Below are positions 1-64,000 of a stretch of 64,000 nucleotides of DNA, one piece after another. The notes under the pieces were generated by a model, which did not search any database, had not been told where the DNA came from, and saw only the letters and a program-made list of their open reading frames with translations. The position numbers were made by a program, and so were the translations under genes. Source of the DNA: Fimbriimonadia bacterium (GTDB taxonomy: Bacteria > Armatimonadota > Fimbriimonadia > Fimbriimonadales > JABRVX01); contig JBGPGO010000009.1 in NCBI GenBank assembly GCA_041483895.1, forward strand, positions 1 through 64,000, in the 5' to 3' direction. How positions within the stretch are numbered: position 1 is the stretch's first letter; each line of letters begins with the position of its first letter.

Positions 1-66
1 ATCTCCGCGCTCCCCCTCAGAGAGAATCCGGACGATCTGCTCTTCTGTGAACCTGCTCTGCTTCAA
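1..66 (-). CDS. IS3-family transposase OrfA, N-terminus (partial)
   Basis: TTG start at 66 translates MKQSRFTEEQIVRILSEGERGD, the typical IS3/IS407 OrfA N-terminus. Confidence 0.8.
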   Translation of the reverse strand, partial: MKQSRFTEEQIVRILSEGERGD

Positions 67-141
67 TTTCCAGTCTCCTTCCTTCTTGTTCAGGGAAAGA
101 GTCTAATCTAAAGATTGGTTCAAATTTCCGGGGGCACTCCA
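1..141 (-). mobile_element. Left end of an IS3-family insertion sequence (runs off the window)
   Basis: Minus strand begins TGGAGTGCCCCCGGAAATTTGAACCA at 141, resembling an IS3/IS407-group terminal inverted repeat. It is followed by an AGGAGA RBS and a transposase OrfA start. Confidence 0.75.
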
Positions 142-554
142 GGACCAAGCGACGCGCCGAAAGCTGCCGTTGCCGTCGCTCCCCAAATCCCGTTATGTGT
201 CGCGGTCAACAACGAAGTGCCCGCAGCTCCGGTACCGGTAACCGGGTCCTTGGCCACATTTGTGAGAGTCACGACGCCAGGAGCATATGTCTTTGTCGCG
301 GCAGTATAGGTTAACTTTGCGCCTGTAGCCGTATTGGGCGGCGGTCCGATAACGCCATTTGCATTCGCGTATGCGCTAACCGTACCATTCCACGTTGTGG
401 TTGGACCTTTTCCCGGCGCATCACCAAAGTCCCATTCAACGATGTGAAGCTTTTTCGTCCAAGGCTTGCATCGCCAGGTCTCCCCGCCCGCAAAGCCCGT
501 AACCGTAATCAACAGCGAAAAACTGATCGCTCCGATGCTCTTCCAAGAAAACAT
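120..554 (-). CDS. Secreted hypothetical protein, probably C-terminally truncated by the IS
   Basis: GGAGGTGG RBS before ATG at 554; signal peptide MFSWKSIGAISFSLLITVTGFA; Thr/Gly/Ala-rich; last codons and stop lie inside the IS end. Confidence 0.65.
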   Translation of the reverse strand: MFSWKSIGAISFSLLITVTGFAGGETWRCKPWTKKLHIVEWDFGDAPGKGPTTTWNGTVSAYANANGVIGPPPNTATGAKLTYTAATKTYAPGVVTLTNVAKDPVTGTGAAGTSLLTATHNGIWGATATAAFGASLGPGVPPEI

Positions 555-573
555 TTCGTCCACCTCCGCAGTG

Positions 574-606
574 AATGAGGATGAATTTCGACTTTGCGTT
601 GCACGA
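574..606 (-). promoter_or_regulatory. Candidate ECF-sigma promoter, copy 2 (TCGTGCAAC-N16-TCCTCATT)
   Basis: Bipartite motif with the same 16-nt spacing as the copy at 693-725; lies 20 nt upstream of the ATG at 554. Confidence 0.55.
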
Positions 607-609
607 TTG

Positions 610-650
610 AAAAATAAATTCGGGGAGGCTGTTGCTCTTCAGCCTCCCCG
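610..650 (-). terminator. Rho-independent terminator
   Basis: 11-bp perfect stem (621-631/640-650), 8-nt loop, followed on the minus strand by AATTTATTTTT. Confidence 0.7.
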
Positions 651-692
651 TTTGTGCCGCTCATTTGATGATGGTCGGAAAAATCTGTAAGT

Positions 693-725
693 AAGGAGGA
701 CCGAAGAGCAGTCGATGTTGCACGA
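693..725 (-). promoter_or_regulatory. Candidate ECF-sigma promoter, copy 1 (TCGTGCAAC-N16-TCCTCCTT)
   Basis: Same bipartite motif and spacing as 574-606. Confidence 0.5.
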
Positions 726-727
726 GC

Positions 728-753
728 GAAGGGACCGCCGAAGCGGTCCCTTC
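728..753 (-). terminator. Stem-loop downstream of the PEP-CTERM gene
   Basis: GAAGGGACCGC-TTCG-GCGGTCCCTTC: 11-bp stem with a UUCG loop on the minus strand; no U-tract. Confidence 0.5.
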
Positions 754-805
754 CTGGACACATAGTTCTCCACTCCTGTGTTCCTCTATGCAGGAGGGAG
801 CCGAG

Positions 806-1558
806 CTATCTCCTGTTGCGCCGGTGCAACGCGATTAGGCAGATCGAGCCCGCAACAAGCGCGAGTGACGATGGCTCGGGCACGACCTCGAAGTAGCCCC
901 ACGCATTCCATTCCTGCCCGTTGTGCGTCGGATCGGGAAGGATGATGGGATCGGATGGCAGCGTCGCCTCATCGAACCGAATAAACATCACCTGCGTGAG
1001 ATCGAACCCTGGCTCGTTGAAGAAGTAGGTCATCCCCACCGCGGAGGGCAGAACAGGATTGATGGTGTACGGCTGCCAAAAGTTGACAATATTCCTCGTG
1101 AACCAGCCGCGCGAAAACCCATTGACATCGATCAGCTCTATGCCAAGCGCCTTTACGCCGTGAGGCGCGAAAACGTTAAAATTGATCGTCGTGCCGACAA
1201 GATTGGGATCATCATCATACATGAACTCCCACTCAGCAACGGAATAGACGTCCGGGTCCGGGCCATCGTCCCACGACATGACGAGCGAATCGAACGTCGT
1301 AGGTGTGGAATCGCTGACCGGGAAGTCAGGGGTAAGAGTGGACGGGCTGCACGCGAAGCCATCCTCGCCGGTCGTCGCGACCAGGTCTCCATAAAACATC
1401 ATCCCCGCGGTTGCAAAAGAGCACGTGGGATAGATGCTGCCGGACGTGGTGCCTTCGGTCCACGTTTTCGATTTCCCGTCTCCGTAGCTGACAATCGGAA
1501 CCGACCACGCAACCCCAAAAACCGCCAATGCCGCAGTACACGCAAGCCAAACCTTCAT
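806..1558 (-). CDS. PEP-CTERM sorting domain protein
   Basis: AGGAGAGG RBS, signal peptide MKVWLACTAALAVFG, C-terminal VPEPSSLALVAGSICLIALHRRNRR. Confidence 0.9.
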   Translation of the reverse strand: MKVWLACTAALAVFGVAWSVPIVSYGDGKSKTWTEGTTSGSIYPTCSFATAGMMFYGDLVATTGEDGFACSPSTLTPDFPVSDSTPTTFDSLVMSWDDGPDPDVYSVAEWEFMYDDDPNLVGTTINFNVFAPHGVKALGIELIDVNGFSRGWFTRNIVNFWQPYTINPVLPSAVGMTYFFNEPGFDLTQVMFIRFDEATLPSDPIILPDPTHNGQEWNAWGYFEVVPEPSSLALVAGSICLIALHRRNRR

Positions 1559-1619
1559 ATTGCCTCTCCTGTCGCAAACAGCCATCGCAGGGCAAGGCAA
1601 AAAGGCATTATACAACGCG

Positions 1620-4151
1620 CTAGCCGTTATCGCCGAAAAGAACCCAGCTAGCCCAGTAATGTGGCGAGGAGAATCGGGAAGAAAGCGCGGTGAGACAGGC
1701 GTGGCGCACGCTCGCCGCCTTGCCATTGCCGTCCGAAATGCCGCGATAGAACTGCTCGATCCAGTTGCAGGCCGCTTCATCCTGCACGGGCCATTGGGTT
1801 GCGAGAACGCTCGTGCATCCCGCGATCAAAAACGCCCACGCAAAGCTCATCACCCCCTCGCCGGCGGATAGACGCCCTTCGCTCGTGCCACACGCGGAAA
1901 GGACAACCAGCCGCGCGGAAAGTTTCATTTGATAGATATCCCTTGCGTACAGGTATTCGGCGTCCCCAGAAAGAGCCAACGCGCTCATGAGCGGCACGGC
2001 ATCGTTCGGCAAAGCATGGGTCGCGATGTGAATGTGGTCGGCGCTCATCGCCTCACGCCGAAACCTCTCGACCGTCGCTTCGTCTTCGCAAAGCAAGCGG
2101 GTGCGTTTCCCGAGCAGCGAACATGCGATGTCGGCCTCTCTCTTGATATGGGGCAGATCAAGTAGGCCGCCAAATTTGGAAACAGCAACGACTAATGGGT
2201 TGCCGTCGGTACCTTGCGTTGCGGATCGAACGCACGCCTCCCAGGCGGAGGCGGACGGCGCGGAAGACAAATTGAATCGCTCGATCAGATGGCTGCCGTT
2301 CTCGTCCATCAGCGCCCCGAACGGAATGCGATGGAGAAACCTGTCCGGGCAGATCACAAGGCTCTCAACGCCTTCCAGACCCTCCCGTATCGGCACAATC
2401 AATGCATCATGGAGCCATTTGGCATGCGGCCGATAGTCGTCTCCGTCCGCCGCACGAAGGCAGTCCGCGAACACCAAAGCGTTGCGCTCCATTTCGCCCT
2501 TCTTTATGGCCGCCGACCGAATTGTCATGCCCTCGCGCGTCACGAGCATCAATTCGATCTCCTCATCGCCTACCAATATCTCCAAGATAGCCTGGCCTGG
2601 CTGAAGGGCGGCCACAATCTCTTCCAGCCGGCACGCTTCAGAATGAAATCGGCCCCGCGTTGGATATTTCGCGCGCAACGAGGATTCCATGGCGCTCAGA
2701 TGGGCGAGCGCGGCATCCCGATCGCGCAGCCGTCCACGAAACTCGCCGTCGTTCGTTCGGGTCCCATGGACCAACCGCTGCGAATCTGAAAGCGCCTCTC
2801 TCGCGGCATCCAATCGCGATGAGTCGGCCTCGTCCATGTCCGGCGACTTTCGATCGGCTCGAACCACTTCGCGCAGCAGGACGCCCTTCGCCCGCTGGGA
2901 CTGTTCAAACGCTTCCGTCTCCCGGCCCAACTTTCGATTGGCACGGGCGATAGCCGACGGAAGGTCCGCAAATGGCCGCCCGAATCCCGCCGCCATCTCC
3001 GGATCCGTCTGCTCTTCCCGTATGCTTTCGAAAAGCTCCAACGATTGCGCAAAAGTCTGCGCCGCTTCGGCATTATTTCCAAGACGTTCTAGCGCCCGCC
3101 CAATCGTCAACTGGCACAGCGCCACGCTCCGCAAATCGCCCGCCTCGTCATACCGTCGTTTCGCCTCCGACGCGGTCTCGATCGAATCCTCCGCTTCGCC
3201 GTGGTCCAGCATCATCCGGGCTTCGCTCAGATAGGTTTCCGCGACCAGACGTCCAATCCCGAGCTTATCGAAGTGTGCCCGAGCCTTGTGATACATCGAT
3301 ATCGCCTGCTCACGATCCCCCAGCGCGGCATGCACGTCCCCGATGTTGAGGCAGCAGCCGGCAAACCTGCGATCCTCCGACAGTTCCTCGAACACCTCGG
3401 CGGCCTTGCCATACATCGCCAGCGCATCGGCGTGTCTCCCCGCGTCGGACTGCACGTTCCCTGCATTCAGATAGCAGCTTGCAACTCGCAATCGATCTCC
3501 ATGCGCCTCGAACGCCTGCCGGGCTTCCGTATACATCGCCAGCGCCTCTTTGGTCTTCCCCGTGTGCCGATACACATTGCCGGCATTCATTTTGCAAAGA
3601 CCCGCGAGCCGCTCGTTGCCGACCGAATCATAGAGCGCTTCCGCCTCGCTGTACATCGCCAACGCCAATGAGAAACGCCCCGTTTGGAAATAAACAAGAC
3701 CGGAATTGAAGCAGCTTGCCGCCTCGTTCGCCTTGTCGCCTGCGTCGCGATATCCCTTCCTTGCATGGGAGTAATGATTTAGAGATTCGTCCGCGCGGCC
3801 GGTCTCCGAAAGGACGGCGCCGGCGATCAGGTGGGCGCGCGCAAGGTCCGTGCCTTCCAATGACGGCAGGATGGCGTCAACCAGCCGCATCGCCTCCTCC
3901 CAGCGATTGCACAGGCGGGCGCAATATGCCTGGGCCAACTTCGCCTTACGGATTAGGCTCTCGTCCCCGAGCGCCCCCGCCGCAAGAGCTATCCCCGCCG
4001 CCTCCTCAAAGGCAAGCTCCTTGTCCTGAACCTCGGGCAGCCGCTCAAGCTCCGCCTCGAATGCCGCGAGGGTAAGCCATGACGGAAGGCGTTTCGGCGC
4101 CGCCCCTGTGCGGGCTAATTGGGCAAACCACTCGCTATGGTCGTCCGGCAT
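1620..4151 (-). CDS. TPR-repeat CHAT (caspase-like) domain protease
   Basis: About 40-aa helical repeats (N-x-G-x-V-Y...G...A); CHAT motifs LVICPDRFLHRIPFGAL, HIATHA, VVLSACGT, YWASWVLFG. Start at 4151 overlaps the upstream stop (TAATG). Confidence 0.9.
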   Translation of the reverse strand: MPDDHSEWFAQLARTGAAPKRLPSWLTLAAFEAELERLPEVQDKELAFEEAAGIALAAGALGDESLIRKAKLAQAYCARLCNRWEEAMRLVDAILPSLEGTDLARAHLIAGAVLSETGRADESLNHYSHARKGYRDAGDKANEAASCFNSGLVYFQTGRFSLALAMYSEAEALYDSVGNERLAGLCKMNAGNVYRHTGKTKEALAMYTEARQAFEAHGDRLRVASCYLNAGNVQSDAGRHADALAMYGKAAEVFEELSEDRRFAGCCLNIGDVHAALGDREQAISMYHKARAHFDKLGIGRLVAETYLSEARMMLDHGEAEDSIETASEAKRRYDEAGDLRSVALCQLTIGRALERLGNNAEAAQTFAQSLELFESIREEQTDPEMAAGFGRPFADLPSAIARANRKLGRETEAFEQSQRAKGVLLREVVRADRKSPDMDEADSSRLDAAREALSDSQRLVHGTRTNDGEFRGRLRDRDAALAHLSAMESSLRAKYPTRGRFHSEACRLEEIVAALQPGQAILEILVGDEEIELMLVTREGMTIRSAAIKKGEMERNALVFADCLRAADGDDYRPHAKWLHDALIVPIREGLEGVESLVICPDRFLHRIPFGALMDENGSHLIERFNLSSAPSASAWEACVRSATQGTDGNPLVVAVSKFGGLLDLPHIKREADIACSLLGKRTRLLCEDEATVERFRREAMSADHIHIATHALPNDAVPLMSALALSGDAEYLYARDIYQMKLSARLVVLSACGTSEGRLSAGEGVMSFAWAFLIAGCTSVLATQWPVQDEAACNWIEQFYRGISDGNGKAASVRHACLTALSSRFSSPHYWASWVLFGDNG

Positions 4152-4975
4152 TACCGCGACGGGTCTGCCAATCGATCCTGATGGGCCGCTTCCAGCACGA
4201 AGCGCCAGTTGTTCGCCTCTTCGGTATCCGGCCATCGGTCGAGCATGTCCACCGCGTCGGCATAACGGCCGAGATTGTACAGGACGATGGAGGCCGCGAC
4301 CGGCGTCGCGGCGGCGGCATTGTGGGCCCATCGCACTCGATCCGAATCCGCAACGGAAAGCGCCTCGAAGCAGAACTCAGCCTCATTCCCAGAGCCAAGC
4401 CAATCGGAATCGTCGGCTTGTGGGCGAATGCGAATGCGATACCGGCCCGGCGCAAGATCGGGAAGGTCAGCGGAATCACCATTGCCGGCAGTGATGGCGA
4501 TCGGTTGGATTGTGCCGTTCATTCGCTCGATCAAAACGTCAACGTTCGCGGCGCCTCCCGCGTCCCAGCGGATCGTTCGCTCGTCCCGCGTAATGGCACG
4601 GTTGCCGACGATCGGATTGAGCAGTTGAACCGAGGAGGCCTGCGCCGCGGCGCGATAGGTGTGGGACGGCAATGGTCCCCGCAATACCTGCAGCATCTCC
4701 GCCACCCAGATCGGCAGCTTCGCCGCGCCTTCCAGCGCTTTCCCCGCGGATAGTCGGAGCACACCAAGCATCGGTTCGGTCCGCGCCGCTTCTACACCCC
4801 GAAACTCTCGATACAGCGAAAAGCAGTGGGAACACGAAGCCACGTGTGTTATCTTGTGATCGAAATCGCCGGTTCTTTTCCCAATCTCAGCCAGTTCCGT
4901 CAATTGGTCCACCGATAGGCACTCGCCGTCCACAGCAACAGACAACGCCCGATCGAACTTCATAAACATGCTCAT
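4151..4975 (-). CDS. Putative zinc-binding anti-sigma factor (zf-HC2/ZAS) with soluble C-terminal domain
   Basis: ECLSVDQL...HVASCSHC (HxxxCxxC) motif directly downstream of an ECF sigma gene; no obvious transmembrane helix. Confidence 0.75.
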   Translation of the reverse strand: MSMFMKFDRALSVAVDGECLSVDQLTELAEIGKRTGDFDHKITHVASCSHCFSLYREFRGVEAARTEPMLGVLRLSAGKALEGAAKLPIWVAEMLQVLRGPLPSHTYRAAAQASSVQLLNPIVGNRAITRDERTIRWDAGGAANVDVLIERMNGTIQPIAITAGNGDSADLPDLAPGRYRIRIRPQADDSDWLGSGNEAEFCFEALSVADSDRVRWAHNAAAATPVAASIVLYNLGRYADAVDMLDRWPDTEEANNWRFVLEAAHQDRLADPSR

Positions 4976-4976
4976 G

Positions 4977-5711
4977 TTAGTCCCTCCCCCGCAGGTCCGG
5001 CAGCCGCCGCGCAATCTTTAGGCAGGCCTTGCGAAATGTCTTGCCGCTCTGCTCCGGTTGATCGATGGAGCCCAGCTCCTCAGGGGTAAACGGGTCGGCG
5101 GACGCCTGTACCTGATTGATTGCCACCTGGATCGCGTCGCGGCCGCCCAGCCATTCCGGGTCATTGGCGAACAGATGCGCAAGCAGGTTCGCCCTGGCCC
5201 GCAAAAAATGGCTTCGCACCGTTGCCGGATTCATCTCCATCAGCCCCGCGACCTCCTCCATCGACCCTGTTCGGTAAAAAAACATCATCACTTGCAACTC
5301 CGTCTTCGAGCATACGGAGCGGGCAATTTCCAGCGCCTGGTCTGCCAATATCCGCTCCTCCGTTCCTTTCAGAGGATTTTCTTGCGCGGACTGTTGCACC
5401 AGCGCCTCGGTTTCGGGCTGATCCAGCGATATATGCTTGGGAGTTCGACCCGATTGGCGATAGTAGTGGATGCAGGCATTGGCCGCGATCCGCCACAGCC
5501 ACTTATCAAACGGGCAGTCGCCGCGGAAGCAGTTTAGATGGCGATATGCCGACAGCAAAATGTCCTGAAGGAGGTTTTCGGCGTCCTCCCGGGTTCGCAC
5601 TTTTCGGGATAGATATGTGAGCAGGCGGGGACGCTCCTTTTCAACCAGAAGGTCCCAGGCATGCGGATCACCGCTCTTCGCCGCCTCTATCAGTGTGCCC
5701 ACCTCTTGCAT
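4977..5711 (-). CDS. ECF-family RNA polymerase sigma-70 factor with C-terminal extension
   Basis: Region 2 DAENLLQDILLSAYRHL...FDKWLWRIAAN; region 4 SMEEVAGLMEMNPATVRSHFLRAR. Confidence 0.9.
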   Translation of the reverse strand: MQEVGTLIEAAKSGDPHAWDLLVEKERPRLLTYLSRKVRTREDAENLLQDILLSAYRHLNCFRGDCPFDKWLWRIAANACIHYYRQSGRTPKHISLDQPETEALVQQSAQENPLKGTEERILADQALEIARSVCSKTELQVMMFFYRTGSMEEVAGLMEMNPATVRSHFLRARANLLAHLFANDPEWLGGRDAIQVAINQVQASADPFTPEELGSIDQPEQSGKTFRKACLKIARRLPDLRGRD

Positions 5712-5750
5712 AATCGCGCGGATTTTGGCACAACTGGTGAGACGCCACAA

Positions 5751-6812
5751 TCAAATGCCCTGATATGGCGTCCCGTCATCCCGAAGCGGGAGCTTTTCCA
5801 AACTGACCGACACCGTTATCTTTTGACCGTCGCGAAGCACCGTGAGATTGATTTTCTTGCCGGGCTTATCCGTTGCGACCAGGGTCCGAAGCTGCGAAGA
5901 GCGCTCGACCTTCTTACCGCCGTATTCAATGATCTCGTCCCCCTGATGCAGTCCGGCGAGGTGCGCGGGACTGTTCCGATAGATCTGATACACCGTCGCG
6001 GCGTGGTCCTGCGTCGGAGCGGGAAGGATCCCGATCCAACCTCGCTCGATGGGTCCCTTCTCGATGATCTGCTGGGCGATCTGCTTGGCCATCTTCGACG
6101 GGATCGCAAATCCGATCCCTACGTTGCCGCCGGATTCGGTATAGATCATGCTGTTGATCCCGATCAATTCTCCGTCAACGTTGACCAACGCCCCGCCGCT
6201 GTTCCCCGGATTGATCGCGGCGTCGGTCTGAATAAAGTCCTCCAAAGCGAGCGCCCCGAGGCCCTGACGCCCTTTGGCGCTGACGATCCCCGCCGTCACA
6301 GTTTTGTCTAGACCGTATGGATTGCCGACGGCGATCACCCACTCGCCCACCTGCAGCTTGTCGCTGTCTCCCCACTTGGCGACAGGCAGATTCTTGGCAT
6401 CCACTTTGACGACCGCAATATCCGTGACCGGGTCGGAACCCAAAACCTTGCCATCAACGAGAAGGCCGTCCCCGATCGACACCTTGCAGGTCTTCACGCC
6501 GCGAACGATATGGTCGTTCGTTATGATGACCCCGTCGTTCCTGATAATAACGCCGCTGCCGGTCTCGATCTCTTGCACGGGACCCATATCGAATAGGTCG
6601 TCAAAGCCCCGGAGTGGCGCAAAACCTCGCCCCCGACGCTCCCGCTCGACCTGGATATGAACGATGGTGGGCGTGATCTGCTTGGCAATCGCCACGAATG
6701 CCTGCTGCTGGCCGCGCAACAATCGCTTGGCCTCATCCAGCGACATCTCTTTTTGGGCCTGCGCGGCCGTGACGGTCAGAATCGAAAACAGAATCAGGTT
6801 GGCTCTGGTCAT
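5751..6812 (-). CDS. HtrA/DegP-family serine protease with PDZ domain
   Basis: TNDHIV, TDIAVVK, IQTDAAINPGNSGGAL; signal peptide; one PDZ domain. Confidence 0.93.
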   Translation of the reverse strand: MTRANLILFSILTVTAAQAQKEMSLDEAKRLLRGQQQAFVAIAKQITPTIVHIQVERERRGRGFAPLRGFDDLFDMGPVQEIETGSGVIIRNDGVIITNDHIVRGVKTCKVSIGDGLLVDGKVLGSDPVTDIAVVKVDAKNLPVAKWGDSDKLQVGEWVIAVGNPYGLDKTVTAGIVSAKGRQGLGALALEDFIQTDAAINPGNSGGALVNVDGELIGINSMIYTESGGNVGIGFAIPSKMAKQIAQQIIEKGPIERGWIGILPAPTQDHAATVYQIYRNSPAHLAGLHQGDEIIEYGGKKVERSSQLRTLVATDKPGKKINLTVLRDGQKITVSVSLEKLPLRDDGTPYQGI

Positions 6813-8167
6813 GCGTTGCCCTCCGGCGGTGTATAGCACTGTGTACGCATGGGATCGGCTGCGATAGTTCCAAGTGCCGCGCAATCCCCGACGGTGAAAA
6901 AGGATCCGGTGACAAGGATTGTGTCTTTCGGACCCGCAAGATTGCGGGCGGCGTCAACCGCGCCGGAAACGGTATCGGCAACGGTATAGGTCAGTTCGAG
7001 GTCATCGGCGGCCGCTTGCAAACTCTCCAGCGGCAGACGCCGATCGCTCGAGGGCTGTGTCAGAATCAGGCTCCCGGACACGGGCGTCAACGCTGCCAAG
7101 AAGGGGCCTGCATCGTGGCCCTTCGACATGCCGATGACAAGATAGAGCTTCCCGTCGCCAACCAGCTCGGATATCGCCCGTCGCACTGTCCCCGCGGCCT
7201 CCCTGTTGTGCGCCCCGTCCAGGACAACGGTCGGATTGTGGGAAACGATCTGCATTCGGCCCGGAAGGCAGGCGGTTCGAACGCCTTCCGCATATGCCTC
7301 CATCGGAATATCCAGCTCCAGCGATGCCGCGAAGCCTTCCACCGCGGCGATGGCGACGGCGGCGTTTTCCCGCTGGTGGGCGCCCAGCATTCCAACCTCC
7401 AGCCGCTTCAAATCCATGACCGGCGTATGGACGGTGAGGCTCTCGTTCTCCTCCCACCAGACCACCGATCGCCCCGGTACGCTCGGTTGCGTGGAAGCGT
7501 GCCGCACGTGCGTCATCCCGGCCATCATTTCCCGACCGAGCGCGGCCAAAACCTCGAGCGCATCCGGCTCCTGGGCTGCGGTCACGAGTCGCGAACCGGG
7601 TTTGATGATGCCGCCCTTTTCCCGCGCGATCTGGCGATGCGTTTCGCCCAAAATCGCCGTGTGATCGAGGCCGATGTTGGTGACGACGGAGACCCGAGGC
7701 AAAATGACATTCGTGGCGTCCAGGCGGCCGCCCAGGCCGGTTTCGATGCAGGCGGCGTCCACCGCCTCGTCCGCGAAATGCTTGAAGCCGACGCAGGTTT
7801 TCATTTCAAATTCTGTTACCGGCCCCAATTCGTCCGTGGCGATCCGCTCGGCGATCGGGACAATTCGGGTCATCAGGGCCGAGAACCGCTCCCTCGGAAT
7901 CATGACATCGTTGACGATGATTCTCTCGCGCAGATCGAACACATACGGGGAGTGGTATCGGCCGACCCGCAAGCCCGCAGCATGCAGTATGGCGGCGCAG
8001 TAGGCGGTTACGGAGCCTTTCCCGTTGGTCCCGGCGACATGGATGGAGGGCCATCGTTCGTGGGGATTGCCCAATTCGTCCAATATCGCCCACATTCGCG
8101 CCAATCCAGGGCGGATTCCGAACCGCTGGAGACCGGCCAAATGCGCAACGGCTTCATCATAGTCCAC
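6809..8167 (-). CDS. folC: Folylpolyglutamate synthase/dihydrofolate synthase
   Basis: [39 protein letters not shown]. Confidence 0.95.
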
Positions 8168-8360
8168 ACGCGGAGTTTACCGCCGTAACACTGGCATCCT
8201 GCCGGCCCTCCCTGCAACATTTGCATCCTGCCGATATCCCCCAGGCCCGCGGAATCCCCGGAAGAACCCCTGTAGTCGTGGGTCCGAATGCCACCACGTC
8301 CGGTCTGGCGACAACCCAAAGGCCCGCGTTCGCCCGCCGACAACCGCTGCACCGGCTCTT

Positions 8361-9821
8361 ATGCCAAAATCGGCCGTGGTCACCAACCTGATCCCAAGCG
8401 TCGGCATGGAGGTGCACGCGGAGCTTGCGACGGAAAGCAAGATGTTCTGCGCCTGCCCCGTCGGCTTCGGTGGCCAACCGAACAGCCGCGTCTGCGCCAT
8501 CTGCACCGGCCAGCCCGGGTCGCTTCCGGTTCCCAATCACAAAGCCATCGAAATGGTGATCAAGACCGCCCTCGCCCTCAACTGCACCGTCCCCGAAAAC
8601 AGCGTTTTCCACCGAAAAAACTACTTCTACCCCGATCTGCCCAAAGGATATCAAATCAGCCAGTATGGAGAGACAAATCCGCTCGGATACGGAGGATATC
8701 TCACAATTCCGACCAAAAACGGCACGAAAGACATTAGAATCCGCCGCGTCCACTTGGAAGAAGACACCGGCAAGCTGCTCCACCTCCCGAACGGCGAGAG
8801 CGGCATCGACTACAACCGCAGCGGCGTCCCCCTTATGGAAATCGTGACCGAATTCCCCCCCGACATCCACAGCTCCGAAGAGGCCAGGGACTACCTCTCC
8901 GAGCTTCGGCTTCTTCTCCTCTACCTCGGCGTCTGCGACGGGAAGATGGAAGAGGGCAGCTTTCGGGGTGAGCCAAACATATCGGTGGCGCCCACCGGCG
9001 CGGATACCCTTGGCGTCAAAACGGAGCTGAAGAACCTCAGTTCCTTCCGCGCGGTGACGCTGGGAGTGGAATCCGAGGTCGAGCGGCAGTCGGCGGCCTT
9101 GGCAAAGGGCGAAACGATTCGGCAGGAGACCCGCGGCTGGCACGAAGGCAGGGAGGAGACCTTCATCATGCGCGTCAAGGAGATGGAAAACGACTATCGC
9201 TACTTCCCCGACCCGGATTTGCCTCCGCTGGTGATCGGCAGGGATTGGGTCGAGGAGCTTCGGGCTGGCCTTCCCGAGCTGCCGATGGCGAAGCGTCATC
9301 GATATATCGAATTGGGACTAGAGCTCAAGCACGCTGCCCAAATCGTCTCCGATCCTGATACCGCCGCCTACTTCGATTCGGGAGTGACATTAGGCGCAGA
9401 CCCCAAAAAGGCGTGCAACTGGATCACTGGGGAGCTTGCCAAGATGCTGAACGAATCCGGCGTCCACATAGGAAGCGCAAAAGCCACCCCAGGTAAGCTG
9501 GTTGAATTGCTGAGGTTGCTGGAGGCCGGCACTTTGAGCGGACCGCTGGCGAAAGAGGTGTTCGCGGAGTGCTTCCGGAGCGGGCGATCCCCAGGGGAAA
9601 TTGTGAAAGAAAGTGGCGCCAGCCAGGTGTCGGACGTGGAGGAGCTGCGATTACAATGCCTGGCCGTGATTGCGGACAATCCGGCGGAAGTCCAAAAATA
9701 TAAGAACGGCAGTGTCAATCTGATTGGATACTTCGTAGGACAGGTTATGAAATCAACGCAGGGTCGGGCCAATCCAAAGATTGTCCAACAGATCCTCAGC
9801 GAGGAGCTAAACAGAACGTGA
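8361..9821 (+). CDS. gatB: Asp-tRNA(Asn)/Glu-tRNA(Gln) amidotransferase subunit B
   Basis: [59 protein letters not shown]. Confidence 0.97.
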
Positions 9822-10372
9822 TCGGCCTGATTCTCGTCATCTTGGGGTCGTGGCCGTCGGGGATTCCGGCGGATTCTCGCGCGCATTTGGATGCGATTTG
9901 GGACAGTTATCAGGAGCAGATTGTCGACCAAATCGATGACTACTTCCATACCGGCAAATGGGATCATAACACCCGATTAGGATACGTGCTATTGGAAATC
10001 GATCCGGGTGATTTGGAAGCGTTTTCCAACCAGGGCTTCCTTCTCGGCAACGGAATGGACCGCTACGAAGAGGCCGAACAGCTGTATCGCCGAGCGGTTC
10101 AGGAGCATCCGCTGGAATGGGCCCCTGTTTACGATTTGGTGTTTTTTCTCTACTGGCGACAGAGATATCAGGACGCGATCGAGCCCGGCGAAAAGATGCT
10201 CGCGATGCATCCGAAATACATGGCATATCATTTGGTGGCACACGTGTATGAAAAGAGCGGCGACCTGAAGAAATCGGTGTGGACATGGGATCGCTGCATC
10301 GAGAAATTTCCCGTCGATGATGTAGGGAAAATGAACCGGGACCGCGTCCAGAAACTGATCGAGGCAAAGTGA
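9818..10372 (+). CDS. Tetratricopeptide-repeat protein, probably exported
   Basis: Hydrophobic N-terminus and TPR-like helices ([29 protein letters not shown]); overlaps the gatB stop. Confidence 0.75.
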
Positions 10373-10376
10373 CACG

Positions 10377-10706
10377 ATGTACAATCTGTTCATTCCCTTG
10401 AATTACGGTCCCCCCATGATGATCCCGTTCAACGTCGTGTACGATTTGATAGGTCTTTGCATGCTGTGCGTCCTCATCAATGTCGCAGTTTCGTGGGTCA
10501 CCACCATGGGTGCACGCGTGCCGTTGTACAATCCAATCATACGCCGAATCATGAACATTTCCGGCTATCTCACAGCGCCGATTGGCAGGATGGTTCGTCC
10601 TGTCCGGCTCGGCCATGCCATGCTCGATCTCAGTCCATTCATCGTGTTGGTCGGCCTCGGCCTCATCCAGTCGCTGGTCTTCAATATCGGGAGAAATCTG
10701 ACATGA
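10377..10706 (+). CDS. yggT: YggT-family membrane protein
   Basis: Hydrophobic segments, NP...L..PI.R, LDLSPFI motif; adjacent to divIVA and DUF167. Confidence 0.8.
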   Translation: MYNLFIPLNYGPPMMIPFNVVYDLIGLCMLCVLINVAVSWVTTMGARVPLYNPIIRRIMNISGYLTAPIGRMVRPVRLGHAMLDLSPFIVLVGLGLIQSLVFNIGRNLT

Positions 10707-11242
10707 GCGAAGGCTCTTTGACTCCGCTGCAGATCGAAAAGAAGACATTCGGGCGCAAATTTCGAGGCTACGATCGCGCGCAAGTGGACGCCTTCCTAGC
10801 GGCGGCGGCAAAGGAGATGGATCGGCTTCTGAATCGCATCCGCGCACTGGAAGTGTCCGAGAAAGGCTTGACGTCAGAGGTTGAGCGTTTCCGTGGCATG
10901 GAGACGACGCTGAAGGAGGCCTTGCTGCTCGCGCAACGCACCGCGGACGAAACGCGCGCCCTCGCACATCAGCAGGCAGATCACATCCTGAATGAGACGC
11001 GGGCCCGATGCGCGAGCATGCAGACGGAGTCGGAGCAGAGTTTGGCATCGCTTCGGACGGAGATCGAGCGGCTCCGAATCGATCGCGACAATCTCGTCGT
11101 ACAGCTCAAATCACTGGTCGATGACTTTGCCGCAAAACTCGGAAAGTTGGCGCCGACCTCGGAAGCGGCGGTGCGAATGGAGATAGATGGGGATGCACCG
11201 GTCGGAGCTGTCGCTTCGCGTGACGCCGCGGTCGAGTCGTAA
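10703..11242 (+). CDS. divIVA: DivIVA domain protein
   Basis: LTPLQIEKKTFGRKFRGYDRAQVDAFL followed by coiled coil. Confidence 0.9.
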   Translation: MSEGSLTPLQIEKKTFGRKFRGYDRAQVDAFLAAAAKEMDRLLNRIRALEVSEKGLTSEVERFRGMETTLKEALLLAQRTADETRALAHQQADHILNETRARCASMQTESEQSLASLRTEIERLRIDRDNLVVQLKSLVDDFAAKLGKLAPTSEAAVRMEIDGDAPVGAVASRDAAVES

Positions 11243-11492
11243 CGAGGTTTCTGTCTCGCCGGAGGGGGCCGTTCATGTGCGCGTAACAGCCGCTCCAACA
11301 GACGGCGAGGCCAACAAGGCCGTTATCGAGCTTCTCGCGAAAACCCTCGGCATCCCGAAATCCAATATCGAGATTCTTTCCGGCGGCGCATCGCGCCAGA
11401 AGCGCATCGCCATATCGGGACTGACGCCTCAACAGATATTGGTCTTCTTAATGCAAAAAGGGCGGGGACGAACGCCCCGCCCTAACGGGTGA
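11187..11492 (+). CDS. DUF167 (YggU-like) protein
   Basis: LRVTPRSSRNEV...VTAAPTDGEANKAVIELLAKTLGIPKSNIEILSGGASRQK. Confidence 0.88.
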   Translation: MGMHRSELSLRVTPRSSRNEVSVSPEGAVHVRVTAAPTDGEANKAVIELLAKTLGIPKSNIEILSGGASRQKRIAISGLTPQQILVFLMQKGRGRTPRPNG

Positions 11493-11494
11493 AC

Positions 11495-12328
11495 CTATCG
11501 ATATTCGGGATAGATGTTCTTGTTGCAGACATACATCGGCCGCCGCAACCGATCGTAGATCAGGCGATTGGCATGACCGTCCGTCCACAACATATTGGCT
11601 CCGTCGAAATGTACCCACTTGAAGTGGTCGCGTAGACCTTGATCGTTGGGAGGCGATTCATACCAGTCTGGATCGGCTCTTGGACTCTCAAGAAAGTTGC
11701 AGATCGGGACAGGAGCCCAATGCTCCCAGGCGACGACCGTGTATGCCGGATGAGTGATGTCCCCATCCCTTGCAGCCGCAAAATTCCGGCCATTCCCGGC
11801 GGAATCCAATGTCCTTTTCGTAAGAGGTCCGTATTCCGCATTGGGAGGGTTTCGCCAGCCGCTGTTCTGTGGATACCAGCCGTTGCCGGCGACGATGCTC
11901 TGCGCTTCAACCGGTTTAACAGGGCATTTTAGAACGTCGTAGCTTTTGAGATACGGATCGATCATTCCCGGATGGATCTTATTCGTCGCCGGTTGGTCGA
12001 TGTCTCCCCGCCCACCCGCATTGGCGTTGTCGTAGCCGAACCATGGCTTTTCCGTGTTCCATGGGCCGACCCAGTTCGCCGGCCTGGCTTCCAATCGGAA
12101 AGCCGGCGTCCACGTGCCGTTCGCGTCGGTCTTGTACATGATCAGCGCATAGCCAATCTGCTTCATGTTGCTGAGACATGTCATTTGGTATCCCTTGGCC
12201 CGCGCTTTCGCAAAAACCGGGAAGAGGATGGCCGCGAGAATGGCGATGATGGCAATAACGACGAGGAGCTCGATCAGAGTAAATCCAAGCCGAGTCCTCA
12301 AGGTGACATGACGTTTTCTCGCTTTCAT
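11495..12328 (-). CDS. Prepilin-type N-terminal cleavage/methylation, H-X9-DG (DUF1559-like) protein, copy 1
   Basis: [47 protein letters not shown]. Confidence 0.9.
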
Positions 12329-12399
12329 AATGCTACTAATATACAACAGTCAGCATAAATACTGACGAAAAATCGAGAAAAAGATGCTTCTCGCGATTA

Positions 12400-12481
12400 A
12401 ATGTCCGGATAAATGCTCCTTCTACAACTGAACTTGGCCCGGTGAAGCCGGCCATTTAGCATCCGTTTCGCATGTCCGTCC
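12400..12481 (-). pseudogene. Degenerate copy of the 3' end of the prepilin-like gene at 14576-15388
   Basis: aaatgctccttctacaactgaacttggcccggtgaagccggccatttagcatccgtttcgc aligns with about 14590-14650. Confidence 0.75.
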
Positions 12482-12497
12482 TTCTTACCGCGGGAAC

Positions 12498-13328
12498 CTA
12501 TCTGTATTCGGGATAGATTTTCTTGTTGCAAACAAACATCGGCCGCCGCAACCGATCGTAGATCAGACGATTGGCATGACTATCCGTCCACAAAACATTG
12601 GCTCCGTCGTAATGAATCCACTTGAAGTGATCACGGAGATAAGGATCGTTGGGCGGAGACTCGTACCAGTCCGGATCGACATCAGGGCGTTCAAGGAAGT
12701 TGCAGATCGGGACATAAGCCCAATGCTCCCAGGCGATGATCGTGTACGCTGGATGGGTGATGTCCTCGTCCCTTGCACCCGCGAAATTCCAGACACTGCT
12801 GGGTCCCAGATATTTTTTCGTCATGGGTCCGTATTCCGCATTGGGAGGGTTTCGCCAGCCGCTGTTCTGTGGATACCAGCCGTTGCCAGCGACGATGCTC
12901 TGCGCTTCAACCGGTTTAACGGGGCACTTCAGTACTCTTTGATCCTTCAGATACGGATCGATCATTCCCGGATGGATCTTATTCTTCGCCGGTTGGTCGA
13001 TGTCTCCCTGCCCACCCGTATTGGCGTTGTCGTAGCCGAACCAAGGCTTTTCCGTGTTCCATGGGCCGACCCAGTTCGCCGGCCTGCCTTCCAATCGGAA
13101 AGCCGGCGTCCACGTGCCGTTCGCATCGGTTTTGTACATGATGAGCGCATAGCCGATCTGCTTCATGTTGCTGAGACATGTCATTTGGTATCCCTTGGCC
13201 CGGGCTTTTGCAAAAACCGGGAACAGGATTGCCGCGAGAATGGCGATGATGGCAATAACGACGAGGAGCTCGATCAGAGTAAATCCAAGCCGAGCCCTCT
13301 GGTTGAGATGAGGTTTTCTCGCTTTCAT
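12498..13328 (-). CDS. Prepilin-type/DUF1559-like protein, copy 2
   Basis: Close paralogue of copy 1 (start offset exactly 1000 bp); [13 protein letters not shown]. Confidence 0.9.
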
Positions 13329-13399
13329 AATGCTACTAATATACAACAGTCAGCATAAATACTGACGAAAAATCAAGAAAAAGATGCTTTTTTGCGACT

Positions 13400-13676
13400 A
13401 AAAGTCCGGATAAGTGTTCTTTCTGCAGCTGAACATAGGCCGTCGAAGCCGGCCATAAAGCAACCGCTTCGCGTCACCGTCGCCCTCACGGACGGCGAGG
13501 CCAACAAGGCCGTTATCGAGCTTCTCGCGAAAACCCTCGGCATCCCAAAATCCAACATCGAAATCCTATCCGGCGGCGCATCGCGCCAGAAGCGCGTCGC
13601 CATATCGGGATTGGAGCCTCAGCAGATATCGGATCGATTAACGCAGAAAGGGCGGGAACGAACGTCCCCGCCCTGA
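13400..13676. pseudogene. Duplication-junction chimera: 3' end of prepilin gene 4 fused to the 3' part of the DUF167 gene
   Basis: 13400-13474 matches about 14580-14652; 13470-13676 matches about 11280-11490; junction on shared CGCGT. Confidence 0.85.
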
Positions 13677-13685
13677 AACGTCAAC

Positions 13686-14507
13686 CTATCGATATTCGGG
13701 ATAGATGTGCTTGTCGCATACGAACATCGGCCGACGCAGCCGATCGTAAATCAGTCGATTGGCATGAGTATCGGTCCACAAAACATTGGCTCCGTCGTAA
13801 TGAATCCACTTGAAGTGGTCACGGAGATACGGATCGTTGGGCGGAGACTCGTACCAGTCCGGATCGACTCCGGGGCTTTCAAGGAAGTTGCAGATCGGGA
13901 CATAAGCCCAATGCTCCCAGGCGATGATCGTGTACGCCGGATGGGTGATGTCCGCGTCCTTCGCACCGGCGAAATTCCAAAATCCTAGGAGCTTCTTCGT
14001 CAGGGGTCCGTATTCCATATGGGGCGGATTTCGCCAGCCGCTGTTTTCTTTGTACCAGCCGTTGCCCGCGATAATACTCTGCGCTTCAACCGGCTTGACT
14101 GGGCACTTGAGTACTTCTCGATTTTTCAAATACGGATCGATCAATCCCGGATGGATCTTGCCCTTCGCCGGAAGGGTGATGTCCCCATGGTCGCTGGTAT
14201 TGGCATTATCGTAGCCGAACCAAGGCTTCTCCGTGTTCCAAAAACCAACCCAATTCGCCGGTCTTGCTTCTTGAACGAACGCCGGCGACCACGTGCCGTT
14301 CGCGTCGGTCTTGTACATGATAAGCGCATAGCCGATCTGCTTCATGTTGCTGAGACATGTCATTTGGTATCCCTTGGCCCGGGCTTTTGCAAAAACCGGG
14401 AAGAGGATTGCCGCGAGAATGGCGATGATGGCAATAACGACGAGGAGCTCGATCAGAGTAAATCCATGCCGAGCCCTCTGGTTGAGATGAGGATTTCTCG
14501 CTTTCAT
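13686..14507 (-). CDS. Prepilin-type/DUF1559-like protein, copy 3
   Basis: [10 protein letters not shown]..., [13 protein letters not shown]. Confidence 0.9.
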
Positions 14508-14575
14508 AATGCTACTAATATACAACACTTGCAACAAATACCTACAGTTTTTCCTGGTCTTTTCGCGTTTTTGCC

Positions 14576-15388
14576 CTAATAATCGGGGTAAATGCTCTTT
14601 CTGCAACTGAACATAGGCCGTCGAAGCTGGCCATAAAGCATCCGTTTCGCGTGCCCATCCGCCCACAGAGTGTTGGCGCCCTCATAGTGGAGCATTTCGA
14701 AGTGACCACGATAAGGTTCAGGTGGACTCGCATACCAAGACGGCTTCGTCCTCTGAATAAAGTTGCAGCGCGGAGCGAATTCCCAGTGCTCCCAGACCAC
14801 CATCGTGTAGGATGGCTGCTCGATTTCGCTCTCTTTGGCGCCGATCGTTCCCCAAAGGTTCCCAAGATAGAAGTAGTCTTTGCTGAATGGACCGTATTCG
14901 CTGAGCGGCGGAACCATCGGGCCGCTCAGGCCCCTGCTCCAAAGATTGCAGCAATAGATGAGTTGAGCCTCGGACGGTTGAGATGGGCAGCGCTTTACTT
15001 CCTCGTTCTTGAGGTATGGGTCGATGAGGCCGGGATGAATTGGGTTCTTTGGCGGGAGCCGCATATCGCCATCGGCCTGGTCCGTGTTCCGGTAATCGTA
15101 GCCAATCCAGGGCTTTTGCATATTCGAGTTGTAAGGCGGCTCGCCTGGCTCAATGGTCATGGCGGGCATCCAAACGCCGAATGTGTCGCCTTCGTAAATC
15201 AGGAACGCGTACCCAATCTGCTTCATATTGCTAAGGCACACCGTCTGATAGCCTTTTCCCTTGGCCTTCTGGAAGACCGGGAAAAGGATCGCGGCGAGCA
15301 CAGCGATGATGGCGATGACTACAAGGAGCTCAACGAGGGTGAAACCAGGCGCTCGACCCCGTCCGGTAGTGGGAATCCCGCATTCCAT
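14576..15388 (-). CDS. Prepilin-type/DUF1559-like protein, divergent copy 4
   Basis: [38 protein letters not shown]. Confidence 0.9.
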
Positions 15389-15514
15389 AGTCGTAGTGTT
15401 GGGGACGAACGCGGCAATAAACAGGCTGGGCAACTGCCAAATCGGCTGGGTTTGGCGTGCAGGTCAGGTATTTGGCTTAGCTCCCCCGTTCCGGCCATAC
15501 TTAAGATGAAATCT

Positions 15515-15579
15515 CTGGAGGGCGACGTTCCATCGTCGCCTTATCCGTACATGGGCGACGATGGAACGTCGCCCTCCAG
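15515..15579. repeat. REP doublet (REPIN-like): 26-bp perfect inverted repeat
   Basis: CTGGAGGGCGACGTTCCATCGTCGCC, 13-nt spacer, then its exact reverse complement. Each arm is GGAG plus an internal palindrome. Confidence 0.8.
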
Positions 15580-15592
15580 TTGGGAGCGGAAG

Positions 15593-16576
15593 ATGAAGAT
15601 TGGACTGTTTTCGGCCTTGTTCTACGACAGGCCGTTGGAAGAAGTGCTGGACCTGATCGCCGATTTCGGCCTGGAGGCGGTGGAGTTCGGGGCAGGGGCA
15701 TACCCTGGATCGGCCCATATCAATGTCAAGAAGCTGCTCGAGAGCAAGGCGGAACGGAAGAAGCTGCTTGCCGCCGTGGAATCACGCGGCCTCATGATCT
15801 CCGCCCTCTCCGTCCACGGCAACCCGCTGCATCCAAAGAGGAAAATCGCTCAGGACCATCACAAGAAATTTGTGGACGCGGTGAAGCTGGCGTCCGCGCT
15901 GGGAGTGGAGTGCGTCAATGGCTTTTCCGGCTGCCCGGGAGACGGGCCGAGGGCAACAAACCCGAACTGGGTCACATGCGCCTGGCCGGACGAGTATCGA
16001 GACATTCTGAATTGGCAGTGGAAAGAGTCCGTGATCCCCTATTGGAAACAGCAGGCGGCGCTCCTTGCCCGGCACAAGGTCAAATTCTGCATCGAAATGC
16101 ATCCCGGATTCGTCTGCTACAACCCGGAGAGCCTCCTCAAGCTGCGGAACGGCGTCGGCAAGAACGGGGAGGCGATTGGCGCCAATTTCGACCCATCTCA
16201 TCTCTGGTGGCAGGGGATCGACCCGATTGCCGCCACGCGATATTTGGGGGAGGCGGGCGCGCTCTATCACGTTCACGCCAAGGACACCCGAATCGATCCG
16301 TTCAACTCCAGCATCAACGGCAATCTCGACGTAAAGTCCTATGCCGACATCCTGAACAGGTCTTGGGTCTTCCGCAGCGTGGGCTACGGGCATGGAGAAA
16401 GCTGGTGGAAGGATTTCGTCAGCATGCTTCGCACGGTCGGATATGACTACGTTCTATCCATCGAGCATGAGGACGGCCTGATGTCATCGGTCGAGGGGCT
16501 GATGAAAGCGGTGGACGTGCTGCATCGAGCGGTTATGACGGAGCCGGTCGGCAAAATGTTCTGGGCGCGTGGCTAG
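15593..16576 (+). CDS. Sugar phosphate isomerase/epimerase (xylose isomerase-like TIM barrel)
   Basis: IEMHPG, ANFDPSHL, HVHAKD, SIEHED metal ligands. Confidence 0.9.
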   Translation: MKIGLFSALFYDRPLEEVLDLIADFGLEAVEFGAGAYPGSAHINVKKLLESKAERKKLLAAVESRGLMISALSVHGNPLHPKRKIAQDHHKKFVDAVKLASALGVECVNGFSGCPGDGPRATNPNWVTCAWPDEYRDILNWQWKESVIPYWKQQAALLARHKVKFCIEMHPGFVCYNPESLLKLRNGVGKNGEAIGANFDPSHLWWQGIDPIAATRYLGEAGALYHVHAKDTRIDPFNSSINGNLDVKSYADILNRSWVFRSVGYGHGESWWKDFVSMLRTVGYDYVLSIEHEDGLMSSVEGLMKAVDVLHRAVMTEPVGKMFWARG

Positions 16577-17364
16577 TGCGAATTCTTGTCACCAACGACG
16601 ACGGGGTTCATGCGGCCGGGCTGGCCCACAGCGTCCGCGCGCTGCAGCCGCATGGGGAGCTGTTCGTGGTCGCCCCGGACAGCCAGCGGAGCGCCTGTGG
16701 GCACTGTATCACGCTGCACAAGCCATTGCGTCTATGGGATGTGGATGTTGGGCTGCCGGTGACGGTCCGCGCCAGCAACGGCCAGCCGGCCGACTGCGTG
16801 ACGCTGGCCTATTCGGCTGTGATGGACGAGCGCGCCGATCTTGTTGTCTCCGGCATCAATTCCGGCCCGAACTTGGGCTGGGACCTGACCTATTCCGGCA
16901 CCGTCGGCGCGGCGATGGAGGGGGCGGTTCTGGGCATCTCTTCGATCGCGATCTCCGTCGCGCATTACAACGACCCGAAGCCGATCAACTATGCCGCGGC
17001 CGCGGACTTTCTCACCCGCCTCGTTCCTCTCATGCGCGATCATCCCCTCCCGCCGCACTGCCTGCTCAACGTCAACTGTCCATCATGCGGGCCGTCGGAC
17101 GTTGCCGGGGTCCGGGTAGTGCGGCAAGGCACCCGCCAATATCGCGACCGGCTGGTCTCTCGGGAGGATCCGTGGGGTGGAACCTACTACTGGCTGGGCG
17201 GTACCGTGGTCGCCGATCCGTCGGACGAAGGAAGCGATGTGCAAGCTGTCGCCCAAGGCTGCATCGCCGTCACACCCGTCCACCTCGATTTGACCCACTA
17301 CGACAGCCTGCCGGCGATTGCCTCATGGATCGAGGCCCTTCACAGTGCGACTGTGAAGGGATAG
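16576..17364 (+). CDS. surE: 5'/3'-nucleotidase SurE
   Basis: MRILVTNDDG, GQPADCV, VVSGINSGPNLG..YSGTVGAAMEG. Confidence 0.96.
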   Translation: MRILVTNDDGVHAAGLAHSVRALQPHGELFVVAPDSQRSACGHCITLHKPLRLWDVDVGLPVTVRASNGQPADCVTLAYSAVMDERADLVVSGINSGPNLGWDLTYSGTVGAAMEGAVLGISSIAISVAHYNDPKPINYAAAADFLTRLVPLMRDHPLPPHCLLNVNCPSCGPSDVAGVRVVRQGTRQYRDRLVSREDPWGGTYYWLGGTVVADPSDEGSDVQAVAQGCIAVTPVHLDLTHYDSLPAIASWIEALHSATVKG

Positions 17365-17480
17365 AAGAGCTGCCTGATCGGTTTGTGATCGCCGCCCGAC
17401 CAATACTTCTTTGACACTTTGAGGTATATTGATTACAAACCATTTTTTCGAACTGTATTGAGTTTGGAGGGAGAACAGCC

Positions 17481-19199
17481 ATGATTGATTCCATTCTGTT
17501 TCGGAGACAACTTTGTGCGGTCATGAGCCTCTTTTTTACCTATTTCGCTCTGGAGACTGCGATTTGCCAGTCCGGTGTGACAACCAGAGTCTCTGTTGCG
17601 AGCTCGAATGAACAAGGAAATCAAGCCAGCGGATTTCCCGTGTTGAGTGCAAGCGGCAGATTCGTCGTGTTTACGTCGGCAGCGTCGAATCTCGGATCGG
17701 GCGATTCCGGTTCGACGATCGATGCGTTTGTCCGCGACAAAGCGACTGGGACCACGGAATTGGTTTCCATAGATCCTTCAGGGTCGCACGCATCAAATGT
17801 GTTCAGTGGCAACTGTGCCGTCAATGACGATGGCAGATATGTCGTCTTTTCAACGGCCGATGGCAACCACATGTACATACGCGATCGTCTCCTCGGAAAG
17901 TCTTATGAATTGAACCTTACGTCTACTGGCGGCAATGGGGGATATTGCTACCATCCGACGATGAGCGCTGCCGGATACCTTGTGGCGTTCATCAACGACT
18001 CGTCGTTAGTGCCAGAGGACACGGGCTTCCAAGACGTATACCTACGGACCTGGTTGGCAGGCACAGTAAGTCGATTATCTGTGTCGTCAACTGGCGGACA
18101 GCCCAACGGTGACAGCGATTATCCGTCGATCAGCGCAGATGGACACTATGTTGCCTTTCAGTCATCCGCCTCCAATCTAGTCGAGGGGGACACAAACGGC
18201 AAGATCGATATCTTTGTTCGCGATGTGAACGGTGGGACAACGGAGAGAGTCTCGATCGGCACCGGCGGGGCGCAACCCAACGGTGACTGCGTGATGCCGT
18301 CCATCAGCGCTGATGGGCGATTTGTGGCATTCGCGTCCATCGCCAGCAATCTGGTTCCTTCAGATTCGAACGGTACCTGGGACGTATTCGTACGAGACAG
18401 ACTGCTCGGTACGACTGAACGCGTTTCGATCAGTTCCCAAGGCTGGCAGGCTTACGGCAAAAGCGGAACGTACGGCCTCCAGATCAGTGCCGATGGTCGT
18501 TTCGTCGCCTACGATTCTTTGGCATCGGAATTGGTGCCAGACGACCTGAATGGCGTGAGGGACGTCTTTGTGCGAGATCGGATAGCTGGCACAACGGAGC
18601 GCGTGTCCGTTTCCCGATATGGCGAAGAGGGGAATCTGCAGAGCGGAGAAGGTGGCGTATCAATCAGCGGGGATGGCAAATTTGTAGGATTTGGTTCTGA
18701 CGCGACAAACCTGGTTGACAATGACACAAATCAAGTCGGGGATGTATTCTTACATGAACTGAGCGCGACTTTTCCTGTCGTTTCTGGGAGAATCGACTTT
18801 GAATTGCTGTCAAATGGGGTCCTGCCGCCATCCAAGGTTACCTTCCAGGTCGCGATTGATGGTGTTCCGTGGTCGTCGACGGATGCTGATGTAGCGCCAG
18901 ACGGGTCCTACTCGTTCGAGACAGTGACCGGCAGTCTTTCGCTAGCGCTCAAGCAAACCCATTGGTTGAGACAGCGGCTCAATGTGGACACCAGCCAAGG
19001 CGATGTCGGCGGCATTGATTTCGATTTGATCAATGGCGATGCATACGTTGATAACAAAGTGGATCTGCGGGATCTCACCGCACTCTTTCTCGACTTTGGT
19101 ACGACAGAGCCGAGGTCGGATTTAAGCGGCAATGGCCAAGTTGACCTCAAGGACATCACGATTGTTTTCCTCAACTTCGGTTTGATCGGAGATCCCTAA
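17481..19199 (+). CDS. Secreted TolB-like/PD40 beta-propeller protein with C-terminal dockerin-like (EF-hand) domain
   Basis: Repeats PSISADGRFVAF.S.ASNLV.GDTNG..D.FVRD; C-terminal NGDAYVDNKVDLRDL...DLSGNGQVDLKDI. Confidence 0.85.
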   Translation: MIDSILFRRQLCAVMSLFFTYFALETAICQSGVTTRVSVASSNEQGNQASGFPVLSASGRFVVFTSAASNLGSGDSGSTIDAFVRDKATGTTELVSIDPSGSHASNVFSGNCAVNDDGRYVVFSTADGNHMYIRDRLLGKSYELNLTSTGGNGGYCYHPTMSAAGYLVAFINDSSLVPEDTGFQDVYLRTWLAGTVSRLSVSSTGGQPNGDSDYPSISADGHYVAFQSSASNLVEGDTNGKIDIFVRDVNGGTTERVSIGTGGAQPNGDCVMPSISADGRFVAFASIASNLVPSDSNGTWDVFVRDRLLGTTERVSISSQGWQAYGKSGTYGLQISADGRFVAYDSLASELVPDDLNGVRDVFVRDRIAGTTERVSVSRYGEEGNLQSGEGGVSISGDGKFVGFGSDATNLVDNDTNQVGDVFLHELSATFPVVSGRIDFELLSNGVLPPSKVTFQVAIDGVPWSSTDADVAPDGSYSFETVTGSLSLALKQTHWLRQRLNVDTSQGDVGGIDFDLINGDAYVDNKVDLRDLTALFLDFGTTEPRSDLSGNGQVDLKDITIVFLNFGLIGDP

Positions 19200-19247
19200 C
19201 GATGGCGCTGCGGCGTGTGCCGTCGTTACATGGCACTCCTTGATTGG

Positions 19248-19277
19248 TTGACACATAGCGGATCAAAGACCTATAAT
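19248..19277 (+). promoter_or_regulatory. Consensus sigma-70 promoter TTGACA-N18-TATAAT
   Basis: Exact consensus hexamers; the GTG start of the next ORF is 7 nt downstream (leaderless). Confidence 0.8.
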
Positions 19278-19284
19278 CTCAAGT

Positions 19285-19527
19285 GTGAAGCGGATTAGCA
19301 TTCTGATTACCGAGGAATTTGGTCTTCAACTTGCTGAGCTCCGGCGTCGCCGGAAGCTGAAATCCAATTCTGAAGCGATTCGGTTCGCCGTTCGGGAGGC
19401 TGTAGAACAAATTGAAGCCAAAGGGAGCACAGACTTTGCCTCACTTCTCGGCATCGGACTCGTGGCGCCGGCGAACCCGAGTCCTAAGTTTTCGTCGGAC
19501 GGCCAATTGTGGTCAACCGAACGATGA
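19285..19527 (+). CDS. Ribbon-helix-helix (CopG-like) protein, antitoxin-like
   Basis: MKRISILITEEF..QLAEL....KSNSEAIRFAVRE strand-helix-helix pattern. Confidence 0.7.
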   Translation: MKRISILITEEFGLQLAELRRRRKLKSNSEAIRFAVREAVEQIEAKGSTDFASLLGIGLVAPANPSPKFSSDGQLWSTER

Positions 19528-19540
19528 AGGAGCGTGTGAC

Positions 19541-20242
19541 GTGCGAATTTCGAAAATGGCTCTAGCGACCATGCTGGGTTTATTCTGTCTTGAAGCGCAA
19601 GGTCTGTCTCAGACACCCGAACCGAGTCCCGGCGCGTACAGGCAGCAGGTAGCCAGGCTTTGGCAGGACCACAGCAAGGGCTGCATCGCTATCGCCCAGG
19701 CGGTCCAGCGCGGTTTCAAAAGCCATCCATCGGGGAACCTCGTCTCAAGACTAAAGAAAAACGTCACCGACCTCGTGAATATCACCAAGACAACACGCTC
19801 CGGCGCATCCGCACTGACGCCGTCATCGCAATACAAAGAGTTTCAGACCGCCTACCTGCAGTATCTGGACAACCTCACAAAGGCGTACGAATACATGGTC
19901 AGCGCGCTGGACACGACGTATCCGCAACCGTCCTTGCAGGAAAAAGAGGGAGAACTCCAGAGACACCGTGAGGGGATCAACAAATCGTACGGGCAACTGA
20001 CTAAGCTATACGATCGGGTTGCACAAGACGAGCATGTTAATCTGATGTGGAGCCCATCGATCACTCCGGGAATCTACAACATGAGGGCTCTATTTGGAAA
20101 CAGCACACTGATTGTCACAATCGACGGTGTCGGAAGCTACCAGATTCCGCTGACCGCAGACGGCAACAGCACGTCAAGGAAGGCGATAGGTCCGTCCGGT
20201 GGTTTCGGAGGAGGTGGATTCGGAGGAGGGGGCGGCATCTAA
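19541..20242 (+). CDS. Secreted helical hypothetical protein with Gly/Phe-rich tail
   Basis: AAGGAG RBS, GTG start, signal peptide, ends GGFGGGGFGGGGGI. Confidence 0.65.
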   Translation: MRISKMALATMLGLFCLEAQGLSQTPEPSPGAYRQQVARLWQDHSKGCIAIAQAVQRGFKSHPSGNLVSRLKKNVTDLVNITKTTRSGASALTPSSQYKEFQTAYLQYLDNLTKAYEYMVSALDTTYPQPSLQEKEGELQRHREGINKSYGQLTKLYDRVAQDEHVNLMWSPSITPGIYNMRALFGNSTLIVTIDGVGSYQIPLTADGNSTSRKAIGPSGGFGGGGFGGGGGI

Positions 20243-20310
20243 ATGATTACGAGGTAGGAGCATTACGGTGGCCTCTCTGGGAAATGCATCGACAATTATT
20301 GGATCGATCC

Positions 20311-20344
20311 GTCCGATACGTCCCATAAGTCCGATATGTCCTAT
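20311..20344. repeat. Imperfect 9-bp tandem repeat (GTCC(C/G/T)ATAN), about 4 units
   Basis: gtccgatac gtcccataa gtccgatat gtcctat. Confidence 0.75.
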
Positions 20345-20439
20345 CGCCCAACCGGAGACTCCCCCCCAACGCACGCCAGCGTAATCCCTTTCGTCACAAG
20401 CCGCACGTTGTCCGCGCCCGGAGCGTGGATGACGAAATC
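20341..20439 (-). pseudogene. Diverged copy of the last ~33 codons of the M1 peptidase gene
   Basis: Colinear with 22151-22249 starting at the stop codon. Confidence 0.85.
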
Positions 20440-20552
20440 TGTAGGCGACCGCCATGCCGACGGAGCAAGGGGACTGGCGAGCTGGCGAGGTGCGTGGTAA
20501 GATGGATTTCAGTCATTTCCCTGAGAATCAAAGTTGGGTAGGAGGACGAATC

Positions 20553-21917
20553 ATGAACCGATTGGGGAGTTTGCGCGGTCGAGGTTGGCAAGGGGCGTGG
20601 CGGGCGCGGATTGCCGGGACAATAATCGTTGGCGTGTGTATGACCAGTTTCGGGATGGCTCAACCATTAACGACCGTGCGCGTTTCCGTCTCCTCCTCCG
20701 GGGAGCAAGGGAATCTGAAGAGCTCCGTGCCTTCGATCAGCGCGGACGGGCGTTATGTCGCCTTTATTAGTCACGCGACCAACCTGGTCTCCGGCGACAC
20801 GAACGGAGAAGAGGATGTGTTCGTTAATGACCGGATGGCCGGAACCACGGAGCGCGTCTCCGTCTCATCAACCGGGGAGCAAGGGAATTTGAGCAGCGGC
20901 GCGCCTTCGATCAGCGCGGACGGGCGCTATATCGCCTTCATGGGCTTGGCGAACAACCTAGTATCCGGGGACTCGAACGGTGGTTGGGACGTATTCGTTC
21001 GGGATCGGCTGGCCGGATCCACGGAGCGGGTCTCCGTTTCCTCCTCCGGGGACCAAGGGACTTCAAGCAGCTACTATCCTTCCATCAGCGCGGACGGCCG
21101 CTATGTCGCCTTTCAGAGCTACGCGAGCAACCTCATATCCGGGGACACGAACGGCGATGCGGACATCTTCGTTCGGGACCGGCAGGCCGGAACCACGGAG
21201 CGGGTGTCCATCGCCTCCAATGGGAAGCAAGGGAATCAGCACAGCTACTCTCCTTCAATCAGCGGAGACGGTCGGTATGTCGCCTTTGATAGCGCCGCGA
21301 ACACGCTGGTCATGGGGGACTCGGGCGGCTGGCAAGACGTTTTCGTTCGGGACCGGCAGGCGGGAACCACGGAGCGGGTTTCCCTCTCCTCCTCCGGCGT
21401 GCAAGGAAATTGGGACAGCTTTTATCCTTCCATCAGCGCGGACGGGCGCTATGTCGCCTTCGGTAGCTACGCGAGCAACCTCATATCCGGGGACACGAAT
21501 GGCTTTACTGATGTGTTCGTTCGGGACCGGCCGGCCGGAACCACGGAGCGGGTCTCCGTCTCCTCCTCCGAGGCGCAAGGAAATGGAAATTCGGACATCG
21601 AGTACGGCCCTTCGATCAGCGCGGACGGGCGCTATGTCGCCTTTACGAGCTACGCGACCAACCTGGTCGCCGGCGACACGAACGGTACCGATGACGTATT
21701 CGTTCGGGACCGGCAGGCGGGAACCACGGAGCGGGTGTCCGTCTCCTCCTCCTGGGCGCAAGGAAATTTGGACAGCTTCGGGTCTTCGATCAGCGCGGAC
21801 GGGCGCTATGTCGCCTGCATGAGCTACGCGAGCAACCTGGTGGCCGGGGACACGAACGGCGAGATAGACGTATTCGTTCGCAGTCGATTGCTTATTGCCG
21901 TTCCCATGGCGAAATGA
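20553..21917 (+). CDS. Secreted TolB-like/PD40 beta-propeller repeat protein
   Basis: GGAGG RBS; seven tandem ~58-aa repeats (TTERVSVSSSG.QGN..S..PSISADGRYVAF.S.A.NL..GDTNG..DVFVRDR) that are also similar at DNA level. Confidence 0.88.
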   Translation: MNRLGSLRGRGWQGAWRARIAGTIIVGVCMTSFGMAQPLTTVRVSVSSSGEQGNLKSSVPSISADGRYVAFISHATNLVSGDTNGEEDVFVNDRMAGTTERVSVSSTGEQGNLSSGAPSISADGRYIAFMGLANNLVSGDSNGGWDVFVRDRLAGSTERVSVSSSGDQGTSSSYYPSISADGRYVAFQSYASNLISGDTNGDADIFVRDRQAGTTERVSIASNGKQGNQHSYSPSISGDGRYVAFDSAANTLVMGDSGGWQDVFVRDRQAGTTERVSLSSSGVQGNWDSFYPSISADGRYVAFGSYASNLISGDTNGFTDVFVRDRPAGTTERVSVSSSEAQGNGNSDIEYGPSISADGRYVAFTSYATNLVAGDTNGTDDVFVRDRQAGTTERVSVSSSWAQGNLDSFGSSISADGRYVACMSYASNLVAGDTNGEIDVFVRSRLLIAVPMAK

Positions 21918-21956
21918 TGGATGGGAGCGGCGGTCTCATGGGTCGAAGGTCCATTT

Positions 21957-22064
21957 GGCTGCTTACCGGTCACACCCGTGCACTTTGACTTGACCCACGA
22001 CGACAGCCTGCCCGCCATCGCCTCATGGATCGAGGCCCTTCACAGTGCGACTGTGAAGGGATAA
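21957..22064 (+). pseudogene. Copy of the last 108 nt of surE
   Basis: Colinear with 17257-17364; distal ~43 nt identical. Confidence 0.9.
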
Positions 22065-22081
22065 AAACCAAGCCACCATAC

Positions 22082-22135
22082 GCCCTATAGGTCATATAGG
22101 TCCTATACGTCCTATAAGTCCTATGTGTCCGATAA
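22082..22135. repeat. Imperfect 9-bp tandem repeat, 6 units
   Basis: gccctatag gtcatatag gtcctatac gtcctataa gtcctatgt gtccgataa. Confidence 0.8.
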
Positions 22136-22150
22136 TCCCTCCGCGACCAG

Positions 22151-23938
22151 CTACCGCCCCACGGGAACATCCTTGTCCGAGCGCGCCAGCGTAATCCCCT
22201 TCGTCACAAGCCGCACCTTGTCCGCGCCCGGCGCGTGGACCACAAAGTCCTCCGACGACTTCGTCATCGCCACCCGCTTGATAACGTCCCCAGCCTGAAT
22301 CTCAAACGTCAATCGATACGGCTTCTCCAGACTCTGCCGCACAGCAACACGGAGATCGCCATCCGATACCTTCTCGACACTCGTGATCTCCAGCGTCGGG
22401 ATCGCACCAGAATAGATCCACTGATCGAAGAACCAGTCATACTTACCGCCCGTCTCCTTCCGCACCGCCGCCTGGAAATCCGGCCAGTCAGAGACCATCC
22501 CGCGTCGATCCTCGCAGAACCGTTTCATGCATCGGATCATGGCATCTAATCCCATCTCCTCTTGCAGCATCTTGAGCGTGTATGCCCCGCGCATATAGCC
22601 TTCCAATTGCGATCGATTCGAAAGCCCATTGATGGATGACAACGCGTCGCCATATCTGCTGCCGTATCCCATCGCCATCGTGTTATCGCCAGCCTGCTTG
22701 AACAGAATCGAATCCAGATACTGCGCCATGGATTCGTTCCAAATGGAGTGCAGGTAGGAGCAGGGAACGATTCCCCCAAAATATGTGTGCGCGATCTCGT
22801 GAGTCGGCGCCCATGACGTGATATTGGGTGTCAGTACAGTAAAGGAGTATGCTTCCAATCCATAGTACTGCGGACTATCCACTACATAGTAGTGATCGAA
22901 CGGAAACTTGCCCAGCCGATCCTCATAGAATGCCACCGCTCGCTTGCAGTCATCCACAATTTTTTCCGCGCGGGTCTTGTCGACCGCTCCGGGCATCATA
23001 TACGATCGAAACACCCTGCCCCTATCAGAAGTTTCCGCCCCCATCACAAACGGCCCCGCCGTGACGGTCAAGAAGCTAACCGCCAGATCGTTGCGCCACG
23101 TGACCGCATATTCTCTCTCGCTCTTAGCCTCGCTCACCATCTTGCCCTGGCCAATCGCGATCCAGTCGGGCGGCACATGGATGGTCACCTGGTGCTTGAC
23201 CGGTCGCCTGCCGATGGACGGCCACCAATAGGCTGTAAGAAACGCGGCATCCGGTCCCGCCCGCTCTCCCCCTTCGCGCACTTGCCCGGCATACTTCATC
23301 GTCACGCGCGCGTTGGACAGCTCCCCGCGCATCCACAGCAGACTGCCACACCGAACGACGACAGGGCCGGCGGGTATCTGAGGATTCACCGCATCTTCCA
23401 AATCTTGCAGCAGCGCGGCGTCCTTCTCACCGATCCGGACGTTGATGAGTCGATAGGCGGGAGACAGCCGCATCACCAAGCTCTTTCCCTCGCCCTTCAC
23501 CTGAAATTCATCGGAAATATTAACCTGCTGCGTGTCCGGGACGATGCGCATGTCCAGTTTATGCTCATCAACAGTGAAGGGCACAACGACATCCTCCGGC
23601 ACCTCATCGCCCAACACCCATTTCCCGCCGGTTTTGACAATTGGATAGACCCGGTCGCCGTCCGCCTCCGGGGTCTGGGTGTGCCAGATCACCAGCCAGG
23701 CCGCCGCGTCCCCATATCCGGGCGCGGCAGGCATGATGTCGGCGCTCCAGCTCTTCAGGCCTCCAGCTTTGGTCCATGCAGGTGCTTTGCCGGAAGCAAA
23801 CATCGCCGCCAAAGCCTGTGTATTGCCATTCGCCTGGGCCTGGACCGCCTCCTTGGCAAACTGCTGCAGGCTCTTGTCATCGGCGCAAGAGGGGAGGGTT
23901 AGAACCGCGATGAAGAGAAGGTAGCAAACCGGTCGCAT
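22151..23938 (-). CDS. M1-family zinc aminopeptidase, exported
   Basis: YGLE (GAMEN-like), HEIAH-x18-E (WNESMAQY), YMRGA; signal or lipoprotein peptide. Confidence 0.88.
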   Translation of the reverse strand: MRPVCYLLFIAVLTLPSCADDKSLQQFAKEAVQAQANGNTQALAAMFASGKAPAWTKAGGLKSWSADIMPAAPGYGDAAAWLVIWHTQTPEADGDRVYPIVKTGGKWVLGDEVPEDVVVPFTVDEHKLDMRIVPDTQQVNISDEFQVKGEGKSLVMRLSPAYRLINVRIGEKDAALLQDLEDAVNPQIPAGPVVVRCGSLLWMRGELSNARVTMKYAGQVREGGERAGPDAAFLTAYWWPSIGRRPVKHQVTIHVPPDWIAIGQGKMVSEAKSEREYAVTWRNDLAVSFLTVTAGPFVMGAETSDRGRVFRSYMMPGAVDKTRAEKIVDDCKRAVAFYEDRLGKFPFDHYYVVDSPQYYGLEAYSFTVLTPNITSWAPTHEIAHTYFGGIVPCSYLHSIWNESMAQYLDSILFKQAGDNTMAMGYGSRYGDALSSINGLSNRSQLEGYMRGAYTLKMLQEEMGLDAMIRCMKRFCEDRRGMVSDWPDFQAAVRKETGGKYDWFFDQWIYSGAIPTLEITSVEKVSDGDLRVAVRQSLEKPYRLTFEIQAGDVIKRVAMTKSSEDFVVHAPGADKVRLVTKGITLARSDKDVPVGR

Positions 23939-23953
23939 GACCGGATTTTAGCA

Positions 23954-24925
23954 CTACCGCGCCATCATCTCCACCAACGCCAGCCGGCCGGGATCGATCG
24001 ACTTCGATCCGGAGATAACAACGTCCATCGGATGAGTGACCAATTCATCGCCCGAAACGCCCACCATCTCGTTCGACCACCCCGCTATGAGCTGATCGGC
24101 GGCGTGGCATCCCAGTCGAAGGGCCAGGACCCGGTCGAAGGCGGTCGGCGAGCCACCCCGCTGCATGTGTCCCAAGACAACATTCCGCAGCTCAAATCCC
24201 GTCAGCTTGGTAAGCATCTCTCCCACGTCATGCGCATGTGCCGCGCCTTCCGCCACCACAATGATGCAGCTCTTTTTCCCCAATCCGTAACCGCGCGACA
24301 GTTGCTCCGAGATGGCAAATAGGTCGTAAGGAACCTCAGGAATCAGCACCGCCTCCGCGCCTCCCGCCAGCGCAGCCTCCAAGGCGATGAAGCCGTTCGC
24401 GCGCCCCATCACCTCAACGATAAAAATCCGCTCGTGGGAATAGGCGGTGTCTCGCAGCTTGTCGATGGCGTCTACTGCCGTGTTAACCGCCGTATCGAAG
24501 CCGATGGAATAGTCGCTGCCGGGGATATCGTTGTCGATGGAAGCCGGAATGCCAACGCAAGGGATGCCGTGGTCCTCTTCCAGAATTTTAGCCCCAGATA
24601 GCGAACCGTCCCCGCCGATTACGATAAGGCCCTCCACACCCGCCTCTCGCAGAACGGAAGCGGCCCGCGCGCGACCCCCCTCAGTTCGGAATTCGGAGCT
24701 TCGCGCGGAACGTAGAATGGTGCCGCCAAGGTTCAGCATCCCACCGACGCTGCGGCTCGTAAGCGGAACTACCTCGCCGGTCAAAATGCCCTCGTATCCA
24801 TGCAGGAATCCCGTCACCTGGACGTCCCGCGCCAGCGCGGTGCGGACGACGCCACGCACCGCGGCGTTCATGCCGGGTGCGTCGCCGCCGCTTGTAATGA
24901 CTGCTATATGCTTCCGTACGGCCAT
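23954..24925 (-). CDS. pfkA: ATP-dependent 6-phosphofructokinase
   Basis: TSGGDAPGMNA, IGGDGS, PASIDND, EVMGR, LGHMQRGG. Confidence 0.97.
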   Translation of the reverse strand: MAVRKHIAVITSGGDAPGMNAAVRGVVRTALARDVQVTGFLHGYEGILTGEVVPLTSRSVGGMLNLGGTILRSARSSEFRTEGGRARAASVLREAGVEGLIVIGGDGSLSGAKILEEDHGIPCVGIPASIDNDIPGSDYSIGFDTAVNTAVDAIDKLRDTAYSHERIFIVEVMGRANGFIALEAALAGGAEAVLIPEVPYDLFAISEQLSRGYGLGKKSCIIVVAEGAAHAHDVGEMLTKLTGFELRNVVLGHMQRGGSPTAFDRVLALRLGCHAADQLIAGWSNEMVGVSGDELVTHPMDVVISGSKSIDPGRLALVEMMAR

Positions 24926-24940
24926 AATGGAATTGGTCTA

Positions 24941-26047
24941 ATGGATATTGTCAGTGAAAACTCGGTAAACACCACCCCGGACGTGTCCGGACCGGCCATG
25001 AGCGATACGGTCTTTCGCCGATTGCTCCGTCGTCTGGGACCCGGCAGTATTGCGGTCATCGATCTGCCCGACTTCGATGAATGGACCGCCGACCAGCTCT
25101 TGGCGCGCGGGATCGCGGCGGTCGTGAATACGTCGGAGAGCGTCACAGGCCGATCCCCGGTTGCCGGGGTGTCGTTCCTGCTCGAAAATGGGGTCCAGGT
25201 GCTCGATCGGGTGGGCGAGGAGCTGATGGACGAGCTCCAACAAGGGGAGATTCTTTCTATCAGTGGTGATTCCGCCTCGCTTCGCGGTGGAGTTCAGGTG
25301 AAGGGCGTACGGATGACCACGGAATTGGCGGAAGGTCGCTTGTTGCTAGCCCAGAAGTACCTTGGGCAGGAGCTTGCCAACCTTGCCACCGCCGTCGCGG
25401 ATCGAACCTCCGGGGAATGGGCCTATTTTTTTCAATCGCTACGGAATCCAGACGTTGAGCGCCGAATTCGGGGCAAGATTGCGATTGTAATTCGCCCCAG
25501 CAAGGAGGCCGTTTCAGAGCTTCGGTCGCTGCGCCGTCTGCTGCATCGGGCCGTAATCCTGGCATCGGAAAAGGGCCGGGAGGCGGCCGCGCGCGTCGGA
25601 ATAACGCCACAATTTCTTGTAGGCCGGTCGGAGAATCTCACCGAGCAGGACCTGGCCTGCGGCTCGATTATCGTGCTGGTGACCGATCCGGGCGTGGAGC
25701 CGGAGGCATTGGAGCGGTGCAGGCGATTGGGAATCGAGGCCCACGTATTGGAATGGCCCGGACCGGCGGATGAAGCGGCGCTGGCATTGGCGGCGGATTC
25801 CGGCGCTAGGCTCGTTTTGCAGGTCGGGGCGGCAGAGGGAATACCCGAGCTGGTGCGCCGCGGCGACGGGGCCATTGGCGCGGCAATCCTTACCCGCCTT
25901 CGATTGGGGGATCGGGTAATGGACGCGGCGACCCATCGTCGGCTGAAGCCGCCGCTGGAGGTCCCACTTTGGGTATATGCCGGACTGGCGGTCATAGGCG
26001 TTGGCCTGGTATGGTTGATCGTCAGGGCACTTTTGAACCGCGGATAG
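24941..26047 (+). CDS. SteA-like membrane-anchored protein (thiamine-pyrophosphokinase-like fold)
   Basis: RRLGPGSIAVID..D.D...A..L...GIAAVVN...S.TGR.P..G...L...G..VLD.VG N-terminus, LTRLRLGDR..DA motif, C-terminal TM helix. Start uncertain. Confidence 0.7.
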   Translation: MDIVSENSVNTTPDVSGPAMSDTVFRRLLRRLGPGSIAVIDLPDFDEWTADQLLARGIAAVVNTSESVTGRSPVAGVSFLLENGVQVLDRVGEELMDELQQGEILSISGDSASLRGGVQVKGVRMTTELAEGRLLLAQKYLGQELANLATAVADRTSGEWAYFFQSLRNPDVERRIRGKIAIVIRPSKEAVSELRSLRRLLHRAVILASEKGREAAARVGITPQFLVGRSENLTEQDLACGSIIVLVTDPGVEPEALERCRRLGIEAHVLEWPGPADEAALALAADSGARLVLQVGAAEGIPELVRRGDGAIGAAILTRLRLGDRVMDAATHRRLKPPLEVPLWVYAGLAVIGVGLVWLIVRALLNRG

Positions 26048-26087
26048 CGTTATGCAAAACAGAAAGCATTCAATTGGAGGACAAACG

Positions 26088-26609
26088 ATGAAGCGAGCGA
26101 TCATAACTGTTGCCGCGATTGCCGTGGCAGCGGTCGCCTTCAGCCAGCAGGGGTATGAGGCGAAGCTGCTAGCAGTCGGCCACATGGCGCCGGCGATCAA
26201 AGCCAAGACGCACGACGGAAACGCGTTCGATCTATCGAAGATCATCGGTGACACGAAGCCGAAGGCCGTGCTGGTAAACTTCTGGTTCAGCACCTGCCCG
26301 CCGTGCAACGCGGAGATACCCAAGCTGGAAGAGATGTATGGAAAGTACAAGGATAACGGATTGCTGATCGTAGGCATCAACGGCTTTGAACCGGCAAACA
26401 CGGTCGCGGACTTCGTTAAGAATAAGGGAATAACTTATCCGGTGCTCTTGAACTCTACGCCGACGGGTGGGCTTGCCAAGGCTTTCGGTGTGCTTGCCTA
26501 TCCGACCAATTATGTATTGGACGGGACCGGAAAGATCGTCGCGCGTTTCGTCGGGTTCGATGAGGCGCAATTGGATAAGGCGCTCGCAAAGCTCGGAGTC
26601 ACAAAATAA
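26088..26609 (+). CDS. TlpA/ResA-family thiol-disulfide oxidoreductase (exported, CPPC)
   Basis: GGAGG RBS, signal peptide, LVNFWFSTCPPCNAEIP, YPTNYVLD. Confidence 0.92.
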   Translation: MKRAIITVAAIAVAAVAFSQQGYEAKLLAVGHMAPAIKAKTHDGNAFDLSKIIGDTKPKAVLVNFWFSTCPPCNAEIPKLEEMYGKYKDNGLLIVGINGFEPANTVADFVKNKGITYPVLLNSTPTGGLAKAFGVLAYPTNYVLDGTGKIVARFVGFDEAQLDKALAKLGVTK

Positions 26610-26616
26610 GGGGGAC

Positions 26617-27123
26617 ATGATTGTGAATTTGAAACGAATTGCGGGTCTCGCCACTGGTCTACTAGTCGCGGGATCCGTTTTGGCACAGTTGCCTGCCGTC
26701 GGCGCCAAGGCCCCGGCTATCAAGCTGAAGACGCCGGACGGCAAGGCCTACGACGTGCTGGCGAAGGCGAAGACCGCGAAGGCCACGCTCGTTGTCTTTT
26801 GGTTCTCCACCTGAGGGGGCTGCATTGCGGAGGTTCCGCAATTGAACGAGCTATACAAGAAGTACTCCAAGAAGGGCCTGCAGCTTGTCGGCGTAAACCT
26901 GAACGACACCATCCCCGACGTAAAGAAGTTCGCCAAAGATCACAGCGTCAAGTATCCGCTGATCGGCAATCGCAAGGACACCGCCCCCGTCATGAAGGCC
27001 TACTCCGTTACCGGGGCGCCCACGTCGTTTGTGATCGACAAGAACGGCAAAGTCGTCGCCAGCTTTGTCGGAGACGACGAAGCGGGTGTGAAAGCGGCGC
27101 TAAAAAAACTAGGCATCACGTAA
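26617..27123 (+). CDS. TlpA-family selenoprotein (UGA66 = Sec, UxxC motif), exported
   Basis: Two same-frame ORF halves separated only by TGA 26812-26814. Read-through gives VFWFST-U-GGC-IAEVPQL, aligning with WFST-C-PPC of the upstream paralogue. Confidence 0.85.
26812..26844 (+). promoter_or_regulatory. Candidate bacterial SECIS element
   Basis: Stem ATTGCGGA/TCCGCAAT (26824-26831/26835-26842) with GGT apical loop, starting 9 nt after the UGA. Confidence 0.7.
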
Positions 27124-27543
27124 TGCTGCCTTCCAGGCGGCATTGATCGCTACCCGGTAGCTGCGGGTCCGCATGCCGATATCCGACTGACTGCCGACAC
27201 CTACGGCCCGAGGAGGAGCAGCAACGTAACGCCGGCAGGATTCCAGCGCTCCCCCGTCGGATAGATTCCATCGAGCCCGGCGCCTATGCCACAGTGATCC
27301 TCAACAACTCCCTGCAGGTTGTACGCGTCATCCGGGGGCTCTAGCATGATACAGACGATCACAACTTCCGACGTTTGCTTGCTTTGATAGTTCAATTGCG
27401 GGGCGCAACGACAATATCGCCTCCTTGTACATAGAAATAAGGACAGACAACCCAAAGCGCTACGGCCCAAAATCGTCTAGAACTGTGGTCGGGGAGCCGG
27501 GAACATGGCTGCCCGGCTCGCCGACCGGAACCGGGGAGCGGTG

Positions 27544-28893
27544 ATGGAATACGGCATTCGATATGTAGACCGCGCGGAAGCAGGAGTGCGGCTGGCCGAG
27601 CGGCTGATTCACACCAAAAAGGACGACCCCATCATATTGGCCCTGCCTCGCGGCGGCGTACCCGTCGCATACGAGGTGGCCCTTGCCCTGAACGCCCCGC
27701 TGGATATCATCGCGGTCAAGAAAATCGGAGCGCCTTCGCAACCGGAGTTGGGAATCGGCGCAATCGCCGAGGGCGGAGTTCGGGTAATCGACGAGTACCT
27801 GATCAGCCAGTTCGGCATCTCCACCGAAGAGATGCAGATACTGATCAAGCGCGAGACGGCAGAGGTGGAGCGCCGGGCAGAGGCCTACCGGCAGAACCGG
27901 CGGCCGCTGGAACTGGCGGGCCGGACCGTGATCATCGTGGACGACGGGTTGGCGACGGGCATCACCGCCCGCGCCGCCATCAAGGCCGTTCGTGCGCGGC
28001 ATCCCGATCAGATCATCTTCGCGGCTCCCGTCTGCGCGCCCTCGACCGCCAAGAACCTGAAAAAGGAGTTGGACGAAGTCGTCTGTCGGATCGCGCCGGA
28101 GGACTTCAACGCGGTCGGTCTGTGGTATGAAAATTTCGGACAAGTAGGAGACAAGGAGGTCATCGATCTTCTCCGCCGAGCGGCCGAGGGATTCCCGGGT
28201 GACGAGACCCCGACCTCCGTTCACATTCCTGTCGGCGTGGTGGTGTTGGAAGGAGAGCTGGCGGTCCCCGCCAATCCACGCGGAATCGTGCTGTTTGCTC
28301 ATGGAAGTGGGAGCAGCCGGCACAGTCCGCGGAACCTTCATGTCGCGCAGGTCCTGCGAGAGGCCGGATTGTCGACTCTGCTCTTCGACCTGCTGACCGC
28401 GGAAGAGGAGCAGGCGGATCGGTTGACCCCCGAGCACCGGTTCGACATCCGGCTTCTCGCCGATCGCTTGCTTGCCGCAACCGACTGGGCACGCCGCAAT
28501 GAGGTGACGAGCCGACTCCCGGTCGGCTACTTTGGGGCAAGCACGGGGGCGGCGGCCGCGTTGGTCGCCGCCTCCGAACGGCCGGAAGCCGTCACGGCAG
28601 TCGTTTCGCGGGGTGGCCGCCCGGATCTTGCGGGCGATGCGTTGGAATTCGTGCACGCGCCGACGCTGTTGATTGTAGGCGGCGACGACGCGGTGGTGAT
28701 CGAATTGAATAGGGAGGCGCTGCGGCTCATCGGGGCATCGGACAAACGGATCGAAATCGTTCCGGGCGCGACGCATCTGTTTGAAGAACCAGGAACATTG
28801 GAGGAAGTGGCTCGACTAGCAGCCGATTGGTTCGCGAAACACATGGGCGAACCGGCCACGAAGAAAGAGCCGGCTGGAGCTGGAAGGAGGTAG
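27544..28893 (+). CDS. Phosphoribosyltransferase fused to dienelactone-hydrolase-like alpha/beta hydrolase
   Basis: LALPRGGVPVA, IIVDDGLATG (PRPP loop); FAHGSGSSRHSPRN, GYFGASTG, ATHLFEEPG. Confidence 0.9.
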   Translation: MEYGIRYVDRAEAGVRLAERLIHTKKDDPIILALPRGGVPVAYEVALALNAPLDIIAVKKIGAPSQPELGIGAIAEGGVRVIDEYLISQFGISTEEMQILIKRETAEVERRAEAYRQNRRPLELAGRTVIIVDDGLATGITARAAIKAVRARHPDQIIFAAPVCAPSTAKNLKKELDEVVCRIAPEDFNAVGLWYENFGQVGDKEVIDLLRRAAEGFPGDETPTSVHIPVGVVVLEGELAVPANPRGIVLFAHGSGSSRHSPRNLHVAQVLREAGLSTLLFDLLTAEEEQADRLTPEHRFDIRLLADRLLAATDWARRNEVTSRLPVGYFGASTGAAAALVAASERPEAVTAVVSRGGRPDLAGDALEFVHAPTLLIVGGDDAVVIELNREALRLIGASDKRIEIVPGATHLFEEPGTLEEVARLAADWFAKHMGEPATKKEPAGAGRR

Positions 28894-28895
28894 AG

Positions 28896-29207
28896 ATGCA
28901 AACCTATATTATGCTGACGAGGATTGCCCCCGCCGCGATGCGGGGTCCGGAATCGTTGCTGGAGCTTGAGCGAGAGACTGTGCGACGCATCGAAGCGGAA
29001 TGCCCGGACGCGCAGTGGGTCGGGAGCTACGCCGTCCTTGGTCCGTACGATTATCTGGACATCTTTCGCGCGCCGGACGCATCAGTAGCGACGAAGGTGT
29101 CGTTGCTCGTTCGGACCGTGGGTCACGCGACCACTGAGATGTGGACGGCGACCGAGTGGCCGAGATTCACGGAGCTGATCGCAGGCATGAAGCTCGCCCG
29201 GAGTTAG
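28896..29207 (+). CDS. GYD-domain protein
   Basis: YAVLGPYDYLDIFRAPD...TTE.W.A motif; GGAGG RBS. Confidence 0.85.
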   Translation: MQTYIMLTRIAPAAMRGPESLLELERETVRRIEAECPDAQWVGSYAVLGPYDYLDIFRAPDASVATKVSLLVRTVGHATTEMWTATEWPRFTELIAGMKLARS

Positions 29208-29209
29208 GG

Positions 29210-29626
29210 ATGGCCAGATACGAACACTTCGACCACGACGCCGACATCGGCGTCGTGGGTCGGGGCGGAACCATGGCGGAGGCATTCGAACAGGCTGCCC
29301 TCGGCATGACCGCCGTCATCACAGATCCGTCGCTCGTGGAGCCCAAGGCGACGGTGACCATCGAATGCGAAGCGCCGGATTCCGAGACATTGCTGTACGA
29401 ATTCCTCAATCGTGTCGTCTTTGAAATGGCGACGCGACACATGTTGTTCCGGGGTTTCTCCGTCGAACTGATGGAAGGCCGCCTGCATGCGTTGGCCCGC
29501 GGAGAAAAAGTAGATCGAATTCGCCATGAACCGGCAGTCGAGATCAAGGGCGCGACGTACACAAGCCTGATCGTTAAACAAGAGCGAGATGGGAGTTGGC
29601 GCGCGCAATGCGTTGTCGACGTATAG
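29210..29626 (+). CDS. Archease
   Basis: YEHFDHDADIG, EIKGATY, C-terminal VVDV. Confidence 0.93.
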   Translation: MARYEHFDHDADIGVVGRGGTMAEAFEQAALGMTAVITDPSLVEPKATVTIECEAPDSETLLYEFLNRVVFEMATRHMLFRGFSVELMEGRLHALARGEKVDRIRHEPAVEIKGATYTSLIVKQERDGSWRAQCVVDV

Positions 29627-29641
29627 CAGGGAGCGATACAC

Positions 29642-31072
29642 ATGGACGTAACGAAATTGAAGAGAGCGGCGGAATACGAGTGGATCATTGAGCCGAGCGG
29701 TGGGATGCGCGTTACTGCAATCCTCTTCGCAAGCGAAGCCTTAATCGCCGCCATGGATGAAAAGGTTCGCGAACAGATTTGCAATGTTGCGTCGCTTCCG
29801 GGAATCGTCCGGGCGGCCTACGCGATGCCGGATGCGCATTGGGGTTATGGTTTTCCCATCGGAGGCGTAGCCGCGTTTGACGCATCCCAGGGCGGAGTCA
29901 TTTCCGCCGGAGGCGTTGGCTTTGACATCTCCTGTGGCGTGCGGAATCTGACAACCGGACTCAAAGGCGCCGAAATGGATAAGGTCCGCGTGGAGTTGGC
30001 GAACGCGCTGTATGCGATTGTACCGGTAGGCGTCGGGAGCGAAGGGAAGTTGCGTCTGGAGGATGACGAAATGGACCGCATGCTGGCCGGCGGAGCACGG
30101 TGGGCTGTGGACTGCGGCTACGGTCGGCCGGAGGACCTCGAACGCATAGAGGAACACGGGGAAATGCGAGGGGCGGACCCTACGGAAGTGTCGGCCAATG
30201 CAAAGAAGCGCATGCGACGCCAGGTCGGGACTCTCGGTTCTGGAAACCATTACCTAGAGGTCCAAGTTGTAACCGAAGTCTTCCAAGATGAGATCGCGAA
30301 GGCCTTTGGGATAGAGCAAGACGATGTGGTTGTCAGCATTCACTGCGGATCGCGCGGATTGGGACATCAGATCGGAACGGAATACCTCAAAACCATGGCC
30401 CTCTCCGCCGCTGAGTATGGAATCGATTTGAAGGACCGAGAGTTGGCATGCGCCCCAATCTGTTCCCCTCTGGGACAATCCTATCTCGGCGCCATGCGGG
30501 CAGCGATCAATACCGCATTCGCCAATCGGCAGGTGATCACCCATTTGGCACGGGAAGTGTTTGCCGATGTTCTACCCTCCGCGAACCTCCGGCTGCTGTA
30601 TGACGTTTCACACAACACTTGCAAAGTTGAGAGCCATGAGGTCGATGGGGTGCTCCAAGATTTGTATGTCCATCGGAAGGGAGCGACACGCGCCTGGGGC
30701 CCGGGCCATCCCGATCTTCCGCCGGCGCTTCGAGCTGCCGGGCAGCCGGTTCTCATTGGCGGTTCCATGGGTACGGCATCCTATATTCTCTCCGGCACGG
30801 AGAAGGGAATGAGCGCGGCGTTCGGCTCCGCCTGTCATGGCGCCGGGCGCGCAATGAGTCGGCATCAGGCCCTAAAGATGCACAGCGGCCGGCAGATTAT
30901 CGACGAGTTGCGAGGGCGAGGGATTGAAATTCGCAGCCCATCGACGCGCGGAGTCGCGGAGGAAGCGCCGGCCGCCTACAAAGATGTGCGAGAAGTCGTG
31001 GAGGTGGCGGATCGCGCCGATCTCGCCCGTGTCGTGGCCCGATTGGAGCCGATCGTTTGCGTGAAAGGCTAG
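29642..31072 (+). CDS. rtcB: RtcB RNA-splicing/repair ligase
   Basis: MPDAHWGYGFPIGG, VGFDISCG, GTLGSGNHYLE, HCGSRG, HN, HRKGAT, HGAGR, EEAPAAYKD, VKG end. Confidence 0.96.
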   Translation: MDVTKLKRAAEYEWIIEPSGGMRVTAILFASEALIAAMDEKVREQICNVASLPGIVRAAYAMPDAHWGYGFPIGGVAAFDASQGGVISAGGVGFDISCGVRNLTTGLKGAEMDKVRVELANALYAIVPVGVGSEGKLRLEDDEMDRMLAGGARWAVDCGYGRPEDLERIEEHGEMRGADPTEVSANAKKRMRRQVGTLGSGNHYLEVQVVTEVFQDEIAKAFGIEQDDVVVSIHCGSRGLGHQIGTEYLKTMALSAAEYGIDLKDRELACAPICSPLGQSYLGAMRAAINTAFANRQVITHLAREVFADVLPSANLRLLYDVSHNTCKVESHEVDGVLQDLYVHRKGATRAWGPGHPDLPPALRAAGQPVLIGGSMGTASYILSGTEKGMSAAFGSACHGAGRAMSRHQALKMHSGRQIIDELRGRGIEIRSPSTRGVAEEAPAAYKDVREVVEVADRADLARVVARLEPIVCVKG

Positions 31073-31099
31073 GTGTTGCCAGGCGGGTATCATCGGCAC

Positions 31100-31753
31100 A
31101 TGAAGACCGCAATTCTGCTGGCCCTATCGCTCTGCTCAGTCGCCTCCCTCGCCGCAACATACTCGACAAAGCGGTTGAAGACGGATGACAGCAACGGGTT
31201 GCATGTGGACATCGCATACCCGGTGTTCACCGCGACCCTGGCCCCTGCCAAAGCGGCCAACGCCGCCATCGCCAAATGGGCGAAGAAGAGCCATGACGAG
31301 ATCGTGAAGGAGTTCCGGAAAAACGGCGGGCACTATGAGCGCACCGCCACGTTCTCTGTCGGTCGCGCCACCAACTCCGTCATCAGCGTGGAATTCAACG
31401 TGTCCGAATATACCGGTGGCGCGCATGGGAACATGGATTTCGTCGTTTTCAACTTTGGTAAGACCAAGCGCCTTGCACTCGGCGATCTATTCAAGCCGTC
31501 TTCCGGTTACAAGCAGCGCGTGAGCGACCTGATCATGCAGAAGCTGCGGAAGATGGATGGGGCGGATTGGGTGACGAGCGGGGAGTTCAAGGGTCCATCG
31601 AGTGAGCAGCTCAATCGCTTCGTCATTGGGAAGAGTGGCTTGACGTTTCTATTTGCTCCTTATGAAGTCGGCCCATACAGTGCGGGTCCTTTTCGAGTCC
31701 AATTATCAATGAAAGAACTGGGCGCAGACTTCATCTCGTCGTTCGTCAAGTGA
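31100..31753 (+). CDS. Secreted DUF4163/DUF3298 (RsiV/PdaC-like) protein
   Basis: YTGGAHG, L.LGDLF, FLFAPYEVGPYSAG motifs; signal peptide. Confidence 0.85.
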   Translation: MKTAILLALSLCSVASLAATYSTKRLKTDDSNGLHVDIAYPVFTATLAPAKAANAAIAKWAKKSHDEIVKEFRKNGGHYERTATFSVGRATNSVISVEFNVSEYTGGAHGNMDFVVFNFGKTKRLALGDLFKPSSGYKQRVSDLIMQKLRKMDGADWVTSGEFKGPSSEQLNRFVIGKSGLTFLFAPYEVGPYSAGPFRVQLSMKELGADFISSFVK

Positions 31754-31915
31754 GCGGCAGGCTTAGACAAGGGCCGGACGATGCGCGCCATCTTTGAAAT
31801 CGATGGAGACCGTCTGCGCATTTCTTATAATCTGGCGGGTCAGGATTATCCCACGAACTTCTCCACTCCCGCGGGGCCGATGTTGTTAATGGTTCGGCAC
31901 GAACACTCCGAGTAA
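31754..31915 (+). pseudogene. C-terminal remnant of a TIGR03067-like domain gene
   Basis: Translates KGRTMRAIFEIDGDRLRISYNLAGQDYPTNFSTPAG..., resembling the IY.L.GD.L.IC...RP..F motif; N-terminal part missing. Confidence 0.55.
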
Positions 31916-31917
31916 GC

Positions 31918-34900
31918 CTACTTCTTGGCGCCTACTAATCGCAGATGAACTGAAGATTCAATGACGTCGCCGCTCTTGATTGGCTTGCCATCGCCATAGT
32001 TTTCGATCCACTCTCCGCGGCTGTTCGATCCGCCGTACCAATCACTGACTTGCATCTCGATTCGATCCCCATCTACCATCGCGCGCGCACACTGTTTCCC
32101 ATCGGAAATCAAGCATACGCCGGGGCCGTTAGGATAACGAAGGGAAGCCCAGTTGATGTGGCGTTTCGTGCTGCGGAAATCATTGCTGCCAAGGGGAGAG
32201 TTGTCCATCGACCAGCTCCACGTTGGCGGCCATTTCGGCGACTGTGGTGACATGGCAAGGGTGTCACCGTGCTGCCTCCCTATGTGGTCTGCTGGATAGA
32301 CGGAGTATTCGGCGACCCGATCCCACTCCAACTCCTCACATGGGCGCGGGACCGAGAATCGCATGCCGATCTCTTTTGCGTGGAATTCCGGGCCGGAGTA
32401 GGTGAATCGGGAATGCACAGTCACCTCTCCGTTTGGTTCAATCGCGATATCATATCCGCCATCGAAATGCTCGTAGGCGCCGGTTATCGAAACATGGACC
32501 GCCTCGCCATCTTGCTTGATATCGAACGATTTTGGCTGCCATGTTTTATTGTTGGGAAGCGCGTCGAACGGCTTGCCGAGCGGCATAACATGCAACATGG
32601 GAAGGCTGAGCAGCACGGCCTCGTCATCCACGGTTCCCCGCCTCAGCAATGCCAGGTCACGGCCAAATCCGAGGTCGAATCGGTTTCCAAAGATGTATGT
32701 GGTGCTGCCATTGAGCGCGCTGACATCCTGGACGACCAGCGGTTGGGGCGCAACCGCTGCAGGTATTGGAGTCGCGATCGCGCTTCCTATGGGCAGCTTA
32801 TATCGATCGATCACACGAGCTTCTTTGTCCACAAACGTCAATGAAAGCGTCTGACCCGCCTTGCCCTCTTCGGGGATAACCAATTGACCTTTCGATCGTG
32901 GGGGTACGCGGGCATCTAGCGATCCCTTCTTTGAGCCGATCTCCCACAAAACAATAATCTCCGACAGATTCAAGAAATCAAATCGATTCTCCACCTCCAC
33001 TAAGAGAGGCGAACCGGTTGCGACCATCTCTTGCTTAATGACAACAGGCGAATGGAGCTTCTTTGTGTGCCAAAACTCCGGTTTTCTCCGTCGCCATCCG
33101 TCAATAACTCCCCACGGTGCATCGCCCACCAGGCCCCGTCCCGGCATCTTATATATCTCATCCGCATACTGCCCCGGCGTGTCACCTCTCCCATACTCCA
33201 ATCCCGCTCCCGGCTTACAGAAGATGTCATCCGCCCAGCACCATATTTGCGATCCCGACACAACGGGCGACTTGGCAAATCGATCATATACTGCCAGCAT
33301 TGGCTCGATGTAATAGTCCCTGATTCCCGGATCCGCCCACAGCTCCTCGTTATCTCCCCAAATACCCTGATAGATACACAGCGATTCATCCCACATCACT
33401 GGTATATGCAAGCGTTTCTCCAAATCGTCGATTTGCGGTATTGAAATCGGATTGTGACGGATGGCGATGTCCAGATCGCCGTCCCGGTGATAGGAACCAC
33501 CGAATGGACGCGACGGGTCGATCTTCTTCATCAGATCGTGCGCGCGCCAAAAACCAAACCCCATCCCGCTCTCGTTGCAGATTGACCACATAAAAACGCA
33601 TGGGTGATCGATATCCCGCGCGAGCATCTCGGCGTTCATCTGCATGATTCGGGGCGTGAGTCTCAGATCGTCCGATCCGTCCGCCCAGCAGAAGGAGCCC
33701 TCATCCTCCACATACACACCCAATTCGTCCGCGATGTCGAGCAGTTCCGGAATCGGTGGATAGTGCGAGGTGCGAAGTGCGTTGAGATTTGCCTCCTTCA
33801 TGAGCTCCAAATCCCTTCGCTCCAGTTCGGGAGACACTGCGCGCCCGAGCAGGGGATCGCTGTCGTGATGGCAGGTGCCTTTGAACTTCGCCGGCTTCCC
33901 ATTGATCAGAATTTCCGAACCTCGAACCTCCGTCTGGCGAAACCCAAATCGTTGAGTCAGCCTCTGCACAACCTGAGAGCCGCTACGCAATTCAATTGTC
34001 ATATCGTACAGATTTGGCTGTTCGGCGTTCCACTTCTTCGGCGACTTTGCGACGAACGAGATGGGAACATCGGAGCGCGCCCACGGACCGAGGGATACAT
34101 TAGCCGGTTGCATCTCCAATGATACACCAGGCACTTGAACATTAATTGTTCCAGTGACATTGCTACCAGTTTGGTTGATGACAGAAACTGTTCCACCGAC
34201 CGTTGCGTCCTGGTAGGTTTTATCAAACTTGGTTGCAAGATTCAATGCACATATATGCACGTCGGGAACGCGATACAGGATCACTTTTCGCATAATGCCA
34301 CCGAGATGGAAGTCCGCATACATGCTCATGTGATCCAGACTATCACTGACAACTGTATGTTCTGTGACACGCACTGCCACCACATTGTAGCCAGACACTA
34401 TCGAATCGGTGACATCGATTTCAAATGGCAGTGCGCCGCCCTCATGATAAGCAAGCCGATGGCCATTCACCCACACCTCGGCGCCGCTGTACACTCCATC
34501 AAATCTCAGCATCAAACGGCCGGAACCAGCCGGCGCGCGGAATCTTTTTCGATACCCCGCGATAGAGCTGGGAGAGCGATATCCCTCCATCTCCCAATGC
34601 GCGGGCACCTTGATACCAGTCCAGCCGGCATCATCATAAGAGGAACTTTCAAATCCAGTCGGCGGGTCGAGCATGAACTTCCAACTGCCGTTGAGACTCG
34701 TTACCTTCTCATCACGTCTTATGGGGTTCAAGCCATACTGCAATCCGGCCGCATCAAATTCGCGCTCTGCGCTCTTGCCTGCCGCCGTAGCTTTAACTAA
34801 CACAACGCCAGTCAGCCCAATCGGCATCGCAACGGAGAAGATGCCGAGGGAATCGCTGCGAGCCGATGCCGACCAATGGCCCGTCTTCGATTCGCCGGAC

Positions 34901-35463
34901 AGCATGATATCGGCGCCCTCGTTCGGGTCGCTTCCCCACTGGTCCGTCGCGATTCCGATGACATTCCCATGCGCATCAGAGGCGATCTGTACGAACGGTT
35001 TTGTCACACGCGGCATCTGATAGACCTCGACCTCGGTAAAGCTCGGGCCGTTCGTGATGTTGCCGATCCGCAGACGCGACGTCTTGACCGGATCGAATTC
35101 CGAGACGACGACGCGCGGAAGATGAACATTCGGTTTGCCGTGGTGCTGGACGGTAACCCACTGCTCGTTCCGCCAAATCTGCACATCCAGCTCGATCACG
35201 AATCGGTCGTATTGGTGCAAGATAACTTGGCCGATTGAGACCGGCTTGTCCCAATCCAATTGGTACCAAACGCCGGAGTTGTGGCCGGGAATCCCGGACC
35301 AGCGCGTGTCGTACCGCCCGTCAATCGCCAGTTCCGGGACGTAGTTATCCTGGGTTTCCGATGCGGTGGCTTTGGCGTGGAGAGCGAGATTTTCCGAGTC
35401 GGCGAAGGTGTGCATTGAGGCGCCTCCCAATAGCAGCAGGCAGGTGAGTCGGTATAGGTTCAT
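31918..35463 (-). CDS. GH2 beta-galactosidase-like glycoside hydrolase with N-terminal F5/8 type C (discoidin) domain
   Basis: AIDGRYDTRWSG; LRFDGVYS, FGFRQ, NALRTSHYP, WSICNES; signal peptide. Confidence 0.9.
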   Translation of the reverse strand: MNLYRLTCLLLLGGASMHTFADSENLALHAKATASETQDNYVPELAIDGRYDTRWSGIPGHNSGVWYQLDWDKPVSIGQVILHQYDRFVIELDVQIWRNEQWVTVQHHGKPNVHLPRVVVSEFDPVKTSRLRIGNITNGPSFTEVEVYQMPRVTKPFVQIASDAHGNVIGIATDQWGSDPNEGADIMLSGESKTGHWSASARSDSLGIFSVAMPIGLTGVVLVKATAAGKSAEREFDAAGLQYGLNPIRRDEKVTSLNGSWKFMLDPPTGFESSSYDDAGWTGIKVPAHWEMEGYRSPSSIAGYRKRFRAPAGSGRLMLRFDGVYSGAEVWVNGHRLAYHEGGALPFEIDVTDSIVSGYNVVAVRVTEHTVVSDSLDHMSMYADFHLGGIMRKVILYRVPDVHICALNLATKFDKTYQDATVGGTVSVINQTGSNVTGTINVQVPGVSLEMQPANVSLGPWARSDVPISFVAKSPKKWNAEQPNLYDMTIELRSGSQVVQRLTQRFGFRQTEVRGSEILINGKPAKFKGTCHHDSDPLLGRAVSPELERRDLELMKEANLNALRTSHYPPIPELLDIADELGVYVEDEGSFCWADGSDDLRLTPRIMQMNAEMLARDIDHPCVFMWSICNESGMGFGFWRAHDLMKKIDPSRPFGGSYHRDGDLDIAIRHNPISIPQIDDLEKRLHIPVMWDESLCIYQGIWGDNEELWADPGIRDYYIEPMLAVYDRFAKSPVVSGSQIWCWADDIFCKPGAGLEYGRGDTPGQYADEIYKMPGRGLVGDAPWGVIDGWRRRKPEFWHTKKLHSPVVIKQEMVATGSPLLVEVENRFDFLNLSEIIVLWEIGSKKGSLDARVPPRSKGQLVIPEEGKAGQTLSLTFVDKEARVIDRYKLPIGSAIATPIPAAVAPQPLVVQDVSALNGSTTYIFGNRFDLGFGRDLALLRRGTVDDEAVLLSLPMLHVMPLGKPFDALPNNKTWQPKSFDIKQDGEAVHVSITGAYEHFDGGYDIAIEPNGEVTVHSRFTYSGPEFHAKEIGMRFSVPRPCEELEWDRVAEYSVYPADHIGRQHGDTLAMSPQSPKWPPTWSWSMDNSPLGSNDFRSTKRHINWASLRYPNGPGVCLISDGKQCARAMVDGDRIEMQVSDWYGGSNSRGEWIENYGDGKPIKSGDVIESSVHLRLVGAKK

Positions 35464-35547
35464 CGCGCAACCCTTTCGACGTCGCTATCTGCTCCACCTT
35501 TTCTTTGGCCGGGCAGGAACAAACGGAACCTCGGAGAAACATGGTTC

Positions 35548-37356
35548 ATGTCCGTCTGGGTCCTTCTCTCGCTCCTGCTGCTTGCCGCGCCGGTCCGCAC
35601 GGTCACGGTTTCCAAGCGGTTCCTCATGTTCCCCGTACGGCCGGGCGCGCCGAAAGTCCGGATGGCGCTATCCGTAGAAGGGGTTTCGGTGGACGATTTT
35701 GATTTGGAGCTTGACGCGGCTGCGCCGGCGAACTGGATGGCGTTCGATGTGGGGCGGTGGCGCGGGCAGAAGGTCGCTCTGACGGGAGACGGGGTCGAGG
35801 CGATCAAGGAAGCGGACGAGATTCCGAATCTGTATCATGAGGCGCTGCGTCCGCAATTCCACTTTTCCGCGCGGCGGGGATGGCTGAACGATCCGAACGG
35901 GTTGGTTTTCGCGAACGGTGAGTATCATCTGTTCTTTCAGCACAATCCGTTCGGCACGTCGTGGGGGAATATGCATTGGGGGCACGCGATCAGCAAGGAC
36001 CTGGTGCACTGGGTTGAGCAGCCCGAAGCGATTTTTCCGCATTCGTTGGAAGACGGCATTTGGTCTGGCAGCGCGGTGGTGGATACGGATAACACGGCGG
36101 GATTTGGCAAGGGGGCGATGGTGGCTGCGTTCGCGAGTCCGGTACGGGGGGAGTGTATCGCCTATATGCCAAAAAGCCCTCCTTCTTCTTCTCGCCCACC
36201 GCGAACTTTGGCCTTGAACTCCCTCCCCCGCTTGCGGGGGAGGGGTGGGGTCGGGGATCTCTCGGAAAGCCCTCCCCTTTTTTCAGGCGGCAGCCTGGAA
36301 AAGGGGGAGGGTGGGGTGGGGGTTAATTCCGACCGCTTCATTGAATACCCCGGCAATCCGGTCGTAAAGCATGTCGGCCGCGATCCGAAGGTGATATGGT
36401 ATGCGCCGGAAAAGAAATGGGCGATGGCGGTATACGACGAGCGCGATGGGAGTCATGGAATCGCTTTCTATGATTCCCATGACTTAAAGTCATGGAACTA
36501 TCTCAGCCGCATTGATGGATTCTATGAGTGCCCGGAGCTATTTGAGATACCATTGGATGGTAACAAGAAAAATACAAAGTGGGTGATCTACGCGGGGGAT
36601 GGGGCCTATCGCGTCGGCAAATTCGACGGTCATGCATTCACTCCGGAAACAGAGAAGATTCCCCTCGCGCACGGACAGACGTTTTACGCCTCCCAAACAT
36701 ACAATGGCATCCCCGCCAAGGACGGCCGGCGCATACAGATCGCATGGGGCCGCATCGATTTCCCCGGCATGCCGTTCAACCAGCAGATGCTGTTCCCCGT
36801 CTCCCTCACCCTCCACACCACGCCATCCGGCCCACGCCTTTTCGCATATCCCGTGAAAGAGATCGAGAAACTGTGGGGACCGGCGATGGACTTGAAGAAG
36901 ATGCGCTGGGGTTCACGTCCGGCAATCCCTGCCGATCGCGAGAACCAAAGACCCCTGCGCGATGAACTGACCGTCACACCCGACCACCCGCTGGAGATTC
37001 CCCTACCCTCTCGCCAATTAGACATCAGCCTGACGATCGACCTCGATACCTCGGCCTCCGTCACCATCACTCCCTTCGGCGTCCCGATCACCTACGACGG
37101 CAAATCGATTGAGTGCAGCGGCGTTCGAGCACCATTGGCTCCAGAGCCAGCCTCGCCCCGCCTCACCCTTCGCCTCCTCATCGACACGATGTCCATCGAA
37201 GTCTTCGCCGGCGACGGACAGGTCTACCTCCCTCTCGCAGCAAATTTGACGGGCGCGACCACAACTCTCGGCATTCACAGCAGCGCGCAATCAACAATGA
37301 CAAATCTAACGATTCGTGCGCTGAAATCCACCTGGTTCAGGCAATCAGCAGATTAG
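35548..37356 (+). CDS. GH32 levanase/beta-fructofuranosidase with in-frame repeat insertion
   Basis: WLNDPNG, WGHA.S.DL.HW, WSGSA, RDPKV, ECPELF, FYASQT. Confidence 0.92.
   Translation: MSVWVLLSLLLLAAPVRTVTVSKRFLMFPVRPGAPKVRMALSVEGVSVDDFDLELDAAAPANWMAFDVGRWRGQKVALTGDGVEAIKEADEIPNLYHEALRPQFHFSARRGWLNDPNGLVFANGEYHLFFQHNPFGTSWGNMHWGHAISKDLVHWVEQPEAIFPHSLEDGIWSGSAVVDTDNTAGFGKGAMVAAFASPVRGECIAYMPKSPPSSSRPPRTLALNSLPRLRGRGGVGDLSESPPLFSGGSLEKGEGGVGVNSDRFIEYPGNPVVKHVGRDPKVIWYAPEKKWAMAVYDERDGSHGIAFYDSHDLKSWNYLSRIDGFYECPELFEIPLDGNKKNTKWVIYAGDGAYRVGKFDGHAFTPETEKIPLAHGQTFYASQTYNGIPAKDGRRIQIAWGRIDFPGMPFNQQMLFPVSLTLHTTPSGPRLFAYPVKEIEKLWGPAMDLKKMRWGSRPAIPADRENQRPLRDELTVTPDHPLEIPLPSRQLDISLTIDLDTSASVTITPFGVPITYDGKSIECSGVRAPLAPEPASPRLTLRLLIDTMSIEVFAGDGQVYLPLAANLTGATTTLGIHSSAQSTMTNLTIRALKSTWFRQSAD
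36221..36324. repeat. Two palindromic CCCTCCCC...GGGGAGGG-GGGGTGGGG elements inside the GH32 CDS
   Basis: ccctcccccgcttgcgggggaggggtggggtcgggg (36221-36256) and gaaagccctccccttttttcaggcggcagcctggaaaagggggagggtggggtgggggtt (36265-36324). Confidence 0.85.
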
Positions 37357-37371
37357 CCCGTCCCAGTGCAA

Positions 37372-39732
37372 TTAGCCGCCGCCTTCCTGATCCTTCACCT
37401 TTTGTTCGTATCTGGCAATCTCGTCTAGGACATTCTTCGGCGGCTTCGAGATGCTCCATTTTGAGCCCGGAATCAGATTGTAGTAAGCCAAAGTAATCGG
37501 AAAGCCCGCTCCATCGCCTAAGGTAATTTGAAACGTGTACTCATGCGCGTCAAAACGCCTAAACTCAAGCTTCGGTTTGACATCCCAATCATCGTAAGCG
37601 ATCACTCGTTTGGCCTTTACATCGTTAGCAAAATTGTACAGATCGTAAATCTCCCAATTCAACACTTCGTCGTCATCACCCATTGTCAACATCGCATACC
37701 CTGAGTAATTCCAATGAGACAGACGGATCCCTGACTGCGTATCCTCGGATGGCATAGGTGGCTCTCGCTCCCCCCACTGGCGAGAATCAAAATTGGTGCG
37801 GAAACCACCCCCAAAGTCGGTTGAATTCTTCAGTGCAAGTAGCCGCAACTGCGACTTTCTTGGCAACTCGTTGAAGGATACCCATTCGCCGGCGAGCAAT
37901 TTCGACTTAAACTGGTTTGAAATCTCATGCCACACTCGAAGCATCTCGCGCGAGGCGCCGTGGAGAAACGGAAACTCGTTCGGATGGCCTCGACCAGGCA
38001 AGAAGTTGGTGCGTGGAGCGAATTGCTCCTCTGTTGTCATTGCGGCCAGCCGACCCAGCTTGTCCAACGAAACCGCGCCTTTGCCTACCGTCAGCTTACA
38101 GATATCGATCAGTGCGGCACGCGGTACCTGTGCCCTTCGCAATATCGGCCAGTTCTCGCTCCGAATCGATAGCCATCCGTCACGAAGTTCACACTTCGCA
38201 GGGACTCCCTGTCGGATGGCATCCAGGTAGGCGCCAACGGTTTTGGCAGCAGGAGGAGAATCATATGATGCGATGGAGGTCCCTCTGGGCATCTGCTTAT
38301 TGTTGTTCCCCCAATCATCGAACGCATCAGAAATCAAACAACATCCAGCCGACTTCGCAACAGCAATTCGAAGCGGAGCTTCGGTCCAGTTCAATGGATC
38401 ATCCTCACCGATCATTGCCAGCCTCAGGTTCCATGCCGAGTTGCGGACCTTGTCGTCGGCGGAATCTTCACCGCGCAAGGGCTGAGGAAGTTGGACTGAT
38501 TTGCCAAGAACTGGATCGCTGGAGTAGTCCTTCGGTTTTCCGGCATTGGGATCCCAGCGGAGTTCCTTCGGGTACCCCTCGCCGGTCCGAAGCCAATTGA
38601 GATGTCTTTCATATTTTGCAAACGGCAAGTCCCAGAAGTGATCCCGAAAGGCAACATCACGTCCATTCGAATCGCTGGCAATCACGAAAGCGTCTAACCC
38701 CTGTGGAGCTGGTCCGGAGGTAAAACTCAGGTAGTTGGGCTTGAGATGCTCTGTTACACCGTTCGCAACCACCAACCGGACCGACGCTATCGATTCAGGT
38801 GCTGGCAGATTTCGCGAATCCGCAAAAAGCCCTGGCTGTGAGCTGAAGTCCGGCACCATTGCAATGCGGATTTGACGGTCGGTAGTTTGGTCATCGTTAA
38901 GCATGAACGGACGGCTGGAACCGACCTCGAGCTTCTCTCTCAACCAAGCGCGAGTTTTTTCCAAGAACGCAGATGGCAACGGCAGGTCTTCGCCGCGAGG
39001 TTTAGTGCTAAACGTGATGGATTGACCGACCACAAGACGGCGCCAAACACCAATTGGTTGGCCAGCGATGAACCTTGCGACTTCCAACCGATCGGGTGCA
39101 ATTTCGTATCCAATAGACATGTGCCAAGAACCTGAATGCATGTCATTTCCGTTTGGGCTGTCGTGCACAGCGTTCTTGCTGCCACCCTCCAACCACTCTA
39201 CGTACAATGCCTTCAGCTTGGCGACGTCTTCCTCGGTCAAGAGCGCTGTCTTGCGAAAACTGTCACGCAAGTCCTGGCTAGGTTGCGCGTAAAGACTAGT
39301 TAGCAACTGAGCCTCATAATCCGCACTTATCTTGGGCTGAAAGAGCTCATAACTAGCTGGACCGATCTGTCGCCATTCCAAATTGAAATGCTCCGCGAAT
39401 TTGTTCAGAAATTCCGCGTAGGTCTTATCCGTGATGGAGGCGATTGACATGTCCTGAGCGTATGCATCAGTGACCGTTAGATGAACGCCAGTTCGCTTCG
39501 AAATATCCGCGAGCAGATCGGTGAAGCTGATCGCCAAATAATCATGGCTGAACTTTGTCTCCAGCCGAGTGTCGTCAAATTTGAATGGGCTGTACTTCGG
39601 GAGCGGAGGGGGAGGTTTCAGCGGCGCATCGTCTAATATGACCGGTTGCTGTGGGCCGCCCAGCACCTGGGTCGGAGGCACTGAGCATCCGATTAGATAT
39701 GCCAACCCGATGCCTATTGACAGCTTTAGCAT
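37372..39732 (-). CDS. Large exported hypothetical protein (possible lipoprotein)
   Basis: 786-aa ORF, N-terminal hydrophobic stretch ending LIGC; visibly less GC-rich than neighbours. Confidence 0.75.
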   Translation of the reverse strand: MLKLSIGIGLAYLIGCSVPPTQVLGGPQQPVILDDAPLKPPPPLPKYSPFKFDDTRLETKFSHDYLAISFTDLLADISKRTGVHLTVTDAYAQDMSIASITDKTYAEFLNKFAEHFNLEWRQIGPASYELFQPKISADYEAQLLTSLYAQPSQDLRDSFRKTALLTEEDVAKLKALYVEWLEGGSKNAVHDSPNGNDMHSGSWHMSIGYEIAPDRLEVARFIAGQPIGVWRRLVVGQSITFSTKPRGEDLPLPSAFLEKTRAWLREKLEVGSSRPFMLNDDQTTDRQIRIAMVPDFSSQPGLFADSRNLPAPESIASVRLVVANGVTEHLKPNYLSFTSGPAPQGLDAFVIASDSNGRDVAFRDHFWDLPFAKYERHLNWLRTGEGYPKELRWDPNAGKPKDYSSDPVLGKSVQLPQPLRGEDSADDKVRNSAWNLRLAMIGEDDPLNWTEAPLRIAVAKSAGCCLISDAFDDWGNNNKQMPRGTSIASYDSPPAAKTVGAYLDAIRQGVPAKCELRDGWLSIRSENWPILRRAQVPRAALIDICKLTVGKGAVSLDKLGRLAAMTTEEQFAPRTNFLPGRGHPNEFPFLHGASREMLRVWHEISNQFKSKLLAGEWVSFNELPRKSQLRLLALKNSTDFGGGFRTNFDSRQWGEREPPMPSEDTQSGIRLSHWNYSGYAMLTMGDDDEVLNWEIYDLYNFANDVKAKRVIAYDDWDVKPKLEFRRFDAHEYTFQITLGDGAGFPITLAYYNLIPGSKWSISKPPKNVLDEIARYEQKVKDQEGGG

Positions 39733-39801
39733 AGCTTCACCTCGACAAGTTGTAACTGTTGTACCATGAGATTGACGGACGGGCGGCAGGTTTGGTGCTG
39801 C

Positions 39802-39890
39802 TTAGGCTGGTTCAACGCAAACAATTCCATACGACCGCAACGCCGCTTCGAACAGCCTGTGGGATGCGACCTCCTCGGCGGGGGTGGCGC
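39802..39890 (-). pseudogene. Diverged copy of the 3' end of the Gfo/Idh/MocA gene
   Basis: ATPAEEVASHRLFEAALRS vs ATPAETVASHRLFDAALQS; colinear with 40194-40282 including the stop position. Confidence 0.85.
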
Positions 39891-40193
39891 TTTCCGGCGC
39901 AAAAGGACCCTTCCACCCAACCTCCAAACCCTCAAAAAGCCTAAAATGTAGACAAAAGTCGATATGTTCTGGTACAGTCCATTTAATGCGGACAGGCACC
40001 GGTCAATAATAAAACCTAGTCATTTATGACTATCATCCGGAACGAAAAGGATAGAACACTGCCTCACAAGTGTGGGAACGTCTAGAACGGGGTTCCGGGT
40101 TTCGGGAGTGGTGGTCGCTGTCAACGGGCTTATCCCGAGCGAATGCGAGGGATCAGACCGGTTCCGGCCACACTTTCCTATCTCAATGCGATC

Positions 40194-41360
40194 TCATAGA
40201 GGCGCGACCGTCTGTTCTTTTTCCGACTGCAAAGCCGCATCGAATAATCGGTGGGAGGCGACAGTCTCGGCGGGGGTGGCGCAGGAGAAACGGTTCTCTA
40301 ATAGTCCTTCGCGTTCTAATGCGAAAGCGCCCCACATCTGCAGGATGCAGTCGGGGAAGCCAAACTCAAAGATGCCGCCGGTGATCGTGGGCAGGACCGA
40401 CTCGTGGCCCAGGTCGGTGCGGGTCCAGCCCCCGCTGGAAAGAAAAGAAAGCTCTCCCATTTTTTCAGGCGCTAGCCTGGTAAAGGGGGAGGGTTGGGTG
40501 GGGGTTCCGGCAACCTCTGTCGTGCAAAGTCCCCACGTCCACAACGTCTTCGGCTCTTTGGTAGAAAAGCGCGCGGCGCCTTCGGTGCCATAGAATTCGA
40601 TGTACCACGTATCCGTTTCGCCGGGCGCCATGCGCTTCATCTCCAGCCGCATCGGCACGTCGTCTTGCACGGTGGTCGTGAGGATCGCATTGTCCCACGT
40701 GTCGCACTTTCCGCCGGGTCGCTCGGTGAATCCCTTCTGCAACTGCGCGAAAACGCTTGTAGGCGCGAGGCCGAGGCGGAGCGGGATGTGCGTCACGTGC
40801 AGACCCAGATCGCCCATCACCCCGATCTCGCCGCAGGTCGCCGATTGCCGCTTCCAATTTGCGGGCTTGTTCGGGTCCAAATCGCTGGAATGCAGGAACC
40901 CGGCGCGAACCTCTAGCAGTCGTCCATACGCGCCCGATTGAAACGCCCGAATCACCCGCTGCGCACCGGGAAAAAACGGAAACTCCGACGATACACGCAC
41001 GAACCGTTTGCCGATCGCCGCCTCGATGCGAGTGGCCGCGGCGAGGTCGATGCCGAACGGTTTTTCCGCCAGCATGTCTTTCCCCGCCGCCAACACGTCC
41101 AAATAGATCTGTTCGTGCAAATGATGCGGCACAGCGACGTAAACGACATCGACCTCTTTCAGGTCCAACAGCTCGCGATAGTCGGCGAAAAAATGCCGTA
41201 CGGTGGGGACGTTGCGGAACCATTCGCGGCGTTTGTCATCTGTGTCGCAAACGGCGATCAGCTCCGCCTTCACCGGCAGATCGGTGAGGGCGAACCAGCG
41301 TCCAAATGCGCTCGCCACCTCCCGACCCATCAGCCCCCCGCCGATGATGCCGACTTTCAT
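40194..41360 (-). CDS. Gfo/Idh/MocA-family oxidoreductase with in-frame repeat insertion
   Basis: VGIIGGGLMG, VYVAVPHHLH, AEKP, GVMGDLGLH. Confidence 0.92.
   Translation of the reverse strand: MKVGIIGGGLMGREVASAFGRWFALTDLPVKAELIAVCDTDDKRREWFRNVPTVRHFFADYRELLDLKEVDVVYVAVPHHLHEQIYLDVLAAGKDMLAEKPFGIDLAAATRIEAAIGKRFVRVSSEFPFFPGAQRVIRAFQSGAYGRLLEVRAGFLHSSDLDPNKPANWKRQSATCGEIGVMGDLGLHVTHIPLRLGLAPTSVFAQLQKGFTERPGGKCDTWDNAILTTTVQDDVPMRLEMKRMAPGETDTWYIEFYGTEGAARFSTKEPKTLWTWGLCTTEVAGTPTQPSPFTRLAPEKMGELSFLSSGGWTRTDLGHESVLPTITGGIFEFGFPDCILQMWGAFALEREGLLENRFSCATPAETVASHRLFDAALQSEKEQTVAPL
40447..40506. repeat. Palindromic element, same family as 36265-36324, inside the oxidoreductase CDS
   Basis: gaaagctctcccattttttcaggcgctagcctggtaaagggggagggttgggtgggggtt. 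Confidence 0.85.
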
Positions 41361-42181
41361 AGATGCTTCGCCGCCTCTTCCGCCGTCGCGCCATCGTGCA
41401 CGATAGACATCAGAGCGCGCGTCACCCCGAACGGATTCTTATGCTGTATGATGTTGCGCCCATACACAATCCCCGCCGCGCCCTGCTCGATAAGCGCCTC
41501 CGTCCGCGACAGAATCTCAGCGTCCGTCGCCTTCCCGCCGCCCCGCACCAGCACCGGGACGCGGGCGATGCGGACAACCTCATGATACAGGCTCACGTCG
41601 TCGGTCGGGTCGGCCTTGATCACGTCCGCGCCCAGCTCCACCGCCTGGCGCACCAGGGGCAGAATTTTCTCCAGGTCGCCGTCCACCATGTACCCGCCCT
41701 TCTCGGCGTTGGGGCGAAAGACGAGCGGCTCGATCATCAGCGGCATGGCGTATCGGTCGCACAGGGGCTTTAGGCGCAGGATGTTTTGGATGCATTGGTC
41801 GGCGACTTCGGCATGGTCGGGGATTCTAAATAGGTTAACTACGACGCAGGCCGCATCGAGACGGAGCGCCTGCTCCACCGGGTCCTCGATCATTCTTGAA
41901 AATAGCGTCTTCGGCAGTTCTGTCCCATACACGTTGGCGATATCCGTCCGCAACACCAGCCCCGGCTTGTCCCTGCCGGGGACCTCCTGCAATAACCCAG
42001 CCTGACCCACAGTCAACTGAATGGCATCCGGGGCGGCCTTCACCAGCACCTCGACGCAACTCTTGAGGTCCTCGATGCCGGTCAGAAACGCGCGCTCGTT
42101 GAAGAACCCATGGTCCACCGCGACATCGAAGCAGCGCCCCGAGACGGGACTAAAGAGACGATTGAGTCGATACGATTTCAC
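41357..42181 (-). CDS. Class I aldolase (FbaB/LsrF/DeoC-like)
   Basis: VAVDHG, AVELGADVIKAD (Schiff-base Lys), PVLVRGGGK, GAAGIVYGRNI. Confidence 0.88.
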   Translation of the reverse strand: MKSYRLNRLFSPVSGRCFDVAVDHGFFNERAFLTGIEDLKSCVEVLVKAAPDAIQLTVGQAGLLQEVPGRDKPGLVLRTDIANVYGTELPKTLFSRMIEDPVEQALRLDAACVVVNLFRIPDHAEVADQCIQNILRLKPLCDRYAMPLMIEPLVFRPNAEKGGYMVDGDLEKILPLVRQAVELGADVIKADPTDDVSLYHEVVRIARVPVLVRGGGKATDAEILSRTEALIEQGAAGIVYGRNIIQHKNPFGVTRALMSIVHDGATAEEAAKHL

Positions 42182-42224
42182 ACAAGGAAGATTCGCGAAG
42201 CGATGATAGTTCTCCTTGGTCCGC

Positions 42225-42677
42225 CTATTGTCCAGGTTTCCCCGCAATCCTCTCGAGACTCGCCTCGATCTTCTTGATATGCTCCATCAGCAGTTGGATC
42301 TCCGACTCCGCGCGTACGTTGACTTCGTAGTCGTTTTGGGCGCGGAGTTCCGCGTGGCGGCCTTGGAGGTTCTGCCCCACCATCAGCAACGGCATCAGCA
42401 GGATTTGAATCATGTTCGAAATGAACAGCCAAAAGACAAAGGCGGTCGGCGGATCGAATTGCATGCTCTTCGGCGCAAGCAGGTTCCAGCCGAGCCAGAT
42501 CACCGTCCATGCCGCGATGGCGAGAAAGAACCCCATCGTGCCCACGTGGCTGGTAATGAAAAGCGCGACGTGGTCCATGCGGCTCAATTCCTGCTGATGT
42601 TCCTGGAACACATTCCGCAGCGGCGGGTGTTGGGCGCGCAGTTCCTCCAGCGTCAACGGCTTGTCGGTTGTTGCCAT
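42225..42677 (-). CDS. DUF1003 membrane protein
   Basis: VGTMGFF...W..WN...FDPP...PLLMVGQN.Q....E..A..DYEVN. Confidence 0.88.
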   Translation of the reverse strand: MATTDKPLTLEELRAQHPPLRNVFQEHQQELSRMDHVALFITSHVGTMGFFLAIAAWTVIWLGWNLLAPKSMQFDPPTAFVFWLFISNMIQILLMPLLMVGQNLQGRHAELRAQNDYEVNVRAESEIQLLMEHIKKIEASLERIAGKPGQ

Positions 42678-42741
42678 TCTTTGGCCTCCGGATATTGGAT
42701 TGCCTGGAATTCTATCCTAGTTAAGGGTCACAATTCTTCCC

Positions 42742-43638
42742 ATGTTGATCGCAGTCACTCGCGGAGTTAGCTCGAGGTTCGCCGAATGCGAGCTGACGCA
42801 TCTTGCGCGCGAACCGATCAACGTGGGCTTGGCCCGGTCACAGCATGCTATGTATGCGGATGCTTTGCGATCGCTGGGGGTGGTGGTTGAGCAACTGCCC
42901 GCGGTGGAGGATTTGCCCGATTGTGTCTTTGTGGAGGATTGCGCTGTTGTGTTGGATGAGGTGGCGGTGATCGCTCGGCCGGGGGCTGAGTCGCGGCGCG
43001 AGGAGACGGCGGCTGTCGCGGCGGCGTTGGCCCAGTATCGCGATGTTCTGTGGGTTGAGGCGCCGGGGACGCTCGATGGCGGGGATGTGTTGGTTGTCGG
43101 CAGGGATGTTTATGTGGGCCGGACGGATCGGTCGAATCAGCAGGGATCGAACCAGTTGTCGAAACTCTTGGCGCCCTTTGGGTACCGGGTCATTCCCGTT
43201 CCTGTCCATGGTTGCCTGCATCTAAAGAGCGCGGTGTCGCTGTGCAGACCGGATTGCCTGCTCATCAATCCGAAGTGGGTGGATAGACGGACGTTCCGCC
43301 ACTCCCCGCAAGCGGAGGAGGGGGCCTTTCCCAAGGTTGCTGATGTGCCGAGCGCGGAAGACCCCCACCCCAGCCCTCCCCCGCAAGCGGGGGAGGGGGT
43401 TAAGGGGACGCCGCAAGCGGGGGAGGGAGTCGCCTTGCGTATCATTGAGATCGATCCGTCCGAGCCGTTTGCCGCAAACTGCCTCTATCTACCGAGTGGT
43501 GTCATCTATCCGTCGCACTTTCCGAGAACTCGATCGCGATTGGTGGCGGAGGGGGTCTCTCTGACATTGGTTGAAGCAAGCGAAGTGGCGAAGGCTGAGG
43601 GCGGCGTCACGTGCTGCTCACTCGTCTTCAATTCTTAA
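42742..43638 (+). CDS. Dimethylarginine dimethylaminohydrolase (amidinotransferase family) with in-frame repeat insertion
   Basis: PDCVFVED, TLDGGDVL, LHLKS, KAEGGVTCCS. Confidence 0.92.
   Translation: MLIAVTRGVSSRFAECELTHLAREPINVGLARSQHAMYADALRSLGVVVEQLPAVEDLPDCVFVEDCAVVLDEVAVIARPGAESRREETAAVAAALAQYRDVLWVEAPGTLDGGDVLVVGRDVYVGRTDRSNQQGSNQLSKLLAPFGYRVIPVPVHGCLHLKSAVSLCRPDCLLINPKWVDRRTFRHSPQAEEGAFPKVADVPSAEDPHPSPPPQAGEGVKGTPQAGEGVALRIIEIDPSEPFAANCLYLPSGVIYPSHFPRTRSRLVAEGVSLTLVEASEVAKAEGGVTCCSLVFNS
43301..43430. repeat. Three CCGCAAGCGG-cored palindromic elements inside the DDAH CDS
   Basis: Cores at 43306, 43381 and 43411; acccccaccccagccctcccccgcaagcgggggaggg is a near reverse complement of the GH32 element at 36221. 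Confidence 0.85.
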
Positions 43639-43675
43639 GGACGCGGGTCATGTCTCCCAGGTATTCTATTGGCTG

Positions 43676-46000
43676 ATGCCACGACTTACTGAGCAGGAAC
43701 AGCAAGAGATCATCCGCCATTTGGAAGCCGATAAGCCGCTGCCGGATAAGTATCGGTTTCTGCTGTTTGCGGACAAACGCGAGGTGGAGCTGGTATGGAA
43801 CGCCAAGACCAACGAGGTCTGCTCCACCGTGCTGCCGTTTCAGGTGATAGAGCAGGTGGACGAGCCGCGGGCGGAAAAGCCGGAAGACACGGCGTTGCAG
43901 CAAGGTCTTTTCGATGAATGCGGACGCCAGCTAAAGGGCTGGACCAACAAGCTGATCTGGGGCGACAACAAGCTGATCCTTTCCTCCCTGAAGAATGGCC
44001 CGCTGCGCGAAGAGATCGAGGCGCAGGGCGGCATCAAGCTGATCTATATCGATCCCCCGTTCGATGTCGGCGCGGACTTTTCGATGGATATTGAGATCGG
44101 CGACGATACATTCACCAAAAAGCCTGGCATTTTGGAGGAGATCGCCTATCGGGATACGTGGGGTAGGGGCGCGGATTCTTTCATTGCAATGATCTACGAG
44201 CGACTAGACCTAATGCGCGATTTGCTGGCGGAGGATGGCAGTATTTATGTTCATTGTGATTGGCGGGTGAACAGCTACATACGCCTAGCTTTGGATGAAG
44301 TCTTCGGTCAAAGAAACCTGAGAAATGACATTACGTGGGTTCGTTCAACCAATCCCAAGGGTTCACAGCACCAAACCAATAATTACGATGTCTATACTGA
44401 CACTTTATTGTTCTACGGAAAATCGGACCAAAATACACCAGATTTGGATGCCATCCGAACGCCTTTGACAGCAGTTGAATTGGGGGAGAAATACTATCGC
44501 GAGGATGAGAAGGGAAAATACTACGATGGACCGATCGTCAGTTCGCAGTCAATGGGGCCGCGACCGACCCTTGTATATGTATACAAGGGATATACGCCTC
44601 CGTCAGCGGGGTGGCGCCTAACGAAGGACAATCTAGAGAAACTCGATTTGGCGGGTGACTTGGGTTGGACGTCACAAGGTAAGCCATTCCGAAAGCTGAG
44701 GGTAGAGGACGACAAAGGCAAACCAATCGGGAATTTTTGGAACGATATCTCACTAATAAACTCACAAGCTGCCGAGCGAATTGGTTATCCCACGCAAAAG
44801 CCGGAAGCGCTGTTGGAACGCATCATCAAAGCCTCATCCCATGCGGACGACCTCATCGCAGATTTCTTCTGCGGCTCCGGCACAGCTGCCGCAGCGGCCG
44901 AAAAGTTGGGGCGCAAGTGGATCGCCACTGACCTGGGCAAGTTCGCCATCCACACTACTCGCAAGCGGATGATCGGCGTTCAACGCGAACTGAAGGCCGC
45001 TGGCAAAGACTATCGCGCGTTCGAGATCCTGAACCTCGGCAAATACGAGCGCCAGCACTACATCGGCGTCAACCCTAACCTGCGCGAGGCGGATCAGCAG
45101 AAGCAGTTGGAAGAAAAAGAGGCCGCGTTCCTCGACCTGATCCTGCGGGCCTACCGCGCCGAGAAGACCGATGGCTTCAAGACGTTCCATGGCAAGAAGG
45201 CGGGCCGCCTTGTATCGGTCGGACCGATCAACCTGCCGGTAACGCGCCTCTATGTCGAAGAGGTGATCCTGGAATGCCGCAAGAAGCATATCACTCGCGT
45301 GGACATTCTAGGCTTCGAATTCGAGATGGGACTGTTCCCCAACGTGCTGGACGAAGCGAAGGCGAAAGGGACTGACATCGCTCCGAAGTACATTCCCGCA
45401 GAGGTGTTCGACAAGCGCGCGGTGGAGAAGAACCAGGTGGTCTTCCACGACGTCTCCTTCATCGAGGTCACCCCGCACGTCAAGGGCGCCAGCGTCGCCG
45501 TCGAGCTAACGGATTTCTCCGTCTACTACACGCAGGATTCCATCGCCAACGCCGAGGCGACGCTGAAAGACAAGGGAAGCAGGATCGTGGTCGAGCAGGG
45601 ACAGATCGTCAAGGTGAGCAAGGACGCGCACGGCATCGTAACCCGCGAGATCTTAACCAAGAAATGGACGGACTGGATCGACTACTGGGCGGTGGATTTC
45701 AATTACGAAAGCAAGCGGGAGATCATCCGCCAGAAGCTGGTGCCATCCTCTCAAGAAACTTTCGCGGGGTTGGAAGGACCCCAACAGGAGTTGGAACAAT
45801 ACGAGGAGGTCTGGACCGGCGATTATGTATTTGAGAACGAGTGGCAGTCCTTCCGCACCAAAAAGGACCGAACCCTGGAAATGACCAGCGTGTACAAGGA
45901 GTGCGAACCAGGTCGGCGCAAGCTGGCGGTGAAGGTTGTTGATATCTTTGGCAATGACACGATGACAATTGTCGAAGTGACGGTGGGTGCAAGAACGTAA
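43676..46000 (+). CDS. mod: Type III restriction-modification DNA methyltransferase (Mod)
   Basis: LIYIDPPF (motif IV), YPTQKPEALL, DFFCGSGT (motif I); overlaps the res start (TAATG). Confidence 0.92.
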   Translation: MPRLTEQEQQEIIRHLEADKPLPDKYRFLLFADKREVELVWNAKTNEVCSTVLPFQVIEQVDEPRAEKPEDTALQQGLFDECGRQLKGWTNKLIWGDNKLILSSLKNGPLREEIEAQGGIKLIYIDPPFDVGADFSMDIEIGDDTFTKKPGILEEIAYRDTWGRGADSFIAMIYERLDLMRDLLAEDGSIYVHCDWRVNSYIRLALDEVFGQRNLRNDITWVRSTNPKGSQHQTNNYDVYTDTLLFYGKSDQNTPDLDAIRTPLTAVELGEKYYREDEKGKYYDGPIVSSQSMGPRPTLVYVYKGYTPPSAGWRLTKDNLEKLDLAGDLGWTSQGKPFRKLRVEDDKGKPIGNFWNDISLINSQAAERIGYPTQKPEALLERIIKASSHADDLIADFFCGSGTAAAAAEKLGRKWIATDLGKFAIHTTRKRMIGVQRELKAAGKDYRAFEILNLGKYERQHYIGVNPNLREADQQKQLEEKEAAFLDLILRAYRAEKTDGFKTFHGKKAGRLVSVGPINLPVTRLYVEEVILECRKKHITRVDILGFEFEMGLFPNVLDEAKAKGTDIAPKYIPAEVFDKRAVEKNQVVFHDVSFIEVTPHVKGASVAVELTDFSVYYTQDSIANAEATLKDKGSRIVVEQGQIVKVSKDAHGIVTREILTKKWTDWIDYWAVDFNYESKREIIRQKLVPSSQETFAGLEGPQQELEQYEEVWTGDYVFENEWQSFRTKKDRTLEMTSVYKECEPGRRKLAVKVVDIFGNDTMTIVEVTVGART

Positions 46001-48684
46001 TGGCCCTGCACAAGGATTTCCCGGAATCGCCATATGCAATTCTCGATCCTGCCGTTCGCTGGTTCCCCGCCGACGAATCACTCCGCGAAACCACGATGGA
46101 CAAACTGATGCCGCCGTTGGTGCCGGAACTACGCCGCAAGGTGAAGGAGTGGCGGGATAGCGGATACTCCGGCGCTACTGACACGAGCCGCAGTCTGCTC
46201 AACTGGTGGTTTTGCACTTCCCACATAATGCCTCAAGCCAACGGTCCGGATGCGGAATTTGAATACTATTTTGCCCAGCGCGAAGCGCTAGAGACCATCA
46301 TCTATCTGTACGATTTCGCAAAAGTCCAAGACAAGTACGACCTGATTCGGTATGACAGTTCGGGCGCGGTATCGGCCGGAATGTTTGATGAAACATGGCG
46401 GCGTTTTGTTGTCAAAATGGCGACTGGAAGCGGCAAGACGAAGGTTCTGAGCTTGGTACTTGCATGGAGCTTCTTTCACAAACTGTATGAACCTGATTCC
46501 GGCCTGGCGCGAAATTTCTTAGTGATTGCGCCAAACATCATCGTCTTGGATCGCATTCGCAAAGATTTCGATGGACTCCGAATTTTCTTGAAGGACGACC
46601 CTATACTTCCCGACGATGGACATGATGGGCAAAACTGGCGCAGCGACTTCCAATTGACGCTGCATGTCCAGGACGAGGTGCGCGTAACGCATCCGACCGG
46701 GAATATCTTTCTCACCAACATCCACAGGGTATATGCGGGCGATGACATTCCACCGTCCCCTGATGACGAAGATACTATGGACTACTTTCTGGGCAAGCGT
46801 CCGACCGGTGCGACAACTGATTCAAAAGTCGATTTGGGCATGATTGTCCGCGATATTGATGAGTTGGTCGTTCTGAACGATGAAGCGCATCACATACACG
46901 ATCCAAGCATGGCATGGTTCAAATCCATTGAGGATATTCATAATCGTCTCAAGCAGAAAGGGACGGCGCTGTCCTTGCAGGTTGATGTAACCGCCACTCC
47001 TAAACATATCAATGGCGCCATTTTTGTGCAAACCATCGCGGACTACCCACTTGTTGAGGCGATAAAGCAAGACGTGGTCAAGCATCCAGTACTGCCCGAC
47101 GCGCCAAGCCGCGCCAAGCTGGTGGAGCGGCATAGCGCGAAATACACTGAGAAGTATGAGGACTATCTTCATCTAGGTGTGATCGAGTGGCGCAAAGCGT
47201 ATGAAGAACACGAGAAGGCAGGGATGAAGGCCATTCTGTTCATCATGACAGATGACACTCGGAACTGTGACGAGGTTGCTGACTTTCTAAAGGGGACCTA
47301 TCCCGACTTACAGAATTCGGTGCTCGTCATCCACACGAAAAAGAACGGTGAGATTTCCGAATCTTCGACAGGGAAGGACAAAGAGGAGCTAGATCGGCTC
47401 CGTAAACAGGCCAACGAAATCGACAATTTGGACAGTCCCTACCGCGCCATCGTATCTGTGATGATGCTGAAAGAGGGTTGGGACGTGCGCAATGTGACCA
47501 CTATCGTAGGACTGCGAGTTTACGGCTCGCCGAGCAAGATACTTCCGGAGCAAACGCTAGGACGCGGACTCAGAAAGATGTATCCGGGCCGCACCGAGGA
47601 GTATCTCAGTGTTATTGGCACAAACGCATTTATGGACTTCGTGGAATCGATTCAGGCGGAAGGCGTTGTGTTTGACCGGAAACCCATGGGGGAGGGTACT
47701 CCACCGCTTGCTCCGATTGTCGTCGAAGTTGATAAGGACAATCCCAAGAAGGACATCGAGGATTTGGATATCGAGATCCCTGTCATGACGCCCCGTGTTT
47801 ACCGAGAATACAAGAACTTGGCTGAATTGGATGGCAGCTCGCTCAATCACCAAAAGGTGATGTACCTCAATTTCTCCGAAGAGGAACAGCGCGAAATCGT
47901 TTTCAAGGATATCACAACTGGAGAGATCACTCACACCACGATCCTAGACACGGCAGGAGTAGCTGATTACCGTAGTGTCATCGGATACTTTACGCAGACG
48001 ATTATGAAAGATCTGCGTCTGGTTAGCGGATACGACATATTGTATGGCAAGGTGAAGTCATTTGTACAGGGCGAGCTATTTGATCAGGCAGTGGATTTAG
48101 AGAGCCCAAACACATTGCGGAATCTGTCTGAATTGGCAGGCACCAAGACCGTGATTGAGACTTTCAAAAGGGCTATCAACGAGCTTACGATCCGAGACAA
48201 AGGCGACGCCGAGATTCGTGATTATATCAAGCTGCGACAGACGCGACCGTTCGTCGCGAAAGAACAGGCCTATGTTGTCCCGAAGAAGAGCGTTTTCAAC
48301 AAGATTATTGGGGATCGCAATTTTGAACTGCGCTTCGCAAGCTTCTTGGATGGTTGCGACGATGTGATTTCATTTGCTAAGAACTACTTAGCCGTTCAAT
48401 TCAAACTCGATTACGTCAACTCCAACGGCGAATTGACCAACTACATACCTGACTTTTTCGTAAAGACAGCAGCAAATAGTGTATTCGTCGTCGAGACCAA
48501 GGGGTTTGAAGAGATTGATCTACCTCTCAAGATGGAGAGGTTGCGGCAGTGGTGCGAAGACATCAATCGGGTCCAGTCTGAAGTCGCGTGGGACTACGTC
48601 TACGTGGATGAGAGCAGTTTCGACCGATACGATCCGAAGTCTTTTCATCAATTAATCGAGAATTTCCAGCAATACAAGAAATGA
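46000..48684 (+). CDS. res: Type III restriction endonuclease (Res, SF2 helicase plus PD-(D/E)xK nuclease)
   Basis: MATGSGKT, NDEAHH, TATP, LKEGWDV, EQTLGRGLR, YIPDF...VETKG. Confidence 0.92.
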   Translation: MALHKDFPESPYAILDPAVRWFPADESLRETTMDKLMPPLVPELRRKVKEWRDSGYSGATDTSRSLLNWWFCTSHIMPQANGPDAEFEYYFAQREALETIIYLYDFAKVQDKYDLIRYDSSGAVSAGMFDETWRRFVVKMATGSGKTKVLSLVLAWSFFHKLYEPDSGLARNFLVIAPNIIVLDRIRKDFDGLRIFLKDDPILPDDGHDGQNWRSDFQLTLHVQDEVRVTHPTGNIFLTNIHRVYAGDDIPPSPDDEDTMDYFLGKRPTGATTDSKVDLGMIVRDIDELVVLNDEAHHIHDPSMAWFKSIEDIHNRLKQKGTALSLQVDVTATPKHINGAIFVQTIADYPLVEAIKQDVVKHPVLPDAPSRAKLVERHSAKYTEKYEDYLHLGVIEWRKAYEEHEKAGMKAILFIMTDDTRNCDEVADFLKGTYPDLQNSVLVIHTKKNGEISESSTGKDKEELDRLRKQANEIDNLDSPYRAIVSVMMLKEGWDVRNVTTIVGLRVYGSPSKILPEQTLGRGLRKMYPGRTEEYLSVIGTNAFMDFVESIQAEGVVFDRKPMGEGTPPLAPIVVEVDKDNPKKDIEDLDIEIPVMTPRVYREYKNLAELDGSSLNHQKVMYLNFSEEEQREIVFKDITTGEITHTTILDTAGVADYRSVIGYFTQTIMKDLRLVSGYDILYGKVKSFVQGELFDQAVDLESPNTLRNLSELAGTKTVIETFKRAINELTIRDKGDAEIRDYIKLRQTRPFVAKEQAYVVPKKSVFNKIIGDRNFELRFASFLDGCDDVISFAKNYLAVQFKLDYVNSNGELTNYIPDFFVKTAANSVFVVETKGFEEIDLPLKMERLRQWCEDINRVQSEVAWDYVYVDESSFDRYDPKSFHQLIENFQQYKK

Positions 48685-48837
48685 ACGCGCCGTGCATTGC
48701 GCTTCCGTCGCCTCGGGATAGTAGAGGAGCGCCTCGCCGAAGGCCAGCTCCTTGGCGTGCGTGTTCGCCGGGTTCTTGTGGAGCAGATACCCGAGGTCGG
48801 TCGCCGGCCTATGTGTGGTCGTTATCGTGAGCAGCAT
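48685..48837 (-). pseudogene. hen1: 5' fragment of bacterial Hen1 RNA 2'-O-methyltransferase
   Basis: MLLTITTTHRPATDLGYLLHKNP...FGEA..YYPEATE..CTA is the Hen1 N-terminus; similarity stops at the res stop codon. Confidence 0.85.
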
Positions 48838-48948
48838 CGCGGGCGCGATCTTAGCACAGAATTGGGGAGTGTCAGAGTCTTGGATTTCGGCATTCGGGAG
48901 ATTTCGGTGATAGTGAATCCTGACACATCAAAGTAGCATAATATGATC

Positions 48949-49392
48949 ATGTGGACAAAGGATACGATTGTTGAACTGTTCCGGCAGATGGAGGAGGGAG
49001 GGGATATTCCGCCCGCGCGGCAGGTGCTCAGCCGCCTGACGCCGGAGCTGGCCGCGACGAAGCTGCCGAATTGGCCGTATTCCATTTTGACCAACCTCGC
49101 GCATGCGGTTTTCTGGCAGAACAACTGGCTGGCTCATGTGAGAGGAGAACGGGCGCAATCGTTCACGAACGACTGGCGCGTGCCGGATCCGTCGGAGTTT
49201 GGCTCGTTGCGGAAGGAGTTTCTTGACGGGTTTGCGGAGGCGCGCCGAATAGCCGAATCGCAGCCGTTCGATCACAAGATGAAATCGGATGACATCGCCA
49301 TCAAGACGCTGATGTATATCGCCATCCACAATTCCTATCATTTGGGACAGATGAATTTGCTAAAGAGACAACTACGGCTAAACAAGCCATAG
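48949..49392 (+). CDS. DinB-family protein
   Basis: PYSILTNLAHAVFWQ...IAIHNSYHLGQ. Confidence 0.85.
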   Translation: MWTKDTIVELFRQMEEGGDIPPARQVLSRLTPELAATKLPNWPYSILTNLAHAVFWQNNWLAHVRGERAQSFTNDWRVPDPSEFGSLRKEFLDGFAEARRIAESQPFDHKMKSDDIAIKTLMYIAIHNSYHLGQMNLLKRQLRLNKP

Positions 49393-49633
49393 TTGCAAGT
49401 CCGCACCCATCAGCGCCTTGGCATCATTGCCCTCCGCCGTTTACAGATGTCCTCCGTTCCGCCGGTTCTGGTTGCTGTTCACTGCCGTACGCACTGAATT
49501 GCGGGTGACCGGGAACACTCTGTGATGTGTGCTACCCTTACAATGGACGACCCGCTGGCTAACAAGGTGGCCAACAAAGGCGCTTCGGCGGCACGGAGAT
49601 AGGGCAGAGAAACCACGATTTAGGTTCAAAAAC

Positions 49634-49708
49634 TGGAGCCGACGGTCGGATTCGAACCGACGACCTGCTGTTTACGAAACAGCTGCTCTACCACTGAGCT
49701 ACGTCGGC
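49634..49708 (-). tRNA. tRNA-Thr (anticodon CGT)
   Basis: GCCGACG TA GCTC AGTGGTA GAGC A GCTGT TT CGT AA ACAGC AGGTC GTCGG TTCGAAT CCGAC CGTCGGC T CCA; all four stems pair. Confidence 0.97.
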
Positions 49709-49804
49709 ACCATTCGTAAAGCGGAGGGGAGTGTACCTCCCTGGCAGGCGCTTGGGCAACGAGGTTCGAATGAAACGGGACATTCCGAACGAGCAACTGC
49801 GCGG

Positions 49805-49868
49805 GCGCAAGCTAGAGCGTGCGGCTACCGGAAGATCGGAAAATGCGCAAGCTAAAGCGTGCGGCTAC
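49805..49868 (-). repeat. Two direct copies of a GTAG-type REP element
   Basis: GTAGCCGCACGCT(C/T)TAGCTTGCGC at 49805-49828 and 49845-49868 (40-bp period). Confidence 0.75.
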
Positions 49869-49901
49869 CTGGGGATGGTGCGCCGGGTACGATCTCTTTC
49901 C

Positions 49902-50213
49902 GTGCCGATCCTGGAATTTGTCTGCAACCGGTGCTTGAAGAGGTCCAGCCAACTGGTCGGGATGACCGCCGACGGTGGGCTGGAACCTTGTCCGTGGTGC
50001 GGCTCCACGGACATCGTGCAGGCCGTCTCGCGATTTCGGCGCGGGAAGACCGAGGACGACCGCCTTGATGAGATGGCTGACCGGCTGGAGCTGCAGGGCG
50101 AGCCGGACAGCCCTTCCGCCATGCGGGAAATAGCTCGCGAAATGGGCAAGGCGATGGACGAGGACATGTCTGACGAGATGGAGGAGATGTTCGAGTCGGA
50201 CACCGGCGAGTAG
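49902..50213 (+). CDS. FmdB-family zinc-ribbon protein
   Basis: MPILEFVCNRC...CPWCGS, acidic tail; GTG start. Confidence 0.85.
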   Translation: MPILEFVCNRCLKRSSQLVGMTADGGLEPCPWCGSTDIVQAVSRFRRGKTEDDRLDEMADRLELQGEPDSPSAMREIAREMGKAMDEDMSDEMEEMFESDTGE

Positions 50214-50237
50214 ATTGCACACGGCCAGGCGCGGATG

Positions 50238-50297
50238 GCTCGCGAAATGGGCAAGGCGATGGACGAGGAGGTGTTTGAGACCGATTCGGGTGTATAG
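50238..50297 (+). repeat. Tandem partial duplication of the FmdB gene 3' end
   Basis: gctcgcgaaatgggcaaggcgatggacgagga identical at 50133 and 50238. Confidence 0.85.
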
Positions 50298-50300
50298 CTT

Positions 50301-51530
50301 CTACGCCGCCAAATGTAGGCAGGCATCTTCGCTCGCCTGGATCGCCTCGACATGCAACCGCCCAAGATCGCGGGATTGTGCGAGTGAAGCGTTAATTGCG
50401 CTCCAGTCGCCCCGCTCGTAGCTGATGACGCTTCGCAGGGCGGTCGCGATCTCACTTGTGGATTTCGGATCGACAAGAGCTTCGTGCACGTCCGCAGGCA
50501 GAGGAAGACCCTCAAGAATTTGCTCCATGGGTTGGTCAAGCAGAGCATCGAGGACGGAAAACAGTCCGGCGCAATAAAAATGTTCGCGTTTTGGATGATT
50601 TTTCGGAACGAGCGATTCAGCCATCCGGGCCCGCGCCAATGCGGTAACCAACAGCTCAGACGGTTTGTTCTCGATGCTGGATAGGAGCAAGATCGTCGCC
50701 ATCTGAGCCGTTCTCGTCAGTCCCAAAAATGCTACCGCCGAACGAACGGAATCGACCTCGCGCGGGCCTGATATGTACGCGCTGTGCAGAAATTTGAGGA
50801 GCCGATAGCTGAGCGTGACGTCAGCGGAGATCAGCTTGGAAACAACATCCAATCCAATTTCCGGATCGCGCAAGGCGGTAATGAGTCCCAGCAAACCGGC
50901 TCGATTGCCTGTCTTTAACTTCCCTTCCAGCAGTTCCGGCCGCATGAAATAGTAACCCTGGAAATATTCGCAGCCGAGAGCGGCGTATCGATCAAATTCC
51001 TCGTAGGTCTCGACCTTTTCCGCCAGCAGTTTTCTGCCGCCTCGGCGTAGTCCCGAAATCGATCGCCTGCACTTATCGGCATCAATCTTTGATACGTCCA
51101 GCTTCACGATGTCCGCGATGTTGAGAAAAGGATCGAGGCTCGGTTGAAACACATAGTCGTCGATAGCAATCCGAAATCCCCTATCACGGAGTTCGCGAAC
51201 ACGGGCGATTGATTCCGGAGTGGCGACGGTATTTTCCAATATCTCGAAGACCACTCGGTCCGCCGGCAGGCAGGAGAGCATGTCGCTGCCCAGCAGAGAA
51301 TTGTTCAGGTTGATAAAACAGGGCTTGTCTCCCACCAGGTGCGGCAGGCCGATCTCCATGAACGCATTGACAAGAACGGTCGCGGTCGCCCTGCCTTCCA
51401 CCTCATCGGTGACATCTGTCATGGGTCCGCGATACAGCAGCTCATAGCCCTGAACCTGCCGGTTTCGGTCGAATATGGGCTGGCGGGCCAGGCAAATGTC
51501 AGCCGGTTTGGGAGGGGCTTCTTGGCTCAT
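50301..51530 (-). CDS. EAL + HDOD domain protein (c-di-GMP phosphodiesterase-like, YuxH type)
   Basis: RQPI, GYELLYR, FEILE, AIDDY, VKLD, AEKVET, FQGYY followed by HDOD (DVTLSYRLLK, AGLFSVLDALL). Confidence 0.92.
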   Translation of the reverse strand: MSQEAPPKPADICLARQPIFDRNRQVQGYELLYRGPMTDVTDEVEGRATATVLVNAFMEIGLPHLVGDKPCFINLNNSLLGSDMLSCLPADRVVFEILENTVATPESIARVRELRDRGFRIAIDDYVFQPSLDPFLNIADIVKLDVSKIDADKCRRSISGLRRGGRKLLAEKVETYEEFDRYAALGCEYFQGYYFMRPELLEGKLKTGNRAGLLGLITALRDPEIGLDVVSKLISADVTLSYRLLKFLHSAYISGPREVDSVRSAVAFLGLTRTAQMATILLLSSIENKPSELLVTALARARMAESLVPKNHPKREHFYCAGLFSVLDALLDQPMEQILEGLPLPADVHEALVDPKSTSEIATALRSVISYERGDWSAINASLAQSRDLGRLHVEAIQASEDACLHLAA

Positions 51531-51597
51531 ACACCGCTATTTTCGGTAAAACATCACACATTCAGAATGAGCCGTACCCAGTAGTCTCACCGGGCTT

Positions 51598-52839
51598 CTA
51601 AATCAAATGAAACTTTGCCTGCCTTTCATCGATCAGCCGGCATTTGCCGCCGGTGAAAACGACCATCTCCTCCACGCTCATCCGGAACTCGTTTCCGCCC
51701 CATTCCGGCATGGGCTGGCTTACGGAAAGCTCCATCGTGAACGCCATGTTGTCTCGCAAGACAACGTCGCCTCGCCCCTCGCACCGCTCCTGCTCCCAGG
51801 GCAGCCCGATCAGCGGGCCAGGCTGATGCAAAAACAGGCCGAGGTTGTGGGAGTAGATGCGCGGATTCGGCACTTCTTCGCGCCTTGCGCGCGAGAGAAT
51901 GTTGGTCAGCATTTCGTTGCCGGTCAGCCCGACGCGGAATTCGTCGCGAAATATGTCCTGCAAACGGTGCACGTTGTCGAACACCTCGTACGCAAATGCG
52001 GGAGCATCCGTCTCTCCCGGTAGCAACAGGTAGCACCATTGTTGGTGATCGCTGCACAGTCGAAAATATTTGATTCCCACATCACATTGGAAAAAATCGC
52101 CCGCTCGAAGATAGGGATCATCCGATCCATACTGCAACTGCATCGCTTCCGATCGGCGGCGGATAAAAAACGGTGGGAAAGACAGGTCGAGGCCCAGATC
52201 CGCGGCGCGCTGCCGATAATGCCAGACGATGTCATCCGTTGTCGTTACCCCCGGCGTAACGACCTTGGTGCTGAAACATTCGGCGATAATAGCCTTCGCA
52301 ACGTCCGTGACCGTCTCATACAGTTCATTCTCTTCGCCTGTCAATGTCCCGGCCCAATGCACCACCATCGGTTCTGCGGACTCGAGACGCTCGACATACT
52401 CTTGTGGCAGCGCGATCACCAACTGCTGATATAGGTTCTGAGTCAATCCTCCCGCCGCCCATTGGATGCTGCCGATGTTGATCCCGATACGCTTTGGGGC
52501 TCGCTCCTTGACGGCCTTAGCCAACATCGCCCACTGCTCCGAATGGTTCGTGCCTTTCCATGGTTGTTGGAACAGTCCCTGCATGTCGGTCATCGACAGA
52601 TTGATCCGTTCGATCTCAGTTCCGGTATCGAAAAAGATAAGCATCTGCAGAATAGGGCACCAGGTATTCATGGGGCACATCGTGCTGAAGATCGGGTCCG
52701 GGTTATCCTCCTGGCAAATGATCAGCCACATATCGAACCCGCTCTCCCGCATCGCGGCAGGGAGGATCGTCTCCAATCGGCCCTTGATGAGCCCGTGGAC
52801 GACGGCGGCTTGATCTCGTTGTGGAAGAATTCGTGGCAT
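51598..52839 (-). CDS. M24-family (Xaa-Pro aminopeptidase-like) metallopeptidase
   Basis: GDFFQCDVGI...SDHQ, YSHNLGLFLH, TMEL, VEE. Confidence 0.85.
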   Translation of the reverse strand: MPRILPQRDQAAVVHGLIKGRLETILPAAMRESGFDMWLIICQEDNPDPIFSTMCPMNTWCPILQMLIFFDTGTEIERINLSMTDMQGLFQQPWKGTNHSEQWAMLAKAVKERAPKRIGINIGSIQWAAGGLTQNLYQQLVIALPQEYVERLESAEPMVVHWAGTLTGEENELYETVTDVAKAIIAECFSTKVVTPGVTTTDDIVWHYRQRAADLGLDLSFPPFFIRRRSEAMQLQYGSDDPYLRAGDFFQCDVGIKYFRLCSDHQQWCYLLLPGETDAPAFAYEVFDNVHRLQDIFRDEFRVGLTGNEMLTNILSRARREEVPNPRIYSHNLGLFLHQPGPLIGLPWEQERCEGRGDVVLRDNMAFTMELSVSQPMPEWGGNEFRMSVEEMVVFTGGKCRLIDERQAKFHLI

Positions 52840-52905
52840 GTTCATAGTGTACTAGCGACTATACACGATCCAGGACAATCCGAGCAGGCGCCGAATCCGA
52901 GTCGG

Positions 52906-55900
52906 GTGGATATTGCCCTCTTTCTTGCGTCGGCCGCAGTCCTAGTCGTTGCGGCGAAAGCTCCTGCCGCAGATCGCCCGACGATCTCCCTCGACGGCGT
53001 TTGGCAATTCCGCTTTGCCCCGGACGATCGCGGCACTTCGGAGCGTTGGTTCGACGGATCTAATGGATTTGATCGAACGATCAAGGTCCCCGGCTGTTGG
53101 GACGCACAGGGCGTGGGCGAGTCTACGGACAAGCTTCGCCACAGCGCCATCGGGGTCGGCTGGTATCGTCGGATCTTCTCGATCCCTCGTGACTGGCGAG
53201 GACGCAAAGTCTGGCTTGTGGTTGGCGGAGTTCATCGGTCGGCGGACTTCTGGGTGAACGGCCGGCACGCGGGAGAGCATATCGGATATCCCACTTCGTT
53301 CCGCATCGATATTACAAACGCTCTCATCCAAGGAAAGACTCAAGCGTTGGTGATCGCGGTGGATAGTCGAAGGACGCTTGATGAAGACGCGCTCACGGGG
53401 ACCTTCGATGTGATCGACTACATGGACCTCACGTGGGGTGGGATCTTCGAGCACGTCTCGTTGGAGGCGACAGGCGACACCTGGCTCGATGACATATTTT
53501 GCCTACCAGACCCGACGATGCATAGCGTAACCGTGCAACCGTCGTTGGGTGGCGAATCCGATCGCGGTCTTACGATCGACTACACTGTGTTGGACGGGAG
53601 GCAGGTTTACGCAAACGGCACGATAGCAATAGAATCGTTCCAAATCGATTTGCCGAACGCGCCGCTGTGGACGCCCGACGAACCACATTTGCTCACTTTG
53701 GAACTAACACTTAAGCGCGAGGGCGAATCACTGGACAAGAGGCGGGTCCGATTCGGCCTGCGCCGATTGGAGGTCCGCGGTCCCGACTTCATCCTCAACG
53801 GAGAGAGGTTCTTTCTACGAGGATATGGAGACGACTTCACTTTTCCGCGCGAACTGCTTCCGCCTGCAGATGTCGGGTACTGGAAAAAGTATCTTCAGAA
53901 GCGGAAGGACTTCGGGTTCAACGGCGTGCGCCACCATTCCATGATGCCCACTGAATCTTATTTGCAAGCAGCGGATGAAGTGGGGATGCTTGTCCAGCCG
54001 GAACTGCCGATCGCCTACCAGCCGTTTTTCGATCATGCTTCGCCGACGGCGCGCGAATTATATACACGGGTCTGGACAGACTACATTCGGCAAATGCGCA
54101 ATCACCCATCCGTGATGTCCTGGTGCATGGGCAATGAACTTTGGAACGGGTTTCCGATGGGCCCGGAGCTATACCGATTGGCGAAAGAGTTGGACCCGAC
54201 ACGGCCGGTGATTGATACGGACGGCATAGGGCCAAGCATAGATCGGCTGACGCTCGACTATCATATGGTGCAGTTCGACGAGGGCCAACTGCCGTGGGGA
54301 ACGCATCGCGGCAAATATGAAATCACCAAGCCGGCGAAGCCGACCCTCGTCCACGAAATGGCCAACATTTCCGTCCTTCCCAGCCCGTCGGACATCCCGA
54401 AATATGATGGTGCAGTCAAGCCGTTTTGGTTGCAAGAGATGGCGGCCGCAGTGCGCAAGCAAGGGCTGGAGAAAGAGCTTCCCGCGATGCTAGCAGCTTC
54501 CGCGCACTTGCAGGCCAGCCTGCTGAAGTTGAACATCGAGGCGGCGCGACTCAGCCCAGGAATCGATGGCTTCCATCAATGGCTTTTCCGCGACTACTGG
54601 ACGCGAAGCTCCGGATTCGTGAATCAGTTGGACCAATCGCGGGCGATCTCGCCGAAGCAGGCGCGGATGTTCAACTCATCCGCCGTGCTGCTTTGGGATC
54701 ATGACCGGGTGAACTTTCGGTCGGGCGAAGAGATTTCCCTGCGTGTATTCCTTTCCGACTTCCGGCCTTCGAAAGAGCCACCGATCACAAGGGTTCGGTT
54801 ACGGCTGGGGGATGCGGAAGTTCTGCTGGAGCCGCCAACGGAAACAGGTGGACGTGGACTCGTCGGTCCGTGGACCGGCTCCTTGCGCGCGCCCATCCTT
54901 TCGCGACCAAAAAAGCTGGTTTTGCGAGCGACCACCGAGGGCATCATCAACGAATGGCCGGTATGGATTTTTCCACCCGCACCCGCAACTTCTGGCGGAA
55001 TCATCGTGACGCGATGGCTGACCAAAGATGTGCTCGAACGATTGCGAAACGGTGCATCTGTCCTGCTCACCGACGACCGTGAAGTGTTTCCCCAAATCGA
55101 TGCGCGGTTCAAGCCCGCATGGTGGAAGGGGGACGAAAACGATCACTCCTTCGGCAACATGTTCTCCAAGCATCCCGCACTCAAAGAATTTCCGACGGAT
55201 GGATACGGAGACCTTCAGACGTTCGCCCTATTGGACCGCCGGCCCGTCGTGGTGCTGGACCAAGTGCCGGGCCACATCGAACCGATCGTATGGTGTCTCG
55301 ACCTGCCGTGGCGCATGGCGCGAAAAGCCTATCTGTTCGAGGCGCGGGTTGGAAAGGGCCGACTTGTTGTCAGCACCATGAATCTGTCGCAGGACCCGGC
55401 GTCGCAATGGATGTTCTCCGCGCTGACCCGCTACGTCGCAAGCGACGCATGCAAGCCGAAAGCCGAGCTGCCCTATGAATGGTTGGCGGAGCGAGTCGGC
55501 CGAATGGACCTGCCGGACCGCGCGACATGGATCGAGGGGTTCCATCAGTTGGTGGAAGCCACTGAAGGCGAATCGAAATGGCTCACATATCGGGAAGACG
55601 ATGCCGTTCAATATGTAGTGCGCCAGACGGATGGAAAGCAGCGCGTCCGCTGGATGGCTACACCGGTCCCCAAGGACTGGCCGCACAAGACGGTCACCTT
55701 CGCGTGGGCCGGCGGAATCGGCTATCTCTCCCAACCGGATCGCGGATCATTCGCGCTTTCCGTCGATGCGGAGACGCTGGAAATCCCTTCGTCACAAAGT
55801 CCTCGCAATGGAACAGCGCGGACGGTTCGATGACGCTGCGCTACTTGGTGCGGCGACGGACCGGCGAGGACACGCTCGGCATCTTCTTGCTCACCCTGCC

Positions 55901-56048
55901 CGCCAACCAGGTCGCGGGCCGATCCATTGAGCTGACGCTTTCTTCCTCCGTGGAGGGTTCCCGCCGCTGGATCAGCGTGGTCCCTTATAGTGACGTGATC
56001 ACGGGCCCTAGCGCCGCCGCGGCCCCTCCGGAACTTGCACTTTTGTAA
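52906..56048 (+). CDS. GH2-family glycoside hydrolase, with an apparent 1-nt frameshift near 55786
   Basis: ISLDGVWQF, VPGCW, FGLRRL, FNGVRHHS, NHPSVMSWCMGNE. Main frame stops at 55833; a plausible C-terminus continues in another frame to 56048. Confidence 0.82.
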
Positions 56049-56436
56049 CGGGCTCATGATTGCCGCGGTGGCACATGAAGCAGGTGGCCCTGCCGTCCAG
56101 AATCTTCTCCCGTTTGTTGATGTCCTTCACCATCAGCATCATCTGCCGCGCGATTCTTTTCGTCTTCTTGTCGTCTTTCTCCCATCCGGTGTGGTCCGCG
56201 CTGATCACGTGGCAGAAGTCGCACTGCACGCCAAGCGATGCGGCGTTGGTCCGCATGATTGCGATCACCTGTTCGGCGGATAATCCCTTAAGGACCTTGA
56301 TGTTCTTCAGCTTGATGTTTGGCGGCTGCTGCCGGCCCCGTTGTGCGGCGCTGAAACAGGCGAGCAGGGCAAATGTGACGGCGACCATAAGGGCCGTCCG
56401 GGCAAAGGGAACGGCGCGTCGATAAGGCATCGGCAT
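56008..56436 (-). CDS. Exported dihaem c-type cytochrome (photosynthetic reaction-centre cytochrome-like family)
   Basis: KNIKVLK, LGVQCDFCH, ARQMMLMV..IN, TCFMCHRG; signal peptide. Confidence 0.85.
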   Translation of the reverse strand: MPMPYRRAVPFARTALMVAVTFALLACFSAAQRGRQQPPNIKLKNIKVLKGLSAEQVIAIMRTNAASLGVQCDFCHVISADHTGWEKDDKKTKRIARQMMLMVKDINKREKILDGRATCFMCHRGNHEPVTKVQVPEGPRRR

Positions 56437-56690
56437 TGACTTCGTCTCCTGGTGTGGGTTTTTTTCCGGCGCGCTCCCCGCGCCGGCCGGATTTTACCAA
56501 ATACCCGGCAGGGGTACTCATTCCTGCCTGACACCGCTCCACAAGGGGATCGGCAGGCGGTGGGATATCGGCGTGCGGGCCCGCGGCTGCAACGGTGCTC
56601 TTCATTGTTCCGCGGGCCTTTGGGGTCGGAACTTGGTAGGATTGAAGACATTTTCTTTGACGATCGCATCGTCAAAGCCATCTTCAAATC

Positions 56691-57089
56691 CTACGACCCA
56701 TACGCCTGCGCGACAGCGAAGGAATCCTGCAACTCCTCTAACTTGCACGGCTTTCCGTCGCGGAAATGAAAGATGTGCACGAACGAGGTGGGCGCGGCTT
56801 TGCCCGTCGCCTTGCAGCGCGTGGTCATGTGCCCAATGCAGACCACGATGTCGCCATCCGCCAGGAACGTCTGCGGGGCGAACTCCTCCATGGTGCAGCT
56901 CTCGTCCATCGCGGAGAAGAACCCGGCGACGCCCTGCCTGCCGTTGCGAACGCCGTAGAAGGGGACGGTGGGCGGTCCGTGCACGGTCCAACTGATGTCG
57001 TCCGACAGGGTGTCGAGAATGGCGTTGATGTCCCCGCGCCCAAACGCGGCGTACATCTCTTTTATGGTTTGTATGTTTTGACTGTCCAT
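56691..57089 (-). CDS. SnoaL-like/NTF2-family protein
   Basis: YAAFGRGDI..IL..L.DD..W...GP..VPFYG...G...V..FF. Confidence 0.88.
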   Translation of the reverse strand: MDSQNIQTIKEMYAAFGRGDINAILDTLSDDISWTVHGPPTVPFYGVRNGRQGVAGFFSAMDESCTMEEFAPQTFLADGDIVVCIGHMTTRCKATGKAAPTSFVHIFHFRDGKPCKLEELQDSFAVAQAYGS

Positions 57090-57204
57090 ACCGCTAGTAT
57101 AGGCGATTGAGTATGACCCGATCCTGAGCGGGGGGTTTTCTTTTTGCTGAAAATGCGTCGCAGCCAAGCGCGGCAAACCATCCGTCATGCGCCGGACGTC
57201 AGTG

Positions 57205-57795
57205 TTACCGCCGCCATGGTTTCGGCGGAATCTCTGGTAAGTCTATGGATTGCGCTCTTGCGACGTACTCCGAGAATGGCCGAACATACCATGCTAGGCG
57301 TGCGAGAATCTCGGAAAGGGAGCGGCCTGTTTTTGCTGCCATGCTATGAAGCGCGTTCGTAACGGCCGCCGGATCATGGTCGTAGAGGACTTTCAAGTAA
57401 TCGGCCGGGTGCGTCGCGCTGATACCCCAAGGTTTGAGCGCTGCAGGCGTGAAGTCCTTCACGTTAAAGGTCACGATGACTTCCGACTTTGAATGGATCG
57501 CCGCAGCGAGCACGTGGCGGTCTTTGGGGTGATTCGTGCATTCCGGAATGTACTGTTCGAATCCAGTCACCATTGCTTCGGGGAAGAACTCTTTCGCGGC
57601 TTTGATTCTGGAATCCGCAAGGGCATTTTCCCATCCAAGTATATTAATGTAGGTTCGTCGCGTCTCCTCCCAAATCTGCTCCGTCCATTTCGGCAACAGG
57701 AGTCTGGGTTCCTCGGAGAGTCGGAGGAACAGGTCGGAAACGGCCGCTTCCGCGAGCACACAGGCGTCGAGAACGACTGGAAAGTCGGCTCTCAA
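57205..57795 (-). CDS. PIN-domain toxin (PIN_3/VapC50-like)
   Basis: VVLDACVL, W...I.EE, HPKDRHVLAAA, IVTFNVKDF, HPADYL; start uncertain (TTG at 57795 chosen). Confidence 0.88.
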   Translation of the reverse strand: MRADFPVVLDACVLAEAAVSDLFLRLSEEPRLLLPKWTEQIWEETRRTYINILGWENALADSRIKAAKEFFPEAMVTGFEQYIPECTNHPKDRHVLAAAIHSKSEVIVTFNVKDFTPAALKPWGISATHPADYLKVLYDHDPAAVTNALHSMAAKTGRSLSEILARLAWYVRPFSEYVARAQSIDLPEIPPKPWRR

Positions 57796-57799
57796 TATC

Positions 57800-58270
57800 T
57801 CACCGTTCTGATTCGTCGCGTTCCAATGGAGCGAAGCGGTCGTAGACGTCCGCTTCCACAAGTTCTTCCGTCATCCTGTCGAGGCCGGCCTTTCGAACCC
57901 TGCTGCGATCGTGCTGAAACTTGACAAGGTCTTTGAAGAAAACCCTGCGATGTGTCCCGGCGTGGTGAAATGGGATCTTTTCATCTTCCAGCAGACGTAC
58001 GAGATATTGCCGCGAGACGCCGAGGAAGTTAGCGGCTGCCTGAGTCGTAAAAGCCTCATTCTCATGCATCAGGAAGACAGCTTCTCTGCGCTTCATCGCT
58101 TCGACAACGGCGACGAACAGATCGTTCAAAGCTTTGGGGAGCTCGATGGTTTCTCCTTTGGCTCCGATGAGGACGGGCCTGGCCCCTCCTTCCACCACTA
58201 GGAAGAGATCTCTTAATTGCTCGGCCGACATGTCAGACGGGTCAATCCGGATATCAGCGAGTGCGCTCAT
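57800..58270 (-). CDS. Excisionase-type HTH DNA-binding protein, cognate antitoxin
   Basis: FTTQAAANFLGVSRQYLVRLLE...IPF...GTHRRV; directly upstream of the PIN gene. Confidence 0.88.
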   Translation of the reverse strand: MSALADIRIDPSDMSAEQLRDLFLVVEGGARPVLIGAKGETIELPKALNDLFVAVVEAMKRREAVFLMHENEAFTTQAAANFLGVSRQYLVRLLEDEKIPFHHAGTHRRVFFKDLVKFQHDRSRVRKAGLDRMTEELVEADVYDRFAPLERDESER

Positions 58271-58458
58271 GAGACAATTATAGTTCATATTCGCTATAAA
58301 CGCAACTAGTTAGATTACTGGTTATGCCATTGTCGTCGTTAGCACGGCGGCTTCGAACGGCGAAAACGGCAAACTGTCCTAACTTGGCGTGAACTCGAAC
58401 ACAGGGGCGTAAATGAGAGTCAACGCGCTTGACGTTTTTACGCAAGGATGCGTCGTCC

Positions 58459-60003
58459 TTACCACTCGCCGGTCATTCGGAAATTGATAAAGATCCTGTT
58501 CAAATCTGATATGGTAGTAATGTTGTCGCCGTCCAAATCACCATCCGGACCGCCGAAGCCAACGATGACAATATTCAGGTCGTTAAGATCGATCGAGTCA
58601 TTATTGTCAGCGTCCCCTGAGAAGCAAAACGCATTTATCGCGGGACCGGGCGAGACGACTCCAGTTATCAAAGTACTTAGATACCGGTCAGCTTTGAGGC
58701 CGATATCGAACGTCCCTGTTGGCAGAATAAGATTGTATGTGCCGTCGGAACTTGGATCAATCCGCCTCCAGGCAAATGGTTGCGACGAACCGGGTGTTCG
58801 CAGATCGTAGGTAATGGGGGGAAAAGGAGCCTCCGGCACCCTGCTCTCAAATTCGACGTTAATTTTGATTGTGTTCCTGTCTGACGACACCGCAAGGCTG
58901 TGAACGAAACCATCGTCAGCTCCGACGGAAAGACCCGCTGCGGAAAGCCATAGGGGTGAATGGATCGGCCAGCCCCATAGAGGCGAGACCGAATAATCCC
59001 ATCTGTAGTTCCCGTCTGGTCCGTAGCAATAGATCCGATCCAAATTCGTGAGATAGAAGTTTCCGAGGGCGTCGACGACGGGAGTCTGTTGGAATTGGCT
59101 GGTAAAGGTACTCTTAGACCATTCAATGGCTCCAGCCGGCGAGAACCTGATGATCTGGTTCGCGGTATCCTGCAATATGATCAAGGCATCCCCATTTTGC
59201 GCTACAGCCAAGGCTCCTGGGTATCCGTTTTGGAAATGGTACGACCACAAAACATGACCCTGAAGGTCCAAGCAGGCGACATCGTAAAAGCCGCTCGGTT
59301 GATCGACAATCTGACATGTAACGTAAAGCCGGTCTTTGCCGCAAAAGCCCAGGATATTCGGAGACTGCATGAATCCCGGGATATCAACGCTAGTCCATTG
59401 ATTGTCCCCGTCAATTCGAACGAGTTTGCACTTGCCTGGTCCTTTTGCCGACACGACATAAATTGCGCCGTCTCGTCCTTCAACTGGCTGCGAACAGGAA
59501 CCACCAACATCCACAACGGTTTGACCCGTGTAGACAGATAAAAAGTTTACTCCCGTGTCGGATAGGCTGACGAGGACACCGTCGCGCCGCACGATGGCGA
59601 AGTTCCCGTTGATTCGGTCCATTCTAATGCCATCCGCTGAGAATAGAGCCCCGCCGAGCAAGGCGAGACCATTATTCAGTAAGAATGATTTTCCCTGGTA
59701 ACTTTGGCTCGGGTAACCCCATAGAGTTGATCCATCGTTTGCAAAGGCGAACGCTCCCTCTTGCGCAGAAATAAATGTACGACCATCTTCCGTACCGACT
59801 CCAGGGAAATAGATGTAGCCGGCACAGTCGCCCTTCCAAATTTGCGAAGGTGGCTCATTTAGTCGAACAAAATCGTTACGAGACGATCCTTGTGCGTCGT
59901 GGTATGGCATTGGCCATGCCGACGGATCGTATTGGCCGTGAGCAGTTCCAGCCAGGGTGATTAGCACGGCAGCACAGAGTCCAAATTGCGATGGAGCACT
60001 CAT
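58459..60003 (-). CDS. Secreted PQQ-like beta-propeller protein with C-terminal dockerin-like domain
   Basis: WPMPYHDAQGSSR, repeated ..DG...W.Y blades, GDADNNDSIDLNDL...DLDGDNITTISDL. Confidence 0.82.
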   Translation of the reverse strand: MSAPSQFGLCAAVLITLAGTAHGQYDPSAWPMPYHDAQGSSRNDFVRLNEPPSQIWKGDCAGYIYFPGVGTEDGRTFISAQEGAFAFANDGSTLWGYPSQSYQGKSFLLNNGLALLGGALFSADGIRMDRINGNFAIVRRDGVLVSLSDTGVNFLSVYTGQTVVDVGGSCSQPVEGRDGAIYVVSAKGPGKCKLVRIDGDNQWTSVDIPGFMQSPNILGFCGKDRLYVTCQIVDQPSGFYDVACLDLQGHVLWSYHFQNGYPGALAVAQNGDALIILQDTANQIIRFSPAGAIEWSKSTFTSQFQQTPVVDALGNFYLTNLDRIYCYGPDGNYRWDYSVSPLWGWPIHSPLWLSAAGLSVGADDGFVHSLAVSSDRNTIKINVEFESRVPEAPFPPITYDLRTPGSSQPFAWRRIDPSSDGTYNLILPTGTFDIGLKADRYLSTLITGVVSPGPAINAFCFSGDADNNDSIDLNDLNIVIVGFGGPDGDLDGDNITTISDLNRIFINFRMTGEW

Positions 60004-60118
60004 ACTATAAGTATACAGCAGAACGTCAAAAGAAACCAGAATCGTTCAATTTGGCCAGGCAGCTTGAGGCGACGGTTTAGGCCGGCGCTAGGAAAAACAG
60101 CTCGGCTACGCCGGTGCG

Positions 60119-60733
60119 TCAGGTGCTAACGAGTTGTCTCAGGCGTTGGCGGACGGCGCGTTTGGCCTCGCGGGCGGCGCCGTCGGAGATGTGCAGGGCA
60201 GAACAGATGGCCGCGTTCACCTCGTCGTCTGGCACAGTGAGGAGGAGGCGCGCGATCAGACGTTGACGCGGGTTGAGGGATGACTGTGCGGCGGTGATGC
60301 GATTCAGTACACGTTCCGTGTCCAACTCCCCAATGAGTTCACCTTCCCAATCTTGGGGGTCTGGCAGATCAAAGGTTCCCGTCTCGGCCATCTCGTCCAC
60401 GCTGACCATCTCGGCCTTCGCGGTCCGCTCCGATTCGCGGCGCAACTTGCTGAGCGCAAGGAAGGAGGCCTGCTTTTGCACTAGCGAGCGGAATTCCGCG
60501 TATGTTCCGGTCTCTTCGAAGCACTGGCACTTCGCCGCGCCGGCCCATACCTTCTCAAACGTCTCGGCAACCAGATCTTCAATCTCGCCCCGCAGCTTGG
60601 GGTAGTTCTGCCAGAGGGTTTTCGCGAGGTGGCTGCGCTCGGCGCGGACCAGTTGATCCATCGCCCGCCCGGCCTCGTCACCCCCGGCCCGTATTTGGGC
60701 CGCTAGTACAGAAAATCTTGTTTCGATTTCCAT
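60119..60733 (-). CDS. Divergent ECF-like sigma-70 factor
   Basis: Region-2-like A...L....R..L......IEDLVAETFEKVW; region-4-like SSLNPRQRLI...ICSALHIS.GAAR..KRAVRQRLR; AGGGAG RBS. Confidence 0.72.
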   Translation of the reverse strand: MEIETRFSVLAAQIRAGGDEAGRAMDQLVRAERSHLAKTLWQNYPKLRGEIEDLVAETFEKVWAGAAKCQCFEETGTYAEFRSLVQKQASFLALSKLRRESERTAKAEMVSVDEMAETGTFDLPDPQDWEGELIGELDTERVLNRITAAQSSLNPRQRLIARLLLTVPDDEVNAAICSALHISDGAAREAKRAVRQRLRQLVST

Positions 60734-60765
60734 CTTCTTACTCCCTTGTGATGGCGGATGACCGA

Positions 60766-60915
60766 TCAGTCGCCGATCAGGTCGCCATCCCCCTTTCCCT
60801 TGCCGATGGTCAGGTGGGAGATATCGGACTTGCCTTTGTGTGGCTGGGCGAACGATGTGGACACGATGCCAACCCAGACGATTGCGGCAATGAGCAGCAG
60901 TTTCAAGATTTTCAT
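60766..60915 (-). CDS. Small secreted peptide (49 aa), below the ORF-track cutoff
   Basis: GAGGAGG RBS, ATGA overlap with the TPR gene stop; MKILKLLLIAAIVWVGIVSTSFA|QPHKGKSDISHLTIGKGKGDGDLIGD. Confidence 0.75.
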   Translation of the reverse strand: MKILKLLLIAAIVWVGIVSTSFAQPHKGKSDISHLTIGKGKGDGDLIGD

Positions 60916-61628
60916 ATTCGGCCTCCTCGGTACTTCACATGAAGCGCGGTGTACTTTTCCTTCGCGTGTCCTGATAGTATCTCAAAATCGTTGTTTTTGC
61001 CAGCCTCTTTTAGCGTGGCGTTCGATTCTTCGGCCCGGTCCAGCAGGTGGAGAATGCCCCATAGCTCCAGCCTCCAGGCGGTGTTGCCAGGGTCGATCTC
61101 CAGCGCCTTGCGGGTCAATTCGGCTGCCTTTTGCAGCTTCGCTGCTTCAATCTCTTCGACGCCCTGTTGGGTCAAAAGTTCTGCCAGGTTTCGATAAGCC
61201 GGTCCAAGGACGCTGTCGGTCTCCGGGGTTCTGTCCGCGGCGAATTGTTGGATGAGGTTTTCCAGCAAACGCCCGCACTCTTGCCAGCCTTCTCTCGATG
61301 CTTCGTGGAGGTAGGCGAGGGCCAGGTTGCTCTTCGCCGGCGCATAGTCCTCGATGGCCAGGCATTTCTTATAGGCCTCGATGGCTTCCATCATGCGGTC
61401 TTCGCGCACGGCCTGGTTGCCTTCTCGGTAGGCGGCGAGGGCTTCGGGTGATTGGGGAGCGGGGAAGATGCGCTTCCACTCATAATCCGTTTGGGTCTCG
61501 AACCGCTGCTGGAACTCGGCGTCGAGGGGCTCCTCGCCGACGGGCCGCCCTTCGCGGATGGCGAATTGGGCGGTGTAGCTGTCCCTTTTTTTCTCTTTGG
61601 TGGTCGGCATTTCCGGTTCCTCTGGCAC
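60912..61628 (-). CDS. Cytoplasmic TPR-repeat protein
   Basis: GN.A......EAIEAYKKCLAI..YAPAKSNLALAY, AYRNLAEL, TRKALEIDPGN; GAGGAG RBS; no signal peptide. Confidence 0.82.
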   Translation of the reverse strand: MPEEPEMPTTKEKKRDSYTAQFAIREGRPVGEEPLDAEFQQRFETQTDYEWKRIFPAPQSPEALAAYREGNQAVREDRMMEAIEAYKKCLAIEDYAPAKSNLALAYLHEASREGWQECGRLLENLIQQFAADRTPETDSVLGPAYRNLAELLTQQGVEEIEAAKLQKAAELTRKALEIDPGNTAWRLELWGILHLLDRAEESNATLKEAGKNNDFEILSGHAKEKYTALHVKYRGGRI

Positions 61629-61645
61629 TTCTGCTCCACTCCTCT

Positions 61646-61671
61646 TGACGCAGGGTTCTTTCGGGGCGTCA
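61646..61671 (-). promoter_or_regulatory. TGACGC-N14-GCGTCA dyad directly upstream of the TPR gene RBS (ECF promoter or operator candidate)
   Basis: Perfect 6-bp inverted repeat; the downstream half reads CGTCAA, as in many ECF -10 elements. Confidence 0.4.
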
Positions 61672-61806
61672 GGGGGATTTTATCTTTTTTTACGTTTTTG
61701 GCGGATTCAGCGCCGGGGTCTGGGTTAGGGGCACGTGGGAAGTGGTCGGTAGGAGTGAACCCCGGCGCATCCACACTTTGGCACGCTGACCCTCGGCTCC
61801 AGAGTG

Positions 61807-61837
61807 AAGCCCCGAACCCTAGGGTTCGGGGCTTTTT
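61807..61837. terminator. 28-bp perfect palindrome, terminator-like
   Basis: AAGCCCCGAACCCT|AGGGTTCGGGGCTT followed by further Ts on the plus strand; lies just downstream of the GYD gene stop. Confidence 0.7.
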
Positions 61838-61847
61838 CGAATCGTAA

Positions 61848-62138
61848 CTACAAATCAGCAATCATTTTAGATACTTCCGCGCCGTCGAATGCGCGGAGGG
61901 TTTTCGTCCGAACGTTGCCTTGCGCCGCAACGCTGGCAACCGCTTTCATGGCTGCCTCCTCATTGGGCGCGCTGATGATAGTGATAACGTCGTACTCGCC
62001 CATCGTCCAAAGCAAGGTTTCAACCTTTGCGCCGTATTTGGCTACGGCCCTGGTGAAGTCTTCGGCCCGCTTGACGGTATCTTTGATGTTCTTAACTCCC
62101 TGATCGGTCCAATTGACCAACGTGACGTATTTCGCCAT
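61848..62138 (-). CDS. GYD-domain protein
   Basis: MAKYVTLVNWTDQGVKNIK...WTMGEYD...GNVRTKTLRAF; AGGAGG RBS. Confidence 0.92.
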   Translation of the reverse strand: MAKYVTLVNWTDQGVKNIKDTVKRAEDFTRAVAKYGAKVETLLWTMGEYDVITIISAPNEEAAMKAVASVAAQGNVRTKTLRAFDGAEVSKMIADL

Positions 62139-63591
62139 GGTAGGCCTCCTTTGATTGGTGCTTCGACGGCGTTTCCTTCCATCCTGCCAGTTTGAGGGCG
62201 ATATAGACCAGGCCGGCGGAGGAGGCGTAGTTGGCGTTGACCTGCCGTTTGGTGTCGGGGTTGATCCATTCGAAGGGCGCGCCTTGCTCGCGATGGGTGC
62301 GGATGTGGGCGATGTATTCCGACAACAGCTTTTCCGCCGCCTTGCGATCGACTTTTGATAGGGCAACGATCAGCCAGCCGGTCGGCGTCGCCCAATATCC
62401 GCCATTCTGATATTCGTCCTTGCCCGAGCTCGATCGCTCCCAATACTCGCCGCGTGGGAGATGCCGCACCTGGCCCTCTTGCACAATGGCTCCGCTGGTG
62501 TACAGCGCCAATAGATGCCGGCTGACCGCGAGGGATTCTTTTTTCGGAAGCACGTTGAGGAAGACCGCGAACGCCGACGCCCAGATGTCGTCCTGCCGAC
62601 CTAGATCTGTGGCGGAGATCATCATCGCCTCGCCGCTTTTCGTCGGCTGATAGAATGTCTTGACGATGCTCTTCTGGATCGTTTTGGCGATTGCTCGAAA
62701 TTTCGATGGGCGGTGGGATTCTTCCGATAGCTCCGCAAGGCGCACGGCCGCCTGCCAGCGCAACAGCGACGGCATGAGACATAGCCCCGATTTCCGGACT
62801 GAATCGCAGAATCCCCAATCCACCCGCCACTCAGTCTTGTCACACTGTACCAATCCTGTCGCCGGATCGGAGGCGACCGAATCAAATGCTTTCTCACACA
62901 CATCGTACAGATGCTGTTCGCCCCATCCAGTTTTCACGCTGCTCCTATAGAACGTTGTATCATGAGACAAGCGGTACTGCTCATACACCATCTGGATGAA
63001 ATAGTATGCGTCGTCTGCCGGCGGCAGAATGCCATAGCTCCCCACGCCTTGATCCACGTATGCGCCGGGATACCAGCATGCCTCGCCCTTAAGTGTGATA
63101 TGGTCGGGGATGCAGTATGCCGGTATGCGCAGACCATGATCGAACGAAAGCCCTTTCGGGCCGGGCTGGGTGGCCGCGACGACGCGAATCCAACCCTCGA
63201 CCTCCTTTTGCGGCACGAGGTCCGCGCCGAGCATCATGGCCGCGTCGCGGATCCAAAAGGCGGGGTAGTAGTTCCGGGTCCCTCCGGGAACGCGTAGCGC
63301 GTACCCCGTCGTGTTGCGGCCAGTCCCCGCGATTTCCGCCCCCGCCTCTACCATTGCCGAATCCACAACTTCGTGGGCGATGCGGTGGAGATAGTCGAGA
63401 TCGGAATCGATCCTCGCCGGCGAAATCTTATCGCGGTTAGAGGCGGCGTGAAGCATGCATGCGTGGACCGTAACCATGAATAACACGTATCGTGTGGCAG
63501 ACTGGCGCAGCGAGCAAGAATGTGACGCGATCAGCTTTGGAAGTTCGTCGCTTTTGTTCGGAAGCAAGTCAAGCATCTCCGGATGATTCAT
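62092..63591 (-). CDS. Six-hairpin (alpha/alpha)6 glycosidase-like protein
   Basis: YPAFWIRDAAM, DWGFCD, YQNGGYW, PFEWI; true start probably near 63480. Confidence 0.72.
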   Translation of the reverse strand: MNHPEMLDLLPNKSDELPKLIASHSCSLRQSATRYVLFMVTVHACMLHAASNRDKISPARIDSDLDYLHRIAHEVVDSAMVEAGAEIAGTGRNTTGYALRVPGGTRNYYPAFWIRDAAMMLGADLVPQKEVEGWIRVVAATQPGPKGLSFDHGLRIPAYCIPDHITLKGEACWYPGAYVDQGVGSYGILPPADDAYYFIQMVYEQYRLSHDTTFYRSSVKTGWGEQHLYDVCEKAFDSVASDPATGLVQCDKTEWRVDWGFCDSVRKSGLCLMPSLLRWQAAVRLAELSEESHRPSKFRAIAKTIQKSIVKTFYQPTKSGEAMMISATDLGRQDDIWASAFAVFLNVLPKKESLAVSRHLLALYTSGAIVQEGQVRHLPRGEYWERSSSGKDEYQNGGYWATPTGWLIVALSKVDRKAAEKLLSEYIAHIRTHREQGAPFEWINPDTKRQVNANYASSAGLVYIALKLAGWKETPSKHQSKEAYHGEIRHVGQLDRSGS

Positions 63592-64000
63592 GGCCGAACT
63601 GCCGCATCATTTCGACCAGATCATCAGACATGTGGAAACTTGTCTTACGCAATTTCGTCAGTGCATCTGGAAAGTCGATGAGCCGTTGCTGGCCGGCGAT
63701 TCTGAGGACGCCGAGTGTGCCGATTACCTTTATCCCTTGCCGCTCGGCTACCGCCCTGGCGGCGAGCTCATCAACGATAAGACCTACGCCGAGATCAATT
63801 GCCAATGCGATAGCTGCCGCTTCGCCGGCGCCAAGGGCCGGAAATCTCGATGCATCTCCCTCTCGCACGTCAATCCAATCAGGAAGTTTCGATACCCACA
63901 CCTGAACCGCCTGTGGAGTCCGTGGATGCGAAAGCTCCGTAATCACTTGTGTTGGTACCACAATTGAACCGAAGATCGAGTGCAAAAGCCCGATGAAGTC
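63569..64000 (-). CDS. DUF3368 PIN-like nucleic-acid-binding protein (5' end outside window)
   Basis: IVVP.QV..EL, LGAGEAAAIALA, LIVDE..AR..A...G..VIGTLGVL. Confidence 0.88.
   Translation of the reverse strand, partial: DFIGLLHSIFGSIVVPTQVITELSHPRTPQAVQVWVSKLPDWIDVREGDASRFPALGAGEAAAIALAIDLGVGLIVDELAARAVAERQGIKVIGTLGVLRIAGQQRLIDFPDALTKLRKTSFHMSDDLVEMMRQFGHESSGDA

Follow-up and report, generated by a model that had tools for sequence, protein, structure and literature searches.

A 64,000-nucleotide stretch of DNA from a Fimbriimonadia bacterium (contig JBGPGO010000009.1; hereafter the window) carries on its minus strand a gene for a TPR protein followed by a gene for a sigma-like protein. The 178 bp from the TPR stop to the sigma start are mostly occupied by a 49-codon ORF that had been missed in gene calling. 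Is this ORF a gene, does its product act on the TPR protein, and could the pair control the sigma factor? A first-pass annotation had proposed that it could, by analogy with the RRNPP systems of Firmicutes. The features involved are the following:

61628-60912, minus strand: TPR gene (GTG start, 238 aa), encoding a cytoplasmic protein that is a candidate peptide receptor and anti-sigma factor.
60915-60766, minus strand: small pro-peptide ORF (49 aa), ATGA-coupled to the TPR stop, with a product predicted to be secreted.
60733-60119, minus strand: sigma-like gene (204 aa), encoding a divergent ECF sigma factor.
61647..61673, minus strand: ECF-type promoter-like element CCTGACG-N16-CGTC (putative -35/-10), 18 nt before the TPR start.
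60922..60928, minus strand: RBS of the small ORF, GAGGAGG, inside the end of the TPR gene, read from the sequence.
60847..60915, minus strand: predicted Sec/SPase I signal peptide, residues 1-23, ending S-F-A, from the sequence and a heuristic rule.
60769..60792, minus strand: conserved C-terminal core, peptide residues 42-49, the predicted TPR ligand, from conservation and co-folding.

The small 49-codon ORF is a genuine gene. GAGGAGG stands 6 nt before its ATG and the start overlaps the TPR stop as ATGA; in close homologues, AAGGAGG precedes the ATG. The product has a basic N-terminus, a hydrophobic core, and S-F-A before Gln24, which leaves a 26-residue mature part. For the window's own ORF, these features are as the first-pass annotation had described them. 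Signal peptides were scored with a hydropathy/A-x-A heuristic; by this rule all 32 tabulated peptides are positive, the window's 49-aa ORF included, and Ala is at -1 in all 31 with a located cleavage site. Orthologous ORFs of 46-47 aa with a signal peptide were found in 4/4 loci of the close group. We rejected a chance ORF, or the broken 5' end of a longer gene (a possibility the annotation had itself raised), because in the orthologues both the length and the stop after IGD are preserved and pN/pS is low.

The proposal also turned on whether a small ORF recurs in homologous TPR-sigma loci. A signal-peptide ORF lies directly after the TPR gene in 33/33 distinct loci with downstream DNA, from four Armatimonadota families (5 close loci, 26 from family f16, and 2 from families f11 and f10); these come from kin genomes and the counts are not independent. 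The heuristic scored 32 of the 33 peptides, and one (L060) was judged by eye. By the same heuristic, only 91 of the 2735 genes in this genome have such an ORF after them. The pro-peptide is 49 aa in the window, 37-80 aa in the 32 tabulated loci, and about 100 aa in L060. Where the locus extends far enough (31 loci), an ECF sigma gene always comes next.

Within the order, we found the sigma in three of the 61 genomes searched, this genome and both others of its family, and in 0/58 genomes of other families. Two family genomes and two metagenome contigs carry the TPR gene, then the small ORF, then the sigma gene; one locus (L007) stops before the sigma gene, and L008, a repeat of L005, was counted once. 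Of the 401 genomes covered when the phylum was searched with the close profile, one gave a distant TPR, whose gene likewise has behind it an ATGA-coupled signal-peptide ORF and then an ECF gene. Relatives of this distant TPR occur in 27/32 genomes of family f16. That family returned 30 loci, of which three at contig edges and one duplicate were dropped; the small ORF is present in all 26 kept loci and the sigma gene in 25, the remaining locus ending just past the peptide. A broader profile matched 24/401 genomes; f11 and f10 each gained one genome, with the part order unchanged (in f10, the cassette is present in 1/7 genomes). It gave two weak matches in family f22 (L061 and L062), and L061, on reading, is an ordinary long TPR protein, unrelated to the cassette.

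The TPR and the sigma co-occur in the same 27/32 f16 genomes; neither was found in the other five, whose completeness is 85-95%. TPR identity between the two main groups is only 16-25%, and the genes flanking the cassette differ between loci. The cassette is real, ancient, and lineage-restricted, and comparative sequence evidence supports the presence of a conserved TPR-propeptide-ECF arrangement outside Firmicutes. There is good computational support for the peptide-TPR pair, with the sigma factor as the putative output. A 50%-cluster search with the close-group profile returned one full-length relative among 370 matches but none of the f16 family, so the cassette may range more widely than this search shows. 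In Atlas searches, the first match was an Armatimonadota cluster with 55 members, ahead of generic TPRs. Where distant TPR homologues are named, most are Armatimonadota; two carry source labels from other groups. Within this genome, we found one TPR copy, no close paralogue of the TPR or the peptide, and no second cassette. Apart from the gene itself, tblastn matched the peptide just once (C13, E 0.098), out of sense within an unrelated gene, and this match was rejected as a paralogue.

Which part of the peptide matters? The first-pass annotation drew attention to repeats in the mature part. Its C-terminal repeat stands, as DGD[LI]IGD is kept in relatives, whereas the KGKSD/KGKGD repeats are not, and the C-terminal stretch is the only conserved part. 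DGD-x-IGD is invariant in 5/5 close-group peptides, each ending DGD[LI]IGD-stop. Of the 32 tabulated peptides, 26 contain a core D[LIV][ISTN]G[PD] and six have no D-x-x-G core. In the window's group the core forms the C-terminus; in f16 it comes straight after the predicted cleavage site. Because the f16 core is at the mature N-terminus rather than the C-terminus, a shared register of the cores is an assumption. The active part of the peptide is likely the D-[LIV]-x-G core rather than the KGK repeats.

Substitution patterns (pN and pS as pooled pairwise counts) support strong protein-level (purifying) selection on the peptide in relatives. Across 7 genomes of genus g103, the mature peptide of 17 residues does not vary (pN 0.000, pS 0.694), and the TPR is 74% and the sigma 76% identical. 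Peptide pN/pS is 0.18 in the close group. In genus g63 the mature peptide varies (74% identity, pN/pS 0.40), with the TPR 83% and the sigma 91% identical.

The TPR protein narrowly passes the Pfam TPR_19 cut-off (26.1 bits against 25), and the Pfam search lists no HTH family, in agreement with the first-pass annotation. It is 238 aa from the GTG start or 232 aa in the database call; we favor the GTG start because the 18-nt offset to the upstream element is common to homologues. Close homologues are 247-253 aa and f16 homologues about 233-286 aa. The protein has a conserved N-terminal arm (about residues 15-57) followed by nine helices, and no predicted membrane segment. Its AlphaFold2 model has a mean pLDDT of 81.7, with the arm below about 55, and gives generic TPR fold matches in structure searches. 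Residues 1-50 are modeled at low confidence as two short helices, and a three-helix bundle that forms only on binding is possible. The arm has no match to known anti-sigma domains. ZAS anti-sigma factors differ in carrying the zinc motif H-x3-C-x2-C; neither this nor C-x2-C occurs in any of the 24 aligned TPRs.

We modeled the complex in one job (TPR 12-238, sigma, and peptide 20-49, each supplied as an alignment, with the peptide scored). The score was 0.71 (runs of 0.71, 0.87, and 0.35) against 0.00 for the best of 3 controls, and it dropped to 0.00 when the peptide or the TPR was swapped out; the pairing foreseen in the annotation is supported at the level of a model. The mark was reached by 116/157 solved complexes and 2/215 mismatched pairs, a calibration that holds only roughly here, as a three-chain job with custom alignments differs from the calibration set. 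Runs share at least 30% of their contacts; the partner pLDDT is at least 37, with that of the peptide under 50, and the peptide fold is uncertain. Likeness to solved TPR-peptide complexes may contribute to the pass.

In the best three-chain run, the confident peptide contacts listed involve residues 42-49 only, and none of them is with the sigma. On the TPR, contacts lie in 46-55, 67-75, 97-107, and 139-150 and at 188, 221, and 225. The 29 contact positions are more conserved than the 167 others in both groups (0.93 vs 0.77 and 0.71 vs 0.57), and groove residues are often conserved in any case. Pocket residues differ between groups that have different peptide cores, and the g63 TPRs differ at pocket positions 71 and 101. 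The end of the arm forms part of the pocket, which offers a possible route from peptide binding to output. Asn147 in the pocket is invariant in 24/24 alignment rows; Rap and other TPRs are described as holding the peptide backbone by a conserved Asn, an anchor general to TPRs (PMC3601957). We consider it quite probable that the peptide is the ligand of the TPR protein.

Alternatively, the TPR may work independently of the peptide, which would then have its action elsewhere. The peptide could meet a surface receptor encoded away from the cassette, be secreted as a product of the sigma regulon, or serve in cis as a leader whose poly-proline stretch stalls ribosomes ahead of the sigma gene. In f16, most peptides contain 3-7 consecutive prolines, encoded shortly before the sigma gene, and models can dock short peptides in TPR grooves by likeness. 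However, there is no proline run in the window's group, and ORFs of 37-49 codons give the translocon little room to pull a stalled chain. Both swaps abolished the co-fold score, the contacts sit on the conserved core, and the ATGA coupling binds the ORF to the TPR gene. We regard action elsewhere as very unlikely and keep to the peptide as a TPR ligand.

The sigma-like protein has weak HMM scores (TIGR02937 25.7 bits against a cut-off of 42.9; Pfam Sigma70_r2 E 0.17). Its model has two domains (sigma2 and sigma4) and no fused extension; Foldseek places E. coli sigmaE first (E 3.4e-4), with other ECFs also among the best matches. Only sigma2 and sigma4 joined by a short linker were found, the domain content of an ECF (group 4) factor, with HMM scores of the window copy below cut-off. 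The window sigma matches the f16 sigma factors by profile (probability 96.3), and one f16 sigma passes the Pfam cut-offs for region 2 and region 4. No membrane anti-sigma gene was seen beside the sigma, where flanks are variable; the annotation, too, had noted no ordinary anti-sigma. The region-2 Asp of the 'DxxR' motif reads the CGT -10 box; this residue is present in the f16 sigmas and is Ser in the window's group.

Upstream of the TPR gene, the first-pass annotation saw an inverted repeat and suggested autoregulation. The repeat, TGACGC-N14-GCGTCA at 61646-61671, is present once in the window and was matched in 1/100 shuffles, but in its exact form it is not conserved. All five close loci have TGACG-N16-CGTC[AT] with unrelated spacer sequence, 18 nt before the start in the three measured. 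In f16, [TC]GTCAC[AG]-N16/17-CGT occurs at the equivalent place in 26/27 genomes, the exception being a locus without upstream DNA. We do not keep a dyad operator for a dimeric regulator as the main reading, since 4/4 relatives have CGTCT as the right arm and the f16 element is not palindromic. The fixed spacing, the CGT right box, and a left box that varies by lineage fit an ECF -35/-10 promoter, and the element is better read in this way than as a palindrome. Both CGT -10 boxes and autoregulation are given as hallmarks of ECFs (PMC8103513). The operon is probably autoregulated by its own sigma factor, which would recognize this element. Another ECF could read the promoter, given the degenerate sigma with Ser in place of the region-2 Asp.

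Our best reading of the whole, to which we give an even chance, is a peptide-gated three-gene sigma switch in which the TPR is a soluble anti-sigma released by re-imported peptide. The ECF sigma would transcribe its own operon from the CCTGACG-N16-CGTC promoter, and the TPR would keep the sigma inactive in the cytoplasm, probably through the conserved flexible N-terminal arm. The pro-peptide would be exported by Sec, cut after Ala23, and trimmed, and the processed peptide may re-enter through the family-5 ABC peptide importer. Its D-L-I-G-D tail is modeled to dock in the TPR groove, where arm residues 46-55 would close over it. The freed sigma would then exert positive feedback on the operon and switch on a small set of genes, mostly for exported or membrane proteins. 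We think it likely that the TPR acts directly on the cassette sigma, and we lean toward release of the sigma by the peptide over the opposite sign.

With the opposite sign, the same parts would work differently. Peptide-bound TPR may capture the sigma and serve as a delayed shut-off timer, or TPR and peptide together may be an activator or chaperone for a degenerate sigma. Conservation and co-folding fit this equally, and the weak HMM scores of the window sigma are consistent with an activator or chaperone. Peptides are described as turning RRNPP receptors on or off depending on the family (PMC10075063), and ECF42 activity as requiring a fused TPR extension (PMC8999054). We nevertheless consider this sign unlikely: an ECF typically shares its transcript with an anti-sigma and activates its own expression (PMC8103513), the operon offers no anti-sigma candidate other than the TPR, and Rap, the RRNPP member that also has no HTH, is an inhibitor relieved by peptide (PMC3601957).

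Omp85 was found in 5/5 genomes checked, indicating an outer-membrane host. The host is not a Firmicute, and one close TPR homologue is labeled Fimbriimonadales; the annotation had already doubted a Firmicute. A cell-to-cell signal must therefore cross two membranes. A family-5 peptide-binding protein is encoded in 5/5 genomes checked, unlinked to the cassette, and we found no processing protease or transporter linked to the cassette at the examined loci. In such a diderm host, the peptide may be part of a cell-autonomous monitor of the envelope or of export, cycling through the cell's own periplasm, or binding the TPR as un-exported precursor when Sec is impaired. That several candidate targets are exported or membrane proteins would suit such a monitor, as would the core at the free C-terminus in the window's group, usable without processing, and a peptide that is invariant over a whole genus, unlike strain-specific pherotypes. 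By contrast, the f16 core begins exactly at the predicted cleavage site, which suggests that processing is needed, and in g63 the core varies between species along with pocket positions 71 and 101, as in pherotypes. We judge a cell-autonomous monitor quite unlikely.

The wider claim, a new family of peptide-gated anti-sigma factors with RRNPP-like cell-to-cell signaling in a double-membrane phylum and species-specific peptide variants in at least one genus, is plausible, with a chance somewhat short of even. Taken together, the conserved cassette, the selection, the modeled interface, and the probable autoregulation uphold much of the earlier interpretation, which loses its dyad operator and the KGK repeats as the active part. 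None of the outcomes that the annotation had named as refuting its proposal was observed. TPR-sigma binding, the sign of control, and a quorum-type action of the peptide between cells are what we infer beyond these.

How does the cassette compare with known systems? It resembles Rap-Phr of Bacillus, where a cytoplasmic TPR protein without HTH is followed by a small gene for a Sec-type pro-peptide (PMC10075063, PMC9765709, and PMC3601957). The resemblance extends to a peptide held in the concave groove on a conserved Asn (modeled here) and an output presumably through protein-protein contact. The cassette TPR, at 238 aa, consists of about four TPR hairpins plus a flexible arm, whereas Rap has a three-helix bundle and many repeats; in the diderm Armatimonadota host, the linked partner is an ECF sigma rather than a response regulator. 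There was no Rap sequence match among the 60 PDB matches listed in a profile search, and RRNPP receptors were absent from the matches listed by Foldseek or the PDB profile search. The fold matches Rap at Z 13.9 (rmsd 3.0 over 181 aligned residues) and PlcR at Z 13.8 (rmsd 4.3 over 173), and the matches to these two proteins span Z 13.4-13.9. Unrelated TPRs match the model at equal or higher Z (best 16.8), above Rap and PlcR, so these matches do not establish RRNPP membership.

RRNPP_detector filters for a pro-peptide of 10-100 aa, a receptor of 250-500 aa, TPRs, and adjacent genes (PMC10075063), and members of RRNPPA are described as carrying an HTH or a three-helix bundle (PMC9765709). The RRNPP-like architecture claimed by the annotation stands as regards the small pro-peptide, the TPRs in the receptor, and the gene adjacency. 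It does not extend to the receptor length, which at 238 or 232 aa falls just short of the 250-500 aa range, or to an N-terminal HTH or three-helix bundle. The cassette would work like Rap-Phr by analogy, with its membership in RRNPP not established.

ComR-ComS-SigX of streptococci combines a re-imported peptide, a TPR-type receptor, and an alternative sigma output (PMC6224593), as is proposed for the cassette. ComR, however, is a DNA-binding activator that induces sigX, whereas the cassette TPR has no HTH and is co-encoded with the sigma, so control is probably post-translational. The cassette shares the two-domain fold of ECF systems and would share with them a CGT-type -10 box, autoregulation (probable here), a soluble regulator, and the regulation of an ECF by a TPR. 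The TPR of ECF42 is fused to the sigma, whereas that of the cassette is a separate protein. DdvS/DdvA of Myxococcus xanthus is an ECF sigma under a TPR-containing anti-sigma (PMC6061681 and PMC11506125), but DdvA is membrane-bound, and the cassette TPR lacks a predicted membrane segment and has a peptide gene between it and the sigma. Soluble anti-sigma mechanisms in the available text of a review of non-canonical ECFs are conformational change in ZAS, partner switching, and a mechanosensing complex, with no peptide-gated type among them (PMC8999054). The main text of an ECF classification preprint has no match to "Armatimonad-", and its per-group supplements may mention such context; it expects unrecognized soluble anti-sigmas (10.1101/2019.12.11.873521). 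Neither "sigma" nor "gram-negative" has a match in the main text of an RRNPPA structural phylogeny (PMC12700828). A search by title and abstract start that covered few subscription journals returned no published description of a TPR-peptide-ECF cassette.

Cytoplasmic peptide-TPR signaling has so far been described for Firmicutes and their elements, with DNA binding or response-regulator inhibition as outputs. If the cassette works as proposed, a diderm phylum would share this logic, and ECF regulation would gain a new mode, in which a peptide ligand acts through a soluble partner. With three small genes and a defined promoter, the cassette lends itself to reconstruction in a laboratory strain, where a synthetic 8-residue peptide could serve to test it. 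It also draws attention to small genes, as a class, that standard gene calling overlooks and leaves unannotated.

Candidate targets of the sigma were sought through the promoter-like element. The genome has 24 sigma-like matches, and the element lies within 1500 nt upstream of one of them, in the cassette operon. For CTGACR-N16-CGTC, 8/31 sites lie 8-120 nt before a predicted start, against 12/225 at 15 other spacers; this enrichment (Fisher p 0.003 without the cassette's own site) rests on crude gene calls and is the best of four patterns tried. Regardless of position, there is no genome-wide excess of the 16-nt spacer. The element stands ahead of an unlinked gene for a 142-aa membrane protein in 3/3 genomes of family f1 and in 0/26 other genomes of the order and 0/27 f16 loci; for this one gene tested, a regulon common to both groups was not found. 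A 235-aa candidate target was not found in the two relatives. Five f16 genomes have 100 sites at N16 and 63 at N19, a weak difference. In all three f1 genomes, a lipoprotein gene is also preceded by the element.

In all three genomes of the window's family, the promoter-like element of the cassette (CCTGACG-N16-CGTC) also stands ahead of a small lipoprotein gene and a gene for a 142-aa membrane protein. Neither product has a Pfam family above the cut-off, and the membrane protein is present in all 29 genomes of the order that were searched. The two genes are at:

G000:C13 (a contig of the window's genome), near 193-678, locus L125
G000:C11, near 20731-21224, locus L124
loci L075, L088, and L071

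Sites of this kind also occur elsewhere in the window's genome:

G000:C1, site at 478478: glycine-rich exported protein, 616 aa (L120:1568-3415)
G000 contigs C2, C5, C12, C29, and C1: sites of further candidate targets

The 616-aa protein, for which Pfam gave no match, is encoded 63 nt downstream of CTGACG-N16-CGTCAG, a site that is identical when read on either strand. Its N-terminal part contains GKSD repeats that resemble the KGKSD of the window peptide. The further candidates include an exported protein (235 aa), a 117-aa protein that begins with a twin-arginine-like sequence, tryptophanyl-tRNA synthetase, and two proteins named from sequence motifs, one DacB-like and one polysaccharide-export-like. 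Some of these further sites are probably chance matches.

The cassette itself varies among relatives. In G002, from the close group, an insert of ~145 bp (L005:8955-9111) separates the TPR stop from the peptide gene, whose ribosome-binding site is preserved because TAAGGAG is repeated at the insert flanks. Similar sequence recurs 3′ of the sigma gene, and the insert looks like a short interspersed repeat. In G358, the TPR and peptide genes lie between two paralogous ECF genes, one upstream and one downstream (L065:4648-5349 and 2632-3384). In genus g63 (L012-L017), residues 1-5 of the mature peptide vary between species, whereas the sigma factor is 91% identical; at pocket positions 71 and 101, the TPRs of these loci have distinctive residues in common. 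These variants are possible pherotypes.

Three further features of the window lie outside the cassette:

61807-61834: perfect inverted repeat, 13-bp arms, 2-nt centre
60002-60029, minus strand: sigma70-like promoter match
57205-58288: HTH_17 gene, then PIN-domain gene

The inverted repeat, 3′ of a GYD-domain gene (62138-61848) and before the cassette promoter, is terminator-like and was not marked by the scan. Since the sigma70-like match overlaps the first called codon of the gene for a 514-aa exported protein (58459-60003), this gene probably has a transcript of its own or a later start than the one called. The HTH_17 and PIN-domain genes are a probable bacterial toxin-antitoxin-type pair.
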